NCBI RefSeq assembly: GCF_050920415.1 | Contig: NZ_CP169309.1 | Direction: 5' to 3' (one strand) | Length of the DNA stretch: 64,000 nucleotides | DNA from: Escherichia coli | GTDB lineage: Bacteria > Pseudomonadota > Gammaproteobacteria > Enterobacterales > Enterobacteriaceae | Shown: piece after piece, positions 1-64,000 of the stretch | Layout: every line of letters begins with the position of its first letter | How positions within the stretch are numbered: the stretch's first letter is position 1 | Translations under genes and position numbers: made by a program | The notes under the pieces: generated by a model | The model's database searches: none | The model's input: the letters and a program-made list of their open reading frames with translations, nothing else | Told to the model about the DNA's origin: nothing

Positions 1-2
1 CA

Positions 3-803
3 GAGCAATATCAGAAGCAATTTAATACCGGTAGCCAAACAGCAGATAACTACTACGCTTCCGTTTATTCTGTTGATCAGGGCGTAAAACGCATTCTTGA
101 ACAACTAAAGAAAAACGGACAGTATGACAATACAATTATTCTCTTTACCTCTGATAATGGTGCAGTTATCGATGGTCCTCTGCCGCTGAACGGAGCGCAA
201 AAAGGCTATAAGAGCCAGACTTATCCTGGCGGTACCCATACACCAATGTTTATGTGGTGGAAAGGAAAACTTCCGCCCGGTAATTATGACAAGCTGATTT
301 CCGCAATGGATTTCTACCCGACAGCTCTTGATGCAGCCGATATCAGCATTCCAAAAGAGCTAAAATTGGATGGTGTTTCATTGCTGCCCTGGTTGCAAGA
401 TAAGAAACAAGGTGAGCCACATAAAAATCTGACCTGGATAACATCTTATTCTCACTGGTTTGATGAGGAAAATATTCCCTTCTGGGATAATTACCACAAA
501 TTTGTCCGCCATCAGTCAGACGATTACCCGCATAACCCCAACACCGAAGATTTAAGCCAATTCTCTTATACGGTGAGAAATAACGATTATTCGCTAGTCT
601 ATACAGTAGAAAACAATCAGTTAGGTCTATACAAACTGACAGATCTACAGCAAAAAGATAACATTGCCGCCGCCAATCCGCAGATCGTTAAAGAGATGCA
701 AGGTGTGGTAAGAGAGTTTATCGACAACAGCCAGCCACCGCTTAGCGAGGTAAATCAGGCGAAGTTTAACAATATCAAGAAAGCACTAAGCGAAGCGAAA
801 TAA
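3..803 (+). CDS. ydeN: Sulfatase, C-terminal part (5' end lies outside the window)
   Basis: Open frame from window start in the frame of ORF 246..803; translation contains the sulfatase-type motif TIILFTSDNG; position immediately upstream of ydeM as in E. coli. Confidence 0.8.
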   Translation, partial: EQYQKQFNTGSQTADNYYASVYSVDQGVKRILEQLKKNGQYDNTIILFTSDNGAVIDGPLPLNGAQKGYKSQTYPGGTHTPMFMWWKGKLPPGNYDKLISAMDFYPTALDAADISIPKELKLDGVSLLPWLQDKKQGEPHKNLTWITSYSHWFDEENIPFWDNYHKFVRHQSDDYPHNPNTEDLSQFSYTVRNNDYSLVYTVENNQLGLYKLTDLQQKDNIAAANPQIVKEMQGVVREFIDNSQPPLSEVNQAKFNNIKKALSEAK

Positions 804-854
804 CTAAACCTTCATGCGGCGGATTTTTCCGCCGCCTTATTGAGCGAGATAGCG

Positions 855-2015
855 ATGCACGTTACAGCCAAGCCCTCCAGTTTTCAATGTAATCTCAAAT
901 GTGATTACTGTTTTTACCTTGAAAAAGAGTCGCAGTTTACTCATGAAAAATGGATGGATGACAGCACTCTGAAAGAGTTCATCAAACAATATATCGCAGC
1001 GTCTGGCAATCAGGTCTATTTTACCTGGCAAGGCGGTGAACCCACTCTGGCTGGCCTGGATTTTTTCCGTAAAGTTATTCACTATCAACAACGCTATGCA
1101 GGCCAAAAACGTATTTTTAATGCATTACAAACGAATGGCATTTTATTGAATAATGAATGGTGTGCCTTTCTCAAAGAACATGAGTTTCTGGTTGGTATCT
1201 CGATCGATGGACCCCAGGAGTTACATGACCGTTACAGACGCAGTAATTCGGGTAACGGAACTTTTGCAAAAGTGATAGCAGCCATCGAGCGTCTGAAATC
1301 ATATCAAGTAGAGTTTAATACGTTAACCGTCATTAATAACGTTAATGTCCATTACCCTCTTGAGGTTTATCATTTTTTAAAATCTATCGGCAGTAAACAT
1401 ATGCAATTTATCGAATTGCTCGAAACCGGGACGCCGAATATTGATTTCAGTGGTCATAGTGAGAACACATTCCGTATCATTGATTTTTCTGTGCCTCCTA
1501 CGGCTTATGGCAAGTTTATGTCAACCATTTTTATGCAATGGGTTAAAAACGATGTGGGTGAAATTTTCATCCGTCAGTTTGAAAGCTTTGTCAGCCGTTT
1601 TTTGGGGAATGGGCATACCAGTTGTATTTTCCAGGAGTCCTGCAAGGATAATCTGGTTGTTGAAAGTAATGGAGACATTTACGAATGCGACCATTTTGTC
1701 TATCCACAGTACAAAATCGGAAACATTAATAAATCGGAACTCAAAACGATGAACAGTGTACAGCTGACAGCGCAAAAAAAACGGATTTCAGCGAAATGTC
1801 AGCAATGTGTATATAAACCTATCTGCAATGGTGGTTGCCCTAAACATCGTATTACTAAAGTAAACAATGAAACTGTTTCCTATTTTTGCGAAGGTTATAA
1901 AATCCTTTTTTCAACCATGGTGCCTTATATGAACGCCATGGTGGAGTTAGCTAAGAACAGAGTTCCGCTTTACCACATTATGGATGTTGCAAAACAAATG
2001 GAGAATAATAAATAA
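855..2015 (+). CDS. ydeM: Radical SAM anaerobic sulfatase-maturating enzyme homolog
   Basis: ORF 840..2015; CxxxCxxC motif ([10 protein letters not shown]) near N-terminus and C-terminal Cys cluster; likely true start is ATG at 855 (MHVTAK) rather than TTG at 840. Confidence 0.85.
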
Positions 2016-2278
2016 CGCACTCTATTAGCTTCAGTCTTAGCCTCCTTCTTATGAACTTAACAAGGCACCCGACATAACTTCCTGTCGGGTGTTTCGTCTT
2101 CATCATCTTCCCGTGCGAAGTAAGAGCTTAAATCCTGGCTTACGAGGTATGCGTCAGGGCATTAGCAATACTCTTGATTATCAATAGCATAACCATAACC
2201 ACTGAAAATGAAATATTTCTTTATATTTCATATTGTTAAATGATACTTAAATAAATTTCATCAGTAAATCATTGCCAT

Positions 2279-2329
2279 AGATAATCATTGAATGGCACAA
2301 TCAATTTTCGCTAATGATAACCATTCCCA
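2279..2329. promoter_or_regulatory. Candidate Fur-box-like motifs (GATAATCATTGAAT and AATGATAACCATT) at the yddA 5' end
   Basis: Two close matches to the Fur consensus GATAATGATAATCATTATC read directly in the sequence; the second overlaps the annotated yddA ATG at 2314. Confidence 0.4.
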
Positions 2330-3999
2330 TTACGTTTTGTATGTTGATAGCAAAGTATCTCTGTCTGCTGAAGCCCTTTTGGCTGCGTAAGAATAATAAA
2401 ACTTCAGTGTTGTTAATCATTATTATCCTCGCCATGATCCTTGGCGTGGTTAAAATTCAGGTCTGGTTAAACGACTGGAACAATGATTTTTTCAATGCGC
2501 TAAGTCAGAAAGAAACCGATAAACTTTGGCAACTTGTTCTGTGGTTCCCTGCCCTGCTGGGGATCTTTGTATTAATATCCGTAAACAAAACATGGCTAAT
2601 TAAACTACTGACTATTCGCTGGCGCGAATGGTTAACAGATTACTACCTTAATCGCTGGTTTGCAGATAAAAACTACTACTTCACGCAGATCTACGGCGAG
2701 CATAAAAATACAGATAACCCTGACCAACGTATCGCTGAAGACATTCTCTTACTGATCAGCAAAACGCTCAGCCTTTCATTTGGCTTCATCCAGTCACTGA
2801 GCATGCTGGTCACCTTCACCGTTATTCTTTGGCAAAGCGCGGGTACGCTCTCATTCACTGTTAGTGGAACAGAATGGAATATCCATGGGTATATGGTCTA
2901 TACCGTCGCGCTTATTGTGATCGGTGGAACATTATTTACCCATAAGGTTGGAAAACGCATTCGACCACTTAATGTGGAAAAGCAACGTAGCGAAGCGACA
3001 TTTCGAACTAATCTTGTGCAGCATAATAAACAAGCGGAACTGATTGCGCTAAGCAATGCTGAATCTCTACAACGGCAGGAGTTGAGCGACAATTTTCATA
3101 TCATTAAAGAGAACTGGCATCGTTTAATGAATCGCCAGCGGTGGCTTGATTACTGGCAGAATATTTATTCGCGCTCGCTTAGCGTTCTTCCCTACTTTCT
3201 GTTATTGCCGCAGTTTATTAGCGGACAGATCAATCTGGGCGGACTGATGAAATCACGCCAGGCATTTATGCTGGTATCGAACAATTTAAGCTGGTTTATT
3301 TATAAATATGATGAACTTGCTGAACTGGCTGCGGTTATCGATCGCTTGTATGAGTTCCATCAACTCACCGAACAGCGCCCTACGAATAAGCCTAAAAATT
3401 GCCAACATGCGGTACAAGTGGCTGACGCGAGTATTCGTACTCCTGATAATAAGATCATATTAGAGAACCTGAACTTTCATGTTTCGCCAGGCAAATGGCT
3501 ATTGCTGAAAGGTTACTCTGGTGCGGGAAAAACCACACTGCTTAAAACATTATCCCACTGCTGGCCGTGGTTTAAAGGTGATATTTCTTCTCCTGCTGAC
3601 AGTTGGTATGTGTCACAAACACCGTTAATCAAAACCGGCTTACTGAAAGAGATTATTTGTAAAGCACTTCCCCTGTCCGTAGACGATAAATCGTTGAGCG
3701 AAGTACTGCATCAGGTTGGTCTGGGGAAATTGGCTGCGCGTATTCATGATCACGATCGCTGGGGAGATATTCTTTCCAGCGGCGAAAAACAACGTATCGC
3801 CCTGGCTCGATTAATTTTACGACGTCCGAAATGGATATTTCTTGACGAAACTACCTCTCATCTTGAGGAACAAGAGGCTATCCGCTTACTGCGTTTAGTG
3901 CGTGAAAAACTACCCTCAAGCGGCGTCATTATGGTCACACATCAACCTGGTGTCTGGAGCCTGGCTGATGATATTTGCGACATTAGCGCGGTTTTATAA
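2314..3999 (+). CDS. yddA: ABC transporter (fused permease/ATPase, SbmA/BacA-like membrane domain)
   Basis: 561-aa ORF with Walker A (GYSGAGKTT), ABC signature (LSSGEKQR) and Walker B (IFLDETTS); start could alternatively be ATG 2341. Confidence 0.9.
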   Translation: MITIPITFCMLIAKYLCLLKPFWLRKNNKTSVLLIIIILAMILGVVKIQVWLNDWNNDFFNALSQKETDKLWQLVLWFPALLGIFVLISVNKTWLIKLLTIRWREWLTDYYLNRWFADKNYYFTQIYGEHKNTDNPDQRIAEDILLLISKTLSLSFGFIQSLSMLVTFTVILWQSAGTLSFTVSGTEWNIHGYMVYTVALIVIGGTLFTHKVGKRIRPLNVEKQRSEATFRTNLVQHNKQAELIALSNAESLQRQELSDNFHIIKENWHRLMNRQRWLDYWQNIYSRSLSVLPYFLLLPQFISGQINLGGLMKSRQAFMLVSNNLSWFIYKYDELAELAAVIDRLYEFHQLTEQRPTNKPKNCQHAVQVADASIRTPDNKIILENLNFHVSPGKWLLLKGYSGAGKTTLLKTLSHCWPWFKGDISSPADSWYVSQTPLIKTGLLKEIICKALPLSVDDKSLSEVLHQVGLGKLAARIHDHDRWGDILSSGEKQRIALARLILRRPKWIFLDETTSHLEEQEAIRLLRLVREKLPSSGVIMVTHQPGVWSLADDICDISAVL

Positions 4000-4036
4000 A
4001 AACAATAAAAGCCCTGCTGTACGGAGATAAAAATAA

Positions 4037-6409
4037 ATGAAGCGAGTTCTTATTCCTGGCGTCATTTTATGTGGCGCTGATGTAGCGCAGGCCGTCGATG
4101 ACAAAAATATGTACATGCATGTTTTTGAAGAGATGACGGTCTATGCTCCTGTCCCTGTACCCGTAAACGGCAACACGCATTACACCAGTGAAAGCATCGA
4201 GCGTTTACCGACCGGGAATGGCAATATCAGCGATCTGCTGAGAACCAACCCTGCGGTACGCATGGATTCAACGCAAAGTACCTCATTGAACCAGGGAGAT
4301 ATTCGCCCGGAGAAAATCTCTATTCACGGTGCGTCGCCCTACCAGAATGCCTATTTGATTGACGGTATTAGTGCAACGAATAACCTGAACCCAGCGAATG
4401 AGTCCGATGCCAGTAGTGCAACCAATATTAGCGGGATGTCACAGGGGTATTATCTTGATGTCAGCTTACTGGACAATGTGACGCTTTATGACAGTTTTGT
4501 GCCGGTTGAATTTGGCCGCTTCAATGGCGGGGTAATTGATGCAAAGATCAAACGCTTCAACGCTGATGATAGCAGCGTGAAACTGGGTTATCGCACTACG
4601 CGTTCGGACTGGTTAACATCGCATATCGATGAGAATAACAAGAGCGCATTTAATCAAGGTTCTTCAGGAAGTACTTATTACTCTCCAGATTTTAAAAAGA
4701 ACTTTTATACCTTGTCGTTTAATCAGGAACTCGCTGATAACTTTGGCGTTACCGCCGGTTTATCGCGCCGCCAGTCTGATATCATCCGCGCGGATTATGT
4801 TTCGAATGACGGCATTGTCGCCGGCAGGGCACAGTATAAAAACGTTATCGATACTGCATTGAGCAAATTTACCTGGTTTGCCAGCGACCGCTTTACCCAC
4901 GATTTAACCTTAAAATATACCGGCTCCAGCCGTGATTATAATACCAGCACCTTCCCGGAGTCTGATCGCGAAATGGGTAATAAATCCTATGGTCTGGCAT
5001 GGGATATGGATACCCAGCTCGCATGGGCCAAACTGCGTACCACCGTTGGTTGGGATCATATTAGTGATTATACCCGTCACGATCATGACATCTGGTACAC
5101 CGAACTTTCATGTACATATGGTGATATTTCAGGGCGTTGCACTCGTGGCGGATTAGGACACATTTCCCAGGCTGTAGATAATTACACCTTCAAAACACGC
5201 CTTGACTGGCAAAAATTCGCCGTGGGTAATGTTTCGCATCAACCCTACTTCGGCGCGGAATACATCTATTCCGATGCATGGACTGAACGCCATAACCAGT
5301 CTGAATCCTATGTGATTAATGCTGCCGGAAAGAAAACTAACCATACCATTTACCATAAAGGTAAAGGCAGCCTGGGAATAGACAATTACACGCTGTATAT
5401 GGCGGATCGCATTAACTGGCGTAATGTGTCGTTAATGCCCGGCGTGCGGTATGACTATGATAACTATCTGTCAAACCACAATATCTCCCCGCGCTTTATG
5501 ACGGAATGGGATATTTTTGCTGATCAAACCTCAATGATTACCGCAGGTTATAACCGTTACTATGGCGGGAATATTCTTGATATGGGATTACGTGATATCC
5601 GCAATAGCTGGACGGAATCGGTATCAGGCAATAAAACCCTGACGCGTTATCAGGATTTGAAAACGCCTTATAACGATGAACTGGCAATGGGATTGCAGCA
5701 AAAAATCGGTAAGAACGTTATTGCGCGCGCAAACTATGTTTACCGTGAAGCGCATGATCAAATCAGCAAAAGCAGTCGTACCGACAGCGCGACTAAAACC
5801 ACCATTACTGAATATAACAACGACGGTAAAACCAAAACGCATTCGTTCAACCTCAGTTTTGAACTGGCCGAACCCCTGCATATCAGCCAGGTAGATATTA
5901 ACCCGCAAGTTGTCTTTAGCTATATCAAGAGCAAGGGCAACTTATCGTTGAACAATGGTTATGAGGAGAGCAATACCGGTGATAACCAGGTGGTCTATAA
6001 CGGTAATCTGGTTTCTTACGATAGCGTTCCGGTGGCAGATTTTAATAATCCATTAAAGATCTCCTTAAACATGGATTTCACACATCAACCGAGCGGATTG
6101 GTGTGGGCGAATACGCTGGCCTGGCAAGAAGCGCGTAAAGCTCGCATTATCCTCGGTAAAACGAATGCGCAATACATTAGCGAATATTCAGATTACAAAC
6201 AGTATGTTGATGAAAAACTGGATAGCAGCCTGACCTGGGACACCCGCTTGTCCTGGACGCCACAATTTCTGAAACAACAAAACCTGACGATCAGTGCCGA
6301 TATTCTCAATGTACTGGATAGCAAAACCGCTGTTGATACAACGAATACCGGCGTGGCGACCTACGCCAGTGGCCGTACTTTCTGGCTTGATGTCAGCATG
6401 AAATTTTAA
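4037..6409 (+). CDS. yddB: TonB-dependent outer membrane receptor
   Basis: 790-aa ORF, N-terminal signal peptide, C-terminal ...WLDVSMKF beta-barrel terminus; synteny yddA-yddB-pqqL. Confidence 0.9.
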   Translation: MKRVLIPGVILCGADVAQAVDDKNMYMHVFEEMTVYAPVPVPVNGNTHYTSESIERLPTGNGNISDLLRTNPAVRMDSTQSTSLNQGDIRPEKISIHGASPYQNAYLIDGISATNNLNPANESDASSATNISGMSQGYYLDVSLLDNVTLYDSFVPVEFGRFNGGVIDAKIKRFNADDSSVKLGYRTTRSDWLTSHIDENNKSAFNQGSSGSTYYSPDFKKNFYTLSFNQELADNFGVTAGLSRRQSDIIRADYVSNDGIVAGRAQYKNVIDTALSKFTWFASDRFTHDLTLKYTGSSRDYNTSTFPESDREMGNKSYGLAWDMDTQLAWAKLRTTVGWDHISDYTRHDHDIWYTELSCTYGDISGRCTRGGLGHISQAVDNYTFKTRLDWQKFAVGNVSHQPYFGAEYIYSDAWTERHNQSESYVINAAGKKTNHTIYHKGKGSLGIDNYTLYMADRINWRNVSLMPGVRYDYDNYLSNHNISPRFMTEWDIFADQTSMITAGYNRYYGGNILDMGLRDIRNSWTESVSGNKTLTRYQDLKTPYNDELAMGLQQKIGKNVIARANYVYREAHDQISKSSRTDSATKTTITEYNNDGKTKTHSFNLSFELAEPLHISQVDINPQVVFSYIKSKGNLSLNNGYEESNTGDNQVVYNGNLVSYDSVPVADFNNPLKISLNMDFTHQPSGLVWANTLAWQEARKARIILGKTNAQYISEYSDYKQYVDEKLDSSLTWDTRLSWTPQFLKQQNLTISADILNVLDSKTAVDTTNTGVATYASGRTFWLDVSMKF

Positions 6410-6453
6410 TAGTTCGGATTTTACTTAACCGGGTAAATTCGCCCGGTTTTCGC

Positions 6454-9249
6454 ATGGAGATAATTATGAGAAACCTCTGTTTCTTACTGACGTTAGTGGC
6501 AACTCTGTTGCTCCCCGGGCGACTGATTGCCGCCGCCTTACCGCAGGATGAAAAGTTAATTACCGGGCAACTGGACAATGGCTTGCGATACATGATTTAT
6601 CCGCATGCTCAACCAAAGGATCAGGTAAATTTATGGCTGCAAATTCATACCGGTTCATTGCAGGAAGAAGACAATGAGCGCGGTGTGGCTCATTTTGTAG
6701 AACATATGATGTTTAACGGCACAAAAACATGGCCGGGTAATAAAGTCATCGAAACATTTGAGTCAATGGGCCTGCGTTTTGGTCGCGATGTTAATGCCTA
6801 TACCAGCTATGACGAAACGGTGTACCAAGTAAGTTTGCCGACTACGCAGAAACAAAATCTGCAACAAGTGATGGCAATCTTCAGTGAATGGAGTAATGCC
6901 GCAACCTTTGAGAAACTTGAAGTAGACGCTGAACGCGGCGTAATTACTGAGGAATGGCGTGCATATCAGGATGCGAAATGGCGTACATCTCAGGCGCGCC
7001 GCCCTTTTCTTTTGGCAAATACACGTAATTTAGACCGTGAACCTATCGGCCTGATGGATACTGTTGCCACAGTCACACCGGCACAATTGCGCCAGTTTTA
7101 TCAACGCTGGTATCAACCCAATAATATGACCTTTATTGTGGTCGGCGATATCGACAGTAAAGAAGCGCTGGCGCTGATAAAGGATAATTTAAGTAAGCTC
7201 CCGGCTAACAAAGCAGCTGAAAATCGCGTCTGGCCGACAAAAGCCGAAAACCACCTGCGCTTTAATATCATTAATGATAAAGAAAACCGGGTGAACGGCA
7301 TCGCACTCTATTATCGCCTGCCAATGGTGCAAGTGAGCGATGAGCAAAGCTTTATCGAACAAGCTGAATGGAGCATGTTGGTTCAGCTGTTCAATCAACG
7401 TCTGCAGGAACGTATACAGTCGGGCGAGTTGAAGACTATTTCTGGTGGCACTGCGCGCAGCGTTAAAATTGCACCCGATTATCAGTCGCTGTTTTTCCGT
7501 GTAAATGCACGTGACAATAATATGCAGGATGCTGCGAATGCATTAATGGCAGAGTTGGCAACCCTCGATCAACATGGTTTTTCTGCTGAAGAACTCGACG
7601 ATGTTAAAACTACCCGCCTAACCTGGCTGAAAAATGCGGTTGATCAGCAAGCTGAACGCGATTTACGTATGCTGACCAGTCGCCTGGCGTCCAGCTCGTT
7701 AAATAATACGCCGTTCTTGTCGCCGGAAGAGACATACCAACTTTCGAAACGTCTGTGGCCGCAAATTACCGTGCAAAGTCTGGCGGAAAAATGGCAGCAG
7801 CTAAGAAAGAACCAGGACGCATTTTGGGAGCAAATGGTGAATAACGAGGTTGCAGCCAACAAAGCATTATCTCCTGCGGCTATCCTGGCGCTGGAAAAAG
7901 AGTACGCCAACAAAAAGCTGGCAGCTTACATCTTCCCTGGCAGAAATTTATCGTTAACAGTAGACGCTGACCCACAGGCGGAAATTAGCAGTAAAGAAAC
8001 ACTGGCTGAGAATCTGACATCATTAACACTTTCTAATGGTGCCAGGGTTATTCTGGCAAAATCAGCGGGTGAAGAGCAAAAGCTACAAATTATTGCCGTA
8101 TCTAATAAAGGTGATTTAAGTTTCCCTGCGCAGCAAAAATCACTTATCGCGCTGGCAAATAAAGCGGTGAGTGGCAGCGGCGTTGGTGATCTCTCCTCTT
8201 CCAGCCTGAAACGCTGGAGTGCGGAAAACTCGGTAACCATGAGCAGCAAAGTCAGTGGGCTGAATACGTTGCTCTCCGTGAGCGCGCGGGCTAATAATCC
8301 TGAACCTGGTTTCCAGTTGATTAACCAGCGAATCACTCACAGCACGATTAATGACAATATTTGGGCATCGCTACAAAATGCTCAAATTCAGGCGTTGAAA
8401 ACGCTCGACCAGCGTCCAGCAGAGAAATTCGCCCAGCAGATGTATGAGAAGCGCTATGCTGATGACCGTACGAAATTACTGCAAGAAAAACAGATTGCAC
8501 AATTTACTGCCGCAGACGCGCTGGCAGCCGATCGCCAGTTATTTTCATCTCCAGCGGATATCACGTTTGTCGTTGTCGGTAATGTCGCAGAAGACAAACT
8601 TCTGCCGTTAATTACGCGTTACTTAGGATCAATAAAACACTCTGATTCGCCATTAGCCGCAGGTAAACCATTAACTCGCGCGACGGACAACGCATCGGTT
8701 ACAGTAAAAGAACAAAATGAACCTGTGGCACAGGTTTCACAGTGGAATCGTTATGATTCCCGGACACCTGTAAATCTGGAGACGCGTATGGCGCTGGATG
8801 CCTTTAACGTTGCCCTGGCTAAAGATCTGCGCATTAATATTCGTGAACAGGCATCTGGGGCATACAGCGTTTCTTCTCGCCTCTCGGTTGATCCTCAGGC
8901 CAAAGATATCACCCATTTGCTGGCTTTTACTTGTCAACCAGAACGGCATGAAGAACTGTTAGCGTTAGCGAATGAAGTGATGGTTAAGCGTCTGGCTAAA
9001 GGGATCAGAAAGCAAGAACTGAACGAATACCAGCAAAACGTTCAGCGTAGCCTCGATATCCAACAGCGTAGCGTTCAACAATTAGCGAACACCATTGTAA
9101 ATAGTCTTATTCAATATGACGATCCTGCCGCATGGACTGCGCAGGAGCAATTATTGAAACAAATGACGGTAGATAATGTTAACACTACGGTTAAACAATA
9201 TCTTTCTCATCCGGTGAATACCTTTACCGGAGTATTACTACCAAAATAA
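6454..9249 (+). CDS. pqqL: Periplasmic M16 (pitrilysin-family) zinc peptidase
   Basis: 931-aa ORF with signal peptide and inverted zinc-binding motif HFVEH (HxxEH). Confidence 0.9.
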   Translation: MEIIMRNLCFLLTLVATLLLPGRLIAAALPQDEKLITGQLDNGLRYMIYPHAQPKDQVNLWLQIHTGSLQEEDNERGVAHFVEHMMFNGTKTWPGNKVIETFESMGLRFGRDVNAYTSYDETVYQVSLPTTQKQNLQQVMAIFSEWSNAATFEKLEVDAERGVITEEWRAYQDAKWRTSQARRPFLLANTRNLDREPIGLMDTVATVTPAQLRQFYQRWYQPNNMTFIVVGDIDSKEALALIKDNLSKLPANKAAENRVWPTKAENHLRFNIINDKENRVNGIALYYRLPMVQVSDEQSFIEQAEWSMLVQLFNQRLQERIQSGELKTISGGTARSVKIAPDYQSLFFRVNARDNNMQDAANALMAELATLDQHGFSAEELDDVKTTRLTWLKNAVDQQAERDLRMLTSRLASSSLNNTPFLSPEETYQLSKRLWPQITVQSLAEKWQQLRKNQDAFWEQMVNNEVAANKALSPAAILALEKEYANKKLAAYIFPGRNLSLTVDADPQAEISSKETLAENLTSLTLSNGARVILAKSAGEEQKLQIIAVSNKGDLSFPAQQKSLIALANKAVSGSGVGDLSSSSLKRWSAENSVTMSSKVSGLNTLLSVSARANNPEPGFQLINQRITHSTINDNIWASLQNAQIQALKTLDQRPAEKFAQQMYEKRYADDRTKLLQEKQIAQFTAADALAADRQLFSSPADITFVVVGNVAEDKLLPLITRYLGSIKHSDSPLAAGKPLTRATDNASVTVKEQNEPVAQVSQWNRYDSRTPVNLETRMALDAFNVALAKDLRINIREQASGAYSVSSRLSVDPQAKDITHLLAFTCQPERHEELLALANEVMVKRLAKGIRKQELNEYQQNVQRSLDIQQRSVQQLANTIVNSLIQYDDPAAWTAQEQLLKQMTVDNVNTTVKQYLSHPVNTFTGVLLPK

Positions 9250-9255
9250 TGACGT

Positions 9256-9286
9256 CCCCCGTCAACATATCGTTGGCGGGGGTTTT
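9256..9286 (+). terminator. Rho-independent terminator after pqqL
   Basis: GC-rich hairpin CCCCCGTCAAC...GTTGGCGGGGG followed by TTTT. Confidence 0.6.
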
Positions 9287-9510
9287 AGCAACAGACGTTA
9301 TTTTATATAATAATTTTATGAATGCGTTCAAAATAACAACCGAGTACTAATAATGATATTTTAAGGGCTAATTTTTATGTGATAATTCACCAGAGTTAGA
9401 AAGCGCGTCAAAATAATGACATACAACACCACACTACAATCCATAACACCCTACGCTATTGTTTTTTAACGTAAATATATTTTTCCCATAATATCTCACG
9501 ATAAATAACA

Positions 9511-9530
9511 TTAGGATTTTGTTATTTAAA
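9511..9530 (+). promoter_or_regulatory. GAD box (GadE/GadX/GadW binding site) upstream of gadB
   Basis: Exact match to the 20-bp GAD box TTAGGATTTTGTTATTTAAA, about 80 bp upstream of the gadB ATG. Confidence 0.75.
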
Positions 9531-9609
9531 CACAAGACCTTTGCACTTGCTTACTTTATCGATAAATCCTACTTTTTTAATGCGATCCAATCATTTTAAG
9601 GAGTTTAAA

Positions 9610-11010
9610 ATGGATAAGAAGCAAGTAACGGATTTAAGGTCGGAATTACTCGATTCACGTTTTGGCGCTAAGTCTATTTCCACTATTGCAGAATCAAAAC
9701 GATTTCCGCTGCACGAAATGCGCGATGATGTCGCATTCCAGATTATCAATGATGAGTTATATCTTGATGGCAACGCTCGTCAGAATCTGGCAACGTTCTG
9801 CCAGACCTGGGACGACGAAAATGTCCATAAGTTGATGGATTTATCCATTAACAAAAACTGGATCGACAAAGAAGAATATCCGCAATCTGCAGCAATCGAT
9901 CTGCGTTGCGTAAACATGGTTGCCGATCTGTGGCATGCGCCTGCACCGAAAAATGGTCAGGCCGTTGGCACCAACACCATTGGTTCTTCCGAGGCCTGTA
10001 TGCTCGGCGGGATGGCGATGAAATGGCGTTGGCGCAAGCGTATGGAAGCTGCAGGTAAGCCGACTAACAAACCGAACCTGGTGTGCGGTCCGGTACAAAT
10101 CTGCTGGCATAAATTCGCCCGCTACTGGGATGTGGAGTTGCGTGAGATCCCTATGCGCCCCGGTCAGTTGTTTATGGACCCGAAACGCATGATTGAAGCC
10201 TGCGACGAAAACACTATCGGCGTGGTGCCGACTTTCGGCGTGACCTATACCGGTAACTATGAGTTCCCGCAACCGCTGCACGATGCACTGGATAAATTCC
10301 AGGCCGACACCGGTATCGACATCGACATGCACATCGACGCCGCCAGCGGTGGCTTCCTGGCACCGTTCGTCGCCCCGGATATCGTCTGGGACTTCCGCCT
10401 GCCGCGTGTGAAATCGATCAGTGCTTCAGGCCACAAATTCGGTCTGGCTCCGCTGGGCTGCGGCTGGGTTATCTGGCGTGACGAAGAAGCGCTGCCGCAG
10501 GAACTGGTATTCAACGTTGACTACCTCGGTGGTCAGATTGGGACTTTCGCCATCAACTTCTCCCGTCCGGCAGGCCAGGTGATTGCACAATACTATGAGT
10601 TTCTGCGCCTCGGTCGTGAAGGCTATACCAAAGTACAGAACGCCTCCTACCAGGTTGCCGCTTATCTGGCGGATGAAATCGCCAAACTGGGGCCGTATGA
10701 GTTCATCTGTACGGGTCGCCCGGACGAAGGCATCCCGGCGGTTTGCTTCAAACTGAAAGATGGTGAAGATCCGGGATACACCCTGTATGACCTCTCTGAA
10801 CGTCTGCGTCTGCGCGGCTGGCAGGTTCCGGCTTTCACTCTCGGCGGTGAAGCCACTGACATCGTGGTGATGCGCATTATGTGCCGTCGTGGCTTCGAAA
10901 TGGACTTTGCTGAACTGTTGCTGGAAGACTACAAAGCCTCCCTGAAATATCTCAGCGACCACCCGAAACTGCAGGGTATTGCCCAGCAGAACAGCTTTAA
11001 ACACACCTGA
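9610..11010 (+). CDS. gadB: Glutamate decarboxylase beta (PLP-dependent)
   Basis: 466-aa product starting [21 protein letters not shown]; the ORF track's 489-aa version is an upstream extension; RBS GGAG precedes ATG 9610. Confidence 0.95.
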
Positions 11011-11030
11011 TAACGTTGAACGGTAACGGT

Positions 11031-11056
11031 GTCCCGAAACGAACCCGTTTCGGGAC
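11031..11056 (+). other. Perfect stem-loop in the gadB-gadC intergenic region
   Basis: GTCCCGAAACG / AACC / CGTTTCGGGAC, an 11-bp perfect inverted repeat with no following T-run. Confidence 0.6.
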
Positions 11057-11165
11057 AATTTCCAAAGTCTGTTCACTGGCATTAGCAACGGAAAATATTG
11101 TTCTGAATACGCTTCAGAACAAAACAGGTGCGGTTCCGACAGGAATACCGTTTTAGGGGGATAAT

Positions 11166-12701
11166 ATGGCTACATCAGTACAGACAGGTAAAGCTAAGCA
11201 GCTCACATTACTCGGATTTTTTGCCATAACGGCATCGATGGTAATGGCTGTTTATGAATACCCTACCTTCGCAACATCGGGCTTTTCATTAGTCTTCTTC
11301 CTGCTTTTAGGCGGGATTTTATGGTTTATTCCCGTGGGGCTTTGTGCTGCGGAAATGGCCACCGTCGACGGCTGGGAAGAAGGTGGTGTCTTCGCCTGGG
11401 TATCAAATACTCTGGGGCCGAGATGGGGGTTTGCAGCGATCTCATTTGGCTATCTGCAAATCGCCATCGGTTTTATTCCAATGCTCTATTTCGTGTTAGG
11501 GGCACTCTCCTACATCCTGAAATGGCCAGCGTTGAATGAAGACCCCATTACCAAAACTATTGCAGCACTCATCATTCTTTGGGCGCTGGCATTAACACAG
11601 TTTGGTGGCACGAAATACACGGCGCGAATTGCTAAAGTTGGCTTCTTCGCCGGTATCCTGTTACCTGCATTTATTTTGATCGCATTAGCAGCTATTTATC
11701 TGCACTCCGGTGCTCCCGTTGCTATCGAAATGGATGCGAAAACCTTCTTCCCTGACTTCTCTAAAGTCGGCACCCTGGTTGTGTTTGTTGCCTTCATTTT
11801 GAGTTATATGGGGGTAGAAGCTTCCGCAACCCACGTCAATGAAATGCGCAATCCCGGTCGCGATTATCCGCTGGCGATGTTACTGCTGATGGTGGCGGCA
11901 ATCTGCTTAAGCTCTGTTGGCGGCTTGTCTATTGCGATGGTTATTCCGGGTAATGAAATCAACCTCTCCGCAGGGGTAATGCAAACCTTTACCGTTCTGA
12001 TGTCACATGTGGCACCGGAAATTGAGTGGACGGTTCGCGTGATCTCCGCACTGCTGTTGCTGGGTGTTCTGGCGGAAATCGCTTCCTGGATTGTTGGCCC
12101 TTCTCGCGGGATGTATGTCACCGCGCAGAAAAACCTGCTGCCAGCGGCGTTCGCTAAAATGAACAAAAATGGCGTACCGGTAACGCTGGTTATTTCGCAG
12201 CTGGTGATTACTACTATCGCGTTGATCATCCTCACCAATACCGGTGGCGGTAACAATATGTCCTTCCTGATTGCCCTGGCGCTGACGGTGGTGATTTATC
12301 TGTGTGCTTATTTCATGCTGTTTATTGGCTACATTGTGTTAGTGCTTAAACATCCTGACTTAAAACGCACATTTAATATCCCTGGTGGTAAAGGGGTGAA
12401 ACTGGTCGTGGCAATTGTCGGTCTGCTGACTTCAATTATGGCGTTTATTGTTTCCTTCCTGCCGCCGGATAATATCCAGGGGGACTCTACCGATATGTAT
12501 GTCGAATTACTGGTCGTTAGTTTCCTGGTGGTACTTGCCCTGCCCTTCATTCTCTATGCTGTTCATGATCGTAAAGGCAAAGCGAATACCGGCGTATCTC
12601 TGGAACCAATCAACAGCCAGAACGCTCCGAAAGGTCACTTCTTCCTGCACCCGCGTGCACGTTCACCACACTATATTGTGATGAATGACAAGAAACACTA
12701 A
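11166..12701 (+). CDS. gadC: Glutamate:GABA antiporter
   Basis: 511-aa polytopic membrane protein directly downstream of gadB. Confidence 0.95.
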
Positions 12702-12726
12702 CCATGTCTGAATGGTTATAAGACAA

Positions 12727-12756
12727 GGGAGCGATAATTCATCGCTCCCTTTTTCG
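12727..12756 (+). terminator. Rho-independent terminator after gadC
   Basis: Hairpin GGGAGCGAT-AATTC-ATCGCTCCC followed by TTTTT. Confidence 0.7.
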
Positions 12757-12831
12757 TGCTCGCTGTCGTATTGACTTAACCGGGATAAGTACGAGAATGA
12801 GCGCACATCTGTTTACCGGAAACCAGCATAT

Positions 12832-14151
12832 ATGGATATCTGCTCCCGAAACGAGAAATTAGCGATTAGAAGACCAGCGGTACTGGTTGCACTGGCACTT
12901 TTACTGTGTAGTTGCAAAAGCACGCCCCCAGAGTCAATGGTGACACCACCAACAGGTTCGAAGCCACCAGCTACGACGCAACAATCGTCACAACCGATGC
13001 GTGGCATCTGGCTGGCCACAGTGTCTCGCCTCGACTGGCCACCGGTTTCCTCGGTTAACATTAGTAACCCCACCAGCCGTGCACGTGTACAACAACAGGC
13101 GATGATCGACAAACTGGATCATCTGCAACGTCTCGGTATAAACACGGTCTTTTTCCAGGTCAAGCCGGACGGTACCGCACTATGGCCATCGAAAATTTTG
13201 CCGTGGTCCGATCTTATGACCGGTAAGATTGGCGAAAACCCGGGTTACGATCCGTTGCAATTTATGCTCGACGAAGCCCACAAGCGTGGGATGAAAGTAC
13301 ACGCCTGGTTTAACCCTTACCGCGTATCGGTTAATACAAAGCCTGGTACTATCAGGGAACTGAATAGCACCCTGTCTCAACAACCGGCCAGCGTCTATGT
13401 GCAACACCGCGACTGGATTAGAACGTCGGGTGATCGGTTTGTCCTCGACCCAGGCATCCCTGAGGTTCAGGACTGGATCACATCAATAGTCGCGGAAGTG
13501 GTTTCCCGCTATCCGGTAGATGGCGTGCAGTTTGACGACTATTTTTATACTGAGTCACCAGCTTCACGGCTAAATGATAACGAAACGTACCGCAAATACG
13601 GAGGCGCATTTGCGTCAAAAGCAGACTGGCGGCGCAACAATACTCAGCAGTTAATTGCGAAGGTATCGCACACCATTAAAAGCATTAAGCCGGAAGTCGA
13701 ATTTGGCGTTAGCCCGGCAGGCGTGTGGCGTAACCGATCACACGATCCGCTCGGTTCCGATACCCGAGGCGCGGCAGCCTATGACGAATCCTATGCTGAC
13801 ACCCGTCGATGGGTGGAACAAGGATTGCTGGATTACATTGCTCCCCAAATTTACTGGCCGTTCTCACGGAGTGCCGCACGTTATGACGTTTTGGCAAAAT
13901 GGTGGGCGGATGTCGTTAAACCGACCAGGACCCGCCTGTATATCGGTATCGCCTTCTATAAAGTGGGTGAACCTTCAAAGATAGAACCAGACTGGATGAT
14001 TAACGGTGGCGTACCGGAACTGAAAAAGCAGCTCGATCTTAACGATGCTGTACCAGAAATCAGCGGCACAATCTTGTTCCGTGAGGACTATCTGAACAAA
14101 CCTCAGACTCAACAAGCGGTCAGCTATTTGCAAAGTCGTTGGGGCAGTTAA
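12832..14151 (+). CDS. yddW: Putative lipoprotein, glycoside-hydrolase-like (DUF187 family)
   Basis: 439-aa ORF with signal peptide and Cys-containing lipobox-like segment (LLLCSC); synteny between gadC and dosC. Confidence 0.85.
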   Translation: MDICSRNEKLAIRRPAVLVALALLLCSCKSTPPESMVTPPTGSKPPATTQQSSQPMRGIWLATVSRLDWPPVSSVNISNPTSRARVQQQAMIDKLDHLQRLGINTVFFQVKPDGTALWPSKILPWSDLMTGKIGENPGYDPLQFMLDEAHKRGMKVHAWFNPYRVSVNTKPGTIRELNSTLSQQPASVYVQHRDWIRTSGDRFVLDPGIPEVQDWITSIVAEVVSRYPVDGVQFDDYFYTESPASRLNDNETYRKYGGAFASKADWRRNNTQQLIAKVSHTIKSIKPEVEFGVSPAGVWRNRSHDPLGSDTRGAAAYDESYADTRRWVEQGLLDYIAPQIYWPFSRSAARYDVLAKWWADVVKPTRTRLYIGIAFYKVGEPSKIEPDWMINGGVPELKKQLDLNDAVPEISGTILFREDYLNKPQTQQAVSYLQSRWGS

Positions 14152-14511
14152 ACTTGTAACATGGCCGGTGCTTTACCCACCGGCTTGCTACCCTCTTGAA
14201 ATATCCCACTAGTAATCATGCTTACTTAAGTCAAATTAACCACACAATTAAACACACTTAGTTAAATAGCCATAAATCCCCTAATAAAAATGTATGAACA
14301 TGAAAAAACATACGATATTGGCTGTCACCGAAAAATAATTACGATGGGCTATACTCTTCTGAAGAACAGTAGCGTAGATTGAAACTGTCCTAAGTCGCTT
14401 ATTTGTTTTCAGTATATCTTCATATTTCAGGAGAATATGGTGCAGTTAGTCGATCCCGCACGTTTCGTTTTTGATTCCGTCTGCTTTCCCAGCCTTATAA
14501 GGGTGTGAATT

Positions 14512-15915
14512 ATGGAGATGTATTTTAAAAGAATGAAAGATGAGTGGACCGGACTTGTCGAACAGGCAGATCCGCTCATTCGTGCCAAAGCCGCGGAAAT
14601 TGCCGTTGCGCATGCCCATTACCTGAGCATTGAGTTTTATCGGATTGTCCGTATTGACCCGCATGCCGAAGAATTCTTGAGTAATGAACAAGTTGAGCGG
14701 CAGCTGAAAAGTGCGATGGAACGCTGGATTATTAATGTGCTTTCTGCCCAGGTTGACGATGTTGAAAGGCTAATACAAATCCAGCATACCGTCGCAGAAG
14801 TGCATGCCCGCATCGGCATTCCAGTAGAAATTGTCGAGATGGGGTTTCGGGTGCTGAAAAAAATCCTCTATCCGGTGATTTTCTCTTCGGATTATTCTGC
14901 CGCAGAAAAACTTCAGGTCTACCATTTCTCGATTAACAGTATTGATATCGCGATGGAAGTCATGACCCGCGCGTTTACCTTTAGTGACAGTAGTGCCTCA
15001 AAAGAAGATGAAAACTATCGTATCTTCTCGTTACTGGAAAACGCCGAAGAAGAAAAAGAACGCCAAATAGCCTCAATCCTTTCATGGGAAATTGACATTA
15101 TCTATAAAGTTCTGCTGGATTCTGATTTAGGCAGTAGTTTGCCTTTAAGCCAGGCTGATTTTGGCCTGTGGTTTAACCATAAAGGTCGACATTATTTTAG
15201 CGGCATTGCCGAAGTGGGTCATATCTCCCGCCTGATTCAGGATTTCGACGGTATTTTTAATCAAACCATGCGTAATGCAAAAAATTTGAGCAACAAAACT
15301 CTGCGGGTGAGATTTTTATTACAGATAAGAAATACCGTATCGCAAATTATTACCTTGCTGCGTGAATTATTTGAAGAAGTATCTCGCCACGAAGTGGGTA
15401 TGGATGTACTGACAAAATTACTTAACCGCCGCTTCCTGCCGACCATCTTTAAACGCGAAATTGCCCATGCCAACCGGACCGGAACCCCCCTGTCAGTGCT
15501 GATTATTGACGTTGATAAATTCAAAGAGATCAACGATACGTGGGGCCATAACACCGGTGATGAAATTTTGCGTAAAGTTTCTCAGGCCTTTTACGACAAC
15601 GTCCGCAGTAGTGATTATGTTTTTCGTTACGGGGGAGATGAATTTATCATTGTCCTGACTGAAGCTTCTGAAAACGAAACGTTACGTACTGCAGAACGTA
15701 TTCGCAGTCGGGTGGAGAAAACCAAACTGAAAGCCGCAAACGGCGAAGATATTGCCCTCTCACTTTCCATCGGTGCCGCCATGTTTAATGGTCATCCTGA
15801 CTATGAGCGCCTCATTCAAATAGCCGATGAAGCTCTGTATACGCCAAAAGACGAGGTAGAAACCGTGTTGAACTCTGGAAAGCCAGTCTTTAGATGCGCC
15901 AGGATGCAGAGGTAA
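14512..15915 (+). CDS. dosC: Heme-containing diguanylate cyclase (globin-coupled sensor, GGDEF); 3' end apparently frameshifted
   Basis: GGDEF motif (RYGGDEFIIV) present; ORF is 467 aa whereas an alternative frame from about 15843 encodes the canonical GGDEF C-terminus AKRRGRNRVELWKASL and would give 460 aa. Confidence 0.85.
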   Translation: MEMYFKRMKDEWTGLVEQADPLIRAKAAEIAVAHAHYLSIEFYRIVRIDPHAEEFLSNEQVERQLKSAMERWIINVLSAQVDDVERLIQIQHTVAEVHARIGIPVEIVEMGFRVLKKILYPVIFSSDYSAAEKLQVYHFSINSIDIAMEVMTRAFTFSDSSASKEDENYRIFSLLENAEEEKERQIASILSWEIDIIYKVLLDSDLGSSLPLSQADFGLWFNHKGRHYFSGIAEVGHISRLIQDFDGIFNQTMRNAKNLSNKTLRVRFLLQIRNTVSQIITLLRELFEEVSRHEVGMDVLTKLLNRRFLPTIFKREIAHANRTGTPLSVLIIDVDKFKEINDTWGHNTGDEILRKVSQAFYDNVRSSDYVFRYGGDEFIIVLTEASENETLRTAERIRSRVEKTKLKAANGEDIALSLSIGAAMFNGHPDYERLIQIADEALYTPKDEVETVLNSGKPVFRCARMQR

Positions 15916-15917
15916 TC

Positions 15918-18317
15918 ATGAAGCTAACCGATGCGGATAATGCCGCCGATGGCATTTTTTTCCCCGCCCTTGAGCAAAATATGATGGGCGCGGTGTTAAT
16001 TAACGAAAATGATGAAGTGATGTTTTTCAACCCCGCCGCAGAGAAACTCTGGGGGTACAAACGCGAAGAAGTCATTGGCAAAAACATTGATATGCTGATT
16101 CCGCGAGATTTGCGTCCCGCGCATCCTGAATACATCCGTCACAACCGTGAAGGCGGTAAAGCGCGCGTCGAGGGGATGAGTCGGGAGCTGCAGCTGGAGA
16201 AAAAAGACGGCAGTAAAATCTGGACCCGTTTTGCGCTATCGAAAGTGAGCGCCGAGGGTAAAATTTATTACCTGGCGCTGGTACGGGATGCCAGCGTAGA
16301 AATGGCGCAAAAAGAACAGACCCGACAATTGATTATTGCTGTTGACCATCTCGACCGACCGGTGATTGTCCTCGATCCGGAACGCCATATTGTGCAGTGC
16401 AATCGCGCATTTACCGAAATGTTTGGTTACTGCATTAGCGAAGCCAGCGGTATGCAGCCCGATACACTCCTGAACATTCCAGAATTCCCTGCTGATAACC
16501 GCATTCGTTTACAACAGTTGCTATGGAAAACCGCCCGCGATCAGGACGAATTTCTGCTGTTGACGCGCACCGGTGAAAAAATCTGGATTAAAGCCTCTAT
16601 CAGCCCGGTCTATGATGTGCTCGCGCATCTGCAGAACCTGGTAATGACTTTCTCGGATATCACCGAAGAACGGCAAATCCGCCAGCTTGAAGGCAATATT
16701 CTCGCCGCCATGTGCAGCAGCCCGCCATTTCATGAAATGGGGGAAATCATTTGTCGTAACATCGAATCTGTTCTCAACGAATCGCATGTTTCGCTGTTCG
16801 CGCTGCGCAACGGGATGCCGATACACTGGGCGTCATCTTCGCACGGTACAGAAGTTCAAAATGCGCAAAGCTGGTCAGCGACCATTCGTCAGCGTGACGG
16901 CGCACCGGCGGGGATCCTGCAAATTAAAACCTCGTCAGGAGCAGAAACCAGCGCCTTTATCGAACGCGTGGCAGATATCAGCCAGCATATGGCCGCGCTG
17001 GCGCTGGAACAGGAAAAAAGCCGTCAGCATATTGAACAACTCATCCAATTTGATCCGATGACCGGTCTGCCAAATCGCAATAACCTGCACAATTACCTCG
17101 ATGACCTGGTCGACAAAGCCGTCTCTCCGGTGGTCTATCTCATCGGTGTTGACCATATTCAGGATGTGATTGATAGCCTTGGCTATGCGTGGGCCGATCA
17201 GGCATTGCTGGAAGTGGTCAATCGCTTTCGTGAAAAACTCAAACCGGATCAGTATCTCTGTCGTATCGAAGGTACGCAGTTTGTCCTCGTGAGCCTGGAA
17301 AACGACGTCAGCAACATTACCCAAATCGCCGATGAGCTACGGAATGTGGTCAGCAAGCCGATAATGATTGACGATAAACCATTCCCGCTCACCTTGAGCA
17401 TTGGCATCAGCTACGACGTGGGTAAAAACCGCGATTACCTGCTCTCCACTGCCCATAACGCGATGGATTATATTCGCAAGAATGGCGGTAACGGCTGGCA
17501 GTTCTTCAGCCCGGTGATGAACGAAATGGTGAAAGAACGATTGATATTAGGCGCAGCGCTGAAAGATGCGATTAGCAATAACCAACTGAAACTGGTTTAC
17601 CAACCGCAAATCTTCGCAGAAACGGGTGAACTGTATGGTATCGAAGCCCTTGCTCGCTGGCACGATCCTCTGCATGGTCATGTGCCCCCTTCACGGTTTA
17701 TTCCTCTCGCAGAAGAGATTGGCGAAATCGAAAATATTGGGCGCTGGGTCATCGCGGAAGCTTGCCGTCAGTTAGCAGAATGGCGTAGCCAGAATATTCA
17801 TATTCCAGCGTTATCCGTTAACTTGTCTGCGCTGCACTTCCGCAGTAATCAGCTTCCTAATCAGGTGTCTGATGCAATGCAAGTCTGGGGCATTGACGGC
17901 CACCAGCTAACGGTGGAAATCACCGAAAGCATGATGATGGAACACGATACCGAAATTTTTAAGCGCATCCAGATCCTGCGCGATATGGGCGTGGGTTTAT
18001 CGGTAGATGATTTTGGTACGGGTTTTTCCGGGTTATCCCGCTTAGTCAGTCTTCCGGTAACGGAAATCAAAATTGACAAAAGTTTTGTTGATCGTTGTCT
18101 GACTGAAAAACGCATCCTTGCCTTACTTGAAGCTATTACCAGCATTGGGCAAAGCCTCAATTTAACCGTCGTAGCGGAAGGCGTCGAAACCAAAGAGCAA
18201 TTTGAGATGCTACGCAAGATTCACTGTCGCGTTATTCAGGGATATTTCTTTTCCCGCCCCCTGCCCGCCGAAGAAATTCCAGGCTGGATGAGTAGCGTGT
18301 TACCGCAGAAAATCTGA
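15918..18317 (+). CDS. dosP: Heme-regulated c-di-GMP phosphodiesterase (PAS-GGDEF-EAL)
   Basis: 799-aa product starting MKLTDADNAADGIFF; EAL domain motifs at C-terminus; RBS GAGG before ATG 15918. Confidence 0.95.
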   Translation: MKLTDADNAADGIFFPALEQNMMGAVLINENDEVMFFNPAAEKLWGYKREEVIGKNIDMLIPRDLRPAHPEYIRHNREGGKARVEGMSRELQLEKKDGSKIWTRFALSKVSAEGKIYYLALVRDASVEMAQKEQTRQLIIAVDHLDRPVIVLDPERHIVQCNRAFTEMFGYCISEASGMQPDTLLNIPEFPADNRIRLQQLLWKTARDQDEFLLLTRTGEKIWIKASISPVYDVLAHLQNLVMTFSDITEERQIRQLEGNILAAMCSSPPFHEMGEIICRNIESVLNESHVSLFALRNGMPIHWASSSHGTEVQNAQSWSATIRQRDGAPAGILQIKTSSGAETSAFIERVADISQHMAALALEQEKSRQHIEQLIQFDPMTGLPNRNNLHNYLDDLVDKAVSPVVYLIGVDHIQDVIDSLGYAWADQALLEVVNRFREKLKPDQYLCRIEGTQFVLVSLENDVSNITQIADELRNVVSKPIMIDDKPFPLTLSIGISYDVGKNRDYLLSTAHNAMDYIRKNGGNGWQFFSPVMNEMVKERLILGAALKDAISNNQLKLVYQPQIFAETGELYGIEALARWHDPLHGHVPPSRFIPLAEEIGEIENIGRWVIAEACRQLAEWRSQNIHIPALSVNLSALHFRSNQLPNQVSDAMQVWGIDGHQLTVEITESMMMEHDTEIFKRIQILRDMGVGLSVDDFGTGFSGLSRLVSLPVTEIKIDKSFVDRCLTEKRILALLEAITSIGQSLNLTVVAEGVETKEQFEMLRKIHCRVIQGYFFSRPLPAEEIPGWMSSVLPQKI

Positions 18318-18330
18318 CAAATCCCTCTCG

Positions 18331-18348
18331 CCCGCACTCGCGGGTTTT
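18331..18348 (+). terminator. Weak hairpin with T-run after dosP
   Basis: CCCGC-ACTC-GCGGG followed by TTTT; short stem. Confidence 0.35.
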
Positions 18349-18514
18349 CATTTAACGTGACACTGTCACTTAAATACTGTGATTTCAGCTACGATTCCGG
18401 GAGATTCCTTCCTTAACTTCCCCTCTTGCACCAAAACTGCACTACGCTGCACAAATGTTGATCAAAAGTTAAAAAATATAACTTTAAGCCAGCATTCTGG
18501 CGCTTATCCCGGCA

Positions 18515-18531
18515 TGGCATGAGATCTGCAT
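18515..18531 (+). promoter_or_regulatory. Candidate sigma-54 (-24/-12) promoter upstream of ddpX
   Basis: TGGCAT-N5-CTGCAT with correct GG-N10-GC spacing, about 45 bp upstream of the ddpX ATG; the ddp operon is reported to be nitrogen (NtrC) regulated. Confidence 0.5.
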
Positions 18532-18574
18532 AAGCGGAAAGCGCAGCAATTTTTGTCTTATACAGGAACCGTTT

Positions 18575-19156
18575 ATGTCGGATACCACCGAACTGGTTGA
18601 TTTAGCCGTGATCTTCCCTGATCTGGAGATCGAATTGAAATACGCCTGCGCTGATAACATCACAGGTAAAGCTATTTATCAGCAAGCGCGTTGTCTGTTA
18701 CACAAGGATGCGATTACCGCGCTGGCGAAAAGTATCAGTATCGCCCAGCTGTCAGGCTTACAACTGGTGATTTACGATGCGTATCGCCCACAACAAGCAC
18801 AGGCGATGTTGTGGCAAACCTGCCCAGACCCGCAATATGTCGTTGATGTGGCGGTCGGTTCTAATCACAGCCGTGGCACCGCGATCGACCTGACGCTTCG
18901 TGATGAGCACGGGAACATCCTCGATATGGGCGCAGAGTTCGATGAAATGCACGAACGTTCCCATGCTTACCATCCTTCCGTCCCGCCCGCTGCTCAGCGC
19001 AATCGCCTGTTGCTGAATGCGATTATGACTGGCGGTGGCTTTGTCGGTATCCCGAGCGAATGGTGGCACTTCGAATTACCCCAGGCAGCGAGTTACCCGC
19101 TACTCGCTGATCAATTCACCTGTTTTATATCCCCTGGCACACAGCACGCCAGTTAA
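18575..19156 (+). CDS. ddpX: D-Ala-D-Ala dipeptidase (VanX homolog)
   Basis: 193-aa ORF, first gene of the ddp cluster. Confidence 0.95.
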   Translation: MSDTTELVDLAVIFPDLEIELKYACADNITGKAIYQQARCLLHKDAITALAKSISIAQLSGLQLVIYDAYRPQQAQAMLWQTCPDPQYVVDVAVGSNHSRGTAIDLTLRDEHGNILDMGAEFDEMHERSHAYHPSVPPAAQRNRLLLNAIMTGGGFVGIPSEWWHFELPQAASYPLLADQFTCFISPGTQHAS

Positions 19157-19169
19157 TCAGGAAACTGTT

Positions 19170-20720
19170 ATGAAGAGATCGATTTCGTTTCGTCCTACAT
19201 TGCTCGCGATCGTCCTTGCCACAACAATGCCGGTTGCGCACGCCGCCCTACCGAAAGATATGCTGGTGATCGGTAAAGCTGCCGACCCACAAACCCTCGA
19301 CCCGGCGGTAACAATTGATAATAACGACTGGACAGTGACCTACCCGTCTTATCAGCGACTGGTTCAGTACAAAACGGACGGTGATAAAGGCTCAACAGAC
19401 GTTGAAGGCGATCTGGCGAGTAGCTGGAAAGCGTCTGACGATCAAAAAGAGTGGACGTTCACCCTGAAGGACAATGCTAAATTTGCCGATGGCACACCCG
19501 TCACTGCCGAAGCAGTAAAACTCTCTTTTGAGCGGTTACTAAAAATCGGTCAGGGGCCAGCAGAAGCATTTCCCAAAGATTTAAAGATTGATGCTCCCGA
19601 CGAACATACGGTGAGGTTTACCCTTAGCCAGCCATTCGCACCGTTCCTCTACACGCTGGCGAATGACGGTGCATCCATTATCAATCCGGCGGTCTTAAAA
19701 GAACATGCGGCCGATGATGCCCGTGGTTTCCTCGCGCAAAATACCGCTGGCTCCGGACCGTTTATGCTGAAAAGCTGGCAAAAAGGTCAGCAATTAGTTC
19801 TGGTGCCAAATCCGCATTACCCCGGCAATAAACCGAACTTCAAACGGGTATCGGTAAAAATTATCGGTGAAAGTGCCTCCCGTCGCCTGCAGCTCTCCCG
19901 TGGCGACATTGACATTGCCGATGCGCTGCCGGTGGATCAACTCAACGCCCTGAAGCAGGAAAACAAAGTCAACGTGGCAGAGTATCCGTCACTGCGCGTC
20001 ACCTATCTGTATCTCAATAACAGCAAAGCGCCACTTAATCAGGCGGATCTGCGTCGGGCCATTTCCTGGTCTACCGATTATCAGGGTATGGTTAACGGCA
20101 TTCTGAGTGGTAACGGAAAACAAATGCGCGGCCCGATTCCGGAAGGCATGTGGGGATACGATGCGACGGCAATGCAATACAACCATGACGAAACGAAAGC
20201 CAAAGCCGAATGGGATAAAGTGACGAGCAAACCCACCAGCCTGACGTTTCTCTACTCCGATAACGACCCGAACTGGGAACCTATTGCTCTGGCAACACAA
20301 TCCAGCCTCAACAAGCTGGGCATCAATGTGAAGCTGGAAAAGCTGGCGAACGCCACCATGCGCGACAGAGTGGGTAAAGGTGATTACGACATCGCGATTG
20401 GCAACTGGAGTCCGGATTTTGCCGACCCGTATATGTTTATGAATTACTGGTTTGAGTCAGACAAAAAAGGTCTGCCGGGTAACCGCTCGTTCTATGAAAA
20501 CAGTGAGGTCGATAAGCTACTGCGCAATGCGCTAGCGACCACCGACCAGACGCAGCGTACCCGGGACTACCAGCAGGCACAGAAAATCGTCATTGATGAC
20601 GCTGCTTATGTGTATCTGTTCCAGAAAAACTACCAACTGGCGATGAACAAAGAGGTGAAAGGCTTTGTGTTCAATCCCATGCTGGAACAGGTCTTCAATA
20701 TCAATACCATGAGTAAATAA
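19170..20720 (+). CDS. ddpA: Periplasmic dipeptide-binding protein of ABC transporter
   Basis: 516-aa product from ATG 19170 (MKRSISFRPTLLAIVLATTMPVAHA signal peptide); the ORF track's 561-aa version is an upstream extension. Confidence 0.95.
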   Translation: MKRSISFRPTLLAIVLATTMPVAHAALPKDMLVIGKAADPQTLDPAVTIDNNDWTVTYPSYQRLVQYKTDGDKGSTDVEGDLASSWKASDDQKEWTFTLKDNAKFADGTPVTAEAVKLSFERLLKIGQGPAEAFPKDLKIDAPDEHTVRFTLSQPFAPFLYTLANDGASIINPAVLKEHAADDARGFLAQNTAGSGPFMLKSWQKGQQLVLVPNPHYPGNKPNFKRVSVKIIGESASRRLQLSRGDIDIADALPVDQLNALKQENKVNVAEYPSLRVTYLYLNNSKAPLNQADLRRAISWSTDYQGMVNGILSGNGKQMRGPIPEGMWGYDATAMQYNHDETKAKAEWDKVTSKPTSLTFLYSDNDPNWEPIALATQSSLNKLGINVKLEKLANATMRDRVGKGDYDIAIGNWSPDFADPYMFMNYWFESDKKGLPGNRSFYENSEVDKLLRNALATTDQTQRTRDYQQAQKIVIDDAAYVYLFQKNYQLAMNKEVKGFVFNPMLEQVFNINTMSK

Positions 20721-20721
20721 C

Positions 20722-21744
20722 GTGACCTTCTGGAGTATTTTACGCCAACGCTGCTGGGGGCTGGTGCTCGTGGTGGCGGGCGTCTGCGTGATTACGTTTA
20801 TTATCTCGCACCTGATCCCCGGCGACCCGGCGCGGTTACTGGCGGGTGACCGCGCCAGCGATGCTATCGTGGATAATATTCGCCAGCAACTGGGACTGGA
20901 CCAGCCACTGTACGTACAGTTTTACCGCTACGTCAGCGACCTGTTTCAGGGTGACCTGGGAACATCCATTCGTACCGGGCGTCCGGTGCTGGAAGAGTTG
21001 CGCATATTTTTCCCGGCGACGCTGGAACTGGCATTTTGCGCCCTGCTGCTGGCACTCCTGGTTGGTATCCCGCTGGGCATACTCTCTGCAGTCTGGCGAA
21101 ATCGCTGGCTGGATCATCTGGTGCGAATAATGGCCATTACCGGAATCTCCACGCCTGCGTTCTGGCTTGGGCTGGGCGTCATTGTGCTGTTTTATGGTCA
21201 TCTGCAAATTCTTCCCGGCGGCGGAAGGCTTGATGACTGGCTGGATCCACCAACGCACGTTACCGGCTTTTATCTGCTCGATGCGCTGCTTGAAGGCAAC
21301 GGTGAAGTCTTCTTCAATGCGCTACAACATCTCATCTTACCGGCATTAACGCTGGCGTTCGTTCACCTGGGGATTGTCGCTCGCCAGATCCGCTCAGCTA
21401 TGCTGGAACAATTGAGTGAAGACTACATTCGTACCGCCCGGGCCAGCGGCTTGCCCGGCTGGTATATCGTTTTATGTTATGCGCTACCCAATGCGTTGAT
21501 CCCCTCAATTACCGTATTGGGGCTGGCGCTGGGCGATTTGTTGTATGGCGCAGTGCTCACCGAAACCGTTTTTGCCTGGCCCGGAATGGGTGCATGGGTA
21601 GTAACATCAATACAGGCGCTCGACTTCCCGGCAGTGATGGGCTTTGCCGTCGTGGTTTCATTTGCTTATGTGCTGGTCAACCTGGTGGTGGATTTGCTCT
21701 ATTTGTGGATTGATCCGCGTATCGGACGTGGAGGTGATGAATGA
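20722..21744 (+). CDS. ddpB: Dipeptide ABC transporter permease
   Basis: 340-aa polytopic membrane protein; overlaps ddpC start (translational coupling). Confidence 0.95.
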   Translation: MTFWSILRQRCWGLVLVVAGVCVITFIISHLIPGDPARLLAGDRASDAIVDNIRQQLGLDQPLYVQFYRYVSDLFQGDLGTSIRTGRPVLEELRIFFPATLELAFCALLLALLVGIPLGILSAVWRNRWLDHLVRIMAITGISTPAFWLGLGVIVLFYGHLQILPGGGRLDDWLDPPTHVTGFYLLDALLEGNGEVFFNALQHLILPALTLAFVHLGIVARQIRSAMLEQLSEDYIRTARASGLPGWYIVLCYALPNALIPSITVLGLALGDLLYGAVLTETVFAWPGMGAWVVTSIQALDFPAVMGFAVVVSFAYVLVNLVVDLLYLWIDPRIGRGGDE

Positions 21745-22637
21745 TGCTAAGCGAGGAAACGTCCGTCGTACGCCCACCAAAACAAACGCGATTTAACGGT
21801 GCAAAACTGGTATGGATGCTGAAAGGCAGTCCGCTCACCGTGACCGGCGCAGTCATCATTGTATTAATGCTACTGATGATGATTTTTTCACCGTGGCTGG
21901 CGACGCATGATCCCAACGCCATTGATTTAACTGCCCGCCTTTTGCCGCCTTCTGCGGCGCACTGGTTTGGCACCGATGAAGTGGGACGCGATCTGTTTAG
22001 CCGCGTACTGGTCGGCAGTCAGCAATCAATTCTCGCCGGATTAGTGGTGGTCGCCATTGCGGGTATGATGGGTTCGCTACTCGGGTGTCTATCCGGTGTG
22101 CTTGGCGGACGCGCAGACGCGATCATCATGCGCATCATGGACATTATGCTGTCGATTCCTTCGCTGGTGCTGACAATGGCGCTGGCTGCCGCACTTGGAC
22201 CGAGCTTGTTTAACGCCATGCTGGCGATTGCTATCGTGCGAATCCCGTTTTATGTGCGCCTGGCGCGGGGGCAAACATTAGTTGTCCGCCAGTACACTTT
22301 CGTTCAGGCGGCGAAAACCTTTGGTGCGTCACGCTGGCATCTGATCAACTGGCATATTTTACGTAACTCCCTGCCGCCGCTGATTGTGCAGGCATCGCTG
22401 GATATTGGTAGCGCGATTTTAATGGCCGCCACGTTGGGATTTATTGGCCTGGGTGCTCAACAACCGAGTGCTGAATGGGGGGCGATGGTGGCGAATGGTC
22501 GCAACTATGTGCTCGATCAATGGTGGTATTGCGCATTTCCGGGGGCAGCGATTTTGCTTACCGCCGTCGGGTTCAATCTCTTTGGTGATGGTATTCGCGA
22601 TCTGCTTGACCCGAAAGCAGGAGGAAAGCAGTCATGA
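21741..22637 (+). CDS. ddpC: Dipeptide ABC transporter permease
   Basis: 298-aa membrane protein; 4-bp overlaps with ddpB and ddpD. Confidence 0.95.
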   Translation: MMLSEETSVVRPPKQTRFNGAKLVWMLKGSPLTVTGAVIIVLMLLMMIFSPWLATHDPNAIDLTARLLPPSAAHWFGTDEVGRDLFSRVLVGSQQSILAGLVVVAIAGMMGSLLGCLSGVLGGRADAIIMRIMDIMLSIPSLVLTMALAAALGPSLFNAMLAIAIVRIPFYVRLARGQTLVVRQYTFVQAAKTFGASRWHLINWHILRNSLPPLIVQASLDIGSAILMAATLGFIGLGAQQPSAEWGAMVANGRNYVLDQWWYCAFPGAAILLTAVGFNLFGDGIRDLLDPKAGGKQS

Positions 22638-23620
22638 CCCAACCCGTTCTGGACATTCAACAGCTGCATTTGAGTTTCTCCGGTTTTAACGGCGACGTTC
22701 ACGCGCTCAACAATGTGTCATTGAAAATCAACCGCGGTGAAATTGTCGGTCTGGTGGGAGAATCCGGCTCGGGTAAATCAGTCACTGCAATGTTGATTAT
22801 GCGTCTGTTACCGACGGGCAGTTATTGCGTACATCGGGGACATATTTCACTGCTGGGAGAAGATGCTCTTAACGCTCGGGAAAAACAGCTTCGTCAGTGG
22901 CGCGGAGCACGAGTGGCGATGATCTTTCAGGAACCGATGACCGCCCTAAATCCGACACGTCGAATAGGTCTTCAGATGATGGACGTGATCCGCCATCATC
23001 AACTAATAAGTCGTCGGGAAGCCAGAGCTAAAGCGATTGCCCTGCTGGAAGAGATGCAAATCCCGGATGCCGTGGAAGTTATGTCGCGCTATCCGTTTGA
23101 GCTTTCAGGTGGTATGCGCCAGCGGGTAATGATTGCGCTGGCATTCTCCTGCGAGCCGCAATTGATTATTGCCGACGAACCGACTACGGCGCTGGACGTC
23201 ACGGTACAGTTGCAGGTACTGCGTCTGCTTAAACATAAAGCCCGCGCCAGTGGAACTGCGGTACTGTTCATCAGCCATGATATGGCCGTGGTGTCGCAAC
23301 TGTGCGATAGCGTTTACGTGATGTATGCCGGAAGCATGATCGAGAGCGGCATGACGGCAGACGTTATCCATCATCCCCGGCATCCGTATACCATTGGTTT
23401 GCTGCAATGCGCACCGGAACATGGAATACCACGCCAGCCATTACCCGCCATTCCAGGGACGGTACCAAACCTCACCCATTTGCCTGACGGCTGCGCTTTT
23501 CGCGATCGTTGCTATGCGGCAGGTACACAGTGTGAAAACGTCCCGGCGCTGACAGCGTGTGGTGACAACAACCACCGCTGCGCCTGTTGGTATCCTCAGC
23601 AGGAGGTCATTAGTGTCTGA
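22634..23620 (+). CDS. ddpD: Dipeptide ABC transporter ATP-binding protein
   Basis: 328 aa, Walker A GESGSGKS, signature LSGGMRQR. Confidence 0.95.
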   Translation: MTQPVLDIQQLHLSFSGFNGDVHALNNVSLKINRGEIVGLVGESGSGKSVTAMLIMRLLPTGSYCVHRGHISLLGEDALNAREKQLRQWRGARVAMIFQEPMTALNPTRRIGLQMMDVIRHHQLISRREARAKAIALLEEMQIPDAVEVMSRYPFELSGGMRQRVMIALAFSCEPQLIIADEPTTALDVTVQLQVLRLLKHKARASGTAVLFISHDMAVVSQLCDSVYVMYAGSMIESGMTADVIHHPRHPYTIGLLQCAPEHGIPRQPLPAIPGTVPNLTHLPDGCAFRDRCYAAGTQCENVPALTACGDNNHRCACWYPQQEVISV

Positions 23621-24539
23621 CACGTTATTAACGTTACGCGACGTCCATATCAATTTCCCGGCCCGAAAAAACTGGCTTGGTAAAACTACGGAACATGTTC
23701 ATGCCATCAATGGTATTGATTTACAGATCCGTCGTGGTGAAACCTTAGGGATCGTCGGTGAGTCAGGCTGCGGCAAAAGCACCCTCGCACAGCTTTTAAT
23801 GGGTATGCTGCAACCGAGCCACGGGCAGTACATCCGTTCAGGATCACAACGCATTATGCAGATGGTGTTTCAGGACCCGCTCTCTTCGCTTAATCCGCGC
23901 TTACCGGTGTGGCGCATCATCACGGAACCGCTCTGGATTGCTAAGCGTAGTAGTGAACAACAGCGGCGAGCGTTGGCAGAGGAGCTGGCTGTGCAGGTGG
24001 GTATTCGTCCGGAGTATCTCGACCGCTTGCCTCATGCGTTCTCAGGCGGGCAGCGGCAACGTATCGCCATTGCCAGAGCACTCTCTTCGCAGCCTGACGT
24101 GATTGTGCTTGATGAGCCCACCTCGGCGCTGGATATCTCCGTCCAGGCGCAGATCCTCAATTTACTGGTAACGCTACAGGAAAATCGCGAGCTGACTTAT
24201 GTGCTGATTTCACACAATGTCTCGGTGATTCGTCATATGAGCGATCGGGTAGCGGTGATGTATCTCGGGCAGATTGTAGAACTGGGCGACGCGCAGCAGG
24301 TGCTCTCTACTCCGGCACATCCATACACCCGATTATTGCTGGATTCCCTGCCCGCCATTGATAAACCGCTGGAGGAAGAATGGGCATTGCGTAAAACGGA
24401 ACTACCAGGAAACCGCACGTTGCCACAAGGCTGTTTTTTCCGTGAACGTTGCCCTCTGGCAACCCACGGATGTGAAGTCCGGCAATCATTAACAATAAGG
24501 GAGGACGGACGTGAGATCCGGTGCTGTCGGGCGCTGTAG
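23613..24539 (+). CDS. ddpF: Dipeptide ABC transporter ATP-binding protein
   Basis: 308-aa product from GTG 23613 preceded by AGGAGG; Walker A GESGCGKST, signature FSGGQRQR. Confidence 0.9.
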   Translation: MSDTLLTLRDVHINFPARKNWLGKTTEHVHAINGIDLQIRRGETLGIVGESGCGKSTLAQLLMGMLQPSHGQYIRSGSQRIMQMVFQDPLSSLNPRLPVWRIITEPLWIAKRSSEQQRRALAEELAVQVGIRPEYLDRLPHAFSGGQRQRIAIARALSSQPDVIVLDEPTSALDISVQAQILNLLVTLQENRELTYVLISHNVSVIRHMSDRVAVMYLGQIVELGDAQQVLSTPAHPYTRLLLDSLPAIDKPLEEEWALRKTELPGNRTLPQGCFFRERCPLATHGCEVRQSLTIREDGREIRCCRAL

Positions 24540-24594
24540 AGACGCTAACAACGCATCAGGCAATCACGCGCCTGACGCGTCATCCGGCAACGCT

Positions 24595-25026
24595 TTACGA
24601 TTTCAACTGGTAATCCAGCGTAATTTCCGCTTTCAGTACCTGAGAAACCGGGCATCCTGCTTTTGCTTTCTGGATAATGCCGTCAAAGGTAGAGGCATCA
24701 ATACCCGGCACGGCAACTTCGCTCTTCAGGGCGATTTTAGTAATCGCAAACCCGGCATCCACTTTATCCAGCGACACATCGGCGGTGGTATCAATCGATG
24801 TTGGCGTGAATCCCGCTTCCCCCAGCATTAATGAAAGCGCCATTGAGAAACATGCTGCATGCGCCGCGCCAATCAGTTCTTCAGGGTTAGTTCCTTTTTC
24901 GCCTTCAAAACGCGTATTAAATCCATACGGCTGTTGGTTCAGCACGCCGCTCTCGGTGGATACGGTTCCCTTCCCGCGTTTGATATCGCCTTCCCAGTGT
25001 GCCTGACCTTTCTTATGGATTGTCAT
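24595..25026 (-). CDS. osmC: Osmotically inducible peroxiredoxin
   Basis: 143-aa ORF on minus strand, OsmC/Ohr fold sequence. Confidence 0.95.
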   Translation of the reverse strand: MTIHKKGQAHWEGDIKRGKGTVSTESGVLNQQPYGFNTRFEGEKGTNPEELIGAAHAACFSMALSLMLGEAGFTPTSIDTTADVSLDKVDAGFAITKIALKSEVAVPGIDASTFDGIIQKAKAGCPVSQVLKAEITLDYQLKS

Positions 25027-25369
25027 TGTTGCTCTCCTGTGGGCTTAAAAAGGAAATTATAGACTACGTGAGAAACAGCATGAGGATAAGCGGGATATTC
25101 CGAATAGAATCCGGCGAAAATATTATCTATGTACTTAAATAAAATTCCCACAATAGATAACCGGGAATATATAACTCAAGAGATATTGCATCAATATCAA
25201 TCAACTCACACCAATAATATTCCCATTAATATCATGGAGTTAAAATATAAAATTCATCAACCAGGACTAATCTTAACAACGAAGCGGCAAATATTTGCCA
25301 TGCTGAATGTGCTTTATAAATCTGCGATCCGTAGCAGACACCATAAATACACAGACACGGAGAATCACT

Positions 25370-25585
25370 ATGTTTACTTATTATCAGGCAGAAAATTCAA
25401 CAGCAGAACCCGCTCTGGTTAATGCCATTGAGCAAGGCCTTCGGGCAGAGCACGGTGTTGTCACTGAAGATGACATTCTCATGGAGCTGACCAAATGGGT
25501 GGAAGCTTCTGATAACGACATCCTCAGTGATATCTACCAGCAAACGATCAATTATGTGGTCAGTGGCCAGCACCCTACGCTTTAA
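25370..25585 (+). CDS. bdm: Biofilm-dependent modulation protein
   Basis: 71-aa product MFTYYQAENSTAEP...; internal ATG of ORF 25307..25585. Confidence 0.9.
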   Translation: MFTYYQAENSTAEPALVNAIEQGLRAEHGVVTEDDILMELTKWVEASDNDILSDIYQQTINYVVSGQHPTL

Positions 25586-25686
25586 GGTGCTATGCTTGAT
25601 CGGCAACCTAATTTAGGGGTTTAGCACGTGTTTCTTCGCTACGGCGATGTTGTCCTTAAAACTAGCAACAGGATTGAGGAGTTAAA

Positions 25687-25824
25687 ATGAAATCGAACCG
25701 TCAGGCACGTCATATTCTTGGACTGGACCATAAAATTTCTAACCAGCGCAAAATAGTTACCGAAGGTGATAAATCCAGCGTGGTAAATAACCCAACCGGC
25801 AGAAAACGTCCCGCTGAAAAGTAA
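25687..25824 (+). CDS. sra: Stationary-phase-induced ribosome-associated protein
   Basis: 45-aa [48 protein letters not shown] read from the sequence; below the ORF-track size cut-off. Confidence 0.9.
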
Positions 25825-25854
25825 TCTTTAACAATCAGTCCTCAATGACGATTA

Positions 25855-25889
25855 AACACCATTGCCTGCGCAATGGTGTTTTTGTTTTT
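25855..25889 (+). terminator. Rho-independent terminator after bdm-sra
   Basis: AACACCATTGC-loop-GCAATGGTGTT followed by TTTTGTTTTT. Confidence 0.75.
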
Positions 25890-25980
25890 AACTGCTTTAT
25901 ACTTGGAGCCGATGCCCTGGCGGTAAAGCAAAGACGATAAAAGCACCCCAGGGATGGATATTCAAAAAAGAGTGAGTGAC

Positions 25981-27678
25981 ATGGAACCAAAAACAAAAAA
26001 ACAGCGTTCGCTTTATATTCCTTACGCTGGCCCTGTACTGCTGGAATTTCCGTTGTTGAATAAAGGCAGCGCCTTCAGCATGGAAGAACGCCGTAACTTC
26101 AACCTGCTGGGGTTACTGCCGGAAGTGGTCGAAACCATCGAAGAACAAGCGGAACGCGCATGGATCCAGTATCAGGGATTCAAAACCGAAATCGACAAGC
26201 ACATCTACCTGCGTAACATCCAGGACACTAACGAAACCCTCTTCTACCGTCTGGTAAACAATCATCTTGATGAGATGATGCCTGTTATTTATACCCCAAC
26301 CGTCGGCGCAGCCTGTGAGCGTTTTTCTGAGATCTACCGTCGTTCCCGCGGCGTGTTTATCTCATACCAGAACCGCCACAATATGGACGATATTCTGCAA
26401 AACGTACCGAACCACAATATCAAAGTGATTGTGGTGACGGACGGCGAACGTATTCTGGGGCTTGGTGACCAGGGCATCGGTGGGATGGGTATTCCGATCG
26501 GTAAACTGTCGCTCTATACCGCCTGCGGTGGCATCAGCCCGGCGTATACACTGCCGGTGGTGCTGGATGTCGGGACGAACAACCAGCAGTTGCTTAACGA
26601 TCCGCTGTATATGGGCTGGCGTAATCCACGTATCACTGACGACGAATACTATGAATTCGTGGATGAATTTATCCAGGCTGTGAAACAACGCTGGCCGGAC
26701 GTGCTGTTGCAGTTTGAAGACTTCGCACAAAAAAATGCGATGCCGTTACTTAACCGCTATCGCAATGAAATTTGTTCTTTTAACGATGATATTCAGGGCA
26801 CCGCGGCGGTAACAGTCGGCACACTGATCGCAGCCAGCCGTGCGGCGGGCGGTCAGTTAAGCGAGAAAAAAATCGTCTTCCTCGGCGCAGGTTCAGCAGG
26901 ATGCGGCATTGCGGAGATGATCATCGCCCAGACCCAGCGTGAAGGATTAAGCGAAGAAGCGGCGCGGCAGAAAGTCTTTATGGTCGATCGCTTTGGTCTG
27001 CTGACCGACAAGATGCCGAACCTGCTGCCTTTCCAGACCAAACTGGTGCAGAAGCGCGAAAATCTCAGTGACTGGGATACTGACAGCGATGTGCTGTCAT
27101 TGCTTGATGTGGTGCGCAATGTCAAACCGGATATTCTGATTGGCGTCTCAGGACAGACCGGGCTGTTTACGGAAGAGATCATCCGTGAGATGCACAAACA
27201 CTGTCCGCGTCCGATCGTGATGCCGCTGTCTAACCCGACTTCACGTGTGGAAGCCACACCGCAGGACATTATCGCCTGGACCGAAGGTAACGCGCTGGTC
27301 GCCACCGGCAGTCCGTTTAATCCGGTGGTATGGAAAGATAAAATCTACCCTATCGCGCAATGCAACAACGCTTTTATCTTCCCGGGCATTGGGCTGGGCG
27401 TTATTGCTTCCGGCGCGTCACGTATCACCGATGAGATGCTGATGTCGGCAAGCGAAACGCTTGCTCAGTATTCGCCGCTGGTACTGAACGGCGAAGGTCT
27501 GGTACTGCCGGAACTGAAAGATATTCAGAAAGTGTCCCGCGCAATTGCGTTTGCGGTTGGCAAAATGGCGCAGCAGCAAGGCGTGGCGGTGAAAACGTCT
27601 GCCGAAGCTCTGCAACAGGCCATTGATGATAACTTCTGGCAAGCCGAATACCGCGACTACCGCCGTACATCCATCTAA
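25981..27678 (+). CDS. maeA: NAD-dependent malic enzyme
   Basis: 565-aa product from ATG 25981 ([17 protein letters not shown]...). Confidence 0.95.
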
Positions 27679-27812
27679 GCCTGCGCCCGGTAGTGACTGC
27701 TACCGGGCAATTTTCCTCTTCCTTTTTCAGATCTCATCCATACTGGGTAGTGGCGAATAAATCTCATTTGCCTCACCTGCTATGCAGAACATCATCCGAA
27801 AAGGAGGAAACT

Positions 27813-28823
27813 ATGAAGGCTGCAGTTGTTACGAAGGATCATCATGTTGACGTTACGGATAAAACACTGCGCTCACTGAAACATGGCGAAGCCCTGCTGA
27901 AAATGGAGTGTTGTGGCGTATGTCATACCGATCTTCATGTTAAGAATGGCGATTTTGGTGATAAAACCGGCGTGATTCTGGGCCATGAAGGCATCGGTGT
28001 GGTGGCAGAAGTTGGCCCCGGCGTTACCTCATTAAAACCAGGCGATCGCGCCAGCGTGGCGTGGTTTTACGAAGGATGCGGTCATTGCGAATACTGTAAC
28101 AGCGGTAACGAAACGCTCTGCCGTTCAGTAAAAAATGCCGGATACAGCGTTGATGGCGGCATGGCGGAAGAGTGCATCGTGGTCGCCGATTACGCGGTTA
28201 AAGTGCCGGATGGCCTGGACTCGGCGGCGGCCAGCAGCATCACCTGTGCGGGCGTCACCACCTACAAAGCAGTAAAACTATCAAAAATTCGTCCAGGACA
28301 GTGGATTGCTATCTACGGTCTTGGCGGTCTGGGCAACCTCGCCCTGCAATACGCGAAAAATGTCTTTAATGCAAAAGTGATCGCCATTGATGTCAATGAT
28401 GAGCAGTTGAAACTGGCAACCGAAATGGGTGCAGATTTAGCGATTAACTCACGCACCGAAGACGCCGCCAAAATTGTGCAGGAAAAAACCGGTGGCGCTC
28501 ACGCTGCGGTGGTGACAGCGGTAGCTAAAGCTGCGTTTAACTCAGCGGTCGATGCCGTTCGTGCAGGCGGGCGTGTTGTAGCAGTCGGTCTGCCGCCGGA
28601 GTCTATGAGCCTGGATATCCCACGCCTTGTGCTGGATGGCATTGAAGTGGTCGGTTCGCTGGTCGGCACGCGCCAGGATCTAACCGAAGCCTTCCAGTTT
28701 GCCGCCGAAGGCAAAGTGGTGCCGAAAGTCGCCCTGCGTCCGTTAGCGGACATCAACACCATCTTTACTGAGATGGAAGAAGGCAAAATCCGTGGCCGTA
28801 TGGTGATTGATTTCCGTCGCTAA
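27813..28823 (+). CDS. adhP: Zinc-dependent alcohol dehydrogenase, propanol-preferring
   Basis: 336-aa product from ATG 27813 preceded by AAGGAGG; GHEGIG and CGVCHTDLH motifs. Confidence 0.95.
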
Positions 28824-28832
28824 GAGGCCCTT

Positions 28833-28867
28833 GCTGCGACTGCCATGTTTGAGTCGCAGCCTGTTTT
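28833..28867 (+). terminator. Rho-independent terminator after adhP
   Basis: GCTGCGACT-loop-AGTCGCAGC followed by CTGTTTT. Confidence 0.65.
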
Positions 28868-29008
28868 GCGAGACGCTTTCCGCAATTTCACTCTTCTTCT
28901 TTTCCTCCCCCATCTTTCCCCTCACAATTCGCGAAAACGTAGCGAAATTTGTTGCGCTGCACGGAACAATAGTGATAGTGTTCCTTTCGAGGGAACAAGG
29001 ATGAAGAG

Positions 29009-29287
29009 ATGATAATGAATTTCAGACACAAGGGATTGCGTGACTTGTTTCTTCTCGGCAAAACCTCCGGCGTTATACCGACGCAAATCAAACGATTACG
29101 CCACCGACTCGCTGTGATTGATGCAGCAAGCTGTCTTGCTGATATCGATATGCCCGGTTACCGACTACACCCGTTAAGCGGCGATCGTGATGGAATTTGG
29201 GCGATATCTGTCTCGGGCAACTGGCGAATCACATTTGAATTCGTCAATGGCGATGCATACATACTGGATTACGAGGACTATCACTGA
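29009..29287 (+). CDS. HigB-like toxin (RelE/ParE superfamily mRNA interferase)
   Basis: 92-aa ORF; strong resemblance to plasmid Rts1 HigB-type killer proteins (FKHKGL..., HPL.GDR.G.W.I.V..NWRITF.F.NGDAY.L.YEDYH); stop overlaps start of downstream antitoxin gene. Confidence 0.8.
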
Positions 29288-29571
29288 TGAAAATGGCCAA
29301 TCATCCCCGCCCGGGGGACATTATTCAGGAATCACTGGACGAGCTGAACGTCAGCCTGCGCGAGTTTGCCAGAGCAATGGAAATTGCGCCCTCAACGGCA
29401 AGCCGATTGCTGACCGGAAAAGCCGCGTTGACGCCAGAAATGGCGATTAAACTTTCCGTGGTGATCGGCAGTTCGCCGCAAATGTGGCTGAATCTACAAA
29501 ACGCCTGGAGTCTGGCAGAGGCAGAAAAAACGGTAGATGTGTCGCGATTACGCCGTCTGGTTACGCAATAA
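29287..29571 (+). CDS. yddM: HigA-family antitoxin, XRE-type HTH DNA-binding protein
   Basis: 94-aa ORF with HTH ([23 protein letters not shown]); ATGA overlap with the toxin gene. Confidence 0.9.
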
Positions 29572-29619
29572 AAAAATGGCACCTTATAAAGCGCCATTTG
29601 AAACTGATGGCAAACGCAA

Positions 29620-29730
29620 AATTGCCTGATGCGCTACGCTTATCTGACCTACACGTTCACTGCAATCTATTGGATTTGAACGGTTTGTAGGCCGGATAAG
29701 GCGTTCACGCCGCATCCGGCATGAACAAAG
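29620..29730. repeat. REP/BIME palindromic units
   Basis: GCCTGATGCGCTACGCTTATCAGACCTACA and GTAGGCCGGATAAGGCGTTCACGCCGCATCCGGCA, classic E. coli REP sequences; flanked by hairpins AATGGCGC...GCGCCATT that can act as bidirectional terminators for yddM and fdnI. Confidence 0.8.
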
Positions 29731-29798
29731 TGTACGTTGTCTACAATAAAAAATGGCGCTTTTTACAGCGCCATTTTCAGCTTAAAGTTCAAAAGAGA

Positions 29799-30452
29799 TT
29801 ATATCCCTTCTTCACTCTCTTTTTTCGCTTCTGCCTTTTCGATTTCACGATACCAGCGTGGATGGTGTTTCTTCGCCCAACGACGGCTCACCTTCCCTTC
29901 GATCATCCCTTTAATCGACCCTTTCACCCAGAATGCCATATACATATGAATCAGGATGGCGTGGATCAGGATGATACCCGCAGCCGCGTGAATCAACAGG
30001 CTATAACGGACAACCTGCATCGGGAAGTACTGCGCAAAGTACGGACGCCAGATAATCACCCCGGTTACCAGCAGCACGAAAATCATGCTCATGATCGACC
30101 AGAACATCATCTTTTGCCCGGCGTTGTACTTACCAACATCCGCCACTTTGTGTTCATTGCCTTTTAATACTTCGACAATGTTCAACAGCCACGGAATATC
30201 TTTCTTATCCGGGATGTTGTGATGCACAAAACGCACAAACATAAACATCAGCGCGACGAAAATCGCAATGCCGAAGAACGGGTGCAAAATGCGTCCCATC
30301 TGCGGCGTACCGAAGGTTTGTGTCAGCCATTGCAGCGTCGGGAAGAAGAACGAAATCCCGGACAGCGCTACCAGGAAGAAGCAAATCACCACGGTCCAGT
30401 GACAGGCGCGATCAATAAACTTGGTGCGCACAATCATTTTCGACTTACTCAT
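29799..30452 (-). CDS. fdnI: Formate dehydrogenase-N, cytochrome b556 gamma subunit
   Basis: 217-aa product from internal ATG ([12 protein letters not shown]...); overlaps the fdnH 3' end. Confidence 0.95.
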
Positions 30453-31329
30453 GATGATCCTCCTCGTCATCGTCCACTTCCTTATTCGGGCCAATACCGA
30501 TGTAGTGGAAAATTAACCCGGCAAAAGTGGCGATAAAGCCAGCCGCTGCCAGCGGTTTCAACGCGCCTTTCCACAGATTTACCGATGTATCGATCTTCGG
30601 ATCTTTCGGCAGACCGTGATACAGCTCCGGCTGATCGGCGTGATGCAGCACGTACATGACGTGCGTACCACCGACCCCTTCCGGATTGTAGACACCAGCA
30701 TGTTCGTAACCACGCGCTTTCAGTTTCGCCACGCGCTGTTCCGCCAGCTCCAGCATCTCCTTCTTGGTGCCGAAGTGGATAGCCCCGGTCGGACAAGTTT
30801 TCACACAAGCCGGTTCCTGACCAACGCTGACGCGATCGACGCAGAGTGTGCATTTATATACACGGTTATCCTCTTTGTTGAGGCGTGGAATATTAAACGG
30901 ACACCCGGCAATGCAGTAACCACAGCCGATGCAGTTTTCCGACTGGAAATCGACAATCCCGTTAGCGTACTGAATGATCGCACCAGCAGACGGGCACGCC
31001 TTCAGGCAGCCCGGATCTTCACAGTGCATACAACCGTCTTTACGGATCAGCCACTCCAGCTTGCCGTTCTGTTCGGTTTCGCTAAAGCGCATCACCGTCC
31101 AGGACTTGGCGCTCAGATCGGCGGGGTTATCATAAACCCCGACGCAGTGCCCCACTTCATCACGGATATCGTTCCACTCCGAACACGCCACCTGACAGGC
31201 TTTACAGCCGATACAGGTGGAAACGTCGATAAGTTTCGCGACTTCTGCTTTGTAATCACGCACCTGAGAAGGCGGCGTGATGGAGTTAGTTGCGGACCTT
31301 TTGATAATGTCCTGCGTTTCCATAGCCAT
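30445..31329 (-). CDS. fdnH: Formate dehydrogenase-N, iron-sulfur beta subunit
   Basis: 294 aa with four Cys clusters (CxxCxxCxxxC). Confidence 0.95.
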
Positions 31330-31341
31330 CTGTTCGCCCCC

Positions 31342-41410: not shown

Positions 41411-44400
41411 ATGAGTAAACTTTTGGATCGCTTTCGCTACTTCAAACAAAAGGGCGAAACATTTGCCGATGGTCACGGCCAGGTGATGCATAGCAACCGC
41501 GACTGGGAGGACAGCTATCGCCAGCGTTGGCAGTTCGACAAAATCGTGCGTTCCACTCACGGCGTTAACTGTACAGGCTCCTGTAGCTGGAAAATCTACG
41601 TTAAAAATGGCCTGGTGACCTGGGAAATCCAACAGACCGACTATCCTCGCACTCGCCCTGACCTGCCCAATCATGAACCTCGCGGCTGCCCGCGTGGTGC
41701 AAGTTACTCCTGGTATCTTTACAGCGCCAACCGACTGAAATACCCGCTAATACGTAAACGACTGATTGAACTGTGGCGTGAAGCGCTCAAGCAACACAGC
41801 GATCCGGTACTGGCGTGGGCATCGATTATGAATGATCCGCAAAAGTGCATGAGTTACAAGCAGATACGCGGACGCGGCGGTTTTATCCGCTCCAACTGGC
41901 AAGAGCTAAACCAGTTGATTGCTGCCGCTAACGTCTGGACCATCAAAACCTACGGCCCGGATCGCGTTGCCGGTTTCTCGCCGATTCCAGCCATGTCAAT
42001 GGTTTCTTACGCCGCCGGAACACGCTATCTGTCGCTGTTAGGTGGCACCTGTTTAAGCTTCTACGACTGGTATTGCGACCTGCCGCCCGCCTCACCGATG
42101 ACCTGGGGCGAACAAACCGACGTGCCAGAATCTGCCGACTGGTATAACTCCAGCTACATCATCGCCTGGGGGTCTAACGTACCGCAGACACGTACGCCGG
42201 ACGCCCACTTTTTTACCGAAGTACGCTACAAAGGCACTAAAACCATCGCCATTACCCCTGACTACTCTGAAGTGGCCAAATTGTGCGACCAGTGGCTGGC
42301 ACCGAAACAAGGCACTGATAGCGCCCTGGCGATGGCAATGGGCCATGTGATTTTAAAAGAGTTCCATCTCGATAATCCCAGCGACTATTTTATCAACTAC
42401 TGCCGCCGCTACAGCGACATGCCGATGCTGGTAATGCTGGAACCTCGCGACGATGGTAGCTACGTTCCCGGGCGCATGATCCGCGCGTCTGACCTGGTAG
42501 ATGGGCTGGGCGAAAGCAACAATCCGCAGTGGAAAACCGTAGCAGTTAATACAGCAGGTGAACTGGTGGTGCCGAACGGTTCGATTGGTTTTCGCTGGGG
42601 AGAAAAAGGCAAATGGAATCTGGAATCCATTGCCGCCGGTACGGAAACCGAATTGTCGTTAACTCTGCTCGGTCAACATGATGCCGTTGCAGGCGTGGCC
42701 TTCCCCTACTTTGGCGGCATTGAAAATCCGCATTTTCGCAGCGTAAAACACAATCCGGTCCTGGTGCGCCAATTGCCCGTTAAAAACCTGACATTAGCCG
42801 ATGGCAACACCTGTCCGGTCGTCAGCGTTTATGATTTGGTACTGGCGAATTATGGCCTCGATCGCGGGCTGGAAGATGAAAACAGCGCGAAAGATTACGC
42901 TGAAATTAAACCTTACACCCCTGCCTGGGGCGAGCAAATTACCGGCGTACCGCGCCAGTATATTGAAACCATCGCCCGTGAATTTGCCGATACCGCCCAT
43001 AAAACGCATGGGCGCTCGATGATTATCCTCGGTGCTGGCGTCAACCATTGGTATCACATGGACATGAACTACCGTGGGATGATCAACATGCTGATCTTCT
43101 GCGGTTGTGTCGGCCAAAGCGGTGGCGGCTGGGCACACTATGTCGGTCAGGAAAAACTGCGCCCGCAAACCGGCTGGTTGCCGCTGGCCTTTGCGCTCGA
43201 CTGGAACCGACCACCGCGCCAGATGAACAGCACCTCGTTTTTCTACAATCATTCCAGCCAATGGCGCTATGAAAAAGTCTCTGCTCAGGAGTTACTTTCA
43301 CCGCTCGCCGATGCCAGTAAGTACAGCGGTCATCTGATTGATTTCAACGTTCGCGCCGAACGTATGGGCTGGCTACCTTCTGCGCCGCAGCTGGGGCGTA
43401 ACCCGCTCGGGATTAAAGCTGAAGCCGACAAGGCCGGATTATCCCCCACAGAATTTACCGCTCAGGCGCTGAAATCGGGCGATTTACGTATGGCCTGCGA
43501 ACAACCAGATAGCGGCAGCAATCATCCGCGTAATTTGTTTGTCTGGCGTTCTAACCTGCTTGGCTCCTCCGGCAAAGGCCACGAATATATGCAGAAGTAT
43601 CTGCTGGGAACCGAAAGTGGGATTCAGGGTGAGGAACTCGGTGCCAGCGACGGGATCAAACCAGAAGAAGTCGAGTGGCAAACTGCGGCGATTGAAGGCA
43701 AGCTCGACCTGCTGGTGACGCTCGACTTCCGTATGTCCAGTACCTGCCTGTTCTCCGATATCGTTCTGCCCACCGCCACCTGGTACGAAAAAGACGATAT
43801 GAACACCTCGGATATGCATCCGTTTATTCATCCGCTTTCTGCGGCGGTCGATCCGGCGTGGGAATCACGCAGCGACTGGGAAATCTACAAAGGTATTGCC
43901 AAAGCATTTTCGCAAGTGTGCGTAGGGCATCTAGGCAAAGAAACCGACGTGGTATTACAACCCCTACTGCATGACTCTCCGGCAGAGCTTTCGCAGCCGT
44001 GTGAAGTGCTCGACTGGCGCAAAGGCGAATGCGATCTGATCCCGGGTAAAACCGCGCCCAATATTGTGGCAGTGGAGCGTGACTACCCTGCTACCTATGA
44101 ACGCTTTACCTCTCTCGGGCCATTGATGGACAAACTTGGCAACGGCGGTAAAGGGATTTCGTGGAATACCCAGGATGAAATCGATTTCCTCGGCAAACTC
44201 AATTACACCAAGCGTGATGGCCCGGCACAGGGGCGACCGCTGATTGACACCGCCATTGACGCATCAGAAGTGATTCTGGCGCTGGCACCGGAAACCAACG
44301 GTCATGTTGCAGTCAAAGCGTGGCAGGCGCTGGGCGAGATCACCGGACGCGAACATACCCATCTGGCGCTGCACAAAGAGGACGAAAAGATCCGCTTTCG

Positions 44401-45151
44401 CGATATTCAGGCGCAGCCGCGTAAAATTATCTCCAGCCCCACATGGTCCGGTCTGGAAAGCGATCACGTCTCCTACAACGCCGGATACACCAACGTTCAT
44501 GAATTAATTCCGTGGCGCACGCTGTCGGGACGCCAGCAGGTCTATCAGGATCATCCGTGGATGCGTGCCTTTGGTGAAAGCCTGGTGGCTTATCGTCCGC
44601 CTATTGACACGCGTAGCGTCAGTGAAATGCGCCAGATACCGCCAAACGGCTTCCCGGAAAAAGAACTTAACTTCCTGACGCCGCATCAGAAATGGGGCAT
44701 TCACTCAACCTACAGTGAAAACCTGCTAATGCTGACGCTCTCTCGCGGTGGACCGATTGTCTGGATCAGCGAAACCGATGCCCGTGAATTGACCATTGTC
44801 GATAACGACTGGGTGGAAGTGTTTAACGCCAACGGCGCGCTGACTGCCCGCGCGGTGGTCAGCCAACGTGTACCGCCGGGTATGACCATGATGTATCACG
44901 CTCAGGAACGCATTATGAATATTCCTGGTTCGGAAGTAACCGGCATGCGCGGCGGCATTCATAACTCGGTCACCCGCGTTTGCCCAAAACCAACGCATAT
45001 GATTGGCGGTTACGCGCAGCTGGCCTGGGGCTTTAACTACTACGGCACCGTCGGCTCGAACCGCGACGAATTTATCATGATCCGCAAGATGAAGAACGTT
45101 AACTGGCTGGATGATGAAGGTCGCGATCAGGTACAGGAGGCGAAAAAATGA
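41411..45151 (+). CDS. narZ: Respiratory nitrate reductase Z, alpha subunit
   Basis: 1246-aa product from ATG 41411 (MSKLLDRFRYFKQKG...); molybdopterin oxidoreductase motifs. Confidence 0.95.
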   Translation: MSKLLDRFRYFKQKGETFADGHGQVMHSNRDWEDSYRQRWQFDKIVRSTHGVNCTGSCSWKIYVKNGLVTWEIQQTDYPRTRPDLPNHEPRGCPRGASYSWYLYSANRLKYPLIRKRLIELWREALKQHSDPVLAWASIMNDPQKCMSYKQIRGRGGFIRSNWQELNQLIAAANVWTIKTYGPDRVAGFSPIPAMSMVSYAAGTRYLSLLGGTCLSFYDWYCDLPPASPMTWGEQTDVPESADWYNSSYIIAWGSNVPQTRTPDAHFFTEVRYKGTKTIAITPDYSEVAKLCDQWLAPKQGTDSALAMAMGHVILKEFHLDNPSDYFINYCRRYSDMPMLVMLEPRDDGSYVPGRMIRASDLVDGLGESNNPQWKTVAVNTAGELVVPNGSIGFRWGEKGKWNLESIAAGTETELSLTLLGQHDAVAGVAFPYFGGIENPHFRSVKHNPVLVRQLPVKNLTLADGNTCPVVSVYDLVLANYGLDRGLEDENSAKDYAEIKPYTPAWGEQITGVPRQYIETIAREFADTAHKTHGRSMIILGAGVNHWYHMDMNYRGMINMLIFCGCVGQSGGGWAHYVGQEKLRPQTGWLPLAFALDWNRPPRQMNSTSFFYNHSSQWRYEKVSAQELLSPLADASKYSGHLIDFNVRAERMGWLPSAPQLGRNPLGIKAEADKAGLSPTEFTAQALKSGDLRMACEQPDSGSNHPRNLFVWRSNLLGSSGKGHEYMQKYLLGTESGIQGEELGASDGIKPEEVEWQTAAIEGKLDLLVTLDFRMSSTCLFSDIVLPTATWYEKDDMNTSDMHPFIHPLSAAVDPAWESRSDWEIYKGIAKAFSQVCVGHLGKETDVVLQPLLHDSPAELSQPCEVLDWRKGECDLIPGKTAPNIVAVERDYPATYERFTSLGPLMDKLGNGGKGISWNTQDEIDFLGKLNYTKRDGPAQGRPLIDTAIDASEVILALAPETNGHVAVKAWQALGEITGREHTHLALHKEDEKIRFRDIQAQPRKIISSPTWSGLESDHVSYNAGYTNVHELIPWRTLSGRQQVYQDHPWMRAFGESLVAYRPPIDTRSVSEMRQIPPNGFPEKELNFLTPHQKWGIHSTYSENLLMLTLSRGGPIVWISETDARELTIVDNDWVEVFNANGALTARAVVSQRVPPGMTMMYHAQERIMNIPGSEVTGMRGGIHNSVTRVCPKPTHMIGGYAQLAWGFNYYGTVGSNRDEFIMIRKMKNVNWLDDEGRDQVQEAKK

Positions 45152-46692
45152 AAATACGTTCGCAAGTCGGCATGGTGCTTAACCTCGATAAATGTATCGG
45201 CTGCCATACCTGTTCGGTGACCTGTAAAAACGTCTGGACCGGACGCGAAGGCATGGAGTACGCATGGTTTAACAACGTCGAAACCAAACCGGGCATTGGT
45301 TATCCGAAAAACTGGGAAGATCAGGAAGAGTGGCAAGGCGGCTGGGTCCGCGATGTCAACGGTAAGATCCGCCCGCGTCTGGGCAGCAAGATGGGGGTGA
45401 TTACCAAAATCTTCGCCAACCCGGTGGTGCCGCAGATTGACGATTACTACGAACCTTTCACCTTCGACTACGAACATTTGCATAGCGCGCCAGAAGGTAA
45501 ACACATTCCTACTGCCCGCCCACGTTCGCTGATTGACGGCAAACGGATGGACAAAGTGATCTGGGGGCCAAACTGGGAAGAACTGCTGGGCGGTGAGTTC
45601 GAAAAACGTGCTCGCGACCGCAACTTTGACGCCATGCAAAAGGAGATGTACGGTCAGTTTGAAAATACGTTCATGATGTACCTGCCGCGCCTGTGCGAAC
45701 ACTGCCTTAACCCCAGCTGCGTGGCGACCTGCCCCAGCGGCGCGATCTACAAACGCGAAGAAGACGGTATTGTGCTGATCGATCAGGACAAATGCCGTGG
45801 CTGGCGTTTGTGCATTAGCGGTTGTCCGTACAAAAAAATCTACTTCAACTGGAAAAGCGGTAAGTCAGAAAAATGCATCTTCTGTTACCCACGAATTGAG
45901 TCAGGCCAACCCACCGTGTGCTCAGAAACCTGCGTGGGTCGCATCCGGTATCTGGGCGTGCTGCTTTACGACGCCGACCGCATCGAGGAAGCGGCGAGCA
46001 CCGAACGCGAGGTTGATCTCTACGAACGCCAGTGCGAAGTGTTCCTCGATCCGCACGATCCCTCGGTGATCGAAGAAGCCCTGAAACAAGGTATTCCACA
46101 AAATGTGATTGAAGCTGCCCAGCGTTCGCCAGTCTACAAAATGGCGATGGACTGGAAACTGGCGCTACCGCTGCACCCTGAATATCGCACCCTGCCGATG
46201 GTCTGGTACGTTCCTCCGCTGTCACCGATTCAGTCCTATGCAGATGCGGGCGGCTTGCCGAAAAGCGAAGGCGTGCTGCCCGCCATCGAAAGCCTGCGTA
46301 TTCCGGTGCAATATCTCGCCAATATGTTGAGTGCCGGTGATACCGGTCCGGTACTGCGGGCGCTGAAACGGATGATGGCGATGCGCCACTATATGCGTTC
46401 ACAAACCGTGGAAGGTGTTACCGATACCCGCGCCATTGACGAAGTAGGCCTGAGCGTCGCCCAGGTCGAAGAGATGTATCGCTACCTTGCCATCGCCAAC
46501 TATGAAGATCGTTTTGTCATTCCAACCAGTCATCGGGAAATGGCGGGTGATGCTTTCGCAGAACGCAACGGCTGCGGCTTCAGCTTTGGCGACGGTTGCC
46601 ACGGCTCAGACAGCAAATTCAACCTGTTCAACAGTAGCCGTATCGATGCCATCAACATTACCGAAGTGCGCGATAAAGCGGAGGGAGAATAA
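45148..46692 (+). CDS. narY: Respiratory nitrate reductase Z, iron-sulfur beta subunit
   Basis: 514 aa, multiple Cys clusters; overlaps narZ stop. Confidence 0.95.
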   Translation: MKIRSQVGMVLNLDKCIGCHTCSVTCKNVWTGREGMEYAWFNNVETKPGIGYPKNWEDQEEWQGGWVRDVNGKIRPRLGSKMGVITKIFANPVVPQIDDYYEPFTFDYEHLHSAPEGKHIPTARPRSLIDGKRMDKVIWGPNWEELLGGEFEKRARDRNFDAMQKEMYGQFENTFMMYLPRLCEHCLNPSCVATCPSGAIYKREEDGIVLIDQDKCRGWRLCISGCPYKKIYFNWKSGKSEKCIFCYPRIESGQPTVCSETCVGRIRYLGVLLYDADRIEEAASTEREVDLYERQCEVFLDPHDPSVIEEALKQGIPQNVIEAAQRSPVYKMAMDWKLALPLHPEYRTLPMVWYVPPLSPIQSYADAGGLPKSEGVLPAIESLRIPVQYLANMLSAGDTGPVLRALKRMMAMRHYMRSQTVEGVTDTRAIDEVGLSVAQVEEMYRYLAIANYEDRFVIPTSHREMAGDAFAERNGCGFSFGDGCHGSDSKFNLFNSSRIDAINITEVRDKAEGE

Positions 46693-47387
46693 TGCAGATC
46701 CTCAAAGTGATCGGCCTGTTGATGGAGTACCCGGACGAGCTGTTGTGGGAGTGTAAGGACGACGCGCTGGCATTAATCCGCCGCGACGCGTCGATGCTCA
46801 CCGATTTTGCACTCGACCTGCTCAACGCGCCGCTGCTGGATAAACAGGCCGAATGGTGTGAAGTGTTCGACCGCGGGCGCACCACGTCGCTGCTGCTGTT
46901 CGAACATGTTCATGCCGAATCCCGCGATCGAGGCCAGGCAATGGTGGACCTGCTGGCGGAGTACGAAAAGGTCGGTCTGCAACTGGATTGTCGGGAACTG
47001 CCCGATTATCTGCCGCTGTACCTGGAGTACTTAAGTGTGCTGCCGGACGATCAGGCAAAAGAAGGATTACTCAACGTTGCGCCGATCCTCGCCCTGCTTG
47101 GCGGACGCTTAAAACAACGCGAGACACCGTGGTACGCGTTATTTGACGCCCTTTTGCAACTGGCAGGAAGTCCCCTGTCAAGTGACAGTGTCACAAAACA
47201 AATTCGTAGTGAAGAGCGTGACGACACCCGCCAGGCGCTGGATGCGGTGTGGGAAGAAGAACAGGTGAAGTTTATTGAAGATAACGCCACGGCGTGTGAC
47301 AGCTCGCCGCTTAATCAATATCAGCGACGCTTTAGCCAGGATGTCGCGCCGCAGTACGTCGACATCAGTGCGGGAGGTGGGAAATGA
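46692..47387 (+). CDS. narW: Nitrate reductase Z assembly chaperone (delta)
   Basis: 231 aa; start overlaps narY stop. Confidence 0.95.
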
Positions 47388-48064
47388 TTCAGTATCTGAA
47401 CGTCTTTTTTTACGATATCTACCCGTACATTTGTGCGACGGTGTTTTTCCTTGGCAGCTGGCTGCGCTATGACTACGGGCAGTACACCTGGCGCGCCTCC
47501 TCGAGCCAGATGCTCGATAAACGCGGGATGGTGATATGGTCGAATCTGTTCCATATCGGCATTTTGGGGATCTTCTTCGGGCACCTGTTCGGCATGTTAA
47601 CGCCGCACTGGATGTACGCGTGGTTTTTGCCAGTGGCAGCGAAACAACTAATGGCGATGGTGCTCGGCGGTATTTGCGGCGTGTTGACGTTGATTGGCGG
47701 TGCAGGACTGCTGTGGCGCAGGCTGACAAATCAGCGTGTGCGTGCTACTTCCACCACGCCGGATATCATCATCATGAGCATATTGCTGATCCAATGTTTG
47801 TTGGGGCTAAGTACCATACCGTTTTCAGCACAGTATCCTGATGGTAGCGAAATGATGAAACTGGTGGGGTGGGCGCAAAGTATCGTCACTTTCCGTGGAG
47901 GATCGTCAGAAATGCTTAACGGCGTAGCGTTCGTCTTCCGCCTGCATCTGGTATTGGGAATGACCATCTTCCTGCTCTTTCCGTTCACCCGACTGGTGCA
48001 TGTGTGGAGCGCGCCGTTTGAGTACTTTACTCGTCGGTATCAGATTGTGCGTTCGCGGCGATAA
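47384..48064 (+). CDS. narV: Respiratory nitrate reductase Z, cytochrome b gamma subunit
   Basis: 226-aa membrane protein; ATGA overlap with narW. Confidence 0.95.
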
Positions 48065-48143
48065 TTCTCCCCCTGGCCGGATAGTCCTTCGCTCTCCGGC
48101 CACTTGCAGGCTATGATAGTTCTCCAGCCACAGGAGAACGTTA

Positions 48144-49037
48144 ATGAAACCGCAGGTTTATCACGTCGATGCTTTTACCGCTCAACCGTTTCGCGGCAAT
48201 TCTGCCGGTGTTGTTTTTCCCGCCGATAAACTTAGCGAAGCGCAAATGCAGCTTATCGCCCGCGAATTAGGTCATTCGGAAACTGCTTTTCTGCTGCACA
48301 GCGACGACAGCGATGTACACGTTCGATACTTTACGCCAACGGTTGAAGTGCCAATTTGCGGTCACGCAACGGTGGCTGCGCACTATGTACGTTCAAAGGT
48401 ATTAGGTTTGGGAAATTGCACGGTATGGCAAACGTCGCTGGCAGGAAAACATCGCGTGACTATCGAAAAGCACAACGATGATTATCGTATTTCGCTGGAA
48501 CAAGGTACGCCAGGCTTTGAGCCACCGCTGGAAGGTGAAACACGTGCAGCGATTATCAACGCGCTTCATCTCACTGAAGACGATATTCTGCCAGGCTTGC
48601 CAATTCAGGTGGCAACCACAGGACACTCAAAAGTGATGATCCCGTTGAAACCAGAAGTGGATATCGACGCTCTTTCGCCTGACCTTGCTGCGCTGACCGC
48701 AATCAGCAAGCAGATTGGCTGCAATGGTTTTTTCCCGTTCCAGATCCGCCCTGGCAAAAATGAAACCGATGGTCGCATGTTCTCACCTGCGATTGGTATT
48801 GTGGAAGATCCGGTGACCGGGAATGCCAATGGCCCGATGGGCGCATGGTTGGTACATCACAACTTACTACCCCACGATGGCAGCGTGTTGCGTGTTAAAG
48901 GCCATCAGGGGCGCGCACTGGGGCGTGACGGCGTGATTGATGTGACGGTGACAATTCGAGATAACCAACCGGAGAAAGTCACCATTTCTGGCACAGCGGT
49001 GATTCTTTTCCATGCTGAATGGGCCATTGATTTTTGA
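48144..49037 (+). CDS. yddE: PhzF-family isomerase-like protein
   Basis: 297-aa ORF, synteny narV-yddE-nhoA. Confidence 0.9.
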   Translation: MKPQVYHVDAFTAQPFRGNSAGVVFPADKLSEAQMQLIARELGHSETAFLLHSDDSDVHVRYFTPTVEVPICGHATVAAHYVRSKVLGLGNCTVWQTSLAGKHRVTIEKHNDDYRISLEQGTPGFEPPLEGETRAAIINALHLTEDDILPGLPIQVATTGHSKVMIPLKPEVDIDALSPDLAALTAISKQIGCNGFFPFQIRPGKNETDGRMFSPAIGIVEDPVTGNANGPMGAWLVHHNLLPHDGSVLRVKGHQGRALGRDGVIDVTVTIRDNQPEKVTISGTAVILFHAEWAIDF

Positions 49038-49039
49038 TA

Positions 49040-49130
49040 CCGTTGCCTGATGCGCTTCGCTTATCAGGCCTACAACCGGGCTAATGTGGGCCGGTTGTAG
49101 GCGTTTACGCCGCATCCGGCCCCTGGCACA
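49040..49130. repeat. REP/BIME cluster
   Basis: GCCTGATGCGCTTCGCTTATCAGGCCTACAA ... GTAGGCGTTTACGCCGCATCCGGC between convergent yddE and nhoA. Confidence 0.8.
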
Positions 49131-49132
49131 AA

Positions 49133-49978
49133 CTATTTCCCCGCCTCCGGATGCGTATCAAACGCCGCCATCACCAACGCCAGTTCATCCACAGTAAAGC
49201 CATGCTTTGCGTCATCTACGCCCAGACCAAACTGCTCCTGCATCACGGCATATAACGACGCCACATCCGCTAGATTCCGCTGCTCCACTGCATGTCCATT
49301 TTCATAATGGGTGAAATGAAAATTGGTCAGTGTCAGTTTGCCACCGTCCGGCAAATGGCGGCACATCAGCAAATGATGGCGAAAATGCGATTGCGGCCAG
49401 TGCGCCGACCAGAAATTCCCCATCACATAATCACTTTGTTGTTGTTCACAGAGATCAAAACGGTACATCGACTGCCAGTGCTGATGATGATTAAACTGCA
49501 AAATCCAGTCGTTCCCTTCCTGTAACAGCCGATATTCGCCATGTGGCGTTGTTTGCGCGATATCCGCCACTAAACGAATCGGCGCAGTCAAAGTCTGCCC
49601 ACCGAAACCGACATCGGCAATCCAGTGTTCGCCTTCCAGCTCCACCAACAACAAACGATGGGTACGCGGCGGTAATGCTGGCGGATTAGATAACACTACG
49701 CGCCCTAACAGACTGCGTACCTGAAAACCCAGCTCGCGTAACACCCGCTCAAACACGCCATTCTGCTCAAAGCAGTAACCACCACGCCGGGCGAGCACCA
49801 ATTTCTCTTCCAGCGATTGATCATCAAGCTGCATTTCTCTCGGCAGCAAAACATCGAGATTTTCAAATGGAATGGTGCAATTGTGTTTCAGGTGTAATGC
49901 GCGCAGCGTTTCGATATTGACCGCAGCCGCTCCCGACCAGTTAATGCGGGTAAAATAGTGATTCAGAATGGGCGTCAT
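49133..49978 (-). CDS. nhoA: Arylamine N-acetyltransferase / N-hydroxyarylamine O-acetyltransferase
   Basis: 281-aa minus-strand ORF with NAT catalytic Cys context (RRGGYCFEQN). Confidence 0.95.
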   Translation of the reverse strand: MTPILNHYFTRINWSGAAAVNIETLRALHLKHNCTIPFENLDVLLPREMQLDDQSLEEKLVLARRGGYCFEQNGVFERVLRELGFQVRSLLGRVVLSNPPALPPRTHRLLLVELEGEHWIADVGFGGQTLTAPIRLVADIAQTTPHGEYRLLQEGNDWILQFNHHQHWQSMYRFDLCEQQQSDYVMGNFWSAHWPQSHFRHHLLMCRHLPDGGKLTLTNFHFTHYENGHAVEQRNLADVASLYAVMQEQFGLGVDDAKHGFTVDELALVMAAFDTHPEAGK

Positions 49979-50152
49979 CAGGCGTTTCCGTTTGTGGTTT
50001 TCTCAATTTATAACCTGGAATAGACGCCGCACCGGCTATTTTGTGCGATCGCGGACATGCATCACGTTCGCAAATCGCCAATCCCGTTAATTTCGTTACT
50101 TATTGCGTTACGAGCTACGCTTTTAAAACACCCTTCTTAGCGAGGCGATACC

Positions 50153-50722
50153 GTGAGCCGATTCATCCCCGTCGAATTACACCATGCCAGCCGTCTGTTA
50201 AACCACGGCCCCACAGTTTTGATAACAACTTTTGATGAAAAATCACAGCGACGTAATGTGATGGCTGCGGCCTGGTCGATGCCGGTGGAGTTTGAACCGC
50301 CACGTGTGGCGATTGTGGTAGATAAATCGACATGGACCAGGGAGTTGATTGAGCGTAACGGTAAATTTGGCATCGTTATCCCGGGCGTTGCGGCGACTAA
50401 CTGGACGTGGGCGGTGGGAAGTGTGTCGGGTCGTGAAGAAGATAAATTTAATTGCTATGGCATTCCGGTTGTGAAAGGTCCGGTGCTTGGATTGCCGCTG
50501 GTTGAAGAGAAATGTCTGGCATGGATGGAGTGTCGATTGCTACCAGCGACTTCTGCGCAAGAAAAATACGATACGCTATTTGGCGAAGTGGTATCGGCAG
50601 CGGCAGACGCACGAGTATTTGTCGAAGGCCGCTGGCAGTTTGATGATGACAAACTCAATACACTACATCATTTAGGTGCTGGCACGTTTGTTACCAGCGG
50701 CAAGCGAGTTGCCGCTGGTTAA
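50153..50722 (+). CDS. yddH: Flavin reductase-like protein
   Basis: 189-aa ORF, divergent from nhoA. Confidence 0.9.
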   Translation: MSRFIPVELHHASRLLNHGPTVLITTFDEKSQRRNVMAAAWSMPVEFEPPRVAIVVDKSTWTRELIERNGKFGIVIPGVAATNWTWAVGSVSGREEDKFNCYGIPVVKGPVLGLPLVEEKCLAWMECRLLPATSAQEKYDTLFGEVVSAAADARVFVEGRWQFDDDKLNTLHHLGAGTFVTSGKRVAAG

Positions 50723-50760
50723 AGAGAGAGCGTTCAGAATTCTGTGTGACGTTAAAAATT

Positions 50761-51156
50761 CTACAGCGTCATCACATTATTCAGCCGCCCTTCAAAATAA
50801 ATAGCTAACTGTGACAATGTCAAATTCCAGCTCTGAACTGGCATTGTCCATTTTTTCTGCGCATTCATCAGTCCCAGGTAAAGTAGCTTCAACAGGCTGT
50901 TTTCATTCGGGAAGGCACCTTTTGTTTTGGTCAGCTTTCTGAACTGCCGGTGAACTGACTCGATAGCATTGGTCGTGTAAATCACCTTACGGATACCCGC
51001 CGGATAACGGAAGTAATGCGACAGATTTTCCCATTTTCGCCGCCACGACTGAAGCACCACCGGATACTGCTGACCCCATTTCGCCTCCAGCTCGTCCAGC
51101 GCTGTTTCTGCCGCCTCCTTCGATACCGCACGGTACACCGGTTTCAGGTCGGCCAT
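50761..51156 (-). pseudogene. IS256-family (Mutator-like) transposase, C-terminal remnant
   Basis: 131-aa ORF matching only the C-terminal region of IS256-family transposases (...YTTNAIESVHRQFRKLTKTKGAFPNE.SLLKLLYL...); N-terminal two-thirds absent. Confidence 0.7.
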
Positions 51157-51170
51157 GAGCCAGGGAAAGA

Positions 51171-52307
51171 TTACGAAAGCCCGCTCCCCGCAAGGACTGA
51201 CGCCAGATACTTTCTGTCCATGGCTGCTTTTCGCATCTTACGTCTTAACCCTGCCTTGAATACCTTATCATTCGTCAAAATATTAATAGCGATGTGCCGT
51301 ATCCCTGAAAATAATTCTGCTGCATTTCCTCTTCTTATTTTGCAGTCGTCTTCATTCATTACCACGTCCAGACGCCAGTGCAGCTTATTCTCCACGTGCC
51401 AGTGATTTCGGATCGCTGTGGCGAACTTCTCTGCGGTTAAATCAGCAGAACTGATATAATATCTGACCGTCATTTCTGGCTCTTTCTTTTGTTCTGCTAT
51501 TATTGACCGAAAGGAGACTGCCACGCATAATTTCTTCAGACCTTTCCATTCAAACGTGAAATCAATAAGTTCATCAGGGACATCGCAAACAATATGAAGA
51601 CGGATTTCTTCTCTGCCGTGACTCTTTTCACTAATTGCGTAACTGTCATGCTCTGGATTATTTAATTCTTTCAGCGGAAATTTTTCCTCGAAGGCTTTAT
51701 TTAGCCGCCCCTGGTTTCCTTTTACAGCGAATAAATAATCACCTCCCTGTTTTTGTATCTTCTCTGCAATATCTTTCTGGCAACCCATCGCATCAGTTGT
51801 GATGATTTTTCCTTTAATATCCAGCATGTTAAGAAGTTCTGGGATAGCTGTAATCTCATTGGATTTCTCATCCGTCTTGATCTGTCCGATGACCAGACTG
51901 TGCATTGTTGAGAACGCACTAATGACATGAATCGCTCCCCTGCGGCGACTCTTGTCATAAGAGTGCCGGAGCGTTTTTCCATCAATTGCAATGACGTCTT
52001 TATCATCTGAAGAATGACATTCACGCATCCGGTTAATAAAGCATTCGTGAAATTTTGCAGGACTGATACATGATACAACTCTGGCAATAGTATCGTGAAC
52101 AGGAATACCATTTTCAAAATCACCATATTGCTTCAAAAAATCGAGATGAGTTTCCCCGAAATCCTCTATATCTTCCCAGCCTTCTGCACCCGAAATAACG
52201 GCGCAAATAGTCAACAGTAGAATATCCGATAATTTATGCTCCACTTTCCAGGCTTGTCTGTAATCGGGGATAATAGAAATATGTTCCATCAATTTTTTAA
52301 GTTCCAT
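51171..52307 (-). CDS. ydcC: ISAs1-family transposase (Rhs H-repeat-associated protein)
   Basis: 378-aa [40 protein letters not shown]..., the characteristic H-rpt ORF of E. coli Rhs elements. Confidence 0.9.
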
Positions 52308-52439
52308 TTTGTTCTCCTTAATTATGTAAGGAGTATTTGATCATGTATAAGCAATAAAAAACAGCTTCAGGTAATGAGGAATATCTCAATTTTTAAACAT
52401 AAAATGCGAATTGTTTAGTACAAAAAAGCAGCGTTAAGT

Positions 52440-54323
52440 GAGTAGGCCACCGGAACCTCCCCGACAGCCTCTCGCAGAACCGTACGTGAAACTCTCGCTT
52501 CATACGGCTCCCGTCAGGCAAACGCGCTTCCTGGTCCTGCTTTCCAGTGGGCAAACAACTCCGGCTTCTCTTTTGACAGTCTTTCCATTAGCTGACACGC
52601 CTTCGTCTTTCTATACCACAGGGTTTTATATTTCTTTCTCGCCCACGCAATCAGCGTCAGATTAATATATCTGCATACTTTCTTCATCGCTGATTTGTGG
52701 TATCTCGCGTAATAATTCAGCCACCCCGATATTATCAGATTCAGCCACTTCGCAATATCTTCGAGACTCATCTCCACCCTGCGTCTGATCCACAGTTTCC
52801 TGAGTTTTCCAATCATGCCTTTCTGCGCACGGTTACTCGCCGCCGGGCTGAAACTCGTAAAGAGGTTTCCCCGCCGGTGGTTACGTGCTCTTCGCGCTCT
52901 GAACGTATACCCCAGAAAATCAAACTGCACTGTTTCATGGTTCGCCTGTCGTTCGCTGTCTTTGCAGTAAACTATTTTCGTTTTCTCCGGATGTAATTCC
53001 AGTCCACATTCCTGAAAACGTTTTGCCAGCTTATTCAGTAATTCCTCTGCCTGTTGTTTACTGCCACAATGAATTAATCCATCATCTGCATAACGGCACC
53101 AGGGAATTTCCGGATAATGTAACGTCAGCCATTTATCAAACACATAGTGCAGAAATAAATTCGCCAGTACCGGGCTGATGACTCCACCCTGTGGCGTACC
53201 TTTATTTCTTTCCTTCAGTGTTCCATCCGGCATCTGCACCGGCGCTGTCAGCCAGCGGCGAATAGACAGTCTTACCCATTTATCCGCACAATGTTTATCT
53301 ACTGCCCTGAGTAATAAATCGTGGGGGATATTATCGAATAACCCTTTAATATCAAACTCAAGACACCAGTCGTATTGCCAGCAACGTTTTCTGGTGACTG
53401 CTATTGCATCCAGCGCTGATTTTCCATGCCGGTATCCGTATGAATCATTCAGGAAATAACGCTCCACTAATGGTTCAAACGTTACCAGCACCGTCATCTG
53501 CGCTATTCTATCGCTTACTGTCGGTATTCCTAAAAGTCTTTTGCTGCCATCCTTCTTCGGAATTTCCACCGCACGCACTGGCGGCGGCATCCAGCTTCCC
53601 GACGATAACCTGTTCCAGATTTTGTACAGATTTCCTTTCAGATCCCGCTCAAAATCTTTCAGCGTCTGGTTATCCACTCCGGCAGCTCCGGCATTCGCCT
53701 TTATCCGCCGGTACGCTTCCACCACATGCAATTTACTGACCTGAAACGGTTTTGTCTGTTCACACACAGTCTCCTCCTGCCTACAGTTGGGCTGTGATGC
53801 AGACTGCCCGACGCTGTCCCTTCGCTCCACGTTCATTACAAACGCTTCCTCACTACTACGAACAGCTCTGCCCCGGTTTCGCACATCGATACTCTCATAC
53901 TCATAATTTCGGTTATTTGTAATTCTCTCTTGACATTGCGACGACCGGTTCCCGTAGTTCCTGCAAAGAGCCCGATACAGCGTCATGCCTGCTATACACC
54001 GGACATCATTCACGCAGCATTCGGAATTCACCCGTAAATTAATCCCGGCGGTATCACGAAACCTCCGGTTTTGATGTCACTTAGGACTAACGACGTTTCA
54101 ACACAGGTTCGGGTTTACTCATCTCACTGTATCTCACATAGGATCAGATCTCGTCTGATCGTTCCCCCTGCGCTCACTACCATGGCTCTTTACCACAGCA
54201 GCCGGGGTTGTTTGGGACCGACTTCCGACAGCAGATCCCGGTGGGCCTGCCACCATCTCTTCACAAGCTTATGCTTATTACATGCAAAACGTCCCGTTTT
54301 GCATCTTTGTGCCTACGGCACAC
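52440..54323 (-). mobile_element. Group II intron (boundaries approximate)
   Basis: On the minus strand: 5' GUGUG-type start near 54323, internal RT/maturase ORF, and a canonical domain V hairpin GAGCCGTATGAAGCGAGAGTTTCACGTACGGTTC (plus coordinates 52477..52510) followed by a domain VI-like helix. Confidence 0.8.
52514..54031 (-). CDS. Group II intron-encoded reverse transcriptase/maturase
   Basis: 505 aa with RT motifs including YADD (RYADDGLIHC) and a C-terminal maturase (domain X) region; stop codon abuts domain V. Confidence 0.9.
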   Translation of the reverse strand: MNSECCVNDVRCIAGMTLYRALCRNYGNRSSQCQERITNNRNYEYESIDVRNRGRAVRSSEEAFVMNVERRDSVGQSASQPNCRQEETVCEQTKPFQVSKLHVVEAYRRIKANAGAAGVDNQTLKDFERDLKGNLYKIWNRLSSGSWMPPPVRAVEIPKKDGSKRLLGIPTVSDRIAQMTVLVTFEPLVERYFLNDSYGYRHGKSALDAIAVTRKRCWQYDWCLEFDIKGLFDNIPHDLLLRAVDKHCADKWVRLSIRRWLTAPVQMPDGTLKERNKGTPQGGVISPVLANLFLHYVFDKWLTLHYPEIPWCRYADDGLIHCGSKQQAEELLNKLAKRFQECGLELHPEKTKIVYCKDSERQANHETVQFDFLGYTFRARRARNHRRGNLFTSFSPAASNRAQKGMIGKLRKLWIRRRVEMSLEDIAKWLNLIISGWLNYYARYHKSAMKKVCRYINLTLIAWARKKYKTLWYRKTKACQLMERLSKEKPELFAHWKAGPGSAFA

Positions 54324-54398
54324 CGTGATCTTTCCCTGGGAATAAAAGAAAGTTCACTGTAGTTATTAATGATATTTACTTCTTCATTCATATTTTAC

Positions 54399-54788
54399 CT
54401 ATTTAGAAAAACATATGCTCGCTTCCTCCGTGATAGAGATAACATAATCAGGTATTATTTCAAATACAGGAGTAATTAAGTATGGTCTGGAGTAACCATT
54501 ATTAAAATCCACACTATCAACTAAAAAACTAATAATGCTATCTTTGTCAGAAACAATCAATGATTCTCGGTAATAAGTTTTTTTACCTTTATTTCTCACA
54601 ATATTCAGTGCAATGTAGAATCTATCGTCTATCATAATGTCAGAAAGATTTTTAACATGATCTACCCAAGTGATGCTTCGACATTGCTCTTTTTTATTGA
54701 GCATTGCAAAAAAAATATCTTCTTTCACTTTCTCACTTGGTAACTGACTTAAAGGTTTTATACCTGTAAATATAAATTTAGTTTTCAT
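54399..54788 (-). CDS. Hypothetical protein (AT-rich accessory ORF D)
   Basis: 129-aa ORF, no recognisable family from sequence alone; 72 bp upstream of the intron 5' end. Confidence 0.5.
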   Translation of the reverse strand: MKTKFIFTGIKPLSQLPSEKVKEDIFFAMLNKKEQCRSITWVDHVKNLSDIMIDDRFYIALNIVRNKGKKTYYRESLIVSDKDSIISFLVDSVDFNNGYSRPYLITPVFEIIPDYVISITEEASICFSK

Positions 54789-54818
54789 ATTGGCTAATTC
54801 GTTTGAAGAGTTGCTACT

Positions 54819-55241
54819 TTATTCAATCCAGTAAGCTAGTCGCTCTCCAGAACTTAGATTTTCCCTTTTGTAATAAAATACCGTATCGAAATTAAGTGAA
54901 ATGTTTGCCGCTATAACTTTAAACTGTAATATTGACTCGGAATAAAACTCGAGAATAATATTAGCATCATTATCATCGTTAATTATTTTTAGTTTCATAA
55001 AATCATCAAGAGGATCACAAGTCCAGTGCGTATCACCACTCATGTAAGATGGTGCATTTATTATTATTTCAAAATTATGATAGTACGAAAGATCACTACT
55101 GCCAACGATAATTAATCGCCCATTACTATAGAGATAAATTTCAAAATCTATCCAACAGTTATTTCTGTAATTACGCCTAATTTCGTCCACTACATTTTGT
55201 TGTTTCATTTTGGATTCTTGTAAAAGATAATTACTACGCAT
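54819..55241 (-). CDS. Hypothetical protein (accessory ORF C)
   Basis: 140-aa acidic ORF, low GC, no TM segments. Confidence 0.5.
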   Translation of the reverse strand: MRSNYLLQESKMKQQNVVDEIRRNYRNNCWIDFEIYLYSNGRLIIVGSSDLSYYHNFEIIINAPSYMSGDTHWTCDPLDDFMKLKIINDDNDANIILEFYSESILQFKVIAANISLNFDTVFYYKRENLSSGERLAYWIE

Positions 55242-55285
55242 TGACTAAGTGAAATATTATCTTCTATAGATCGTATCTGTAAAAT

Positions 55286-55618
55286 TTAAAATGTGTTAAC
55301 TTCACTTCTTAATAATACAAATTCCTCCAGGCTTAATATTTTATTTTTTAATTCATCATGCCTGATCGTATCATTGATATAGAGAAGATAAGTATACTCA
55401 GGATAATCGACCTCATCCACTACGCCATCCAAAACATCATAATTTTCTTTTAGAAGAAAATGTTCATGTCTTTTGTCTCCGGGCAATAAATAGATTCCGC
55501 CATAATAAAGGCTTTCTTTCTCTTTAAATGTGATTTTTATCAGATCTTCTAACATCTTCTGCGCATCATATATTTCCACCCCATAATATCCATACAAGTC
55601 ATAATAACCCATTCCCAT
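55286..55618 (-). CDS. Hypothetical protein (accessory ORF B)
   Basis: 110-aa ORF with ATG start preceded by AGGTGA RBS. Confidence 0.55.
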   Translation of the reverse strand: MGMGYYDLYGYYGVEIYDAQKMLEDLIKITFKEKESLYYGGIYLLPGDKRHEHFLLKENYDVLDGVVDEVDYPEYTYLLYINDTIRHDELKNKILSLEEFVLLRSEVNTF

Positions 55619-55639
55619 TTCACCTGTTTGAATTTGTAT

Positions 55640-55840
55640 TCATTCACCCTCACGGGATTTACCAATTACATTCAGCAGTGGCATTAAATGTAATGTTACA
55701 AAACTATCACATCTTTCCTGAATTATCATTTGGATATAATGTTTTGTGTCATTGCTACCATATTCAGCCATATAGAATATTACTGCGTCCATTATATCTC
55801 TTTCATAGTTTTCTAATGCATCAACAAATACATCAACCAA
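55640..55840 (-). CDS. Hypothetical small ORF (accessory ORF A), possibly a remnant
   Basis: 66-aa frame with only a TTG start and no clear RBS; the frame is closed by stops just upstream; in the same frame as ORF B, separated by one TGA. Confidence 0.3.
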   Translation of the reverse strand: MVDVFVDALENYERDIMDAVIFYMAEYGSNDTKHYIQMIIQERCDSFVTLHLMPLLNVIGKSREGE

Positions 55841-56050
55841 AGTATTAACGTCTTTACTTGATGGATGCTCTGAAAGATTATTTTCATTTGTGAGAATCTG
55901 AATCGTACCATTACGATTCTCTTAGAAATATCATTAAATACGCTACCGCCCTACCCTGATAGACTGGCCCCCTGAATCTCCAGACAACCAGTATCACTTA
56001 AATAAGTGATAGTCTTAATACTAGTTTTTAGACTAGTCATTGGAGAACAG

Positions 56051-56416
56051 ATGATTGATGTCTTAGGGCCGGAGAAACGCAGACGGCGTACCACACAGGA
56101 AAAGATCGCAATTGTTCAGCAGAGCTTTGAACCGGGGATGACGGTCTCCCTCGTTGCCCGGCAACATGGTGTAGCAGCCAGCCAGTTATTTCTCTGGCGT
56201 AAGCAATACCAGGAAGGAAGTCTTACTGCTGTCGCCGCCGGAGAACAGGTTGTTCCTGCCTCTGAACTTGCTGCCGCCATGAAGCAGATTAAAGAACTCC
56301 AGCGCCTGCTCGGCAAGAAAACGATGGAAAATGAACTCCTCAAAGAAGCCGTTGAATATGGACGGGCAAAAAAGTGGATAGCGCACGCGCCCTTATTGCC
56401 CGGGGATGGGGAGTAA
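56051..56416 (+). CDS. insC: IS2 transposase OrfA
   Basis: 121-aa product [47 protein letters not shown]... Confidence 0.95.
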
Positions 56417-57279
56417 GCTTAGTCAGCCGTTGTCTCCGGGTGTCGCGTGCGCAGTTGCACGTCATTCTCAGACGAACCGATGACTGGATGGATGGCCGCC
56501 GCAGTCGTCACACTGATGATACGGATGTGCTTCTCCGTATACACCATGTTATCGGAGAGCTGCCCACGTATGGTTATCGTCGGGTATGGGCGCTGCTTCG
56601 CAGACAGGCAGAACTTGATGGTATGCCTGCGATCAATGCCAAACGTGTTTACCGGATCATGCGCCAGAATGCGCTGTTGCTTGAGCGAAAACCTGCTGTA
56701 CCGCCATCGAAACGGGCACATACAGGCAGAGTGGCCGTGAAAGAAAGCAATCAGCGATGGTGCTCTGACGGGTTCGAGTTCTGCTGTGATAACGGAGAGA
56801 GACTGCGTGTCACGTTCGCGCTGGACTGCTGTGATCGTGAGGCACTGCACTGGGCGGTGACTACTGGCGGCTTCAACAGTGAAACAGTACAGGACGTCAT
56901 GCTGGGAGCGGTGGAACGCCGCTTCGGCAACGATCTTCCGTCGTCTCCAGTGGAGTGGCTGACGGATAATGGTTCATGCTACCGGGCTAATGAAACACGC
57001 CAGTTCGCCCGGATGTTGGGACTTGAACCGAAGAACACGGCGGTGCGGAGTCCGGAGAGTAACGGAATAGCAGAGAGCTTCGTGAAAACGATAAAGCGTG
57101 ACTACATCAGTATCATGCCCAAACCAGACGGGTTAACGGCAGCAAAGAACCTTGCAGAGGCGTTCGAGCATTATAACGAATGGCATCCGCATAGTGCGCT
57201 GGGTTATCGCTCGCCACGGGAATATCTGCGGCAGCGGGCTTGTAATGGGTTAAGTGATAACAGATGTCTGGAAATATAG
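56374..57279 (+). CDS. insD: IS2 transposase OrfB (DDE integrase domain)
   Basis: 301-aa ORF overlapping insC in the -1 frame, typical IS3-family arrangement. Confidence 0.95.
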
Positions 57280-57513
57280 GGGCAAATCCACCTGATAACA
57301 TGATCTGCACTGCGTTATCATATCGACATGTTTCTCTATATGCGAAGAGATGTTTTATTTTCGGATTAAATTAAATTGATATTCAATATAAAATACAGAA
57401 TCACATCAGCGACATAAATAGTTGTAACAACTTCAATTACCATTCATAGCAAACAAATAGACGTCCAGTTAACTTTGCCGATGATTTATTAACATTAATC
57501 TCCGGCATTGTTG

Positions 57514-58131
57514 TTAAATAATGGCATTCCTTTTTAGTACTTCTTGTAACTTTGGTATCTGACATACAGCATCAGCAATCGCACTGATATTCGTGGCATT
57601 ATCCTGAAACCATTCATGCCCAGGCCCCCATGTGCGCATTGTGCAAAGATAACAGTCCACCAGCGTGAGTTGCTCTCCAAACACATACGGTTCAGCAGTC
57701 AATTGTGAATTCAGCCAGATATAAAGCGATTTGCGATATTCAATAACATTCTTCTTCAACTGTTCAGGTGCGTCGGGGACCCAACGTTCAGGGTAATCGG
57801 CGAAGGTAAACGTTGGATAGACATTAGCGACCAGCCAGACCAATAGCCGTTGAAACTGCTGACGTTCGGCACGCCCAACTGGTGGCGCAAGATCCGGGCT
57901 GCGGTCGAGCACCATTAGCGCAATAGCCGCGCTTTCGGTCATAATCTCGCCATTTTCCAGCGCCAGTGTCGGAACCTGACATAGCGGATTGAGCTTTTGC
58001 AATAGCTCACGCGCAATACCTTCACTGTCAAAACCGCTGACATCAACAAACTTATAGGGAATATCTGCCAGCGTAAGCATGAGTTCGCTGATTGTAGAAC
58101 CCCATCCCGGCACGCCATACATCTTTAACAT
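57514..58131 (-). CDS. yncG: Glutathione S-transferase homolog
   Basis: 205-aa minus-strand ORF; divergent from ansP. Confidence 0.85.
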   Translation of the reverse strand: MLKMYGVPGWGSTISELMLTLADIPYKFVDVSGFDSEGIARELLQKLNPLCQVPTLALENGEIMTESAAIALMVLDRSPDLAPPVGRAERQQFQRLLVWLVANVYPTFTFADYPERWVPDAPEQLKKNVIEYRKSLYIWLNSQLTAEPYVFGEQLTLVDCYLCTMRTWGPGHEWFQDNATNISAIADAVCQIPKLQEVLKRNAII

Positions 58132-58413
58132 AGCGCCTCCAAAACGCCTAAAAGCTTAAGTGTAGAACACCCATTTCACACGGCGTTGAGGGGCCAGAAG
58201 CGCCTTTCTGACTCTTTTATAACCACACACCTGAATTACCCCCCTAATTTATATGGTTATTTTTTGCATCGTTTCCCGAATGAAGGTAGGATTCTGCGCC
58301 GACAGACATATACCCATAAAGAATAACGGTTAGCGCTGTCATAGTTACCGTGAATAAAGAATGTATTTGTGGTAACGAGAAACGTTAATTCATGAAGATC
58401 ATCAGGGAGCGCA

Positions 58414-59913
58414 ATGAGATCACATAACAACGACGTAACTGATCAACACGCCGCGAAACGCCGCTGGCTTAATGCCCACGAAGAGGGGTATCACAAAGCG
58501 ATGGGCAATCGCCAGGTACAGATGATCGCCATTGGCGGCGCGATTGGCACCGGCTTGTTTTTAGGTGCAGGAGCCCGACTGCAAATGGCGGGGCCAGCAC
58601 TGGCACTGGTCTATTTAATCTGCGGCCTGTTTTCATTTTTTATTCTGCGTGCATTGGGTGAGCTGGTGCTACACCGCCCTTCCAGTGGCAGTTTTGTCTC
58701 TTATGCCCGTGAGTTTTTAGGAGAGAAAGCCGCTTACGTTGCAGGCTGGATGTACTTCATCAACTGGGCGATGACGGGGATTGTCGATATTACCGCCGTC
58801 GCTCTGTATATGCATTACTGGGGTGCGTTTGGCGGCGTGCCGCAGTGGGTCTTTGCGCTCGCTGCGCTGACCATCGTTGGCACCATGAATATGATTGGTG
58901 TGAAATGGTTTGCGGAGATGGAGTTCTGGTTTGCGCTTATTAAAGTGCTCGCCATCGTGACCTTTTTGGTCGTGGGTACAGTGTTCCTCGGTAGCGGTCA
59001 GCCGCTGGATGGCAACACCACTGGCTTTCATTTAATTACCGATAATGGCGGCTTCTTCCCCCACGGTTTACTGCCTGCGCTGGTATTGATTCAGGGCGTA
59101 GTGTTTGCTTTTGCCTCTATTGAAATGGTTGGAACAGCTGCCGGAGAATGTAAAGATCCGCAGACCATGGTGCCTAAAGCCATTAACAGTGTGATTTGGC
59201 GTATTGGCCTGTTTTACGTCGGCTCCGTGGTGTTGCTGGTTATGTTATTACCGTGGAGCGCGTATCAGGCGGGGCAAAGTCCGTTCGTGACGTTTTTCTC
59301 TAAACTGGGCGTGCCTTACATCGGCAGCATTATGAACATTGTGGTACTGACTGCTGCCCTCTCCAGCCTGAACTCAGGTCTGTACTGCACCGGGCGTATT
59401 CTGCGCTCAATGGCGATGGGCGGCTCTGCACCAAGTTTCATGGCGAAAATGAGTCGTCAGCATGTGCCGTATGCCGGGATCCTGGCGACGCTGGTCGTTT
59501 ATGTTGTTGGCGTATTCCTTAACTATCTGGTGCCGTCGCGCGTATTTGAGATTGTGTTGAACTTCGCGTCGCTGGGAATCATCGCTTCATGGGCGTTTAT
59601 CATCGTGTGCCAGATGCGCCTGCGTAAAGCGATTAAAGAAGGCAAAGCAGCGGATGTCAGTTTTAAACTCCCAGGTGCGCCCTTTACGTCGTGGCTGACA
59701 TTACTGTTTTTACTGAGCGTCCTGGTGCTGATGGCGTTCGATTACCCGAACGGGACTTATACCATCGCTGCGCTGCCGATTATTGGCCTTCTGCTGGTTG
59801 TAGGTTGGTTTGGTGTGCGCAAACGCGTTGCAGAAATACACAGCACTGCGCCAGTCGTCGAGGAAGATGAAGAAAAACAGGAAATTGTGTTTAAGCCTGA
59901 AACGGCGAGCTAA
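58414..59913 (+). CDS. ansP: L-asparagine permease (APC family)
   Basis: 499-aa 12-TM amino acid permease. Confidence 0.95.
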   Translation: MRSHNNDVTDQHAAKRRWLNAHEEGYHKAMGNRQVQMIAIGGAIGTGLFLGAGARLQMAGPALALVYLICGLFSFFILRALGELVLHRPSSGSFVSYAREFLGEKAAYVAGWMYFINWAMTGIVDITAVALYMHYWGAFGGVPQWVFALAALTIVGTMNMIGVKWFAEMEFWFALIKVLAIVTFLVVGTVFLGSGQPLDGNTTGFHLITDNGGFFPHGLLPALVLIQGVVFAFASIEMVGTAAGECKDPQTMVPKAINSVIWRIGLFYVGSVVLLVMLLPWSAYQAGQSPFVTFFSKLGVPYIGSIMNIVVLTAALSSLNSGLYCTGRILRSMAMGGSAPSFMAKMSRQHVPYAGILATLVVYVVGVFLNYLVPSRVFEIVLNFASLGIIASWAFIIVCQMRLRKAIKEGKAADVSFKLPGAPFTSWLTLLFLLSVLVLMAFDYPNGTYTIAALPIIGLLLVVGWFGVRKRVAEIHSTAPVVEEDEEKQEIVFKPETAS

Positions 59914-59921
59914 TTGCAAAA

Positions 59922-59944
59922 TTGCCCGGCTACGTGCCGGGCAA
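59922..59944. terminator. Bidirectional hairpin terminator between ansP and yncE
   Basis: TTGCCCGGC-TACGT-GCCGGGCAA flanked by A-run and T-rich sequence. Confidence 0.65.
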
Positions 59945-60027
59945 ATTTAGATTACTGACGAAGGTGTGCCGCATGCGGCGTGATAAAAGTCAGGCAAGTC
60001 TCTCCGTTTTCACCCTCGCCATATCTA

Positions 60028-61089
60028 TTACAGCGCAATACGAATCACATCGTCTGGCTGGGTAGCTTCCTGCTGTTTAGTGGATTTTTGTTTCACACTG
60101 ACATACAGCGTTTTGCCATCGGCAGACAGCGCCAGGCTGTTTGGATGAGTCGGCGTATCGAACGTTTTCACCACTTTATAGCTTTTCGCGTCAATCACAC
60201 TGACTTTACCTGCCTGACGATGCGTTACGTAGGCTTCATTACGCGCTGGGTTAAACAGCACAGCCAGTGATTCCGGTGCCGCAACCTTCGCCAGAATATT
60301 GCCATTACGGGTATCGACCACTAGCACTTCTGCCGCTTTAGAATCGGTGATAAATGCACGCTGCCTGGCGGTATCGAGGCTGATGTTGATAAAGAAGTGC
60401 TCTTTGCCATCATCCAGCAGCTTTTTACGGCTGAGGATTTTATTGTCGGCGGTGTCGATGGTAATCAATTCACCATCGGCATTAGTGGTGTAAAGACGTT
60501 TGCCTTTGCTATCCAGCGCCAGACCGGTACTCATTTTACCGGTGTTCTGGATGGCGGTTTTCAGTTTGATATTCTCGCCATCAACGACCCAAATCACGCT
60601 CTCTTTACCAATACCACTGATGTAAACGGTGTTCGTGGCATCATCAGCTACCAGCTCACGCGGTTGCAGCGGGCGCACCTCTTCCGTGCGCTTACGATCA
60701 TCCAGCACCAGACGGCCTTTCACTTCGCCCGTTTTGGCATCTATCGCCGTGACCGCGCTGTTTACGGTGTTACCAAACCACAACGTCTGAGTCGTGTTAT
60801 TGATGGTGGCACCAAACGGCTTGAGATCGTTATGGATCGCCTGAGTTACCTCCAGAGTGACCGGATCGAGACGATAAACCACCCCGCCTTTATCCAGTTT
60901 GCGGCTTTGTGAAGTAGCGAGCCACAGCGCGTTTTCCTGCTGGCTATAAGCCATTTCGTAGGCACCTTTACCTACCGCTTTACGCAGCATTTCTTCTGCG
61001 GCCTGCGTACTGAATGATGAAGCAATAAGCAATGAACCTAACAGTAATGAACCACGCAGGCGCGATGAAAACAGATGACGTAAATGCAT
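60028..61089 (-). CDS. yncE: Periplasmic seven-bladed beta-propeller protein
   Basis: 353 aa with signal peptide; synteny ansP-yncE-yncD. Confidence 0.9.
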   Translation of the reverse strand: MHLRHLFSSRLRGSLLLGSLLIASSFSTQAAEEMLRKAVGKGAYEMAYSQQENALWLATSQSRKLDKGGVVYRLDPVTLEVTQAIHNDLKPFGATINNTTQTLWFGNTVNSAVTAIDAKTGEVKGRLVLDDRKRTEEVRPLQPRELVADDATNTVYISGIGKESVIWVVDGENIKLKTAIQNTGKMSTGLALDSKGKRLYTTNADGELITIDTADNKILSRKKLLDDGKEHFFINISLDTARQRAFITDSKAAEVLVVDTRNGNILAKVAAPESLAVLFNPARNEAYVTHRQAGKVSVIDAKSYKVVKTFDTPTHPNSLALSADGKTLYVSVKQKSTKQQEATQPDDVIRIAL

Positions 61090-61330
61090 GACGACTCCCT
61101 TTGATGAACCGATATTTTTGCTGCTTCACAATGCTTCGCTAAGCGTAATCATCGTTACGCTCTTGTTATAAATGGGAATGGTAATCATTATTTTCTCAAA
61201 TGTGGAGCATTTCTTGCCGTTACGACTACAATTTTCTCAATTACTTAACGTATTGTGCCGTTTCATTTTCCATAAATTTACAATTTCATTACCATGACGG
61301 CGTTTTCCCATTCTTAACCTGGCTTTTTTC

Positions 61331-64000: not shown

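Follow-up and report, generated by a model that had tools for sequence, protein, structure and literature searches.

The closest described counterparts of the yddA-yddB-pqqL operon of Escherichia coli are the Fus system of Pectobacterium (FusA/FusB/FusC/FusD) and the SbmA/BacA-type peptide importers with an ABC domain, such as Rv1819c of Mycobacterium tuberculosis and YddA of Burkholderia. A Fus-like, protease-associated import architecture of YddB and PqqL has already been published (Grinter 2019, PMC6793856), and the structures and localisation of both proteins have been shown by others. According to published work, PqqL cleaved neither ferredoxin nor the tested mammalian iron proteins, and no contribution of the yddA-yddB-pqqL system to growth was observed in iron-limited LB. 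Burkholderia YddA is needed for uptake of the lasso peptide ubonodin, and one report has suggested porphyrin efflux for E. coli YddA instead.

Regulation of the operon by Fur is established no less than its Fus-like import. The yddA box was predicted in 2007 and 2013 and described as overlapping the start codon (PMC2189734, PMC3855560), and the latter study reported this box together with co-transcription of the genes and derepression in a fur mutant. In CFT073 lacking fur, expression of the operon rises 52-fold, accompanied by a ChIP peak, and expression also rises in fur mutants of eight strains. In one study, neither dipyridyl nor FeCl3 altered expression in CFT073 despite the fur effect (PMC3855560); PqqL is induced by bipyridyl. 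Others have thus documented Fur occupancy and Fur dependence as well as co-transcription, and a Fur binding site over the annotated yddA start is part of the published record. The fur-mutant, ChIP and bipyridyl data bear out the proposal of an earlier note on this DNA that the operon is iron-repressed. Here, we map published Fur footprints onto a defined operator, follow the conservation of that operator and present a comparative case for a downstream start codon of YddA.

Gene content of the operon

The window, i.e., the whole 64,000-nucleotide stretch of E. coli DNA that was analysed, contains at 2272-9249 the well-studied, iron-repressed yddA-yddB-pqqL operon. Its features are as follows:

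2272..2277, + strand: predicted -35 of the yddA promoter, TTGCCA (consensus scan)
2280..2293, no strand assigned: motif 1 of the earlier note, a weak half-site resembling a Fur box, between the predicted -35 and -10
2294..2301, + strand: predicted extended -10, TGgCACAAT (consensus scan)
2310..2334, no strand assigned: Fur operator (motif 2) of two overlapping 19-bp sites, 2310-2328 (15/19) and 2316-2334 (13/19), with the 7-1-7 centre at 2322
2314..2340, + strand: annotated first nine yddA codons (MITIPITFC), most likely untranslated leader
2314-3999, + strand: yddA, annotated ORF of 561 aa, with ATG 2341 in frame as codon 10
2341..3999, + strand: yddA as proposed (552 aa), encoding an SbmA/BacA-like membrane domain and an ABC ATPase in one chain
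2411..2430, no strand assigned: intragenic Fur-like site, TGTTAATCATTATTA, 12/14 (14/19 as a 19-mer)
4037..6409, + strand: yddB, FusA-type TonB-dependent outer-membrane transporter (PDB 6OFR, E=0; FusA 4ZGV, E=2e-80)
6454..9249, + strand: pqqL, FusC-type periplasmic M16 metalloprotease (PDB 6OFS/6OFT, E=0; FusC 6B03, E=1e-56)

The interval from ydeM to gadB holds these three genes only. The RefSeq annotation concurs with the assignment of the ORFs to YddA, YddB and PqqL, so that, with the ORF list and the PDB matches, the gene trio and coordinates given in the earlier note are correct; the Fus-type architecture that it had recognised is likewise consistent with the matches of YddB to FusA and of PqqL to FusC. 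YddA carries the domains PF05992/PF06472 and PF00005, with Rv1819c (6TQE) as its best solved relative, and distant YddA homologues adjoin M16 proteases in approximately 20 gammaproteobacterial loci. In a scan of one genome per species, E. coli and one Orbaceae were the sole close relatives to appear, other Escherichia species being absent, and metagenomic orthologs were therefore used instead.

The Fur operator and the Fur-like sites around it

The earlier note had pointed to two Fur-box-like sequences at the 5' end of yddA, which fared differently. The 3' one (motif 2), with its core AATGATAACCATT at 2313-2325 overlapping ATG 2314, is a genuine Fur operator, as judged from its consensus match and local probability, published ChIP-exo data and orthologs. 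Scoring of Fur sites relied on the 19-bp consensus, a 7-1-7 motif and, for the identical K-12 sequence, a published information-theory value. Positions 2310-2328 match the consensus at 15/19 positions, the joint best in the 64 kb; there are two such sites among the 128,000 strand positions of the window, with 0.25 expected from shuffles. Locally, within the AT-rich intergenic sequence, motif 2 has a probability of P=0.007. The known yncE/yncD Fur box accounts for the remaining 15/19 site and provides an internal positive control; the two boxes have 20/21 nt in common and deviate from the consensus in the same three ways. A genome-wide PWM scan gave the K-12 operator, at +8 relative to the start, a score of 19.6 bits (PMC2189734), and the Fur box reported in 2013, GGGAATGGTTATCATTAG (PMC3855560), is the reverse complement of window positions 2311-2328.

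Fur ChIP or footprinting was among the checks named in the earlier note, and the published footprints map onto motif 2. The MG1655 ChIP-exo footprint at 1577347-1577374 converts to window positions 2306-2333, a mapping that depends on an inferred coordinate offset backed by three concordant checks, and the W3110 footprint at 1581039-1581051 converts to 2319-2331. In the published ChIP-exo data, Fur binds the yddA site in iron-replete cells only. The operator sequence is invariant in 11 E. coli alleles and identical in K-12. All 10 orthologous clusters examined (the window included) have a Fur box of 15-17/19; in the nine other yddA-TBDT-M16 clusters, with YddA proteins approximately 50-89% identical, the boxes lie in unrelated flanking contexts. 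At the eight loci measured (all of the nine but the Orbaceae locus, L007), the box lies 31-73 nt upstream of the ATG equivalent to codon 10 of annotated yddA (M10).

Motif 1 (GATAATCATTGAAT at 2280-2293), the other Fur-box-like sequence of the earlier note, did not hold up as a second Fur box, being no better than chance. It matches the consensus at 12/19 positions, a score that one or more sites in the region reach by chance with P=0.62, and as a 7-1-7 element it scores 9/14, as do 266 sites in the window. It also lies outside the mapped footprint 2306-2333, is not in the 25-bp cluster of the published PWM scan (PMC2189734) and is not kept in the closest ortholog (L003, 89% identical), the spacer of which is unrelated. 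Nevertheless, a model in which motif 1 is functional, the operator extends across the -35/-10 spacer and Fur covers approximately -30 to +25 has some points in its favour. The central 10-mer of the consensus, GATAATCATT, occurs exactly in motif 1 and is locally rare (P=0.004, in a test picked after viewing the sequence), motif 1 sits in the predicted promoter spacer, and it is invariant within E. coli except for position 2291. Furthermore, Fur can extend along DNA starting at a strong site. However, conservation of motif 1 in E. coli is no higher than that of the whole promoter, and we consider such an extended operator doubtful, with about one chance in four.

Another site, absent from the earlier note, lies inside the gene at 2411-2430. 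It has the joint best 7-1-7 score of the window, is stronger than motif 1 and is covered by a second published MG1655 footprint (1577233-1577267, corresponding to window positions 2413-2447 under the inferred offset used above); the site is weaker in orthologs. We regard as improbable a bipartite operator in which the sites in the leader (2310-2334) and within the gene (2411-2430) would be co-bound by looping or roadblock, and the yddA and yncE boxes would represent a special sub-class of Fur sites or be shared with a second factor. If true, this arrangement could explain why the operon responded, in one study, to fur deletion and urine but not to simple iron chelation.

The predicted promoter, the probable leader and the start codon of YddA

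The predicted yddA promoter matches the consensus at 9/12 positions, with an 18-nt spacer. In L003, the -35 is kept as TTGCAA at the same 18-nt spacing to the -10, and a 10-nt block, TGGCACAATC, is invariant in the window, K-12 and L003, whereas the flanking spacer diverges. E. coli and L003 share conserved blocks at the -35, the extended -10, the operator core and ATG 2341. In a further ortholog (L004), TTGAAA-16-TATAAT stands directly 5' of a 17/19 box, which ends 10 nt before the ATG. From the position of the extended -10, transcription of yddA probably starts near 2308-2310, which would place the 5' end of the mRNA approximately 4-6 nt before ATG 2314. Searches of the literature and supplements for transcription start, ribosome-profiling or N-terminal protein data on yddA found none, and yddA does not figure in the SMRT-Cappable-seq supplements. 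The structure of the leader RNA is no different from that of shuffles (z=+0.75), and no Rfam families were found in 1950-2450.

The earlier note had raised the possibility that YddA starts at ATG 2341, and the comparative evidence supports this well: translation most likely starts there, nine codons downstream of the annotated start. Shine-Dalgarno sequences are absent at ATG 2314, at ATG 2341 and in all orthologs, and thus ribosome-binding signals do not discriminate between the two starts. Among the non-E. coli homologues aligned, 22/23 start at the M10 column or one residue before it (e.g., MLIVKQF in Shewanella and MLIFKQF in Vibrio), with starts called elsewhere in P0017, P0024 and P0033, P0024 being a short call and P0033 having the M10-equivalent Met internally. 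ATG 2341 encodes the Met preceding the conserved (L/I)xKxxxxLxKPFW segment, and ATG 2314 has no counterpart in the homologues. In L003, the corresponding sequence reads ATG ATA ATT GTT ACC ATT TAG ACT TGT ATG, with an in-frame stop between the two ATGs, and of the eight ortholog loci tested, six have an in-frame stop within 3-8 codons upstream of the start. Substitutions tell the same story. From 2341 onward, identity to L003 at codon positions 1/2/3 is 0.89/0.955/0.57, whereas in the 27-nt extension it is 5/9, 6/9 and 8/9, so that 7 of the 8 extension substitutions fall at codon positions 1 and 2, a non-coding pattern. Within E. coli, polymorphisms in these 27 nt are nonsynonymous (2 sites, 2335 and 2338; 0 synonymous), whereas the next 80 nt have 7 synonymous and 0 nonsynonymous ones; codons 8-9 of the extension accordingly vary between FC, LR and FR. 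A small sample inspected among 4614 E. coli records contained no natural frameshift in 2317-2340. Two odd records of the 4614, one with a T-run insertion upstream of the box and the other with a deletion taking the promoter and ATG 2314, were uninformative as frameshifts.

It could be argued that the reference annotation is right, with YddA (561 aa) translated from ATG 2314, a transcript beginning further upstream and the operator covering the first codons. The longest ORF opens at ATG 2314, the start given for K-12 b1496 and by PGAP; each of the 11 complete E. coli alleles examined retains this ATG and keeps its frame open, neither ATG is favoured by a Shine-Dalgarno sequence, and two papers place the box over the start (PMC3855560, PMC2189734). 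However, an open 8-codon stretch arises by chance approximately 2 times in 3, and an ATG is intrinsic to the Fur consensus. Moreover, the extension is missing in every homologue, interrupted by a stop in the closest ortholog and marked by non-coding substitutions and the sole nonsynonymous polymorphisms of the first 36 codons; the conserved promoter would leave just 4-6 nt ahead of ATG 2314, and other annotation pipelines already give 552 aa for YddA. We therefore rate the annotated start at roughly one chance in ten. Use of both ATGs, giving long and short YddA isoforms, perhaps from different transcripts, appears slighter still: both ATGs are in frame and conserved in E. coli and the sequence forbids nothing, but the nine residues vary even within E. 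coli, a scan of 1900-2500 found no second + strand promoter match upstream of yddA (the sole other + strand match being intragenic), and a hairpin at 2066-2091, 3' of ydeM, argues against read-through. We found no prior paper raising a start at 2341, and with respect to the start codon the comparative case is our sole addition.

A model of the operon and its relation to known systems

Collectively, we favour, with a probability of approximately 80%, an explanation with one promoter, Fe-Fur repression via 2310-2334, translation of YddA from 2341 and Fus-like import. The operator would lie immediately downstream of the predicted extended -10 and hence span the predicted transcription start (approximately 2308-2310) as well as the transcript's first 25 nt. 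When iron is plentiful, Fe-Fur would block RNA polymerase by occlusion; the second Fur-bound site lies approximately 100 bp downstream, inside the gene. ATG 2314 would simply belong to the Fur consensus (aATGATaa) and, by happenstance, share an open frame with yddA in E. coli, and translation would begin at ATG 2341 without a Shine-Dalgarno sequence, as in all orthologs. Upon derepression, YddB would bring a protein or peptide across the outer membrane, PqqL would cut the imported material in the periplasm and YddA would move a product across the inner membrane. The promoter, the transcription start, the occlusion, the substrate and what the intragenic site does are inferred.

This is ordinary biology with a minor re-annotation. 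Constructs, fusions and structural work on YddA should use ATG 2341, although the practical gain is small, and in RegulonDB-type promoter and operator models 2310-2334 should count as part of the leader and not as coding sequence. The locus also illustrates an annotation trap: Fur boxes contain an ATG, and longest-ORF callers can start a protein inside an operator if there is no Shine-Dalgarno sequence.

The locus is the same as yddA-yddB-pqqL (b1496-b1494) of K-12 and CFT073, and the promoter-operator segment 2292-2334 is identical to that of K-12. By contrast, the window allele has diverged from most E. coli (approximately 95% identity over 1900-2700) and reads F-C rather than L-R at annotated codons 8-9 and A rather than G at 2291. 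Like classical Fur operators, the yddA operator is a 19-bp consensus-type site of overlapping units shifted by 6 bp and adjoins a predicted -10, but it does not cover the -35/-10, lying entirely 3' of the predicted -10 (see also PMC2189734), and is paired with a second bound site approximately 100 bp inside the gene. In its domains, E. coli YddA matches Rv1819c and Burkholderia YddA, although its transport activity is putative. As in the Pectobacterium Fus system, the cluster combines a TonB-dependent transporter homologous to FusA, an adjacent M16 protease homologous to FusC and an inner-membrane ABC transporter (YddA, by its domains) under iron regulation; unlike in that system, the yddA-yddB-pqqL cluster encodes no dedicated TonB homologue (FusB).

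Layout and strain variation of the yddA-yddB-pqqL locus

The trio of genes, the 2 Fur-box-like motifs reported in the earlier note at the 5' end of yddA (motif 1, 2280-2293; motif 2, 2313-2325), the annotated start at ATG 2314 and an in-frame ATG at 2341 all lie exactly where that note had placed them. The names of the 3 cluster genes are those given by RefSeq to a 100%-identical E. coli chromosome.

840-2015, ydeM
1978-2103, minus strand, small ORF (hypothetical protein; YneP in other strains), overlapping the 3' end of ydeM
between ydeM and yddA, AT-rich intergenic region of 298 bp
2314-3999, yddA ORF
4037-6409, yddB ORF
6454-9249, pqqL ORF

Within the small ORF, a hairpin at 2066-2091 (9-bp stem, followed by TTTCGTCTT) looks like the terminator of ydeM, and was not counted as a terminator in the terminator scan. 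Compared with K-12, the window has 11 nt inserted at approximately 2118-2130. Over 1900-2700, identity to most of 5353 E. coli records is only approximately 95%, and a single record, NZ_CP169399.1, matches at 100%. YddA entries with exactly the sequence of the window are deposited for strains STEC_7v and M863, which we take to belong to cryptic clade I; this would suggest that the window derives from a diverged Escherichia lineage.

Among complete E. coli genomes having the locus, approximately 14% are missing the promoter together with yddA, yddB and the 5' portion of pqqL, with the ydeM stop joined to a 3' fragment of pqqL (e.g., NZ_CP124367.1, 3613-4536, compared with 2016 to approximately 8330 in the window). 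In addition, yddA is a pseudogene in PK6, and a deletion in JML285 fuses ydeN to the middle of the Fur box. The deletions and the pseudogene indicate that the cluster is dispensable in many lineages.

Fur sites at the 5' end of yddA

The 19-bp Fur consensus was scored on both strands of the entire 64-kb window, with shuffles of the window and of the local AT-rich region as background. Motif 2 corresponds to a site at 2310-2328 matching 15 of the 19 positions, a score reached at only one further position in the window (61174); 0.25 such sites are expected from window shuffles, and local shuffles yield P = 0.007. Thus, of the 2 Fur boxes proposed, motif 2 stands, whereas motif 1 is indistinguishable from chance (12/19, local P = 0.62), its score of 9/14 as a 7-1-7 motif being shared by 266 sites in the window. 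A further sequence absent from the earlier note, TGTTAATCATTATTA (2411-2425, within yddA), reaches 12/14, the joint best 7-1-7 score of the window. The corresponding intragenic Fur-like site (2411-2430), approximately 70 nt past ATG 2341, is strong here and weaker in orthologs.

The other 15/19 match falls in an intergenic region that is a known Fur target:

60028-61089, minus strand, yncE
61174-61192, the other 15/19 Fur box
61331-63433, plus strand, yncD

Read in the direction of yncE, this box shares TAATGAT-N-ACCATTCCCATT with the yddA box (20 of 21 nt), both departing from the consensus at the same 3 positions; the 12-mer ACCATTCCCATT occurs in the 64 kb only in these 2 boxes.

The region 2272-2334 is almost invariant across 11 E. 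coli alleles. For comparison beyond the species, we used 8 yddA clusters with TonB-dependent transporter and M16 protease genes from metagenomic contigs (YddA approximately 50% to 89% identical) and one Orbaceae genome. Despite differing flanking genes, a Fur box scoring 15-17/19 precedes the start in all 9, by 31-73 nt in the 8 loci measured. In the closest ortholog (L003, YddA 89% identical), the blocks shared with the window, TTGC(C/A)AT, TGGCACAATC, CGCTAATGATAA, CCATT and GTATGTT, represent the predicted -35 (2272-2277) and extended -10 (2294-2301) elements, the operator core and ATG 2341, and the spacer holding motif 1 is unrelated between the two. In a 66%-identical cluster (L004), a promoter, TTGAAA-16-TATAAT, is followed immediately by a 17/19 box, the end of which lies 10 nt before the ATG. 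Neither significant structure in the leader RNA nor an Rfam match in the leader was detected.

A Fur box over the annotated yddA start, as the earlier note had it, was published already in 2007 and 2013. Chen et al. 2007 (PMC2189734) described a 19.6-bit cluster at +8, in which 2 overlapping sites span 25 bp, and noted its overlap with the translational start; the box of Subashchandrabose et al. 2013 (PMC3855560) is the reverse complement of 2311-2328. The latter study found yddA, yddB and pqqL to be co-transcribed, more than 30-fold up in urine and derepressed in a fur mutant, but neither dipyridyl nor FeCl3 elicited a response. Beauchene 2015, Banerjee 2020 and Gao 2023 document Fur ChIP peaks together with strong derepression.

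The table of Gao 2023, in which gene labels are off by one row from P37 onward, lists MG1655 footprints at 1577233-1577267 and 1577347-1577374, in iron-replete cells only, and a W3110 footprint at 1581039-1581051. Because the annotated yddA start in W3110 is 1581056, the last corresponds to 2319-2331; because the 13-bp yncE footprints of W3110 and MG1655 differ by 3690, the start in MG1655 (genome version v2) is 1577366. The presumed 1976-bp offset between versions v2 and v3 agrees with this value, as does the site of Chen et al. (1577358, +8), the cluster centre of which converts to 2322, the centre of TGATAAC-C-ATTCCCA. The MG1655 footprints therefore map to 2306-2333 and 2413-2447: in these converted published coordinates, the former spans motif 2 but leaves motif 1 outside, and the latter covers the intragenic site.

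The start codon of yddA

The earlier suggestion that translation begins at ATG 2341 (codon 10 of the annotated 561-aa protein, yielding 552 aa) is supported by several comparisons. In 22 of 23 aligned non-E. coli sequences (35% to 89% identity), the homologue starts at, or one residue before, the E. coli M10 column. Three aligned homologues are called elsewhere, the one from Orbaceae being a short gene call whose DNA has a start at the M10 position. L003 does contain an upstream ATG inside the box, but it is followed by an in-frame TAG, and in 6 of the 8 ortholog loci tested an in-frame stop precedes the start within 3-8 codons. When the window is compared with L003, identity over the first 200 codons from M10 is 0.89, 0.955 and 0.57 at codon positions 1, 2 and 3, compared with 5/9, 6/9 and 8/9 in the 27-nt extension (2314-2340); 7 of the 8 changes in the extension fall at positions 1 and 2 (calculated P ~6e-4 under the coding pattern). 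Within E. coli, the extension is polymorphic only at 2335 and 2338, both first codon positions (F/L and C/R, 3 haplotypes), whereas all 7 polymorphisms in 2341-2420 are synonymous.

Initiation at ATG 2314 would also have to proceed from a very short leader, the predicted promoter placing the 5' end 4-6 nt before this codon, probably too close for normal initiation. None of the E. coli records inspected, a small sample, had a natural frameshift in the extension. No Shine-Dalgarno sequence was found at either ATG or at any ortholog start, and this lack probably explains the choice of 2314 by longest-ORF gene calling. In GenBank, other pipelines have already entered E. coli YddA at 552 aa. Literature searches for yddA yielded neither a mapped transcription start, nor ribosome profiling of start sites, nor an N-terminal peptide.

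Relatives of the cluster and known import systems

The L004 cluster (Logan ERR12378274 contig, 1-13616) lies on a plasmid-like contig beside genes for Rep3, ParA/ParB and an integrase and an IS21 fragment, suggesting that the system moves horizontally. More distant YddA homologues (33% to 39% identical) from Shewanella, Vibrio, Pantoea, Dickeya, Brenneria, Pseudomonas, Gilliamella, Morganella and Providencia directly adjoin an M16 protease gene; the order of genes differs there, and a TonB-dependent receptor is present in some cases.

New here are a revised YddA start at ATG 2341, which on comparative grounds appears well supported, if still unproven, and, of the same standing, the placement of the operator in what would be an untranslated leader, along with a second, intragenic bound site. 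The Fus-like architecture and the Fur control suggested in the earlier note are established knowledge. Structure-database comparison matched YddB to 6OFR and PqqL to 6OFS/6OFT, with resemblance to the ferredoxin receptor FusA (E = 2e-80) and to FusC (E = 1e-56), respectively; the SbmA-like ABC transporter Rv1819c is the best solved relative of YddA. Grinter 2019 (PMC6793856) solved the YddB and PqqL structures, found PqqL to be periplasmic and bipyridyl-induced, and proposed a Fus-like import model.

Follow-up and report, generated by a model that had tools for sequence, protein, structure and literature searches.

Intercistronic stabilizers (SRPS), exemplified by the REP sequence of malE-malF and by the Rhodobacter puf operon, are hairpins that separate two genes of one transcript and coincide with an RNA 3' end; the gene before the hairpin specifies a soluble protein made in greater abundance, and the gene after it a membrane protein. 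In reporter work, a stable intercistronic stem-loop was observed to increase the expression of the upstream gene. A second relevant class was described by Dar and Sorek in 2018 (PMC6061677), who reported that stem-loops lacking a U-tract define steady-state 3' ends and protect the RNA against PNPase and RNase II once it has been terminated or cleaved farther downstream. These structures are found just upstream of a precise in vivo end, have neither a U-rich tract nor an upstream A-tract, and have stem and loop sizes like those of intrinsic terminators; they are located mainly at gene or operon ends and are tied to Rho. Intrinsic terminators consist of a stable GC-rich stem-loop and, adjoining its 3' side, a U-tract of about 7-8 nt.

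In this work, a hairpin between gadB and gadC was compared with these systems. It is located on the plus strand of a 64,000-nucleotide stretch of Escherichia coli DNA (contig NZ_CP169309.1), which is referred to here as the window and to which all coordinates refer unless stated otherwise. The original prediction, made from the letters of the sequence, described a perfect 11-bp inverted repeat without a T-run, and considered it more likely to be an mRNA processing or stability element or a partial attenuator than a full terminator.

Organization of the gadB-gadC spacer

Positions 10950-11200 (251 bases) match, with 100% identity, a complete E. coli genome in which the two genes are annotated as gadB and gadC, and the spacer is collinear with that of K-12 MG1655 (b1493/b1492), whose hairpin is identical; the predicted identity of the genes flanking the repeat is borne out by both observations. 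The gadB coding sequence (466 aa) was assigned to positions 9610-11010 using the ORF list and the RefSeq annotation of matching genomes, and its translation is 99.8% identical to K-12 GadB. The mechanically called gadB ORF contains an additional extension (9541-9609) that begins at a TTG located 69 nt upstream of the true ATG at 9610. This extension is non-coding, because the mapped gadBC transcription start (K-12 1572073, corresponding to window position 9582 in a collinear alignment without indels) falls inside it. The gene ends in tandem stop codons, TGA at 11008-11010 and TAA at 11011-11013.

Direct reading of the sequence placed GTCCCGAAACG-AACC-CGTTTCGGGAC exactly at 11031-11056, and both the predicted coordinates and the predicted distance of 20 bp from the gadB stop codon (counted from the TGA to the start of the 11-bp core) proved to be correct. 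The repeat can be extended by one pair, T11030-A11057, which results in a perfect 12-bp stem at 11030-11057, with the arms TGTCCCGAAACG and CGTTTCGGGACA and the 4-nt loop AACC. The stem is GC-rich, the 12-bp hairpin has a free energy of -19.9 kcal/mol (RNAfold), and it forms in the MFE as well as in the centroid structure when the whole spacer (11005-11170) is folded. From the reading of the sequence and general knowledge, we judge that a hairpin starting 20 nt past the stop codon lies outside the footprint of the terminating ribosome. A tandem direct repeat, AACGGT AACGGT (11019-11030), adjoins the 5' side of the hairpin. There was no sign of a switchable attenuator, as no competing structure appeared in the MFE and centroid folds; the only alternative pairing visible by eye is a weak 5-bp pairing of AACGG with CCGTT.

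The tail 3' of the stem, AATTTCCAAAG, contains three T only (AAUUUCC in the RNA, with no U-run). The gadB hairpin has the stable GC-rich stem-loop of an intrinsic terminator but lacks its U-tract of about 7-8 nt, as there are only three U in AAUUUCCAAAG, and it was not called in the terminator scan of the plus strand. The predicted absence of a T-run was thus confirmed. The A/AUUU sequence right after the stem is one that we take to resemble classical RNase E sites. A terminator acting on the opposite strand was excluded, the reverse complement of the hairpin being followed by CCGTTACC.

About 105 nt of untranslated RNA separate the hairpin from the start codon of gadC (511 aa, 11166-12701), which is preceded by the ribosome-binding site AGGGGGA at 11155-11161. 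This stretch contains a second perfect inverted repeat, of 10 bp, at 11098-11122 (TTGTTCTGAA-TACGC-TTCAGAACAA), which possibly belongs to the 5' leader of gadC. Within Escherichia the sequence of this second repeat is conserved, with no compensatory change and with pairs broken in some lineages; read on the minus strand, the repeat precedes TATTTTCC and was marked as resembling a terminator. The canonical terminator of the gadBC operon, AAGGGAGCG-ATAAT-CGCTCCCTT followed by TTTC, is located at 12725-12755 and consists of a perfect 11-bp repeat and a T-run.

Comparison with chance expectation and with repeated elements

Perfect inverted repeats with a stem of at least 10 bp and a loop of 3-10 nt occur seven times in the 64-kb window, compared with 0.57 expected from Markov shuffles, and those with a stem of at least 12 bp occur twice, compared with 0 expected. 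Two of the seven are located in the single 155-nt gadB-gadC spacer and one is the gadC terminator. The remaining ones (stems of 10-12 bp) were found at 25854-25881, 29750-29777, 50693-50719 and 54282-54304; the first of them has a 5' A-run and a 3' T-run and resembles a bidirectional terminator. When the gadB-gadC spacer was shuffled with its dinucleotides preserved, the native hairpin was more stable than that of all 40 shuffled sequences (mean -11.7, standard deviation 3.0). The hairpin is not explained by chance.

A search with the 36-nt hairpin sequence (E-value limit 10) gave a median of one and a maximum of two places per genome in 5405 genomes, and the hairpin is single-copy in 5405 of the 5426 complete E. 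coli genomes. REP, BIME or another repeated element was therefore ruled out, as these are multi-copy. The Rfam 15 covariance models gave no match at E <= 1 on either strand of region 9000-13200.

Published RNA 3' ends and transcripts

In the Term-seq data of Adams et al. 2021 (PMC7815308, Supplementary file 1, M63 0.4 sheet), a 3' end supported by 33,817 reads is listed at MG1655 1570594(-). This position corresponds to 11061 in the window, the last U of ...GGGACAAUUU / ...CGGGACAAUUU, and the listed sequence matches exactly. The same sheet lists the end of the gadC terminator at 1568900(-) with 70,553 reads, which corresponds by collinearity with K-12 to window position 12755. The authors labeled the end after gadB as "orphan", but only because it is located 51 nt past the stop codon and their cut-off for "primary" was 50 nt. 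It was called only in minimal glucose medium, and not in their two LB data sets.

Ends at the same place were reported independently in a TRS study (PMC10687069, supplementary file 4) as a terminus cluster at 1570588-1570598 with a peak at 1570592, i.e. at 11057-11067 in the window with a peak at 11063, within the tail AAUUUCCAAAG. The cluster was classified there as "Alternative primary in TU, gadB", a label for termini that follow a gene other than the last one of the operon, whereas the gadC terminator was classified as "Primary gadC". The TRS value is 0.82 for the gadB terminus and 1.0 for the gadC terminator; it is most likely a statistic of the form R = 1 - read-through, and we did not use it as a termination efficiency.

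According to SMRT-Cappable-seq, the b1493|b1492 transcript starts from 1572073 only, and its table contains no gadC-only start, so that gadC is reached only by reading through the hairpin. An operon table from another study lists a gadB-gadC transcript of 3175 nt (1568899-1572073). The coexistence of full-length 3175-nt transcripts with a single start implies that the element is leaky, and from the published end and transcript maps two RNA populations coexist, gadB-only RNA of about 1480 nt and gadBC RNA of 3175 nt. The region near 11056, where uniform coverage without any 3' end would have spoken against the prediction, in fact carries mapped ends (11061 in Term-seq, peak at 11063 in TRS). 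Together with the read-through transcript, these ends support the predicted processing or stability element or partial attenuator over a full terminator.

A stable stem, the lack of a U-tract and a precise end a few nucleotides downstream favor the view, toward which we lean, that the gadB hairpin acts within the gadBC mRNA as a leaky 3'-end element between the two cistrons, where it defines and protects the end of a gadB-only mRNA. All transcripts would start from the single gadB promoter; some would end 4-6 nt past the hairpin, where both published maps place the ends, and yield the gadB-only mRNA, and the others would go on to the canonical terminator after gadC. The hairpin would act mainly by blocking 3'-to-5' exonucleases (PNPase, RNase II), so that RNA whose end was generated, by cleavage or termination, within the roughly 100 untranslated nucleotides that follow would be trimmed to the stem and persist. 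The gadB segment would then outlive the gadC segment, favoring the abundant cytosolic decarboxylase over the membrane antiporter, and an effect of the hairpin on the GadB:GadC ratio is plausible. The 3' end itself could be produced directly, by weak intrinsic termination, or by trimming of RNA that was cleaved or terminated farther downstream.

Functionally, the gadB hairpin may belong with the U-less protective stem-loops or with the intercistronic stabilizers. It resembles the structures of Dar and Sorek (PMC6061677) in being a stable stem-loop of terminator-like dimensions just upstream of a precise steady-state end, with neither a U-rich tract nor an upstream A-tract. It differs from them in its intra-operon position, where read-through feeds gadC, and the sequence downstream of it has no bias of C over G. 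With the SRPS stabilizers it shares the location between two genes of one transcript, the 3' end at the hairpin, and an upstream gene for the more abundant soluble protein followed by a gene for a membrane protein. Unlike the REP sequences, however, it is single-copy, and a genome-wide study of nuclease targets (PMC10667835) recorded no internal processing site in the gadBC operon and did not flag it as SRPS; gadBC expression was probably low under the conditions of that study.

The main rival is a weak (partial) intrinsic terminator, in which the polymerase would release a fraction of the transcripts at the hairpin and AAUUU, and protection would be a by-product; we regard it as possible but doubtful. 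The strong GC-rich stem is compatible with it, and Dar and Sorek (PMC6061677) stated that intermediate cases may be inefficient intrinsic terminators. A point against the protective element is that, in the same Term-seq data, the 3' end is located 4 nt past the extended stem, an offset equal to that of the gadC intrinsic terminator, so that the geometry fits direct termination equally well. On the other hand, the gadB hairpin differs from that terminator (12725-12755) in having only three U, preceded by AA, instead of a U-tract of 7-8 nt, in not being called by the terminator scan, and in passing enough transcription to express gadC.

Conservation of the hairpin within Escherichia

The whole spacer is about 95% identical across twelve Escherichia sequences, with most of the variation in or around the hairpin. 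In the 10 sampled variant genomes of E. coli, the changes are A to C or C to G in the loop, or G to A at the loop-closing position, and the lower 11 bp are invariant. These three variant classes agree with the identity bands of the full E. coli genome search, in which the 36-nt hairpin window was identical in 3600 genomes, had one mismatch in 1395 and two mismatches in 411. In E. albertii, three pairs are altered on both sides (UA to CG once and AU to GC twice), strain E69 has one G.U pair, and in one Escherichia sp. (MOD1) the upper stem is weakened. The covariation score of the Escherichia set was above that of all but one of 500 shuffles; because essentially a single lineage contributes the covariation of the stem, the evidence is suggestive, not strong.

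The UUU of the tail is not kept within the genus, where the variants AAAUUCC, AA-UUCC and AAACUCC were found. The drift of the tail alongside a compensated stem, with a single U left in the AAACUCC of E. albertii, argues against the weak terminator. Judged from these alignments, the pattern is suggestive of selection acting on the structure of the stem rather than on its sequence or on the tail.

An intact gadB-gadC spacer is missing from about 20 of the 5426 complete E. coli genomes. Strain KC-Dl-1 retains a match to the 3' part of the spacer alone (query positions 91-155), and this match lies under a gene annotated as gadB, pointing to a rearrangement or deletion. Of the spacer matches in the E. 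coli genome search, five are located on plasmids.

Hairpins in other gadB-gadC spacers and after gadA

A scan for GadC relatives yielded 80 loci, most of them with gadB directly upstream of gadC, and the 58 proteobacterial spacers of at least 50 nt were analyzed. As these loci are phylogenetically related, the counts and statistics that follow overstate independence; they cover gadB-gadC junctions only. In 40 of the 58 spacers, the hairpin was better than in all 40 shuffled sequences (median z of -3.3), and in 45 it started at most 40 nt from the gadB stop codon, with a median offset of 17 nt. The hairpin sequences differ widely between genera. The sense RNA was more stable than the antisense RNA in 38 loci and less stable in 14 (Wilcoxon p = 6e-4, for related loci), as would be anticipated for mRNA hairpins that tolerate G.U pairs. 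In a Providencia/Proteus group, compensatory changes were observed at 9 of 14 pairs.

With respect to weak termination, these spacers offer arguments in both directions. Across species, positions +3 to +5 past the hairpin are mildly enriched in U (41-48%, compared with a background of 28%), and Yersinia rohdei, Serratia, two Comamonas-type loci and Proteus myxofaciens have a full U-run in this place. Against it, five or more T in the next 8 nt after the hairpin were found in only 9 of the 58 spacers.

Spacers of the Providencia/Proteus type (L028, L029, L030, L032, L033 and L035) contain a second small hairpin downstream, ATCAGT...ACTGAT or similar, and this two-hairpin arrangement echoes the layout of the E. 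coli spacer. In loci L009-L074, GadC has about 70-80% amino acid identity to that of Escherichia and the adjacent GadB about 56-61%. A transporter being better conserved than a PLP enzyme is unexpected, and may reflect different histories of the two genes.

A hairpin was also found after gadA, upstream of gadX, on the minus strand of K-12 at 3666120-3666162 (L002 1621-1663). Like the gadB hairpin, it is strong and has a U-poor tail (GCUUAUUAAU); it starts 17 nt past the stop codon and has a 15-bp stem and a free energy of -26.6 kcal/mol. It differs from the gadB hairpin in its unrelated sequence and its long, 13-nt loop, and the region after gadA has no homology to the gadB 3' region beyond the stop codon. 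The next gene, gadX, is expressed at a lower level and is reported to be co-transcribed as gadAX. The presence of a strong U-poor hairpin after gadA as well indicates that both decarboxylase genes share this design. The tables of Adams et al. (PMC7815308) contain no Term-seq end at the gadA hairpin.

Tentatively, proteobacterial gadBC operons may maintain, as part of their design, a U-poor hairpin 10-40 nt past the decarboxylase gene, its sequence being replaced repeatedly while its structure and position are kept. Such a feature, mirrored at gadA-gadX, might uncouple the expression of the decarboxylase from that of the antiporter or regulator, perhaps with a condition-dependent read-through, which is suggested by the end after gadB being called in minimal glucose medium and not in LB.

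Other explanations of the 3' end

A Rho-specific version of the protective element would have Rho terminating transcription in the untranslated spacer or early in gadC, with the RNA then trimmed back to the hairpin. U-less stem-loops are typical at the ends of Rho-dependent transcripts (PMC6061677), and about 105 nt of RNA between the hairpin and the gadC start codon are untranslated; both points are in favor of this version. We nevertheless think this version unlikely, as the spacer downstream of the hairpin is not richer in C than in G (20 C and 25 G), so that the C:G ratio is not raised. No region near 1570xxx appears in Supplementary file 2 of Adams et al. (PMC7815308); this absence carries little weight, because the Rho map was made in LB at an OD of 0.5, where the gadB end was not called.

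The hairpin could also be a functionally neutral by-product, at which exonucleases pause and decay intermediates collect, without meaningfully changing the output of GadB or GadC. Intergenic junctions of E. coli often contain stem-loops (PMC6061677), and this one is undiscussed in the searchable literature, where we found no paper printing its sequence or naming a gadB 3' UTR or a gadB-gadC intergenic element; gadB is likewise not mentioned in the TERMITe supplements. Neutrality is improbable, however, in view of the compensatory change in E. albertii, the invariant lower 11 bp in the sampled E. coli variants, the 36-nt hairpin window that is unchanged in most complete genomes, and the unrelated hairpins at the same position in many genera, with their sense-strand bias.

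Finally, the site might be more than a passive RNA hairpin: a palindromic DNA operator for a dimeric regulator, an attenuator that senses conditions, or a place where an RNA-binding protein such as ProQ or CsrA docks. The perfect palindrome, the heavy regulation of the gad system and the binding of CsrA to the gadB leader speak for such an element. It is nevertheless very improbable: G.U pairs and the sense-over-antisense stability point to RNA and disfavor a DNA operator, no competing structure appears in the MFE and centroid folds, there is no Rfam match and no GGA motif in the loop, and a link between gadB and ProQ is absent from the searched literature. The CsrA paper concerns 5' leaders only, and a paper on gadC half-life concerns Lactococcus.

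Significance for the gad system

The end after gadB is already contained in two supplementary tables and the class of element is known too; the element is real but of an ordinary, operon-tuning kind, and the gain in understanding is incremental. If the hairpin is a leaky 3'-end element as we propose, the band of roughly 1.5 kb that is detected on Northern blots with a gadA/B probe can contain gadB-only mRNA in addition to gadA mRNA. Older gad expression data would be affected, because gadA and gadB are about 98% identical. The hairpin may also be a ready-made intercistronic tuning part for the engineering of GABA production or acid tolerance. The gadBC operon is the core of the main extreme-acid survival system of E. 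coli, and the need for GadB far exceeds that for the membrane antiporter GadC; a leaky hairpin at the 3' end of gadB, if it acts as proposed, would be a simple and fixed way of setting the GadB:GadC ratio.

Follow-up and report, generated by a model that had tools for sequence, protein, structure and literature searches.

The dosC gene (also dgcO or yddV) of this Escherichia coli isolate lacks a single T close to its 3′ end, and the last 17 residues of the encoded diguanylate cyclase (IAKRRGRNRVELWKASL) are swapped for 24 unrelated residues; the deletion allele is private to one assembly among those searched. As the most likely reading, we lean toward a recent, real loss-of-function deletion in dosC on the isolate's own branch.

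A one-base lesion at the 3′ end of dosC

In the window, that is, the whole 64-kb stretch of DNA analyzed here, the list of open reading frames places dosC at positions 14512 to 15915 of the forward strand, encoding a protein of 467 aa that ends in ...ADEALYTPKDEVETVLNSGKPVFRCARMQR. Residues 1 to 443 are native, and residues 444 to 467 are read in the wrong frame. Alignment puts the deletion junction between positions 15841 and 15842 (forward strand), where one T of the Ile444 codon ATC is absent. Exactly one T is missing relative to the three E. coli genomes aligned (reference, CTGTATATCGCC; window, CTGTATACGCC), and the first dosC mismatch with E. coli MFDS1022581 falls at window position 15842. 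The original prediction, which had proposed a 1-bp frameshift at the 3′ end of dosC with the indel near 15841 to 15843, is borne out in both respects. It had also suggested a homopolymer error as something to look for at this site; the surrounding sequence (TATA|CGCC) is not a homopolymer, and that route is therefore not directly applicable.

The native end of the 460-aa protein (...YIAKRRGRNRVELWKASL) is absent from the product, in which an unrelated tail follows Y443, while the native tail persists in another frame. Its coding sequence occupies positions 15843 to 15893 (forward strand) and reads AKRRGRNRVELWKASL before the native TAG at 15891 to 15893. Every residue of this out-of-frame peptide agrees with residues 445 to 460 of PDB 4ZVE, a solved structure of the DosC GGDEF domain, and the two-frame pattern is therefore not a product of chance. 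Putting the T back yields a 460-aa DosC that is identical to that of MFDS1022581 (annotated dosC coding sequence, 1383 nt) and differs from a K-12-like DosC at 8 residues; the lengths given beforehand, 467 aa as is and 460 aa when restored, were both right.

The deletion allele is absent from all 5,426 complete E. coli genomes searched, 5,313 of which carry the T allele as a control, and from all metagenome contigs, 27 of which have the T allele. A protein identical to the 467-aa product is likewise missing from a collection of approximately 15 billion proteins, although frameshifted genes in NCBI-derived genomes receive no protein record and the missing protein is therefore weak evidence for such genomes. 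A wild-type dosC with the same sequence or the same 467-aa tail, named at the outset as the observation that would overturn the frameshift, thus appears in none of the complete genomes, metagenome contigs, or proteins searched. Several hits of query length raised the idea that the allele is common to B2 strains; we rejected it, as these hits carry a different 1-bp deletion (GCC to GC) located 3 nt downstream, within a 5′-deleted remnant of the gene.

What the frameshift removes from the GGDEF domain

The frameshifted protein retains the domain order of DosC/DgcO: a globin sensor (Protoglobin, PF11563, residues 26 to 155), the DosC middle domain (DosC_2nd, PF21118, residues 180 to 289), and a C-terminal GGDEF domain (PF00990, residues 297 to 448). 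All three have been solved for E. coli DosC (globin, PDB 4ZVA/4ZVB; middle domain, 4ZVC/4ZVD; GGDEF, 4ZVE to 4ZVH), and these chains match the frameshifted protein at E values of 1e-74 to 1e-104; the 4ZVE sequence is identical to the intact GGDEF domain here. The GGDEF match covers model positions 3 to 157 of 161 with 161.8 bits in the frameshifted protein and positions 3 to 161 with 171.3 bits in the intact one, a cost of 9.5 bits. Both N-terminal domains and the RxxD I-site (RSSD) are unaffected, and the GGDEF A-site is kept at residues 374 to 378 in the frameshifted and restored proteins alike. The upstream metal- and guanine-binding segments DVDKF (333), EINDT (339), and NTGDE (347) are also unaltered; they align with the PleD segments IDIDFFKKINDTFGHDIGDE, in which D327, N335, and D344 have metal- and guanine-binding roles (PMC7288161).

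The AKRRGRN motif (AKxxGRN), in contrast, is missing: V, E, and T stand in place of G449, R450, and N451, and all residues beyond are unrelated. DosC K446 and R450 align with PleD K442 and R446, whose side chains bind GTP phosphates (PMC7288161). The frameshift was predicted to remove the conserved GGDEF C terminus, which holds for the GRN of the motif and all residues beyond but not for Lys446, which is kept by chance because AAA reads as lysine in both frames. Going by alignment and Pfam, the frameshifted protein does not retain the C-terminal phosphate-binding Lys/Arg pair together with the last strand of the GGDEF fold.

On our preferred reading, a very recent single-base deletion would have removed the T of the Ile444 codon in this isolate's lineage. 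The globin sensor and middle domain would survive in the product, as would most of the GGDEF domain with its A-site and RSSD I-site; Gly449, Arg450 (the counterpart of PleD Arg446), Asn451, and all that follows would be lost. By analogy with PleD, DosC has probably lost its cyclase activity; the outcome would be a catalytically dead and probably unstable enzyme, with dosC reduced to a null allele or a strong hypomorph and on its way to becoming a pseudogene. As dosP is intact, the strain would be like the many E. coli and Shigella lineages in nature that possess DosP but no DosC. The chance retention of Lys446 is an observation that speaks against full loss; separately, some degenerate Shigella diguanylate cyclase genes still raise c-di-GMP (PMC11327459).

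Real deletion or consensus error

The original prediction left two options, a real frameshift in the strain or a single-base indel in the assembly; the analysis supports that framing, with both still live and not separable by sequence alone. The closest complete genome is that of E. coli MFDS1022581, with approximately 99.99% identity to the window. The two differ by 7 SNPs, one IS2 insertion, and, in approximately 62.7 kb aligned, a single gap, which is the dosC deletion. No stop arises from any of the 7 SNPs, and the expectation that the other recognized genes would have their normal lengths holds as far as tested. When changes are polarized with outgroups, two G-to-A SNPs, the IS2 insertion (with its 5-bp target duplication), and the dosC deletion are derived on the branch of the window itself. 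These SNPs and the IS2 are genuine and so mark an independently evolving lineage, into which one small indel fits. Two further ideas were rejected: that the window has its origin in Shigella or in some other lineage rich in pseudogenes, given its near identity to MFDS1022581, and that it is MFDS1022581 minus one base, given the 7 SNPs (two derived on the window side) and the IS2.

If the deletion is instead a sequencing or assembly artifact, the T is present in the isolate, its DosC is a complete 460-aa protein, and the consensus is short of one base. We give this explanation a substantial chance, if somewhat less than even. The allele has no second occurrence in the metagenome contigs, the protein collection, or the 5,426 complete genomes, which is how an error would look, and the rest of dosC is identical to that of the nearest relative. 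The exact DosP protein of the window is present in 119 blocks of public assemblies; in the one contig displayed out of 24 read, the neighboring dosC encodes 460 aa and has the T allele. The window also runs unbroken through IS2, ISEc1, and a group II intron, and such contiguity through multicopy mobile elements suggests a long-read or hybrid assembly, for which a 1-base deletion would be the usual residual error. Against this, the deletion is the sole indel in the aligned sequence, and all 75 homopolymer runs of at least 6 nt are equal in length to those of MFDS1022581, none being affected, which argues for a well-polished consensus. Nor does the site resemble the usual contexts of long-read error, since it is neither a homopolymer nor near a Dam or Dcm motif (no GATC or CCWGG within approximately 20 nt). 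That the deletion is real rather than a consensus error is what we infer from this balance.

The dosC-dosP junction and natural dosC lesions elsewhere

The gene order digH, dosC, dosP is that of annotated relatives. The downstream gene of the dosCP operon, dosP (pdeO), is intact at positions 15918 to 18317 on the forward strand and encodes 799 aa according to the list of open reading frames and the RefSeq annotation of a relative; an in-frame upstream ATG at 15894 would give an 807-aa form. Direct reading places the new TAA stop of dosC at 15913 to 15915 (forward strand), 2 nt before the dosP ATG, compared with 24 nt for the native stop. A Shine-Dalgarno-like AGAGG lies at 15908 to 15912, and the new stop stands directly 3′ of it, overlapping the spacer.

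We considered whether a real deletion might be partly rescued by a −1 slip of tRNA-Lys on CC-AAAA-G (15844 to 15850), giving a 460-aa DosC with I444T and A445P. E. coli is known to allow slippage of a single tRNA on A-rich tetranucleotides, AAA at 15847 to 15849 and at 15846 to 15848 would permit perfect re-pairing, and the −1 frame is native from there onward. However, the sequence reads G_CCA_AAA, which is no canonical X_XXY_YYZ heptamer; the 101-nt downstream RNA folds no more stably than shuffled sequence (z = −0.32), offering no stimulatory structure; and the two-frame arrangement recurs in none of the complete genomes. The heptamer, structure, and conservation that would mark programmed −1 frameshifting are all absent at the deletion site. 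Efficiency would probably be well under a few percent, and the slipped product would place a proline inside the conserved YxAK helix. Rescue is extremely improbable.

It is also very unlikely that a real deletion was selected, with readthrough of the dosP Shine-Dalgarno sequence altering translational coupling and the DosP level and a dead DosC staying on in complex with DosP as a scaffold that senses O2. The shift of the stop across the spacer after AGAGG would fit such a scenario, as would the sensor and middle domains that Pfam finds intact; yet the allele is a singleton with no spread or recurrence in the genomes and metagenome contigs searched, the junction has no RNA structure for coupling to open, and the pattern is indistinguishable from that of a neutral or mildly deleterious new mutation. 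We accord similarly little credence to the fuller version of this idea, in which one base shifts the strain toward a low-c-di-GMP state by keeping dead, O2-sensing DosC as a partner of DosP while raising DosP through altered coupling.

In stationary-phase E. coli, DosC ranks among the diguanylate cyclases with the strongest expression, and the production of curli and PNAG has been reported to depend on it. If the deletion is real, the isolate is without DosC and keeps its partner phosphodiesterase DosP, so that local c-di-GMP could drop and curli and PNAG could be affected; the private single-base lesion would then represent the earliest stage of the decay of GGDEF/EAL genes that is well documented in particular lineages of E. 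coli and Shigella. If the assembly is at fault, the matter is one of annotation only, and an automated pipeline of the PGAP type should mark dosC as a pseudogene with a frameshift. The deletion is ordinary either as a knockout or as a consensus error, and neither raises a new question.

Compared with E. coli DosC, the product has the same domain order, and its gene the same site between digH and dosP, but residues 444 to 460 are exchanged for 24 out-of-frame residues, giving 467 aa without AKRRGRN. It is already common for dosC to be lost and dosP kept, as in B2 strains and Shigella. Of the 5,350 complete genomes that gave a match, approximately 1,089 align over less than 80% of the dosC 3′ query; those sampled have only a dosC remnant beside an intact dosP. 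In Shigella flexneri 2457T, dgcO carries a truncating deletion, and a construct of it produced no signal for c-di-GMP (PMC11327459). B2-type strains (e.g., JJ2434) and 2457T thus likewise combine a defective dosC with an intact dosP, and the JJ2434 remnant also has a 1-bp deletion, 3 nt from that in the window. Their lesions, however, are large, lineage-wide deletions of most of the gene, whereas the window lacks one base, in one assembly, in a gene that is otherwise perfect. Another natural precedent is the phosphodiesterase gene yjcC (pdeC) of E. coli Fec101, in which a natural 1-bp deletion replaces 49 aa with 44 unrelated aa and apparently inactivates the enzyme (PMC10459773). In both cases a 1-bp deletion in a c-di-GMP turnover gene swaps the C terminus; Fec101 YjcC is an experimentally tested EAL phosphodiesterase, whereas the dosC allele lies in a GGDEF gene and is known from its sequence.

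The dosC lesion and its occurrence

The reading frame of the diguanylate cyclase gene dosC in the window (14512..15915, plus strand) encodes a 467-aa product ending ...ADEALYTPKDEVETVLNSGKPVFRCARMQR, and a second frame from 15843 reads AKRRGRNRVELWKASL, with a stop at 15891-15893; the ORF list and translation bear out the original observation of a native C terminus displaced into another frame. Alignment of 15780-15930 with three complete Escherichia coli genomes shows that exactly one T is absent from the window, between 15841 and 15842 (reference CTGTATATCGCC versus window CTGTATACGCC), which places the lesion where it had been proposed, near 15841-15843, in codon ATC (Ile444). Restoring the T gives the anticipated 460-aa product, which is identical to the annotated DosC of MFDS1022581, the closest complete E. 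coli genome, and differs from a K-12-like DosC at 8 residues.

The deletion allele is private to the source of the window, as it has no match in complete genomes, metagenome contigs, or a collection of ∼15 billion proteins. Of the 5,426 complete E. coli genomes searched, 4,261 matched 15640-16040 over its full length, all at <100% identity (best, 99.8%), and among the full-length matches listed, every record spans 402 nt versus 401 nt in the query. We also used a 54-nt megablast query centered on the deletion junction, with a required 28-nt exact word, so that only deletion-carrying genomes could match; it matched none of the 5,426 genomes, while the control query with the T restored matched 5,313. 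A 24-nt exact pattern across the junction found 0 metagenome contigs, against 27 for its T-restored counterpart. The exact 467-aa product is absent from the protein collection, where the window's exact DosP (the downstream phosphodiesterase) occurs in 119 blocks. Twenty-four contigs with this exact DosP were read: the one displayed has the T allele in a dosC of 460 aa, and the remaining 23 were grouped with it as similar. A wild-type dosC with the same sequence or 467-aa tail, which had been named as one observation that would speak against a frameshift, was found in none of the genomes, metagenomes, or protein collection.

Mutation or consensus error

From 9000 to 30000 the window matches MFDS1022581 (NZ_CP169399.1) at essentially 100%, with the next best genome at 99.3%. 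The two differ across the whole window by only seven substitutions (24657, 28530, 48946, 57481, 59817, 61321, and 61501), one 1,331-bp insertion (∼55962-57292), and the single 1-bp gap in dosC. When polarized with strains N96 and EC42405, five substitutions are derived in MFDS1022581, three of them nonsynonymous (osmC G124R, adhP A240S, and yddE T268M), and two, 57481 and 61501, are derived on the window side, both G to A, one intergenic and one synonymous in pqqU. On the window's own branch, the dosC deletion is therefore accompanied by 2 SNPs and one IS2 insertion. The IS2 copy (55962-57292, 1,331 bp) is intergenic, near yncG, and is flanked by a 5-bp target duplication, CCTGA; its 301-aa ORF (56374..57279) matches the IS2 transposase (TnpB) model at 727.6 bits, and the corresponding site in MFDS1022581 is empty.

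These comparisons support the two readings originally offered, a true frameshift or a single-base assembly indel. We lean slightly toward a real mutation. A consensus or assembly error is a serious contender, though we put it at somewhat below even odds: the allele is a strict singleton, and the contiguity of the window across IS2, ISEc1, and a group II intron suggests a long-read-based assembly, of which a 1-base deletion would be a typical residual error. However, this is the single indel across ∼62.7 kb, the window's branch carries other genuine changes, and the sequence context is not prone to consensus error. The deletion falls outside any homopolymer, no Dam or Dcm site is close by, and all 75 homopolymer runs of at least 6 nt are equal in length between the window and MFDS1022581. 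At 2 SNPs per 64 kb, this branch would be expected to hold a few true indels across the whole genome.

Elsewhere in the window, a mobile-element cluster at ∼50.7-54.1 kb, with ORFs at 51171..52307 and 52514..54031 on the minus strand, is shared with MFDS1022581. It contains an IS256 remnant, the transposase of an ISEc1 (ISAs1 family), and the reverse transcriptase/maturase (ltrA) of a group II intron. Further on towards yncG, N96 and EC42405 carry T6SS Vgr/PAAR/Rhs genes; this interval in MFDS1022581 holds only small hypothetical genes. The mechanical ORF list splits fdnG (31342-34389, minus strand) into 803 and 195 aa, and RefSeq gives one 3,048-nt CDS; the split presumably reflects the known in-frame TGA selenocysteine codon rather than a lesion.

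Consequences for DosC and the dosP junction

Both domains upstream of the GGDEF domain escape the frameshift: the globin sensor occupies residues 26-155 (PF11563) and the DosC middle domain residues 180-289 (PF21118). Also unchanged are the RSSD I-site (residue 365), the GGDEF A-site (residues 374-378), and the upstream metal- and base-binding segments. From residue 444 onward, IAKRRGRNRVELWKASL becomes TPKDEVETVLNSGKPVFRCARMQR, in which K446 and K457 are the sole unaltered residues, retained by chance because an AAAA run encodes Lys in either frame. Pfam scores the GGDEF domain at 171.3 bits (model positions 3-161) in the T-restored protein but at 161.8 bits (positions 3-157) in the frameshifted one. 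When DosC is aligned with PleD (PDB 2WB4 numbering), K446 pairs with PleD K442 and R450 with PleD R446, two PleD residues whose side chains bind the GTP phosphates (PMC7288161). The replaced segment would span the last strand and the final part of the last helix, and we infer that the frameshifted DosC is catalytically dead and probably destabilized.

The native dosC TAG (15891-15893) lies 24 nt upstream of the dosP ATG (15918). The frameshifted frame instead crosses a Shine-Dalgarno-like AGAGG (15908-15912) and ends with TAA at 15913-15915, 2 nt before that ATG, a geometry that could alter translational coupling. Nothing else suggests a selected coupling effect, and RNA folding of the junction gave no structure stabler than shuffled sequence (z = −0.32). 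A −1 slip of tRNA-Lys on the CCAAAAG run would put ribosomes back in the native frame but is highly improbable, as the site has no canonical slippery heptamer, stimulatory structure, or conservation. In the interval 15894-15917, an in-frame ATG directly after the native stop (TAG-ATG) would give an 807-aa DosP; some PDB DosP entries are 806 to 807 aa, and RefSeq has 799 aa starting at 15918. The frameshifted dosC frame overlaps this alternative start.

Comparison with known dosC loss

dosC is commonly lost while dosP is retained. Of 5,350 complete genomes with a match, about 1,089 have <80% coverage of the dosC 3′ query. Beside an intact dosP, those sampled carry only a short dosC remnant, which is labeled a partial or frameshifted "diguanylate cyclase domain-containing protein." B2-type strains keep roughly the last 164 nt of dosC beside intact dosP (2501-2664 in JJ2434), with two length variants of the match, 311 and 312 nt. 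The shorter variant, as in JJ2434, has a different 1-bp deletion (GCC to GC), 3 nt away from the one in the window, plus a TGG-to-TGT change. In Shigella flexneri, a deletion truncates dgcO, and no c-di-GMP signal is obtained from it (PMC11327459); in E. coli YjcC a natural 1-bp deletion swaps the C terminus and the enzyme is apparently inactive (PMC10459773). In the window allele, a gene that is otherwise perfect lacks one base, a lesion private to this strain; it is a fresh instance of a well-known type of event, and in that sense an ordinary finding.

Follow-up and report, generated by a model that had tools for sequence, protein, structure and literature searches.

The sigma-54 promoter of the ddpXABCDF operon in Escherichia coli and its counterparts in other Enterobacterales

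The element TGGCAT-N5-CTGCAT upstream of ddpX is, with high confidence, the NtrC-activated sigma-54 (RpoN) promoter that serves the ddpXABCDF operon when nitrogen is limiting. It lies in a stretch of E. coli DNA of 64,000 nucleotides, the whole of which was analysed and is here called the window. The function of the operon we take to be the scavenging of D-Ala-D-Ala as a nitrogen source. The promoter (ddpXp) is already known from ChIP-seq tables, RegulonDB and EcoCyc, and in itself adds nothing new; its original descriptions are said to be those of Zimmer in 2000 (PNAS) and of Reitzer and Schneider in 2001 (MMBR). It serves as a positive control, being a true sigma-54 promoter that was recognised and correctly attributed from sequence alone. 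The new point comes from comparing genomes: E. coli appears to be without a repressor gene that related bacteria have behind the same promoter. The features discussed are collected in Table 1.

Table 1. Features of the dosP-ddpX region and the ddp operon (positions in the window, except for the last row)
Feature	Position	Strand	Basis
Intrinsic terminator of dosP: GC-rich hairpin with a T-run behind it, immediately downstream of the dosP stop (18317)	18327-18345	+	
ddp cassette (enhancer, sigma-54 promoter, ddpXABCDF), 6157 bp	18394-24550	+	Gained or lost as a whole across E. coli strains
Candidate NtrC enhancer (UAS): three TGCAC half-sites, 10-11 bp apart	18427-18464	+	Conservation, NtrC-consensus scan
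AT-rich inverted repeat AAAGTTA-N7-TAACTTT, between enhancer and promoter	18465-18485	.	Sequence
17-mer as given in the ChIP-seq paper (PMC4591121), ATGGCATGAGATCTGCA	18514-18530		
Sigma-54 -24/-12 element TGGCAT-N5-CTGCAT	18515-18531	+	Sequence, weight matrix, ChIP-seq identity, conservation
Predicted transcription start	18540-18542	+	About 12 nt after the GC by sigma-54 promoter geometry; leader about 34 nt
Shine-Dalgarno sequence AGGA, 7 nt before the ddpX ATG	18564-18567	+	Sequence
ddpX, D-alanyl-D-alanine dipeptidase, 193 aa, first gene of the operon	18575-19156	+	ORF, Pfam, NCBIfam, RefSeq
ddpABCDF, ABC transporter genes co-transcribed with ddpX	19170-24539	+	Tightly packed or overlapping ORFs; ddpXABCDF operon in the literature
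Putative operator copies in a related locus (L004)	2064-2079 and 2093-2108		

The element lies in the intergenic region between dosP and ddpX of E. coli; RefSeq annotates dosP on its upstream side and ddpX-ddpA on its downstream side, ddpA following ddpX after 14 nt. The region is 100% identical to NZ_CP169399.1 and approximately 98.8% identical over 401 bp to another genome. The identity of the downstream gene as ddpX, proposed in the first-pass annotation, is confirmed by matches of its product to Pfam Peptidase_M15 (E 1.8e-78) and to the NCBIfam D-alanyl-D-alanine dipeptidase equivalog PRK10178 (330 bits; cutoff 176), as well as by RefSeq. The terminator of dosP insulates the ddp promoter from read-through. 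The sequence CAGGAA is kept at the junction upstream of ddpX in other genera. A search of the leader for structured RNA returned no Rfam family, the sole match being a meaningless snoRNA (E = 0.28).

The sequence TGGCATGAGATCTGCAT occurs once in the window. Its GG (18516-18517) and GC (18528-18529) are separated by 10 bases, the canonical -24/-12 spacing, so that the earlier reading of an exactly spaced -24/-12 consensus match agrees with the letters on the plus strand; the distance to ddpX, which had been put at about 45 bp, measures 43 nt from the end of the element to the ATG. The pattern TGGCAY-N5-YTGCW has one match in the window against 0.39 expected, and at least one match is found in 31% of shuffles. 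A weight matrix was built from the 41 other sigma-54 ChIP-seq sites that Bonocora et al. (2015, Table 1) give as intergenic and sense-oriented, the ddpX site being excluded (leave-one-out). The ddpX site scores 16.07 bits, ranking first among some 128,000 positions on both strands of the window (runner-up 12.99), and falls near the median of the verified sites on the same matrix (16.29; range 8.9-21.8 bits). A score at least this high is expected approximately 0.5 times per 64 kb, both strands included, and motif strength by itself is not significant at the scale of the window. Because the motif score alone is within chance for 64 kb, the case rests on placement, conservation and published experiments. 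As to placement, the element is sense-oriented and intergenic, between the dosP terminator and the ddpX start codon; by a rough estimate, 0.02 sites placed like this are expected.

The 17-mer ATGGCATGAGATCTGCA is site OS16 of the in vivo sigma-54 ChIP-seq analysis of E. coli MG1655, on the ddpX strand and 34 bp upstream of the gene; it had already been predicted before that study, at the time of which EcoCyc classed the ddpX promoter as "predicted" and not "confirmed" (PMC4591121). The length predicted for the leader, about 34 nt, fits the "distance 34" that Table 1 of the same paper lists for ddpX (PMC4591121). Start-site mapping for this promoter was not found in a literature search. In nitrogen-starved cells, a ddpXABCDF peak is among those listed from NtrC ChIP-seq (PMC4066584). 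In Shimada et al. (2021), the ddpX site was found by gSELEX with the RpoN holoenzyme, gel shifts were obtained at ddpX with NtrC, with the RpoN holoenzyme and with both, ddpX mRNA rose 104.5-fold upon nitrogen depletion, and ddpX is counted among the known NtrC-dependent RpoN promoters; explicit ddpX values for the rpoN and ntrC mutants were not found in the text (PMC8743547). Together with the NtrC peak, these data bear out the earlier placing of the ddp operon in the NtrC regulon.

The expression of the operon is also reported to be RpoS-dependent, as the first-pass annotation had stated: the dependence of ddpXA is 39- and 31-fold in stationary-phase EDL933, and the table that reports this lists astCADBE and yeaGH, likewise NtrC/sigma-54 operons, with RpoS, RpoN and NtrC as major regulators (PMC2907692). 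Such strong RpoS dependence is not accounted for by the sigma-54 promoter; either it is indirect or a weak promoter was missed by the scans. The latter would be a second, sigma-S/sigma-70 promoter in the dosP-ddpX region, driving the RpoS-dependent expression while the sigma-54 promoter acts only under nitrogen limitation. The two would be additive, not exclusive. We regard this second promoter as unlikely. A consensus scan of 18200-18700 returned no promoter of the sigma-70 or sigma-S type upstream of ddpX. The -10-like hexamers visible by eye, TATAAC (18477-18482) and TATACA (18559-18564), are without the final T, and the second is also too near the ATG. Furthermore, gSELEX with the RpoD holoenzyme found only an internal ddpA/ddpB promoter and none upstream of ddpX (PMC3946193).

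For comparison between species, one genome per species was scanned, giving 80 loci with DdpX relatives from the Enterobacterales, and a -24/-12 motif of 12-19 bits precedes the first gene of the operon in approximately 68 of them. Across 29 promoter regions from about 12 genera the sigma-54 element keeps its TGGCA and TGC without exception, the mean column identity being 44%. Outside Escherichia the motif is located 925-1056 bp upstream of ddpX, ahead of an extra first gene. That 18515-18531 might be a chance or non-productive sigma-54 binding site from which ddpX is not transcribed is suggested by the frequency at which such scores are expected and by the caution of the ChIP-seq authors that sigma-54 binding is no proof of promoter activity and that many sites may never yield transcription (PMC4591121). 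This reading is highly improbable, however, for a sense-oriented, intergenic site 34 nt from the start codon that is conserved with an upstream enhancer over those genera, and for which the above induction by nitrogen depletion and the formation in vitro of ternary complexes with NtrC are published (PMC8743547).

Stand-alone ddpX-like genes were also encountered, some with an N-terminal extension; in the two loci checked (L036 and L045) no ddpA follows. Sigma-54-like motifs of 13.7-15.7 bits are present in L036 (2945-2961), L045 (2846-2862) and L046 (2829-2845). The distance from motif to ATG is 40 nt in L036 and, to the ATG of the extended ORF, 46 nt in L045, and in L046 the motif is 156 nt before the start of the match, with no nearer start codon identified. 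These loci hint that D-Ala-D-Ala dipeptidases are under sigma-54 control in other settings as well.

The candidate NtrC enhancer consists of half-sites starting at 18427, 18438 and 18448, the sole cluster in the window of three TGCAC sequences within 30 bp. They form overlapping 17-mers, TGCACCAAAACTGCACT (18427-18443), TGCACTACGCTGCACAA (18438-18454) and TGCACAAATGTTGATCA (18448-18464), centred at approximately -106, -95 and -85 from the predicted start. NtrC sites had been anticipated 80-150 bp upstream of the promoter; a conserved cluster is indeed found at these distances, but its single sites are weak, with 4-5 mismatches of 14 to the NtrC consensus TGCACCAnnnTGGTGCA. The block TGCACCAAAAcTGmACTACGCTGCACAAATGTTGATCA, which makes up the enhancer in the window, differs hardly at all among Escherichia, Citrobacter, Enterobacter, Lelliottia, Franconibacter and Mixta. 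More distant genera possess near-perfect NtrC palindromes at the homologous position, e.g., TGCACCTTCTTTGTGCA and TGCACCGATTTTGTGCA, and Raoultella, Serratia and Pantoea have palindromes there with 2-3 mismatches.

A scan of the region 30-200 bp upstream of the sigma-54 motif found a best match to TGCACCAnnnTGGTGCA with at most 4 mismatches in 56 of 70 loci, compared with 6.9% of 170-bp windows drawn at random from these loci, and with at most 3 mismatches in 23 of 70, as against 1.5%. At the former threshold NtrC-like sites are enriched approximately 12-fold over background, in loci that are related and do not represent independent events. From this conservation we infer the exact NtrC sites to lie within 18427-18464. 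The published NtrC ChIP peak bin (PMC4066584) corresponds to approximately 18494-18574, that is, over the promoter, with the candidate enhancer 40-100 bp further upstream; the offset is within the resolution of ChIP, which does not pinpoint the sites.

The candidate enhancer is overlapped by the third-best matrix match in the window, CTTGCACCAAAACTGCA (18425-18441; 12.8 bits), and a real or additional sigma-54 promoter at this position, which would account for the two or three shifted RpoN-holoenzyme bands on the ddpX probe, can be given hardly any credence, as it has TG where the -24 element needs an essential GG, it overlaps conserved NtrC half-sites (TGCAC resembles both sigma-54 half-elements by chance), distant genera have an NtrC palindrome and no -24/-12 element there, and the ChIP-seq motif call is 18514-18530 instead (PMC4591121).

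The distance between enhancer and promoter varies. NtrC site 2 (18456-18516 being compared in the window) is 59-60 bp upstream of the GG in Escherichia versus 70-71 bp in Citrobacter and Enterobacter, a difference of 11 bp or one helical turn. Over all genera the distances are 60, 71, 95, 103, 108, 117 and 127 bp, with the helical phase matched only in part. In Huaxiibacter (L037) a 10-bp tandem duplication of CTGCACTACG occurs inside the enhancer. The AT-rich inverted repeat between enhancer and promoter may serve as a bendable spacer or bind a protein. Arms of the form GTTAA...TTAAC are found again, at varying distances from each other, in Citrobacter and Enterobacter, and the core of the repeat resembles the GTTA...TAAC of the TGTTA-N6-TAACA palindrome described below. 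An IHF site was also sought between enhancer and promoter; only a match to WATCAANNNNTTR with 2 mismatches was found (18460-18472), which is uninformative given 599 such matches in the window.

Returning to the NtrC-activated sigma-54 promoter, we envisage the following course of events. RNA polymerase containing sigma-54, whose binding is established by the published ChIP-seq, would sit as a closed complex on the GG and GC of the element. Phosphorylated NtrC, for which binding to the region is published and the individual sites are those proposed here, would assemble on the TGCAC cluster approximately 85-106 bp upstream of the start. By analogy with the general sigma-54 mechanism, NtrC may then loop out the AT-rich spacer, contact the polymerase and open the promoter with ATP. 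Transcription is predicted to begin at about 18541, yielding a 34-nt leader with the AGGA ribosome binding site, and the mRNA would cover ddpX and ddpABCDF, encoding the D-Ala-D-Ala dipeptidase DdpX and the dipeptide importer DdpABCDF.

Within E. coli, 4274 of the 5426 complete genomes carry the 181-bp region 18400-18580, and 4103 of 4275 records match it with an identity of 99% or more; for a stretch of 401 bp with the flanks included, the 99% level is attained by only 185 records. The whole ddp cassette is absent from approximately 21% of complete E. coli genomes. In a B2-type strain (APEC O2:K1; L081 4145-4213) dosP is followed directly by osmC. Since 69 bp stand in that strain for 18394-24550, the enhancer, promoter and ddpXABCDF behave as a single cassette, the left edge of which is 33 bp before the first NtrC half-site. 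In one E. coli record, NZ_CM176323.1, only 18455-18580 matches, starting inside the enhancer, and dosC is annotated beside ddpX; this arrangement suggests a deletion that removed dosP and NtrC site 1.

The extra first gene found outside Escherichia encodes a protein of 284-288 aa, which profile searches assign to the RpiR/MurR family on the basis of an HTH_6 domain and a weak SIS domain. It heads the ddp operon in Citrobacter, Enterobacter, Pantoea, Serratia, Brenneria, Raoultella, Rahnella and others (loci L003-L080), and in two loci the sigma-54 motif is 57-58 nt before its ATG (L004 2046-2986, L016 2061-2988). An assignment to SapR, a regulator of Burkholderia, was discarded, the NCBIfam scores of 374-400 bits being below the cutoff of 500 and denoting similarity at the level of the family only. 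Of 66 checked loci that have the RpiR-like gene, 61 show a perfect TGTTA-N6-TAACA downstream of the -12 element, its arms conserved and its spacer free. The start of the palindrome is 0-2 nt from the end of the -12 element (17 nt in Serratia), and most of the 61 loci possess a second, imperfect copy (TGACA-N6-TAACA) 29 bp downstream, over the ribosome binding site. The perfect palindrome is found neither in 412 kb of background nor in 18300-18700 of the window. The palindrome probably serves the RpiR-like regulator as its operator and is most simply read as marking that protein as an autorepressor. A literature search found no paper tying a D-Ala-D-Ala dipeptidase operon to an RpiR regulator.

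None of the complete E. coli genomes contains a match to the Citrobacter RpiR-like gene, and in the window no such gene stands between promoter and ddpX (18532-18574). The last 28 bp before the ddpX ATG (approximately 18547-18574) align with the 3'-end of the Citrobacter RpiR-like gene and its junction with ddpX. Most probably this arrangement arose through a deletion by which about 0.9 kb was lost and the ancestral promoter came to adjoin ddpX; as the alignments are short, the exact end-points of the deletion are uncertain. We lean, by a small degree, towards regarding the Escherichia ddp promoter as a simplified, deletion-derived form of an ancestral Enterobacterales control region, in which some 0.9 kb with the regulator and both operators has been lost and nitrogen status is the sole gate of DdpX. 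The ancestral regulator presumably bound the palindrome at the start site and the second site over the ribosome binding site. A bare sigma-54 promoter fused to ddpX would therefore leave a potentially harmful D-Ala-D-Ala dipeptidase gated by nitrogen alone. Loss of the RpiR-type regulator and its operator, both kept by most relatives, could explain differences between species in the timing of D-Ala-D-Ala scavenging. The comparative by-products of this analysis, modestly useful in our view, are thus the placing of the NtrC enhancer, the retention of the promoter across Enterobacterales and the apparent loss of regulator and operator.

Among the closest counterparts of the promoter are those of Citrobacter, Enterobacter, Pantoea, Serratia and other genera, where the enhancer block and -24/-12 element are homologous to those of E. 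coli, the 38-bp enhancer being almost identical in Citrobacter and Enterobacter; these genera possess the RpiR/MurR gene and the operator palindromes, whereas E. coli is without all of these. In comparison with ddpXp (OS16) of E. coli K-12, the window, which is from another strain, displays the same ATGGCATGAGATCTGCA, the same dosP and ddpX-ddpA neighbours and the same 34-nt distance, with no difference in the promoter. The -24/-12 architecture with an upstream NtrC enhancer is common to ddpXp and the NtrC-activated E. coli promoters glnAp2, glnHp2, astCp, argTp, yeaGp and nacp. The -24 half of the ddpX element, ATGGCATGAGA (18514-18524), is at least nearly identical to that of yeaG (ATGGCATGAGAGTTGCT) and close to that of argT (ATGGCATAAGACCTGCA), a promoter that we take to be NtrC-regulated. 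The yeaGH operon is an NtrC target (PMC4066584, PMC2907692). The E. coli ddp enhancer differs from those of these promoters in being made up of three TGCAC half-sites that face the same side of the helix, in place of good 17-bp palindromes, and in lying rather close to the promoter, with centres at -85 to -106.

Follow-up and report, generated by a model that had tools for sequence, protein, structure and literature searches.

An intact higB-yddM pair between adhP and fdnI

The E. coli DNA analysed here, a stretch of 64,000 nucleotides referred to as the window, carries a real and intact pair of chromosomal genes for a HigB toxin and a HigA antitoxin (YddM). The pair is already known, since it is annotated in RefSeq and has been described in the literature. 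The original prediction had placed open reading frames (ORFs) of 92 and 94 amino acids between adhP and fdnI, and both were found there. The gene adhP ends at 28823, and fdnI occupies 29799-30452 on the minus strand, convergent with higB-yddM; in the mechanical list of ORFs, fdnI extends to 30494. The features of the locus are listed below in window coordinates.

28833..28860, plus strand: probable adhP terminator hairpin just after the adhP stop codon, a perfect 9-bp inverted repeat, GCTGCGACT N10 AGTCGCAGC
28950..28968, plus strand: operator-like palindrome O1, TGTTGC-N7-GGAACA, a putative YddM/HigA dimer site
28974..28979, plus strand: candidate -10 hexamer GATAGT between O1 and O2, proposed by analogy
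28979..28997, plus strand: operator-like palindrome O2, TGTTCC-N7-GGAACA, with perfect half-sites, ending 11 nt before the higB start codon
28998..29001, plus strand: Shine-Dalgarno-like AGGA read from the sequence, 7 nt 5' of the higB ATG
29009..29287, plus strand: higB-like toxin gene, 92 aa, intact, identified as an ORF with Pfam and PDB matches and annotated in RefSeq
29273..29277, plus strand: Shine-Dalgarno GAGGA for yddM read from the sequence, within the 3' end of higB and 9 nt 5' of the yddM ATG
29287..29571, plus strand: yddM (higA), the antitoxin gene, coding for 94 aa with an XRE-type helix-turn-helix at the N-terminus, identified by profile and PDB matches
29574..29599, strand not assigned: terminator-like hairpin directly 3' of the yddM stop codon, with a minus-strand score in the scan

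The two genes at 29009-29287 and 29287-29571 have the arrangement of a hig-type operon, in which the toxin gene comes first and is followed on the same strand by an adjacent or overlapping antitoxin gene. The reading of the locus as a toxin-first module of the HigB/HigA type was thus borne out by gene order and strand, and the family profiles and PDB matches agreed with it. The overlap itself had been described as a four-base ATGA, and the sequence gives instead a single shared base in C-A-C-TGATG, with the stop codon TGA at 29285-29287 and the start codon ATG at 29287-29289. This TGATG overlap, together with the GAGGA motif inside higB, suggests that the two genes may be translationally coupled. 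On the adhP side, the inverted repeat at 28833..28860 forms the left boundary of the hig locus and is kept in both toxin-plus and toxin-less alleles.

The toxin belongs to the HigB family and keeps its active site

The toxin matched the Pfam family PF05015 (HigB-like_toxin) over its full length with an E value of 1.5e-17, residues 4-92 aligning to positions 2-91 of the 91 in the model, so that the profile alignment proposed as a check supported the assignment. It also aligned to the HigB of plasmid Rts1 from Proteus vulgaris (PDB 4MCT and others) without gaps over 92 residues, at an E value of 1.2e-31. The original description of the toxin as closely resembling Rts1 HigB therefore stands as regards homology and needs qualifying as regards degree, the identity being 51 of the 92 residues (55%). 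With 17.8 bits against a cut-off of 27.9, the protein fell below the threshold of the NCBIfam model TIGR02385 for the RelE/StbE subfamily. By these profile scores, the toxin is a HigB-type member of the RelE/ParE superfamily and not of the RelE/StbE type.

Six residues of the Rts1 HigB active site, His54, Asn71, Arg73, Asp90, Tyr91, and His92, were all found at the same positions of the toxin in the gap-free alignment. In Rts1 HigB, alanine substitution of each of His54, Asp90, Tyr91, and His92 abolishes both toxicity and mRNA cleavage, Arg73 stabilises the transition state in the published model, and Asn71 adjoins His92 (Schureck et al., PMC5027501). Two basic residues beside the mRNA path of Rts1 HigB are replaced in the toxin (Arg48 by Met and Lys57 by Ser), at positions where single alanine substitutions showed that neither residue is essential (PMC5027501). 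Disruption of catalytic residues, which the original prediction had named as evidence that would count against it, was thus not observed, and its claim of an intact toxin ORF was upheld by a full-length product of 92 aa with every experimentally critical residue in place. Between the window and a contig carrying an E. albertii-named protein, the toxin gene had a dN of 0.014 and a dS of 0.14, which is consistent with purifying selection. The window carries an intact form of the toxin, presumably active as judged from its conserved residues. The literature examined yielded no toxicity test for the E. coli HigB of this locus.

The antitoxin is HigA

YddM scored 93.7 bits against the NCBIfam equivalog model TIGR02607 (antidote_HigA; cut-off 47.7), and its residues 14-65 matched HTH_3 at an E value of 5e-9. 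Rts1 HigA matched it over residues 7-87 (E 1e-18). The protein is 100% identical to PDB entries 2ICP and 2ICT, titled "antitoxin higA", which are the YddM/HigA of E. coli CFT073 (PMC3968373, PMC6987408).

The gene varies almost exclusively at synonymous sites. Against the E. albertii-named contig, yddM had a dN of 0.005 and a dS of 0.22. The window differed from K-12 at 10 synonymous and 0 nonsynonymous positions, and from CFT073 at 17 synonymous and 0 nonsynonymous positions, so that the protein was identical in the window, CFT073, a strain with a frameshifted toxin gene, and K-12. This pattern indicates strong purifying selection on the orphan antitoxin, and, on the evidence of these substitution counts, yddM is under such selection with or without the toxin. 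Together with the conservation of the operators described below, the selection on yddM argues that the orphan YddM still does something in the cell. YddM was included among candidate K-12 transcription factors in a study combining ChIP-exo and knock-outs (PMC6237786).

Predicted operators and promoter upstream of higB

The palindromes O1 and O2, each 19 bp long, lie just 5' of higB with a start-to-start distance of 29 bp, in a region that is highly conserved across the toxin-bearing alleles. In the toxin-less alleles of K-12 and O157, the half-sites of both palindromes were kept, while the 7-nt spacers and the surrounding sequence were heavily diverged, a pattern expected of protein-binding sites. 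We therefore propose O1 and O2 as predicted YddM/HigA operators for autoregulation.

We read the same spacing of 29 bp from the sequence of an Rts1-type hig operon on an IncT plasmid, where the two palindromes are GTATTGCA/GTATTACA-N5-TGTAATA; TATAGT lies in the interval, and about 30 nt separate the beginning of the second palindrome from the start codon. Dimers of Rts1 HigA bind the operators O1 and O2 of that system and repress Phig roughly 200-fold (PMC12266136). In the window, GATAGT occupies the relative position of TATAGT in the Rts1-type promoter. A consensus scan returned no sigma-70 promoter at threshold upstream of higB, and consequently GATAGT is put forward as a candidate -10 element purely by analogy with the Rts1-type promoter.

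Comparison with known systems

The closest characterised relative is Rts1 HigB-HigA (P. vulgaris; PDB 4MCT/4MCX, 4PX8, 4YPB), which shares with the window pair the toxin-first order, a 92-aa toxin with the same catalytic residues, a HigA with an N-terminal helix-turn-helix, and two palindromic sites 29 bp apart just 5' of higB. Its stop and start codons likewise overlap by one base, as TAATG where the window has TGATG. The two systems differ in that toxin identity is only 55% and the antitoxin match (E 1e-18) is at family level, the antitoxin having 94 aa in the window and 104 aa in Rts1. The operator sequences are also different, TGTTCC-N7-GGAACA in the window versus GTATTACA-N5-TGTAATAC in the Rts1 type. 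Whereas the Rts1 hig genes are plasmid-borne, the window locus lies on the chromosome and keeps its synteny among the Escherichia contigs that were compared, and NCBI gives its toxin the generic RelE/ParE family name, in contrast to the name HigB used for the Rts1-type genes. The pair GraT-GraA of Pseudomonas putida (PDB 6F8S), also a HigB-like toxin with an XRE antitoxin, is much more distant from the window pair than the Rts1 pair, with E values of 3e-7 for the toxin and 2e-11 for the antitoxin.

Two earlier descriptions concern the same locus as the window pair. CFT073 HigA (YddM, PDB 2ICP/2ICT) and the toxin encoded upstream of it correspond to the window genes with an identical antitoxin and a toxin that differs at 2 of 92 residues. 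The system TA20 (ParE-2/HigA-2) of the AIEC strain NRG857c (PMC7232551) matches in its gene lengths of 279 and 285 bp and in its inverted gene order. The HigBA of K-12, located in the fadH-rlmG intergenic region, is of the same functional class and name and lies at a different locus; its HigA carries the helix-turn-helix at the C-terminus (PMC6987408). K-12 is complete for this fadH-rlmG system and has only the antitoxin at the adhP-fdnI locus (PMC7232551).

A CFT073 delta-higBA mutant had no defect in a mouse model of urinary tract infection (Norton and Mulvey, PMC3464220). Its assignment to the present locus was considered and rejected, because the primer arms in Table S3 of that study had no match in the window even at 3 mismatches; the knock-out therefore concerns another locus, and the mutant result is not applicable here.

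Status of the toxin gene in K-12 and O157:H7 and its annotation

The original prediction had been unsure whether the toxin is annotated or intact in K-12, and had proposed examining the K-12 sequence 5' of yddM for the same ORF. The ORF was not there. The spacer between adhP and yddM is 463 bp long in the window versus 146 bp in K-12 (DH5alpha) and O157:H7, and the shorter spacer contains no toxin ORF in either, so that nothing is present there to annotate. What survives within the 146 bp is the pair of operator-like palindromes plus the final codon and stop of the toxin gene; the latter abut the yddM ATG and read CAC-TGA in K-12 and CAC-TAA in O157. In two alignments, the K-12 remnant aligned to either end of the toxin gene, depending on the alignment; because ATGAA occurs at both ends of the gene and the flanks are diverged, the deletion junction in K-12 is not placeable to the base. 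The antitoxin-only state of K-12 and HS and the complete pair in AIEC NRG857c and CFT073 have been reported under the designation TA20 (PMC7232551).

Under-annotation of the toxin half, also suggested at the outset, was not supported. RefSeq/PGAP names the toxin "type II toxin-antitoxin system RelE/ParE family toxin" (WP_000605673.1) beside yddM, as read in a RefSeq strain with a locus that showed no difference from the window in a comparison of 977 bases, and the toxin is annotated likewise in CFT073 and in every other toxin-bearing genome listed.

A mosaic of both haplotypes was observed in the 146-bp adhP-yddM spacer of the O157:H7 strain TR01 (L005, locus 802-946). Pieces of the toxin-bearing haplotype, among them 47 bp from the 3' end of higB with 100% identity, are joined there to sequence of the toxin-less haplotype, and either recombination or a faulty assembly could account for the mosaic.

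Distribution of the toxin gene and its loss alleles

Among 5,426 complete E. coli genomes, a collection biased towards clinical lineages, the toxin gene was found in 1,330, always in one copy and in 1,329 cases on the chromosome. A 1-bp deletion in codon 33 of higB (CACCGAC to CACCAC) was common to 545 genomes, while 610 had the intact sequence at this site. The frameshift ends the reading frame three codons on, PGAP calls these copies frameshifted pseudogenes, and in the frameshift alleles examined (L004, L017) yddM was intact and identical at the protein level. One of the carriers is a strain of serotype O25:H4, a serotype typical of ST131. In addition, one bat isolate had a 9-bp in-frame deletion in the toxin gene. 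An intact toxin is accordingly possible in at most about 14% of the genomes, roughly one in seven, and about 75% have none. The allele in the window is a minority one, matched at 99% DNA identity or more in only 42 genomes. Plasmid-borne relatives of the toxin were all less than 60% identical, barring three records in which chromosomal sequence has evidently been filed under plasmids.

The alleles point to three candidate routes of toxin loss, namely clean deletion of the ORF (K-12/O157 type), the 1-bp frameshift (545 genomes), and the 9-bp in-frame deletion (one strain). They may form a series of toxin decay accompanied by domestication of the antitoxin, in which an ancestral pair would have lost its toxin by at least three routes and left an orphan YddM with a function of its own; we regard the case for this series as evenly balanced. 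The repeated loss implies that the toxin is dispensable in E. coli, and, given this loss, the toxin could be weakly expressed or attenuated.

Origin of the pair in Escherichia

The 90%-identity cluster of the toxin contains proteins whose sources are named as E. marmotae, E. albertii, and E. fergusonii, and the contigs carrying them share the gene order maeA-adhP-higB-yddM-fdnI-fdnH-fdnG, with an additional NUDIX gene after yddM in the E. albertii-named contigs. The adhP genes of the E. albertii- and E. marmotae-named contigs were 89-91% identical to that of the window, so these contigs are genuinely diverged. Since they have the same synteny, higB-yddM is probably ancestral at the adhP-fdnI site in the genus Escherichia, as judged from these contigs, and the toxin was probably lost afterwards, repeatedly and in most E. 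coli.

Contigs carrying the protein named as E. fergusonii (L010, L011) were rejected as an independent species for this comparison because over 5 kb they shared 95-99% identity with the window. They are far closer to the window than the E. albertii- and E. marmotae-named contigs are, which points to a doubtful species label or an introgressed region.

Recent horizontal spread of the toxin segment was also considered, as the synonymous divergence of the toxin gene between species was lower than that of adhP. In a comparison by segment with the E. albertii- and E. marmotae-named contigs, yddM, fdnI, and fdnH were about 95% identical, and maeA and adhP 87-91%. The toxin was 96-98% identical and thus exceeds its right flank by a small margin only, and the claim of horizontal transfer was therefore dropped.

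Proposed mode of action and alternative explanations

We consider it very probable that these chromosomal genes form a type II toxin-antitoxin operon of the HigB/HigA kind with the toxin gene first, homologous to Rts1 HigBA. By homology to Rts1 HigBA, a single promoter would drive higB and yddM. The 92-aa HigB, predicted to have a RelE fold, would enter the ribosomal A site and cleave mRNA through His54, Arg73, Asp90, Tyr91, and His92, and a dimer of the 94-aa YddM/HigA would bind and neutralise it, as in the Rts1 complex (PDB 4MCT). The N-terminal helix-turn-helix of YddM would bind the two operators over the promoter, TGTTsC-N7-GGAACA and 29 bp apart, and repress the operon. On this model, deletion removed the toxin ORF from about three quarters of the sequenced E. 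coli, among them K-12 and O157:H7, with the operators and an orphan repressor gene staying behind, and another large group of E. coli carries the toxin gene with a 1-bp frameshift.

It is unlikely that the pair serves phage defence or anti-addiction, through abortive infection by HigB and/or the action of YddM against plasmid HigB, rather than stress-responsive growth control. Such a role would explain the retention of the orphan antitoxin, and is in keeping with yddM genes of toxin-less strains that differ from toxin-bearing alleles by 0 nonsynonymous and 10-11 synonymous changes, with the operators kept in toxin-less alleles, and with weak antitoxin matches to the helix-turn-helix proteins of PADLOC candidate defence systems (E 7e-5). 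However, the toxin had no PADLOC match, and the locus lies between housekeeping genes and not in a defence island. Cross-neutralisation is moreover uncertain, because the plasmid HigB toxins are less than 60% identical and the match between Rts1 HigA and YddM is at family level only (E 1e-18).

Somewhat less probable again is a module that is silent or attenuated despite its intact ORF, with a tightly repressed, decaying toxin heading for loss. Toxin absence from 75% of complete genomes, the frameshift in 545 genomes, the 9-bp in-frame deletion in one strain, and the lack of a consensus promoter in the scan all fit this idea, as do the 4 nonsynonymous changes and 1 synonymous change that separate the window toxin from that of an E. 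marmotae-named contig. The catalytic residues are nevertheless all intact, the dN/dS against the E. albertii-named contig is about 0.1, conservation of the toxin is 96-98% among the contigs that were compared, and all toxin-bearing alleles have a highly conserved upstream region. Finally, the notion that the 92-aa ORF is open merely by chance within an intergenic spacer, which its small size alone might suggest, is refuted by full-length profile and PDB matches at E values of 1e-17 to 1e-31 and contradicted by its conservation as an ORF in the E. albertii- and E. marmotae-named contigs.

Other features of the window

Between yddM and fdnI, REP/BIME-type repeats occupy window positions 29600-29735, and this insert is flanked by near-identical hairpins, the one at 29574-29599 and a near-copy at about 29750-29780 beside the 3' end of fdnI. 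The segment 29687-29721 alone had dozens of matches per E. coli genome. The yddM-fdnI spacer is just 50 bp long in K-12 and in the strains with the frameshift allele, and it holds the NUDIX gene in the E. albertii-named contigs.

The minus-strand region 51171-54254 contains a group II intron, with the Rfam matches RF00029 at 52437-52512 and RF01999 at 54137-54254. It has a 505-aa ORF (52514-54031), and at the matching position an ltrA reverse transcriptase/maturase is annotated in the RefSeq strain that matches the hig locus. The neighbours of the intron are an ISEc1 transposase (51171-52307) and the remnant of an IS256, and together they form a small cluster of mobile elements after yddH. Within fdnG, a selenocysteine insertion element (Rfam SECIS_3, 84 bits) was detected at 33749-33807 on the minus strand, as expected for formate dehydrogenase-N, which accounts for the splitting of fdnG at a UGA codon in the mechanical ORF list.

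Significance

Because the toxin is annotated in RefSeq, the structure of the antitoxin has been solved, and the presence/absence difference in K-12 has been published, the gene pair as such has little importance beyond bookkeeping. The YddM of K-12 is an orphan antitoxin, and about one of every seven sequenced E. coli has its cognate toxin intact. If the proposed decay series is true, the function of the orphan YddM would be that of a transcription factor or of protection from incoming HigB toxins. The orphan antitoxin, together with the frameshifted copies in a large group of clinical genomes, constitutes a natural system for studying why orphan antitoxins are retained.

Follow-up and report, generated by a model that had tools for sequence, protein, structure and literature searches.

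Among described systems, the locus examined here comes closest to two occupants of the interval between yncG and yddH, namely the E. coli K-12 element RhsE and, in O157:H7 Sakai, the vgrE-Rhs island. In K-12 this interval contains rhsE', ydcD, yncI and ydcC, in agreement with an earlier note on this DNA that had named RhsE as the occupant of the corresponding K-12 position. More broadly, the same site in WL297, FCI56, MB06233, Sakai and K-12 carries VgrG/Rhs, whole or as a remnant, with immunity genes, followed by an ISEc1 element that contains a group II intron (ISEc1::intron). The intron has been described as E.c.I9, which is reported to home into the "Rhs IS (=ISEc1-5)"; a full-length copy is present in E. 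coli ATCC 8739, and 193-nt fragments are found in Sakai, EDL933, IAI1, SE11 and E24377A (PMC3522654). A second point of comparison is the orphan immunity array of Pectobacterium parmentieri (L014/L015), in which several small genes of low GC content lie on one strand with no local cognate toxin. The kind of locus that we describe is already known, as is every mobile element in it, and arrays of orphan immunity genes have been amply documented. We consider it likely that the segment analyzed here represents the hypervariable vgrE/RhsE T6SS effector island, which occupies the yncG-yddH interval in Escherichia, in a form that has immunity genes but no effectors.

Organization of the yddH-yncG segment

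The window, a 64-kb stretch of E. coli DNA from contig NZ_CP169309.1, contains an accessory segment that runs from 50726 to 57513 between yddH and yncG. The earlier note had the place right but drew the bounds too narrowly, at 50761-57295. At the yddH flank, homology with all compared strains stops at 50722-50725. At the other flank, yncG is only 87% identical to the K-12 allele, with a dS of 0.60. The features are as follows.

50153..50722, plus strand: yddH, core flank
50726..51159, minus strand: IS256-family stub, comprising the outer end and the last 131 transposase codons (ORF 50761-51156)
51160..52436, minus strand: larger part of ISEc1 (H-repeat, ISAs1 family), with the right inverted repeat CCAGGGAAAGATTACG at 51160, ending at the intron 3' splice site
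51171-52307, minus strand: ydcC, intact ISAs1 transposase, 378 aa
52437..54323, minus strand: group II intron E.c.I9, 1887 nt, within ISEc1 and 15 nt inside its left inverted repeat
52514-53836, minus strand: intact intron RT/maturase, 440 aa
54324..54339, minus strand: ISEc1 left inverted repeat, CAGGGAAAGATCACG, which is the intron 5' exon; element end at 54338 ±1
54399-54788, minus strand: o129, 129 aa, putative orphan immunity-type gene
54819-55241, minus strand: o140, 129 aa from the ATG at 55208, putative orphan immunity gene of a family paired with Rhs-Ntox30
55286-55618, minus strand: o110, probable orphan immunity gene
55640-55840, minus strand: o66, a 90-aa ORF shortened here at its N-terminus
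55960-57290 (55955..57295 with repeats), plus strand: IS2, 1331 bp, in a spacer 119 bp upstream of o66
57296..57513, no strand: AT-rich spacer of the small-ORF haplotype, 31% GC, running to the yncG stop codon
57514..58131, minus strand: yncG, flank gene, strongly divergent allele

The yddH-proximal 3.6 kb consist of the IS256-family stub, ISEc1 and E.c.I9, and the yncG-proximal 1.6 kb are a unidirectional array of small AT-rich genes with a GC content of 30.8%, compared to 48% for the window. Each element that had been listed from the letters alone (the IS256 remnant, the ISAs1 transposase, the intron, the four ORFs and IS2) lies at or close to where it had been placed.

Known mobile elements, with IS2 as a recent arrival

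Of the 338 positions in the NCBIfam model for IS256 transposases, the stub ORF at 50761-51156 on the minus strand covers 235-337 (E 5e-32), and the DNA from 50726 to 51158 is ~88% similar to IS1414-like elements. It shares the outer end and transposase C-terminus with IS1414 and other E. coli members of the family, but only the last third of the transposase is present here; the N-terminal two thirds are gone, cut by the right end of ISEc1. The reading as a transposase remnant therefore holds, the element being incomplete. A variant at least 99% identical occurs in only two complete genomes, and the stub is annotated as "missing N-terminus" in MFDS1022581 and N96. It stands where K-12 has pptA. 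Within the IS1414-like stub, no overlapping short ORF resembles the EAST1 peptide encoded by astA (compared by eye), and this candidate was rejected.

Next to the stub, ydcC spans the whole ISAs1 model (410 bits), as expected of the intact H-repeat transposase that had been claimed. Without the intron, ISEc1 measures 1291 bp (51161-52436 plus 54324-54338), with inverted repeats CAGGGAAAGATYACG on both ends, and it is 97% identical to the K-12 copy. We found no target-site duplication, the flanks being ggccatgag and aataaaagaa, as would be expected following an adjacent deletion or recombination. The junctions between ISEc1 and o129 are of three kinds: that of the window, one in E. fergusonii with 33 additional bp, and one in ERR273803 with ~730 additional bp, past a fifth ORF. 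Such variation is expected from IS-adjacent deletions or ISEc1-ISEc1 recombination.

E.c.I9 is complete. Its exact ends, 54323 (GTGTG) and 52437, are set by the intron-less sites in L011, N96 and E. fergusonii, which read CAGGGAAAGATCACG^TAACGCTGC. Rfam models (RF01999, RF00029) match domains D1-D4 at 54137-54254 (93 bits) and D5/D6 at 52437-52512 (63 bits), and the RT/maturase matches TIGR04416 over the full model (425 bits). The copy has the ribozyme domains, 5' GUGYG, RT/maturase in domain IV and empty cognate sites expected of a mobile group II intron. A candidate EBS1, CGTGAT, at intron position 266 is suggestive only, since a given 6-mer would occur in 520 nt by chance about 12% of the time. 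We named the intron through the 193-nt Sakai fragment (E.c.I9-tr1) named in the published survey (PMC3522654), which matches 54131-54341 at 98.6%. The host element and the location "in a Rhs region" are also those published; unlike the Sakai-type fragments, the window copy is complete and its RT is intact. The earlier note was correct that a group II intron with an intact RT is present, but it is not a separate insertion, as it is nested in ISEc1 at the published homing site. The intron/ISEc1 junction is found in 86 of 5,426 genomes.

IS2, a member of the IS3 family, is likewise complete, with 5-bp direct repeats (CCTGA) at 55955-55959 and 57291-57295 and with orfA (276 bits) and orfB (728 bits) both above the IS2-specific NCBIfam cut-offs. 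In its length, ORFs and target duplication it is like the known element, and nothing about it is unusual. The site is empty in MFDS1022581, whose genome is otherwise 99.99% identical, in accord with the claim of a complete IS2 with a target duplication. Judged by this comparison, IS2 is a very recent arrival in an intergenic spacer, a strain-specific new copy and the latest event at the locus.

A block of small, probable immunity genes

All four small AT-rich ORFs that had been noted are present, with a GC content of 31%, but the fourth, o66, lacks the N-terminus of its 90-aa orthologue. None of the four has a significant match in NCBIfam, PADLOC, PHROGs or Pfam; the best hit of all these scans was a non-significant one of o66 to Imm30 (E 0.27). 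They are also unrelated to ydcD. The dN/dS values are 0.14 for o140, 0.22 for o110 and 0.52 for o66, and the three intact ORFs span 0.14-0.22, indicating that o129, o140 and o110 are real genes under purifying selection rather than filler. The fourth is probably decaying; o66 has no informative relatives, its 90-aa form has no plasmid match, and a toxin-adjacent homologue was seen for each of the other three only.

In the case of o140, homologues ~50% identical overlap the ends of Rhs-Ntox30 genes by 4 bp in Lonsdalea and Citrobacter sedlakii, and another lies in the Pectobacterium immunity array, which is rich in Imm45, SUKH, CdiI and Imm26 genes. The protein keeps every invariant residue of the family, and the family alignment gave no match to PDB sequences. 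The family is likely the immunity partner of the Ntox30 toxin domain. In three contigs, relatives of o129 directly follow a conserved toxin tip of Rhs; this tip belongs to no Pfam family, and the predicted structure of o129 matches a CdiI structure, pointing to a CdiI-like fold. Some relatives of o129 are solitary, near flagellar genes or an integrase. For o110, homologues 35-37% identical (E 1e-10 to 1e-12) occur in Rhizobium, where one lies behind a CdiA-like hemagglutinin at a distance of 230 bp rather than abutting it, and in P. aeruginosa, within an array of toxin fragments and immunity genes. An AlphaFold model of o110 made without an alignment was unusable (pLDDT 35). We regard o110 as a probable orphan immunity gene.

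Taken together, at least three of the four small ORFs appear to be leftover immunity genes, a function that we infer from sequence. The proteins would act as orphan immunity factors, binding and neutralizing toxins injected by neighboring bacteria. No cognate toxin gene lies beside them in the 64-kb window; as only these 64 kb of the genome were covered, a cognate toxin could be encoded elsewhere, and "orphan" would then be the wrong word for them. The block resembles the P. parmentieri array in its architecture and in the presence of the o140 family in both. Unlike that array, it has four genes, one of them decaying, and contains neither toxin-tip fragments nor SymE-like genes; unlike orphan immunity arrays in general, it has no member in a named Imm family.

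Absence of effector genes

The earlier note had seen no Rhs core or toxin tip, and our searches bear this out. With seven Rhs, VgrG and immunity queries, including the K-12, WL297 and FCI56 Rhs fragments, tblastn returned nothing below E=0.17, and the PxxxxDPxGL motif is absent from all six frames of 50700-57520. A six-frame search of the window for remnants of Rhs, VgrG, yncH, pptA and ydcD found none. Variable toxin tips from Lonsdalea and C. sedlakii (Ntox30) and from WL297 had no match in the window, and no leftover Ntox30 coding sequence was found upstream of o140 in the window or the related islands. Of the parts of an Rhs element, the locus has the small AT-rich immunity ORFs and the distal H-repeat but neither the core ORF nor the tip. 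It shares with K-12 and Sakai the chromosomal interval, a distal ISEc1/H-repeat that is 96-97% identical, and the order in which small AT-rich immunity-type ORFs precede the H-repeat. Unlike them, it has no Rhs core, tip, VgrG, yncH or pptA, its small ORFs are not related to ydcD, and its flank alleles are very divergent, as the dS of yncG shows.

Origin of the segment

The small-ORF block is accessory, as had been proposed, and not conserved core sequence, since it is found in 12 of 5,426 complete E. coli genomes; E. fergusonii has it as well. In every case the block adjoins the yncG flank. Compared with K-12, WL297 and FCI56, the block and this flank show similarity in yncG alone (86-88%). 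On its yncG side the segment shares 97% identity with ERR273803 and E. fergusonii; on its yddH side it shares 100% with N96, where this haplotype terminates a PAAR-VgrG effector module. Judged from these alignments, the segment combines two haplotypes by recombination and is not a decayed K-12-type RhsE.

We propose that a yncG side of the E. fergusonii/ERR273803 type and a yddH side of the N96 type were joined, with the junction at the left end of ISEc1. ISEc1, the intron and the stub correspond to what usually forms the distal end of the island where it carries Rhs. In this history, an IS256-family element would have replaced pptA, the ISEc1-homing E.c.I9 would have invaded the left inverted repeat of ISEc1, and IS2 would have landed last, in the spacer that lies upstream of o66. 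A handful of genomes served to reconstruct this sequence of events (recombination versus deletion).

The main alternative, close to what the earlier note had suggested, is that a K-12-like RhsE decayed in place as insertions and deletions by the IS256-family element, ISEc1, the intron and IS2 removed its core and tip, with its downstream ORFs and the H-repeat remaining. The chromosomal site is indeed the RhsE site and the small ORFs are of the immunity type, so that the note had recognized the kind of locus, and ISEc1 copies truncate Rhs here in MB06233 and E. fergusonii, where this is seen directly. Any erosion was not the work of the elements now visible, however, so the route that the note proposed is not supported: the spacer that received IS2 is intact, a near-identical genome lacks this IS2, and the intron homed into ISEc1 and deleted nothing. 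Furthermore, yncH and all traces of Rhs and VgrG are gone, and the block and its flank are unlike the K-12, WL297 and FCI56 versions outside yncG. The view that the small ORFs are the downstream part of an Rhs element is likewise not supported. In E. fergusonii, a remnant of an Rhs tip is found past the block, toward yddH, a position that does not show the block to have lain downstream of that Rhs, and islands of the GF4-3 type hold three of the ORFs, continuous with the yncG flank, with no mobile element and no Rhs. We consider decay in place unlikely.

Far less probable still is that the ORFs are an unrelated islet beside ISEc1, either a phage-defense or stress cassette or AT-rich filler: the lack of database matches, the solitary relatives of o129 and the GF4-3-type islands, in which the ORFs occur beside unrelated genes, among them one for a GNAT acetyltransferase (GNAT being the only Pfam domain among the extra genes of the GF4-3 and ERR273803 islands), would fit this, but relatives of three ORFs independently take the place of an immunity gene, each behind a different polymorphic toxin, and also lie inside arrays rich in named immunity genes, the o129 model matches CdiI, and the dN/dS values speak against filler.

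Implications

The two-haplotype recombinant that we favor would be a well-resolved case of turnover in the RhsE/vgrE T6SS effector island, in which effector modules are gained or lost whole and the immunity genes and the ISEc1::intron unit stay. It also gives a probable role to three unannotated families of small proteins, which may be of use in annotation and in studies of interbacterial competition; no concept is changed. More tentatively, the block might be a selectively maintained "acquired defense" cassette. Its three unnamed immunity families, one cognate to Rhs-Ntox30, one to an unclassified ~110-aa Rhs tip (the family with the CdiI-like fold) and one linked to CdiA-type toxins, would shield strains that lack the corresponding weapons. 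Recombination in the divergent yncG and yddH flanks could carry such a cassette between E. coli and E. fergusonii, with ISEc1 serving to swap or delete effector modules.

Organization of the island

The mobile elements and small ORFs that an earlier note listed between yddH and yncG (IS256-family stub, H-repeat, group II intron, four AT-rich ORFs and IS2) are all present in the sequence.

Features of the accessory island (50726-57513) and its flanking genes
50153-50722, +: yddH, flank gene at one end of the interval
50726-51159: IS256-family stub, with an ORF at 50761-51156 (-)
51160: right inverted repeat of ISEc1 (the H-repeat, ISAs1 family), CCAGGGAAAGATTACG
51171-52307: ydcC, ISEc1 transposase, 378 aa, intact
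54323 down to 52437, -: group II intron, 1887 nt
54324-54339: ISEc1 left inverted repeat, the element's last 15-16 nt
54399-54788, -: o129
54819-55241, -: o140
55286-55618, -: o110
55640-55840, -: o66
55960-57290: IS2, with CCTGA repeats on both sides
218 bp running up to yncG: AT-rich spacer
57514-58131, -: yncG, flank gene at the other end

GC content falls from ~50% in the flanks to 29-35% across 54400-56000, and the small-ORF block has 30.8% GC compared with 48.1% for the whole window. The note's observation that the Rhs core is absent also stands: no Rhs, VgrG, yncH, pptA or ydcD sequence is detectable in the window.

All of the mobile elements are known ones: IS2, ISEc1, the intron E.c.I9 and a relative of IS1414. 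The IS256-stub ORF matches the 338-position IS256 transposase model from position 235 to 337 only. Its DNA is ~88% identical to IS1414-like copies, and just two complete genomes have this variant at 99% identity or more. IS2 was acquired very recently. Strain MFDS1022581 differs from the window by 1 mismatch in 8,862 bp over the whole region, yet lacks IS2 and retains the empty target (...ccctaccCTGAtaacatg...). IS2 is inserted 119 bp upstream of o66, in a non-coding stretch, and no gene is interrupted.

The intron is nested within ISEc1. Intron-less copies of the ISEc1 left end read CAGGGAAAGATCACG^TAACGCTGC in the Logan assembly ERR273803 and in E. fergusonii, and with minor differences in N96; the exons bordering the intron in the window match this site exactly, and the ISEc1 parts without the intron sum to 1291 bp. 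Additionally, CGTGAT at intron position 266 could base-pair with the six bases at the end of the exon, which is suggestive only. The intron has Rfam matches to D1-D4 and D5/D6 and encodes an intact RT/maturase of 440 aa. A mechanical call of the RT ORF (52514-54031) reaches a GTG and gives 505 aa, while the annotated, model-supported 440-aa protein starts at 53836. [quoted passage not shown] Because the Sakai fragment sits at this very locus and is 98.6% identical to window positions 54131-54341, the window intron is E.c.I9. The intron/ISEc1 junction is found in 86 of 5,426 complete E. coli genomes.

A type VI effector island in other genomes

Gene content at this locus in comparison strains, read from yncG to yddH
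K-12: yncG-yncH-rhsE'-ydcD-yncI-ydcC-pptA-yddH
Sakai: full VgrE, full Rhs, E.c.I9 fragment, partial ISEc1, pptA
WL297: VgrG', DUF6531, Rhs', immunity gene, then ISEc1::intron
FCI56 and MB06233: Rhs fragments with immunity genes, then intron::ISEc1'
N96: PAAR, full VgrG, M35 metallopeptidase and 273-aa ORF, between a solo ISEc1 left-end fragment and ISEc1::E.c.I9

Because these genomes carry VgrG, Rhs and PAAR effector genes here, the site is the vgrE/RhsE type VI effector island, and the note had recognized the RhsE locus correctly. ISEc1 with its intron forms the common distal end of this island. The window shares only 51160-54339 with these six strains, plus the IS256 stub in the case of N96. 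In MB06233, an ISEc1 has replaced the N-terminal part of Rhs. The N96 module (L007 13507-17885), with a split metallopeptidase gene and a 150-bp solo ISEc1 fragment, resembles a composite transposon around a T6SS effector module.

A 211-220-aa ORF adjoins yddH in several islands (L002 4015-4650, L004 7356-8018, L008 8015-8650) and is called an "aminopeptidase" in one annotation. It occurs both in Rhs-free islands of the GF4-3 type and in the Rhs-bearing islands of WL297 and 2017-02-2CC, so island pieces have been mixed in several ways. Strain 2017-02-2CC also has a DUF4303 gene between narI and yddE (L008 3718-4908), and its island holds a second ISEc1, a HepT-like fragment and an extra 605-bp E.c.I9 fragment.

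Three of the small ORFs resemble immunity genes

None of the four small ORFs is recognized by any curated library. In Lonsdalea quercina and Citrobacter sedlakii, homologues of o140 (~50% identity) have a 4-bp overlap with the stop of Rhs-Ntox30 (PF15532) genes, and another lies in a Pectobacterium array crowded with Imm45, SUKH, CdiI and Imm26 genes; none of the 19 invariant residues is altered in the window copy. An Ntox30 Rhs C-terminal domain consistently precedes a 129-aa family (L012 2-2583, L016 1-909) that has no Pfam or NCBIfam model and is a candidate cognate immunity family of Ntox30.

For o129 we found 33 distant relatives, one of which (contig L020) starts 3 bp after a 1093-aa Rhs that has VgrG and DUF4123 genes alongside. 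The same ~110-aa toxin tip lies directly upstream of relatives in L021 and the metagenome contig L022 (L020 2717-6381, L022 3-712; 74% identity between these two). This tip, with the consensus ...KFQVKV...GNMNR.KAHTQS.RADGV.KYPKGYEQH...TPHIK.YNNGTDGHIFY.IPN, has no Pfam match. The AlphaFold model of o129, built from 26 sequences, has a pLDDT of 92. Among the homologues of o110 (35-37% identity), one on a Rhizobium plasmid is the first annotated gene behind a gene for a giant, CdiA-like hemagglutinin, and another belongs to an array in P. aeruginosa that combines toxin fragments with immunity genes.

The dN/dS ratios of o140 (0.14), o110 (0.22) and o129 (0.18) indicate that these are maintained genes. 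The ratio for o66 is 0.52; it lacks the first ~24 codons of its 90-aa orthologue, has stop codons upstream and looks like a decaying gene. The note's link between the small ORFs and Rhs systems is borne out by context for o140, o129 and o110, but not for o66.

Two haplotypes, probably joined at ISEc1

The small-ORF block (54340-55959) occurs in only 12 of the 5,426 complete genomes. Besides MFDS1022581, these are eleven genomes of the GF4-3 and PT62 type with only o140, o110 and o66 (~93% identity), in the order yncG, three ORFs, 186-aa ORF, 220-aa ORF, GNAT gene, yddH; their islands are free of mobile elements and of Rhs. An o129 homologue (70% identity) also lies in this interval on L009, a more distant Escherichia-like contig, with no IS. 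ERR273803 carries all four ORFs at 98.9% identity, then a fifth ORF and ISEc1 sequence. This 159-aa ORF (L011 8545-9024, after o129) is deleted in the window; its only match, to HEAT repeats, is weak and non-significant (E 0.62).

In E. fergusonii, o110', o140 and o129 (~97.7% identity) precede an ISEc1 that lacks the intron; beyond it come the final 17 codons of a Rhs tip of the WL297 type, the tip's immunity gene and two more ISEc1. The three ISEc1 lie in series downstream of o129 (L023 9945-14118), with the tip remnant and the intact 132-aa immunity gene between the first two. This arrangement is direct evidence for ISEc1-linked Rhs truncation. The junction between ISEc1 and the small-ORF array differs among three genomes: in the window ISEc1 starts immediately behind ...tttcttttattcc, in E. 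fergusonii 33 bp farther on and in ERR273803 ~730 bp farther on, as expected from IS-adjacent deletions or recombination among ISEc1 copies.

From narI to yddH, and through the IS256 stub and ISEc1::intron, the window is 98-100% identical to N96. In contrast, for yncG and the spacer the identity is 96-97% with ERR273803 and E. fergusonii and only 87-89% with N96, K-12, WL297 and GF4-3. Judged by these identities, the window is a hybrid of two haplotypes. Compared with K-12, dS is 0.60 for yncG (87% identity) and 0.44 for yddH, an extreme divergence for E. coli flanks, which points to old haplotypes, possibly inter-species ones, that have hitch-hiked along with the island. The divergent flanks are 57514-58413 and 49133-50722; nhoA is 89% identical, and only 38% of the yncG-ansP intergenic region aligns to K-12, at 74% identity. 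The 6.7 kb at 57291-64000 (yncG spacer, ansP, yncE, into pqqU) are 96.6-96.8% identical to E. fergusonii contigs L023 and L024. Other E. coli are about equally close over this stretch, a hint of exchange between the two species here.

The earlier proposal of a resident Rhs eroded by the four visible mobile elements is not borne out by these comparisons: IS2 is new and intergenic, the intron merely invaded ISEc1, and the immunity block is part of a separate rare haplotype, in some genomes without any Rhs or IS. We propose instead an immunity-only island state, with an ISEc1 as the point where it would have been joined to the distal end of a haplotype that bears effectors. A protective role of the small ORFs and their expression are presumed, as is the order of events. 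Neither the locus, which is the classical RhsE/vgrE site, nor the existence of orphan immunity arrays is new. What is modestly new is a set of three immunity-type families lacking annotation, one of them likely to be the partner of Ntox30, together with clean comparative snapshots of ISEc1-linked turnover at the vgrE/RhsE island.

Follow-up and report, generated by a model that had tools for sequence, protein, structure and literature searches.

A 3'-terminal IS256-family remnant flush with an ISEc1 (H-repeat) terminus beside yddH in Escherichia coli

How did part of an IS256-family transposase gene come to lie between ydcC, the transposase gene of an H-repeat element, and yddH, and does the part that is left still act? 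We addressed these questions in a 64,000-nucleotide stretch of Escherichia coli DNA (contig NZ_CP169309.1; referred to here as the window, with positions counted from its first base). The remnant and its parts are as follows.

50726..51160, minus strand: remnant (435 bp) of an IS256-family element of ~1.29 kb, comprising its 3'-terminal third (50725/6-51158 covered in megablast against IS256-family copies; aligned with Salmonella and plasmid copies)
50761..51156, minus strand: open frame of 131 codons (stop included), corresponding to transposase residues 270-400 (Pfam, NCBIfam, and tblastn)
50726..50749, minus strand: right terminal inverted repeat of the IS256 element, (GA)GAGCGTTCAGAATTCTGTGTGA (four-copy comparison; match of the left and right inverted repeats in a full-length copy)

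Homology to IS256-family elements at the DNA level was slightly wider than the open frame, extending from 50726 to 51158-51160. The 131-aa ORF matched Pfam Transposase_mut (PF00872) at positions 276-377 of 379 (E 5.5e-25; 88.5 bits) and NCBIfam transpos_IS256 (NF033543) at positions 235-337 of 338 (E 5.3e-32; 111 bits, which falls below the full-protein cutoff of 150 bits), that is, at C-terminal model positions only. This match to IS256 transposases is far beyond chance, and the first-pass annotation, which had recognized the C-terminal third of such a protein, was right in this respect (residues 270-400 of 400). When the whole window was searched by tblastn, residues 269-400 of a full-length 400-aa relative aligned to 51159-50764 with 94.7% identity; no other significant match was present in the 64 kb (best other, 30% over 40 aa; E 0.17), and hence no second IS256 piece was detected. 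A peptide of the EAST1 toxin, whose gene is carried by IS1414-type elements, matched neither the fragment nor any of four relatives significantly, and this assignment was rejected.

The full-length relative carries the motifs WLDAIH, CVDGL, and NAIES at residues 160, 226, and 332, which, from general knowledge of the family, we take to contain the D, D, and E of the catalytic triad. The remnant begins at residue 269/270 and keeps NAIES only; the WLD and VDG motifs (residues 160-230) are missing, and the DDE triad is incomplete. Members of the IS256 family are bounded by two terminal inverted repeats, are about 1.2-1.5 kb long, and produce a target-site duplication of 8-9 bp. Here, 435 bp of about 1,291 bp are left with the right inverted repeat only, and the loss of the left end leaves a single flank. 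Because the left inverted repeat and two of the three catalytic motifs are gone, the remnant cannot transpose, being neither autonomous nor mobilisable.

The position of the surviving terminus was set by comparing four copies with unrelated flanks (those of the window, strain C11, CFT073, and a Salmonella plasmid), and the left and right ends of a complete IS256 copy were also matched, giving the inverted repeat (GA)GAGCGTTCAGAATTCTGTGT.... In the window, this repeat starts at 50726, 3 bp past the yddH stop codon. Since the joint coincides with the IS256 terminus, the yddH side of the remnant is a genuine IS256 transposition joint.

The other side of the remnant adjoins ISEc1, which is itself interrupted by an intron. 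The features on this side are the following.

51161..52436, minus strand: ISEc1 (H-repeat, ISAs1 family) nt 16-1291, with a complete right inverted repeat (NCBIfam; inverted repeats from the K-12, S10EC, and EC42405 copies)
51171-52307, minus strand: ydcC, 378 aa, ISAs1-family transposase, within ISEc1
52437..54323, minus strand: group II intron, 1,887 nt, 5' GTGTG ... CACT 3' (Rfam, Pfam, and TIGR04416; intron-less S10EC allele)
52514-53836, minus strand: intron RT/maturase ORF (Pfam RVT_1 and GIIM; TIGR04416 E 2.6e-127)
54324..54338, minus strand: ISEc1 nt 1-15, the outer left inverted repeat CAGGGAAAGATCACG (inverted-repeat comparison)
54339..55950, minus strand: left flank of ISEc1 with four small ORFs, 30.7% G+C, without Pfam match, not IS256, and without a direct repeat matching the right flank

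The ydcC product is an ISAs1-type DDE transposase (NCBIfam transpos_ISAs1, NF033564; E 5.3e-123; 410 bits, cutoff 70) and also matched Pfam DDE_Tnp_1_assoc and DDE_Tnp_1. Homology to the H-repeat element of K-12 covered 51160-52426 of the window (97%). In the K-12, EC42405, and S10EC copies, the 1,291-bp element has the termini CAGGG(A/C)AAGAT... at both ends; in the window, CAGGGAAAGAT occurs at 51161 (plus strand) and 54338 (minus strand), with a chance expectation of 0.04. Without the intron, the ISEc1 of the window is likewise 1,291 bp long and aligns without gaps to the K-12 (96.4%) and S10EC (97.1%) copies. The small ORFs of the left flank (129, 140, 110, and 66 aa; 54399-55840, minus strand) lie between yncG and ISEc1, and by their position at the tail of an Rhs/T6SS island, they could conceivably be orphan immunity genes.

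The two elements meet at ...ATCTTTCCCTG joined to GCTCATGGCCGAC, where the IS256 alignment reaches to 0-2 nt from the right terminus of ISEc1. Read on the transposase strand, the bases past this terminus are GCTCATGGCCGAC, whose aligned counterpart in the full-length IS256 relative is GTTCATGGCTGAC. The break in IS256 lies at codon 269/270 and is flush with the outermost base of an intact right inverted repeat (IRR). The ydcC stop codon is at 51171-51173 and the ATG of the remnant is at 51154-51156, with a gap of 14 nt, in agreement with the earlier estimate that the remnant ends within 15 bp of the ISAs1 stop codon. The first-pass annotation had also proposed that the ISAs1 terminal repeats be located to define the junction; this placed the right terminus at 51161, with IS256 sequence from the next base (within 2 nt). 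Because the IRR is complete to its last base with IS256 adjoining it, the break was made by the ISEc1 end and not by a random deletion. No ISEc1 target-site duplication was found, as the flanks CTTTTATTCC (left) and GCTCATGGCC (right) are unrelated; such duplications are likewise missing at the K-12, S10EC, and EC42405 copies. The remnant is very probably a nonfunctional 3'-terminal IS256 scar, left by a break at an ISEc1 end together with a second loss or by a one-step adjacent deletion, that persists as a neutral marker.

The intron is a bacterial group II intron inserted between nt 15 and 16 of ISEc1, i.e., 15 nt inside its left end. Its ribozyme domains were detected with Rfam RF00029 at 52437-52512 (62.8 bits) and RF01999 at 54137-54254 (93.1 bits), which between them cover D1-D4 and D5-D6, and it encodes an RT/maturase. 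Its exact boundaries are given by the intron-less allele CAGGGAAAGATCACG joined to TAACGCTGC in S10EC, against which the insertion is clean. The 3' junction between intron and ISEc1 was present in 84 of 5,426 complete E. coli genomes, which makes this position in ISEc1 look like one of recurrent homing. Two intron copies lie close together in some strains with the IS256 remnant (L008 and L013). At one locus (L012; GCA_002965595.1, PTRN01000031.1, 3172-5996), a second complete ISEc1 left end, CAGGGAAAGATCACGTAACGCTGT..., directly adjoins the intron RT ORF at its middle, following ...QKGMIG, and a first 15-nt ISEc1 end with the 5' part of the intron lies upstream of it, in a nested or rearranged arrangement. 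Within the literature searched, nothing relevant was found on a group II intron in H-rpt or on ISEc1/ISAs1/H-repeat.

The junction between ISEc1 and the remnant was found in 2 of 5,426 complete E. coli genomes (MFDS1022581 and N96), both 100% identical over the 701-bp query. The exact 131-aa product was encoded on at least 24 public contigs, and at each of the eight loci inspected among these, the order was ISEc1, fragment, yddH, and nhoA. At every locus examined, the right junction string was identical. The left flank of ISEc1 varies by lineage but is always flush with the left inverted repeat (IRL): the window has the orphan ORFs there, N96 and L009 have a VgrG/M35-effector module, and L012 has something different.

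The setting of the remnant is the narZYWV-yddE-nhoA-yddH region of E. coli, in reversed orientation relative to K-12 (ORFs, RefSeq annotation, and the K-12 map). Two features lie directly beyond the IS256 terminus.

50153..50722, plus strand: yddH, flavin reductase family (Pfam Flavin_Reduct E 3.8e-22; blastn to K-12; allele counts)
50723..50725, no strand assigned: three native bases, AGA, from the yddH stop codon to the IS256 terminus, where homology to EC42405 ends

EC42405, the closest relative by yddH allele, still shares 50723-50725 with the window. Divergence begins within three bases of the yddH stop codon in all of the strains compared, namely, K-12, EC42405, Z0117EC0005, and that of the window, and in other strains, the same region contains VgrG, Rhs, and orphan toxin-immunity modules. 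The IS256 remnant is therefore located at the distal, yddH-side edge of a hypervariable Rhs/T6SS island. An IS2 copy is present within the window at ~55957-57290 (plus strand; InsC-like 136-aa and InsD-like 301-aa ORFs), ~4.8 kb from the remnant. Its size, about 1,331 bp plus a 5-bp duplication, follows from a 7-nt overlap of alignment blocks, and it is missing in the otherwise 99.9-100% identical MFDS1022581; the DNA of the window thus stems from a third strain, close to the two carriers.

The yddH allele of the window is rare. It is 91% identical to that of K-12, and the segment comprising the 5' end of nhoA and yddH (49900-50725) belongs to a divergent allele with at least 99% identity only in the two junction-carrying genomes and 90-95% identity in 5,372 records. 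On the ansP-yncE side, identity to K-12 is likewise low (89%). The island border as a whole may be an import by recombination or an old allele class. These observations bear on the possibility that the joint between ISEc1 and the truncated IS256 was formed elsewhere (a plasmid or another Escherichia lineage, for instance) and was imported together with the divergent yddH by homologous recombination. The rarity of the yddH/nhoA allele and the divergence of the flanks directly past the yddH stop codon in all strains compared are consistent with such an import. However, it would alter the place of the event and not its nature, and the native bases after yddH that adjoin the IS256 terminus are common to EC42405, so that IS256 must have inserted at this chromosomal site in some ancestor. 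We regard an import of the finished joint as unlikely.

A second possibility is an illegitimate, IS-independent deletion that fused an internal point of IS256 to the neighborhood of ISEc1. The missing target-site duplication would fit, as would the variable nature of the island, which is prone to deletions. Yet the breakpoint equals the ISEc1 terminus to the base, for which the random chance is roughly one in a thousand, and the flush-terminus pattern was seen again at other ISEc1 copies. A deletion fusing the two elements had been one of the two origins suggested at first; a random deletion would not be expected to stop exactly at an IS terminus, and this version is very unlikely.

A different reading concerns activity. 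The 131-aa C-terminal peptide may have been retained and expressed, through ydcC read-through or from its own ATG, for example, as a truncated transposase that hinders related IS256 elements. The frame is intact and on the same strand as ydcC, its ATG lies 14 nt past the ydcC stop codon (4 nt from the ISEc1 junction), and the identical protein recurs among the contigs described above; to judge from the sequence, expression of the frame is conceivable. A scan of 50600-51400 for promoters and terminators detected no terminator-like site, including between ydcC and the remnant, and one promoter-like site, which is no more than shuffled sequences give. This sigma-70-like site (TTGACA-18-TATTTT; 10/12; 50794-50823, minus strand) lies inside the remnant, points out through its right end, is antisense to yddH, and is probably meaningless (0.9 sites expected from shuffles). 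By analogy with the truncated-transposase inhibitors known for other elements, cotranscription with ydcC might yield a C-terminal IS256 domain that keeps the third motif and binds or poisons IS256 transposases in trans; the prospect of this is exceedingly faint. Against an expressed peptide, no recognizable Shine-Dalgarno sequence was found upstream of the ATG, M270 is the first ATG left after the upstream damage, no known inhibitor family matches, and the carriers are identical through recent shared ancestry, which is no test of selection. We consider a retained, expressed peptide extremely unlikely, and no sign was found that the remnant does anything. A length of exactly 131 aa recurs among database homologues. 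A natural two-ORF or frameshift design was rejected on the evidence of a single copy, 95% identical and located on a plasmid, in which an 11-bp upstream deletion makes M270 the first start.

A simple ISEc1 insertion with both IS256 halves and the target-site duplication still present is consistent with the junction being flush at the IRR but is vanishingly improbable, as the 30.7%-GC orphan ORFs beyond the IRL are not IS256, the full-length transposase search revealed no second significant match in the 64 kb (refuting it for the window), and a direct repeat between the flanks is missing. Of the original suggestion that the H-repeat element inserted into an IS256 copy, the part that stands is ISEc1 as the truncating agent, on the basis of the flush IRR; insertion without further loss does not stand.

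We thus return to the scar left at an ISEc1 end. An IS256-family element once lay beside yddH, its right end 3 bp past the stop codon, and an ISEc1 end, acted on by its transposase, broke it inside the transposase gene. With the other two thirds of IS256 missing both from the far side of ISEc1 and from all 64 kb, and with no target duplication present, the break must have been accompanied by a second loss or have arisen in one step by an ISEc1-promoted adjacent deletion. By one route, ISEc1 may have transposed into IS256, with the upstream two thirds lost later via another, directly repeated ISEc1 (by recombination or deletion). By the other, a nearby resident ISEc1 may have attacked IS256 intramolecularly, producing a one-step deletion between its right end and the target. 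Either route would remove the two aspartate-bearing motifs and the left inverted repeat, and what is left would then persist as a neutral marker confined to a single lineage of E. coli. Both routes are compatible with the junction, and we infer no more than that one of them was taken. The transposition chemistry of the ISAs1 family is poorly characterized, and we speak of an "IS-promoted adjacent deletion" by analogy with other IS families.

Other ISEc1 copies support this class of event, namely, those of S10EC (described below), EC42405, 2020CK-00188, and 2017-02-2CC. By annotation coordinates, the last base of an IS1-fragment pseudogene in EC42405 and 2020CK-00188 directly precedes the matched left end of ISEc1. 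Beside its yddH gene (a 98% allele), strain 2017-02-2CC has two ISEc1 copies in direct orientation, of which one contains the intron, and such a pair is a substrate for recombination. The Rhs loci of EC42405 and 2020CK-00188 are near metJ (L119/L120), and the IS1 pseudogene there (~3803-4122) lacks both its N and C termini.

The reciprocal junction, in which the 5' part of IS256 would meet the ISEc1 IRL, was searched for with a chimeric query and was present in 0 of 5,426 E. coli genomes at at least 80% coverage; two matches reaching 8 nt into the IS256 part adjoin IS1-fragment pseudogenes (annotation coordinates). A metagenome scan with the pattern TCATGG-N0-6-CAGGGAAAGATCA, which assumes a target-site duplication and an IRL variant and is thus of limited sensitivity, returned 97 matches, none with an IS256 homologue. 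The complete genomes and the metagenome scan thus gave no trace of the insertion step. An intact IS256 copy adjoining yddH was found in no genome. Single nucleotide differences between the ISEc1 of the window and four other copies formed no block pattern that would prove recombination.

The remnant is ordinary mobile-element debris that RefSeq already annotates as a pseudogene; few sequenced E. coli genomes carry it, and it is of little importance beyond bookkeeping. It offers a base-resolved example of nested decay, in which IS256 is cut by ISEc1 and ISEc1 is invaded by a group II intron, with IS2 nearby. The junction ATCTTTCCCTG joined to GCTCATGGCC is a convenient marker of a rare E. coli lineage (2/5,426 complete genomes). 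The locus also adds one more case of an ISEc1/H-repeat terminus set against a truncated gene without target duplication, and the recurrence of such termini hints that ISEc1/H-repeat elements reshape the island, whether through adjacent deletion or through recombination of one copy with another.

Compared with known systems, the closest counterparts are the two carrier genomes, in which PGAP annotates the pseudogenes ACE00D_RS13165 (MFDS1022581, NZ_CP169399.1) and AC2A8Y_RS12405 (N96, NZ_CM169999.1) as "IS256 family transposase; incomplete; missing N-terminus," with the same neighbors (yddH, ydcC, and ltrA) as in the window. MFDS1022581 differs in lacking the IS2 that the window carries, and N96 differs in its left flank beyond ISEc1. 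The first-pass annotation had held that an annotated pseudogene at this site in reference genomes would make the fragment ordinary; such an annotation exists in these two complete genomes, whereas K-12 and 5,424 of the 5,426 genomes lack the fragment itself.

The IS256 element of the Salmonella enterica Weltevreden IncFII plasmid NZ_LN890519.1 (WP_000081842.1, 400 aa) is 88-89% identical to the remnant in nucleotide sequence and 94.7% identical in amino acid sequence, and it has the same right inverted repeat. It is complete (about 1.29 kb, with both inverted repeats and one 400-aa ORF), whereas the window keeps the last 435 bp only.

K-12 MG1655 has the order ydcC (H-repeat), pptA, and yddH, with the same ISEc1-type element (1,291 bp; 96.4%) on the same side of yddH. 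In place of the 437 bp with the IS256 remnant (50723-51159), K-12 has 318 bp that include pptA, in line with the first-pass annotation, in which no IS256 remnant was known next to yddH in K-12; the K-12 ISEc1 is intron-less and differs from that of the window in sequence at nt 14-25. A pptA gene adjoining yddH is the majority state (4,064 of 5,426 genomes), and there is none in the window. In E. coli S10EC (NZ_CP076697.1; L021, 1774-3125), the only gene annotated upstream of ISEc1 is ansP, with no yncG annotated between them. As in the window, an intact ISEc1 right end in S10EC is flush with an internally truncated gene just downstream of yddH, without a target-site duplication; in contrast to the window, the truncated partner is pptA (last ~20 codons left) and not IS256, and the ISEc1 is intron-less. 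S10EC is thus an independent case of truncation at an ISEc1 terminus at the same locus.

Follow-up and report, generated by a model that had tools for sequence, protein, structure and literature searches.

The window, by which we mean the whole 64,000-nucleotide stretch of Escherichia coli DNA analysed here, carries on its minus strand E.c.I9, a group II intron of E. coli, in a full-length copy inside the left end of an ISEc1 element, a reading to which we assign a probability of roughly 93%. This is an already catalogued intron in a known homing site and not a new retroelement. A first-pass annotation had described a group II intron with an uninterrupted RT/maturase tied to an Rhs H-repeat, and that description is borne out by covariance-model and profile matches, an empty site and EBS1/IBS1 pairing. 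The region can be described as a nested mobile-element pair, E.c.I9 within ISEc1, at a variable Rhs-type locus, and recognizing it as such is of value mostly for correct annotation. Feature coordinates are collected in Table 1.

Table 1. Features of the intron and its host element, with positions in the window.
Feature	Position	Strand	Evidence or remark
ISEc1/H-repeat (ISAs1-family) including intron	51161..54338	minus	3178 bp; 1291 bp without intron
5' exon, first 15 nt of ISEc1 left inverted repeat, CAGGGAAAGAUCACG	54324..54338	minus	empty site in strain 98194
Candidate IBS2, AGGG	54337..54334	minus	complementary to candidate EBS2
IBS1, AUCACG	54329..54324	minus	complementary to EBS1
Group II intron E.c.I9, bacterial class D, 1887 nt	52437..54323	minus	empty-site comparison, Rfam, match to reference copy
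Intron ends, GUGUG...CUACUCACU	54323 to 52437	minus	
Domain I, intron nt 6-372	53952..54318	minus	RNAalifold and pair counts against L004; contains RF01999 match
Candidate EBS2, UCCU, intron nt 238-241, hairpin loop	54083..54086	minus	pairs with AGGG at -14..-11
EBS1, CGUGAU, intron nt 266-271, hairpin loop	54053..54058	minus	pairs with last 6 nt of 5' exon
Domain II, intron nt 373-454	53870..53951	minus	helices 15-17; 8 pairs altered on both sides
Candidate gamma nucleotide, A455 in J2/3	53869	minus	partner is last intron nucleotide, U, 52437
Domain III, intron nt 456-514	53810..53868	minus	helices 18-20
Shine-Dalgarno, AGGAGGAG, strong	53779..53772	minus	5' of GTG 53767
RT/maturase in domain IV, 417 aa from GTG 53767 (probable)	52514..53767	minus	
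Alternative starts	ATG 53836; GTG 54031		440 aa (PGAP); 505 aa (longest ORF)
YADD motif, intact	53092..53081	minus	
Domain V, GAGCCGUAUGAAGCGAGAGUUUCACGUACGGUUC	52477..52510	minus	RF00029; compensatory changes relative to L004
Domain VI and 3' splice site	52437..52475	minus	RF00029 alignment, RNAfold
3' exon, remainder of ISEc1, starting UAACGCUGC	51161..52436	minus	
Transposase ORF, 378 aa	52307..51171	minus	NF033564 transpos_ISAs1

The exact boundaries of the intron (54323..52437) follow from comparison with empty sites in strain 98194 and K-12, where intron-less ISEc1 copies have CAGGGAAAGATCACG followed directly by TAACGCTGCTTTTTTGTAC across an insertion-free junction. The window junctions read CAGGGAAAGATCACG followed by GTGTGCCG and, at the other end, CCTACTCACT followed by TAACGCTGC, and excising 54323..52437 regenerates the uninterrupted ISEc1 end of those two strains, CAGGGAAAGATCACG joined to TAACGCTGC. 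GUGUGCCG opens the minus-strand intron at 54323, the position at which a GUGUG-type 5' end had already been read. Of the span first proposed, 52440-54323, this end stands, but the empty-site comparison places the 3' end 3 nt further, at 52437, which coincides with the end of the Rfam RF00029 model. An Rfam scan of the whole window gave only three matches above the gathering score, and two of them, in minus-strand orientation, bracket the intron: RF01999 (group-II-D1D4-2) spans 54254..54137 with 93.1 bits (gathering score 36) and came up again at looser settings, and RF00029 (domains V/VI) spans 52512..52437 with 62.8 bits (gathering score 40). The sense orientation of the intron is that of the ISEc1 transposase gene.

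Among the catalogued E. coli introns, the element matches E.c.I9, with 96.1% identity to its reference copy. Leclercq and Cordaux (2012; PMC3522654) give E.c.I9-1 its 100% reference at NC_010468 2411599-2413485 (Table S3), exactly where the ATCC 8739 copy lies, and describe E.c.I9, a name taken from the group II intron database, as a class D intron 'in a Rhs region' (Table S2). The class D label used here rests on that Table S2 entry. According to the same authors, E.c.I2 and E.c.I9 differ in the position at which they target the Rhs IS, ISEc1-5 (PMC3522654). Our search for literature pairing a group II intron with H-rpt by those names retrieved nothing.

The longest ORF of the intron runs from 54031 to 52514 on the minus strand (505 aa) and is uninterrupted, as had been claimed, with no stops or frameshifts along its length. 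It scores 424 bits against NCBIfam TIGR04416 (group II intron RT/maturase; cut-off 300), and Pfam finds RVT_1 (E 7e-42) and GIIM (E 3e-11) in it and no other domain. The Pfam scan showed no HNH, endonuclease or DNA-binding extension, and the protein stops about 33 aa past the GIIM match. The nearest solved proteins are group II RTs, namely the GsI-IIC RT 6AR1 (E 7e-41) and 7UIM (E 4e-39); the alignment spans the RT fingers, palm and thumb, and the catalytic YADD motif and the RT blocks line up with those of solved enzymes. It is extremely improbable that the RT belongs to another bacterial system (retron, Drt/DRT defence, group-II-like or CRISPR-associated) with the intron-like RNA features a coincidence, since the weak secondary matches of the ORF to the Drt3a, Drt2 and retron RT models (78 against a cut-off of 200, 59 against 390 and 53 against 235) fall far below curated cut-offs, unlike the TIGR04416 match, two independent covariance-model matches flank the ORF in the correct order and on the correct strand, and removal of the element regenerates the IS end exactly.

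The first-pass annotation had given the ORF as 505 aa with a YADD motif and a maturase region. The open frame, YADD and GIIM are all there, but 505 aa is not the likely length of the protein. The coding region probably spans 417 aa from GTG 53767, because this codon is homologous to the ATG that stands just past AGGAGGAG in an E.c.I2-like relative from strain SCU-482, referred to below as L004. The C-terminus, MERLSKEKPELFAHW, contains the core PxLFAHW of the class D motif LX3AX3PXLF[V/A]HW. The full stretch reads M-ERL-S-KEK-PELFAHW in the window and departs from the motif at two upstream positions, where L is replaced by M and A by S. Values of dN/dS are 0.21-0.30 against other copies and 0.15 against L004, which indicates that the ORF evolved under constraint (purifying selection).

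The host of the intron is delimited by terminal inverted repeats, CAGGGAAAGATCA (54338..54326, minus) and CAGGGAAAGATTA (51161..51173, plus), which are the sole two matches in the window. Since these repeats enclose an ISAs1-family element around the intron, the intron lies inside the H-repeat and not "beside" it, as had first been written: it splits the left terminal inverted repeat of ISEc1 15 bp from the tip. The transposase ORF scores 410 bits on NF033564 transpos_ISAs1 and is annotated as ISEc1 in strain MFDS1022581, a genome with an identical intron. In BLAST comparisons with 5426 complete E. coli genomes, between-genome similarity begins exactly at 54338 (CAGGG), 15 nt 5' of GUGUG, and intron-less copies of the sequence 3' of the intron are nearly universal.

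A neighbouring but independent position, with the intron in plain intergenic DNA next to the H-repeat, would agree with the facts that it interrupts no ORF and that its 3' end lies 129 nt ahead of the H-rpt ATG at 52307, close to the 130 bp or so first estimated. We nevertheless consider this arrangement very improbable, and the empty sites and terminal repeats rule it out: in intron-less ISEc1 copies, the 15 nt 5' of the intron run on into the sequence 3' of it as one uninterrupted left end, CAGGGAAAGAT(C/T)A as the terminal repeat has just two occurrences in the window, in opposite orientations at 54338 and at 51161, and between-genome homology starts at the first of these positions. Because an insertion at the DNA level divides the left inverted repeat of ISEc1, this copy of the IS is probably no longer able to transpose.

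For the intron RNA, RNAalifold was run on the aligned 5' 564 nt of four sequences: the window copy, that of ATCC 8739, a further E.c.I9 copy and the L004 relative. The fold has a long-range helix that closes domain I (nt 6-372), and the Shine-Dalgarno sequence sits in the base of domain IV. Of the cells in the 158 predicted pairs, 96.4% are paired, and both sides are changed in 26 pairs of domains I-III, compared with 1-4 when partners are slid by 1-3 columns and 6.8 in shuffles; with three of the four sequences near-identical, this support is effectively two-lineage. The folding check proposed in the first-pass annotation thus returned domains I-III with 26 compensatory pairs. At the other end, the domain V hairpin that had been noticed right after the ORF stop begins 4 nt past the stop codon (52510..52477) and has an AGC triad, a 2-nt bulge and a GAGA tetraloop. 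The domain VI-like helix reported 3' of it is likewise present; its branch-point A, bulged out at 52443, stands 7 nt short of the 3' end. A455 is a candidate for gamma, and its putative gamma-gamma' pair co-varies, being A-U in the window and G-C in L004. EBS3/IBS3 and delta-delta' were not located with the three sequence types compared, in which no single domain I column follows the first base of the 3' exon.

Pairing of the intron with its flanking exon had also been named as a check. EBS1, in a hairpin loop of nt 263-272, and IBS1 form a perfect match, 6/6 Watson-Crick pairs. The EBS2 candidate offers 4 bp, and on this length the EBS2/IBS2 assignment is tentative; the homologous loop of L004, CCAG, pairs with exon CUGG in the same register, -14..-11. 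EBS1 itself co-varies with its target three ways: the loops of the window copy, of L004 and of ATCC 8739-type copies each fit a different target. In L004, the homologous loop CGUCCAG matches the 5' exon end CUGGACG. The loop of the ATCC 8739-type copy, UGAUGAU, misfits its own exon (...GAUCACG) and fits the IS-end variant AUCAUCG. This variant, ...GATCATCG, stands in front of the 193-nt intron fragment of O157:H7, and an intron-less variant end, ...GATCATC followed by AGAAGTTCAC, is found in strain TUM18530. The CGUGAU of the window matches the ISEc1-family end ...GATCACG followed by TAACGC, and not the variant ...GATCATC(G) followed by AGAAG. Such co-variation with two IS-end variants makes E.c.I9 a small natural case of target re-specification.

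The insertion locus is of RhsE type, next to yddH-nhoA. The best match (100%) is in strain MFDS1022581, with shared neighbours (yncG, a set of four small ORFs and, downstream, yddH-nhoA-narZ); the window and that genome are told apart by an IS2 insertion around 56000-57300. By BLAST, 82 of the 5426 complete E. coli genomes have close full-length copies, which occupy a minimum of three loci. One of these copies lies at the RhsC/ybgA-phrB locus of strain N96 and another by the T6SS vgrG cluster of FDAARGOS_1284. Both share the position within the IS with the window copy and are 98.8-99.5% identical to it. The occurrence of copies at several loci in one IS site could reflect retrohoming, IS transposition or H-repeat recombination.

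Most E. coli genomes contain dead 5' fragments only. Distant BLAST found fragments of nt 1-193 and 1-159 at about 100% identity in very many genomes, which reproduces the published 193-bp and 159-bp fragments (PMC3522654); the 159-bp E.c.I9 fragment is recorded in BL21/REL606 (PMC3522654, Table S2). The same search placed the L004-type relative, at 68.8% identity, in further E. coli genomes. Several full-length copies have decayed through an internal stop, a frameshift or an IS1 insertion. The intron family is largely going extinct, and the decayed copies fit the published picture (PMC3522654).

For the window copy, the analysis shows what the intron is, where it begins and ends, how it folds and pairs, that its ORF is intact and has been under purifying selection, and that it occurs at several loci. 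Its present-day splicing and mobility would follow a route that we infer from how the intron is built and from RmInt1, a class D intron studied by experiment. The intron would be transcribed by read-through from the upstream small ORFs. In a consensus scan, to be taken as a hint only, the minus strand showed no terminator-like site from the preceding ORF to the start of the intron; a consensus match, again a hint only, put a promoter-like site at 52349..52321, 3' of the intron and the sole one for the transposase. The 417-aa protein would be made from domain IV, would then bind its own RNA and would promote lariat splicing, with GUGUG as the 5' site and the A located 7 nt before the 3' end as the branch point. 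The resulting RNP may find intron-less ISEc1 left ends through EBS1 CGUGAU with AUCACG and the short EBS2 with AGGG, and the intron would reverse-splice into the target DNA. As the protein lacks an endonuclease, cDNA synthesis would presumably be primed by the nascent strand at a replication fork. The GC-skew profile was too noisy to place the sense strand of the intron relative to the lagging-strand template.

Whether the window copy is still active is, in our estimate, close to an even bet. The most serious alternative, which we rate a little below even, is that the copy is E.c.I9 by descent but a dead relic, its maturase or RT function lost through private changes or want of transcription, and passed down vertically as part of the RhsE-locus H-repeat. 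Set against six other close copies and the outgroup, it has six private substitutions, two of which change amino acids: P to L at 52737, in the conserved LNPxIxGW block of the maturase, and R to W at 52618, at residues 344 and 384 of the 417-aa protein. The locus is shared with the ATCC 8739 copy, consistent with vertical inheritance, the genome with the identical intron has about 5 H-rpt left ends and one full-length intron only, and extinction is the published model for these E. coli introns (PMC3522654). Against a relic stand the absence of stops and frameshifts and the intact catalytic motifs, D5, D6, branch A and EBS1/IBS1. The position changed to L is not invariant, and Q stands there in two active solved group II RTs, so that P to L is not obviously fatal. 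In addition, 99.5%-identical sister copies at other loci point to recent spread of the sublineage to which the window copy belongs.

A stronger version of activity, in which the window copy is an active, naturally retargeted E.c.I9 sublineage with EBS1 CGUGAU that recently spread to three or more loci, we regard as rather unlikely. If it is true, insertions into the terminal repeat would immobilise H-repeats. Its intact ORF and perfect EBS1/IBS1 pairing make the window copy the better candidate for an active class D intron, and the ATCC 8739 copy is the weaker one because it pairs poorly with its own exon and has P to L within its class D motif. For splicing or gene-targeting work with an E. 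coli class D intron, the window copy would be preferable.

The closest known system is the E.c.I9 reference of E. coli ATCC 8739 (NC_010468 2411599-2413485). It has the same length of 1887 nt and the same 5' and 3' ends as the window copy, with 96.1% nucleotide and 94% protein identity, and it occupies one and the same insertion point in the H-repeat/ISEc1 left end at one and the same locus, on the yddH-nhoA-narZ side. The two differ in the EBS1 loop (CGUGAU in the window, UGAUGAU in the reference) and in the first 10 nt of the 3' exon, which reflects two ISEc1-family end variants. Each also has a P to L change of its own, that of the reference within the class D motif (KEKLELF) and that of the window copy in the LNPxI block.

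The L004 relative, 1891 nt long, is more distant, with 67% nucleotide and 60% protein identity to the window copy. It shares the architecture, the GUGUG and CUACUCAC(Y) ends, an endonuclease-less RT/maturase (416 aa) and an ISAs1/H-repeat host, and its protein matches the class D motif fully. L004 has its insertion point within the transposase ORF, towards the 3' end of that ORF (CTGGACG followed by TGGTAATG), however, and not in the inverted repeat, and its EBS1 and EBS2 are altered to fit that site. By length and host context (PMC3522654), it is presumably E.c.I2 of UMN026.

E.c.I9 is a bacterial class D (IIB3) intron with an IIB-like RNA and an RT/maturase without an endonuclease domain, and the studied example of this class is RmInt1 of Sinorhizobium meliloti (class D/IIB3). 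The RmInt1 protein is likewise about 417-419 aa long, with RT and maturase domains and without DNA-binding/endonuclease domains. PMC4615759 describes the class D motif LX3AX3PXLF[V/A]HW in RmInt1-type proteins, which have no D/En domains, and the C-terminal PxLF[A/V]HW is shared with the window protein, a likeness drawn from the published motif. Splicing, retrohoming and a replication-fork bias have been demonstrated in RmInt1 alone. PMC4615759 and PMC8914252 present a lagging-strand model, in which the endonuclease-less RmInt1 primes its cDNA at replication forks. RmInt1 differs from E.c.I9 in host and target, but it too homes into an IS, which is ISRm2011-2 in S. meliloti and ISEc1 here.

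Dead 5' fragments of E.c.I9, the catalogued group II intron also present in the window, are widespread, with lengths of 96, 144, 159, and 193 nt, and each abuts directly, at its end, a fresh left end of the ISEc1 (H-repeat) family (C/TAGGGAAAGATCA...). At two of the comparison loci, L006 and L008, the full intron is additionally present within the new ISEc1-family left end that follows the fragment. This arrangement of the sequences suggests that the H-repeat inserted repeatedly into the 5' region of E.c.I9 and that the two IS copies then recombined.

Positions of features in the window and in comparison loci from other E. coli genomes (L handles, each in its own coordinates)
Feature	Sequence	Position	Strand	Strain
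E.c.I9 5' fragment to ISEc1-family left end junction	L013	1485-1720		O157:H7
E.c.I9 5' fragment to ISEc1-family left end junction	L014	1485-1680		BL21-type
E.c.I9 5' fragment to ISEc1-family left end junction	L006	5842-6015
E.c.I9 5' fragment to ISEc1-family left end junction	L008	5890-6015
Variable ISEc1 left-end bases	window	54324-54329
Variable ISEc1 left-end bases	L005	4009-4015
Variable ISEc1 left-end bases	L011	~378-400
Variable ISEc1 left-end bases	L013	~1490-1500
Variable ISEc1 left-end bases	L014	~1490-1500
Four small ORFs	window	54399-55840	minus
IS2	window	56006-57279	plus
IS256-family transposase fragment	window	50761-51156	minus
SECIS_3	window	33749-33807	minus

Upstream of ISEc1, the AT-rich DNA contains the four small ORFs, which are 129, 140, 110, and 66 aa long; none has a match in NCBIfam. 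The same position in other strains is occupied by an Rhs core together with toxin-tip and immunity genes. The window has no Rhs core gene at this locus. Because of the gene content in other strains, it is possible that the ORFs are orphan genes for Rhs immunity proteins or toxin tips. Between them and yncG lies an IS2 copy (TnpA repressor, 276 bits; TnpB transposase, 728 bits), which is missing from the otherwise identical locus of strain MFDS1022581. On the other side of ISEc1, 4 nt past its right end, an IS256-family transposase is represented by a C-terminal fragment, annotated in the matching genome as a partial pseudogene. Elsewhere in the window, a full-length SECIS_3 selenocysteine insertion element (Rfam, 84.3 bits against a gathering score of 63) is presumably within a formate dehydrogenase gene.

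In the ISEc1 left end, the few bases next to the intron site show unusually high variation among copies. Variants ending in ...CACG, ...CATC, ...CATCG, ...CACCG, and ...CATG precede the site, and the 10 nt directly after it occur in two versions, TAACGCTGCT and AGAAGT(A/T)CAC. In the reference intron of ATCC 8739, EBS1, the domain I loop that pairs with the last bases of the 5' exon, matches a different ISEc1-end variant from its present 5' exon.
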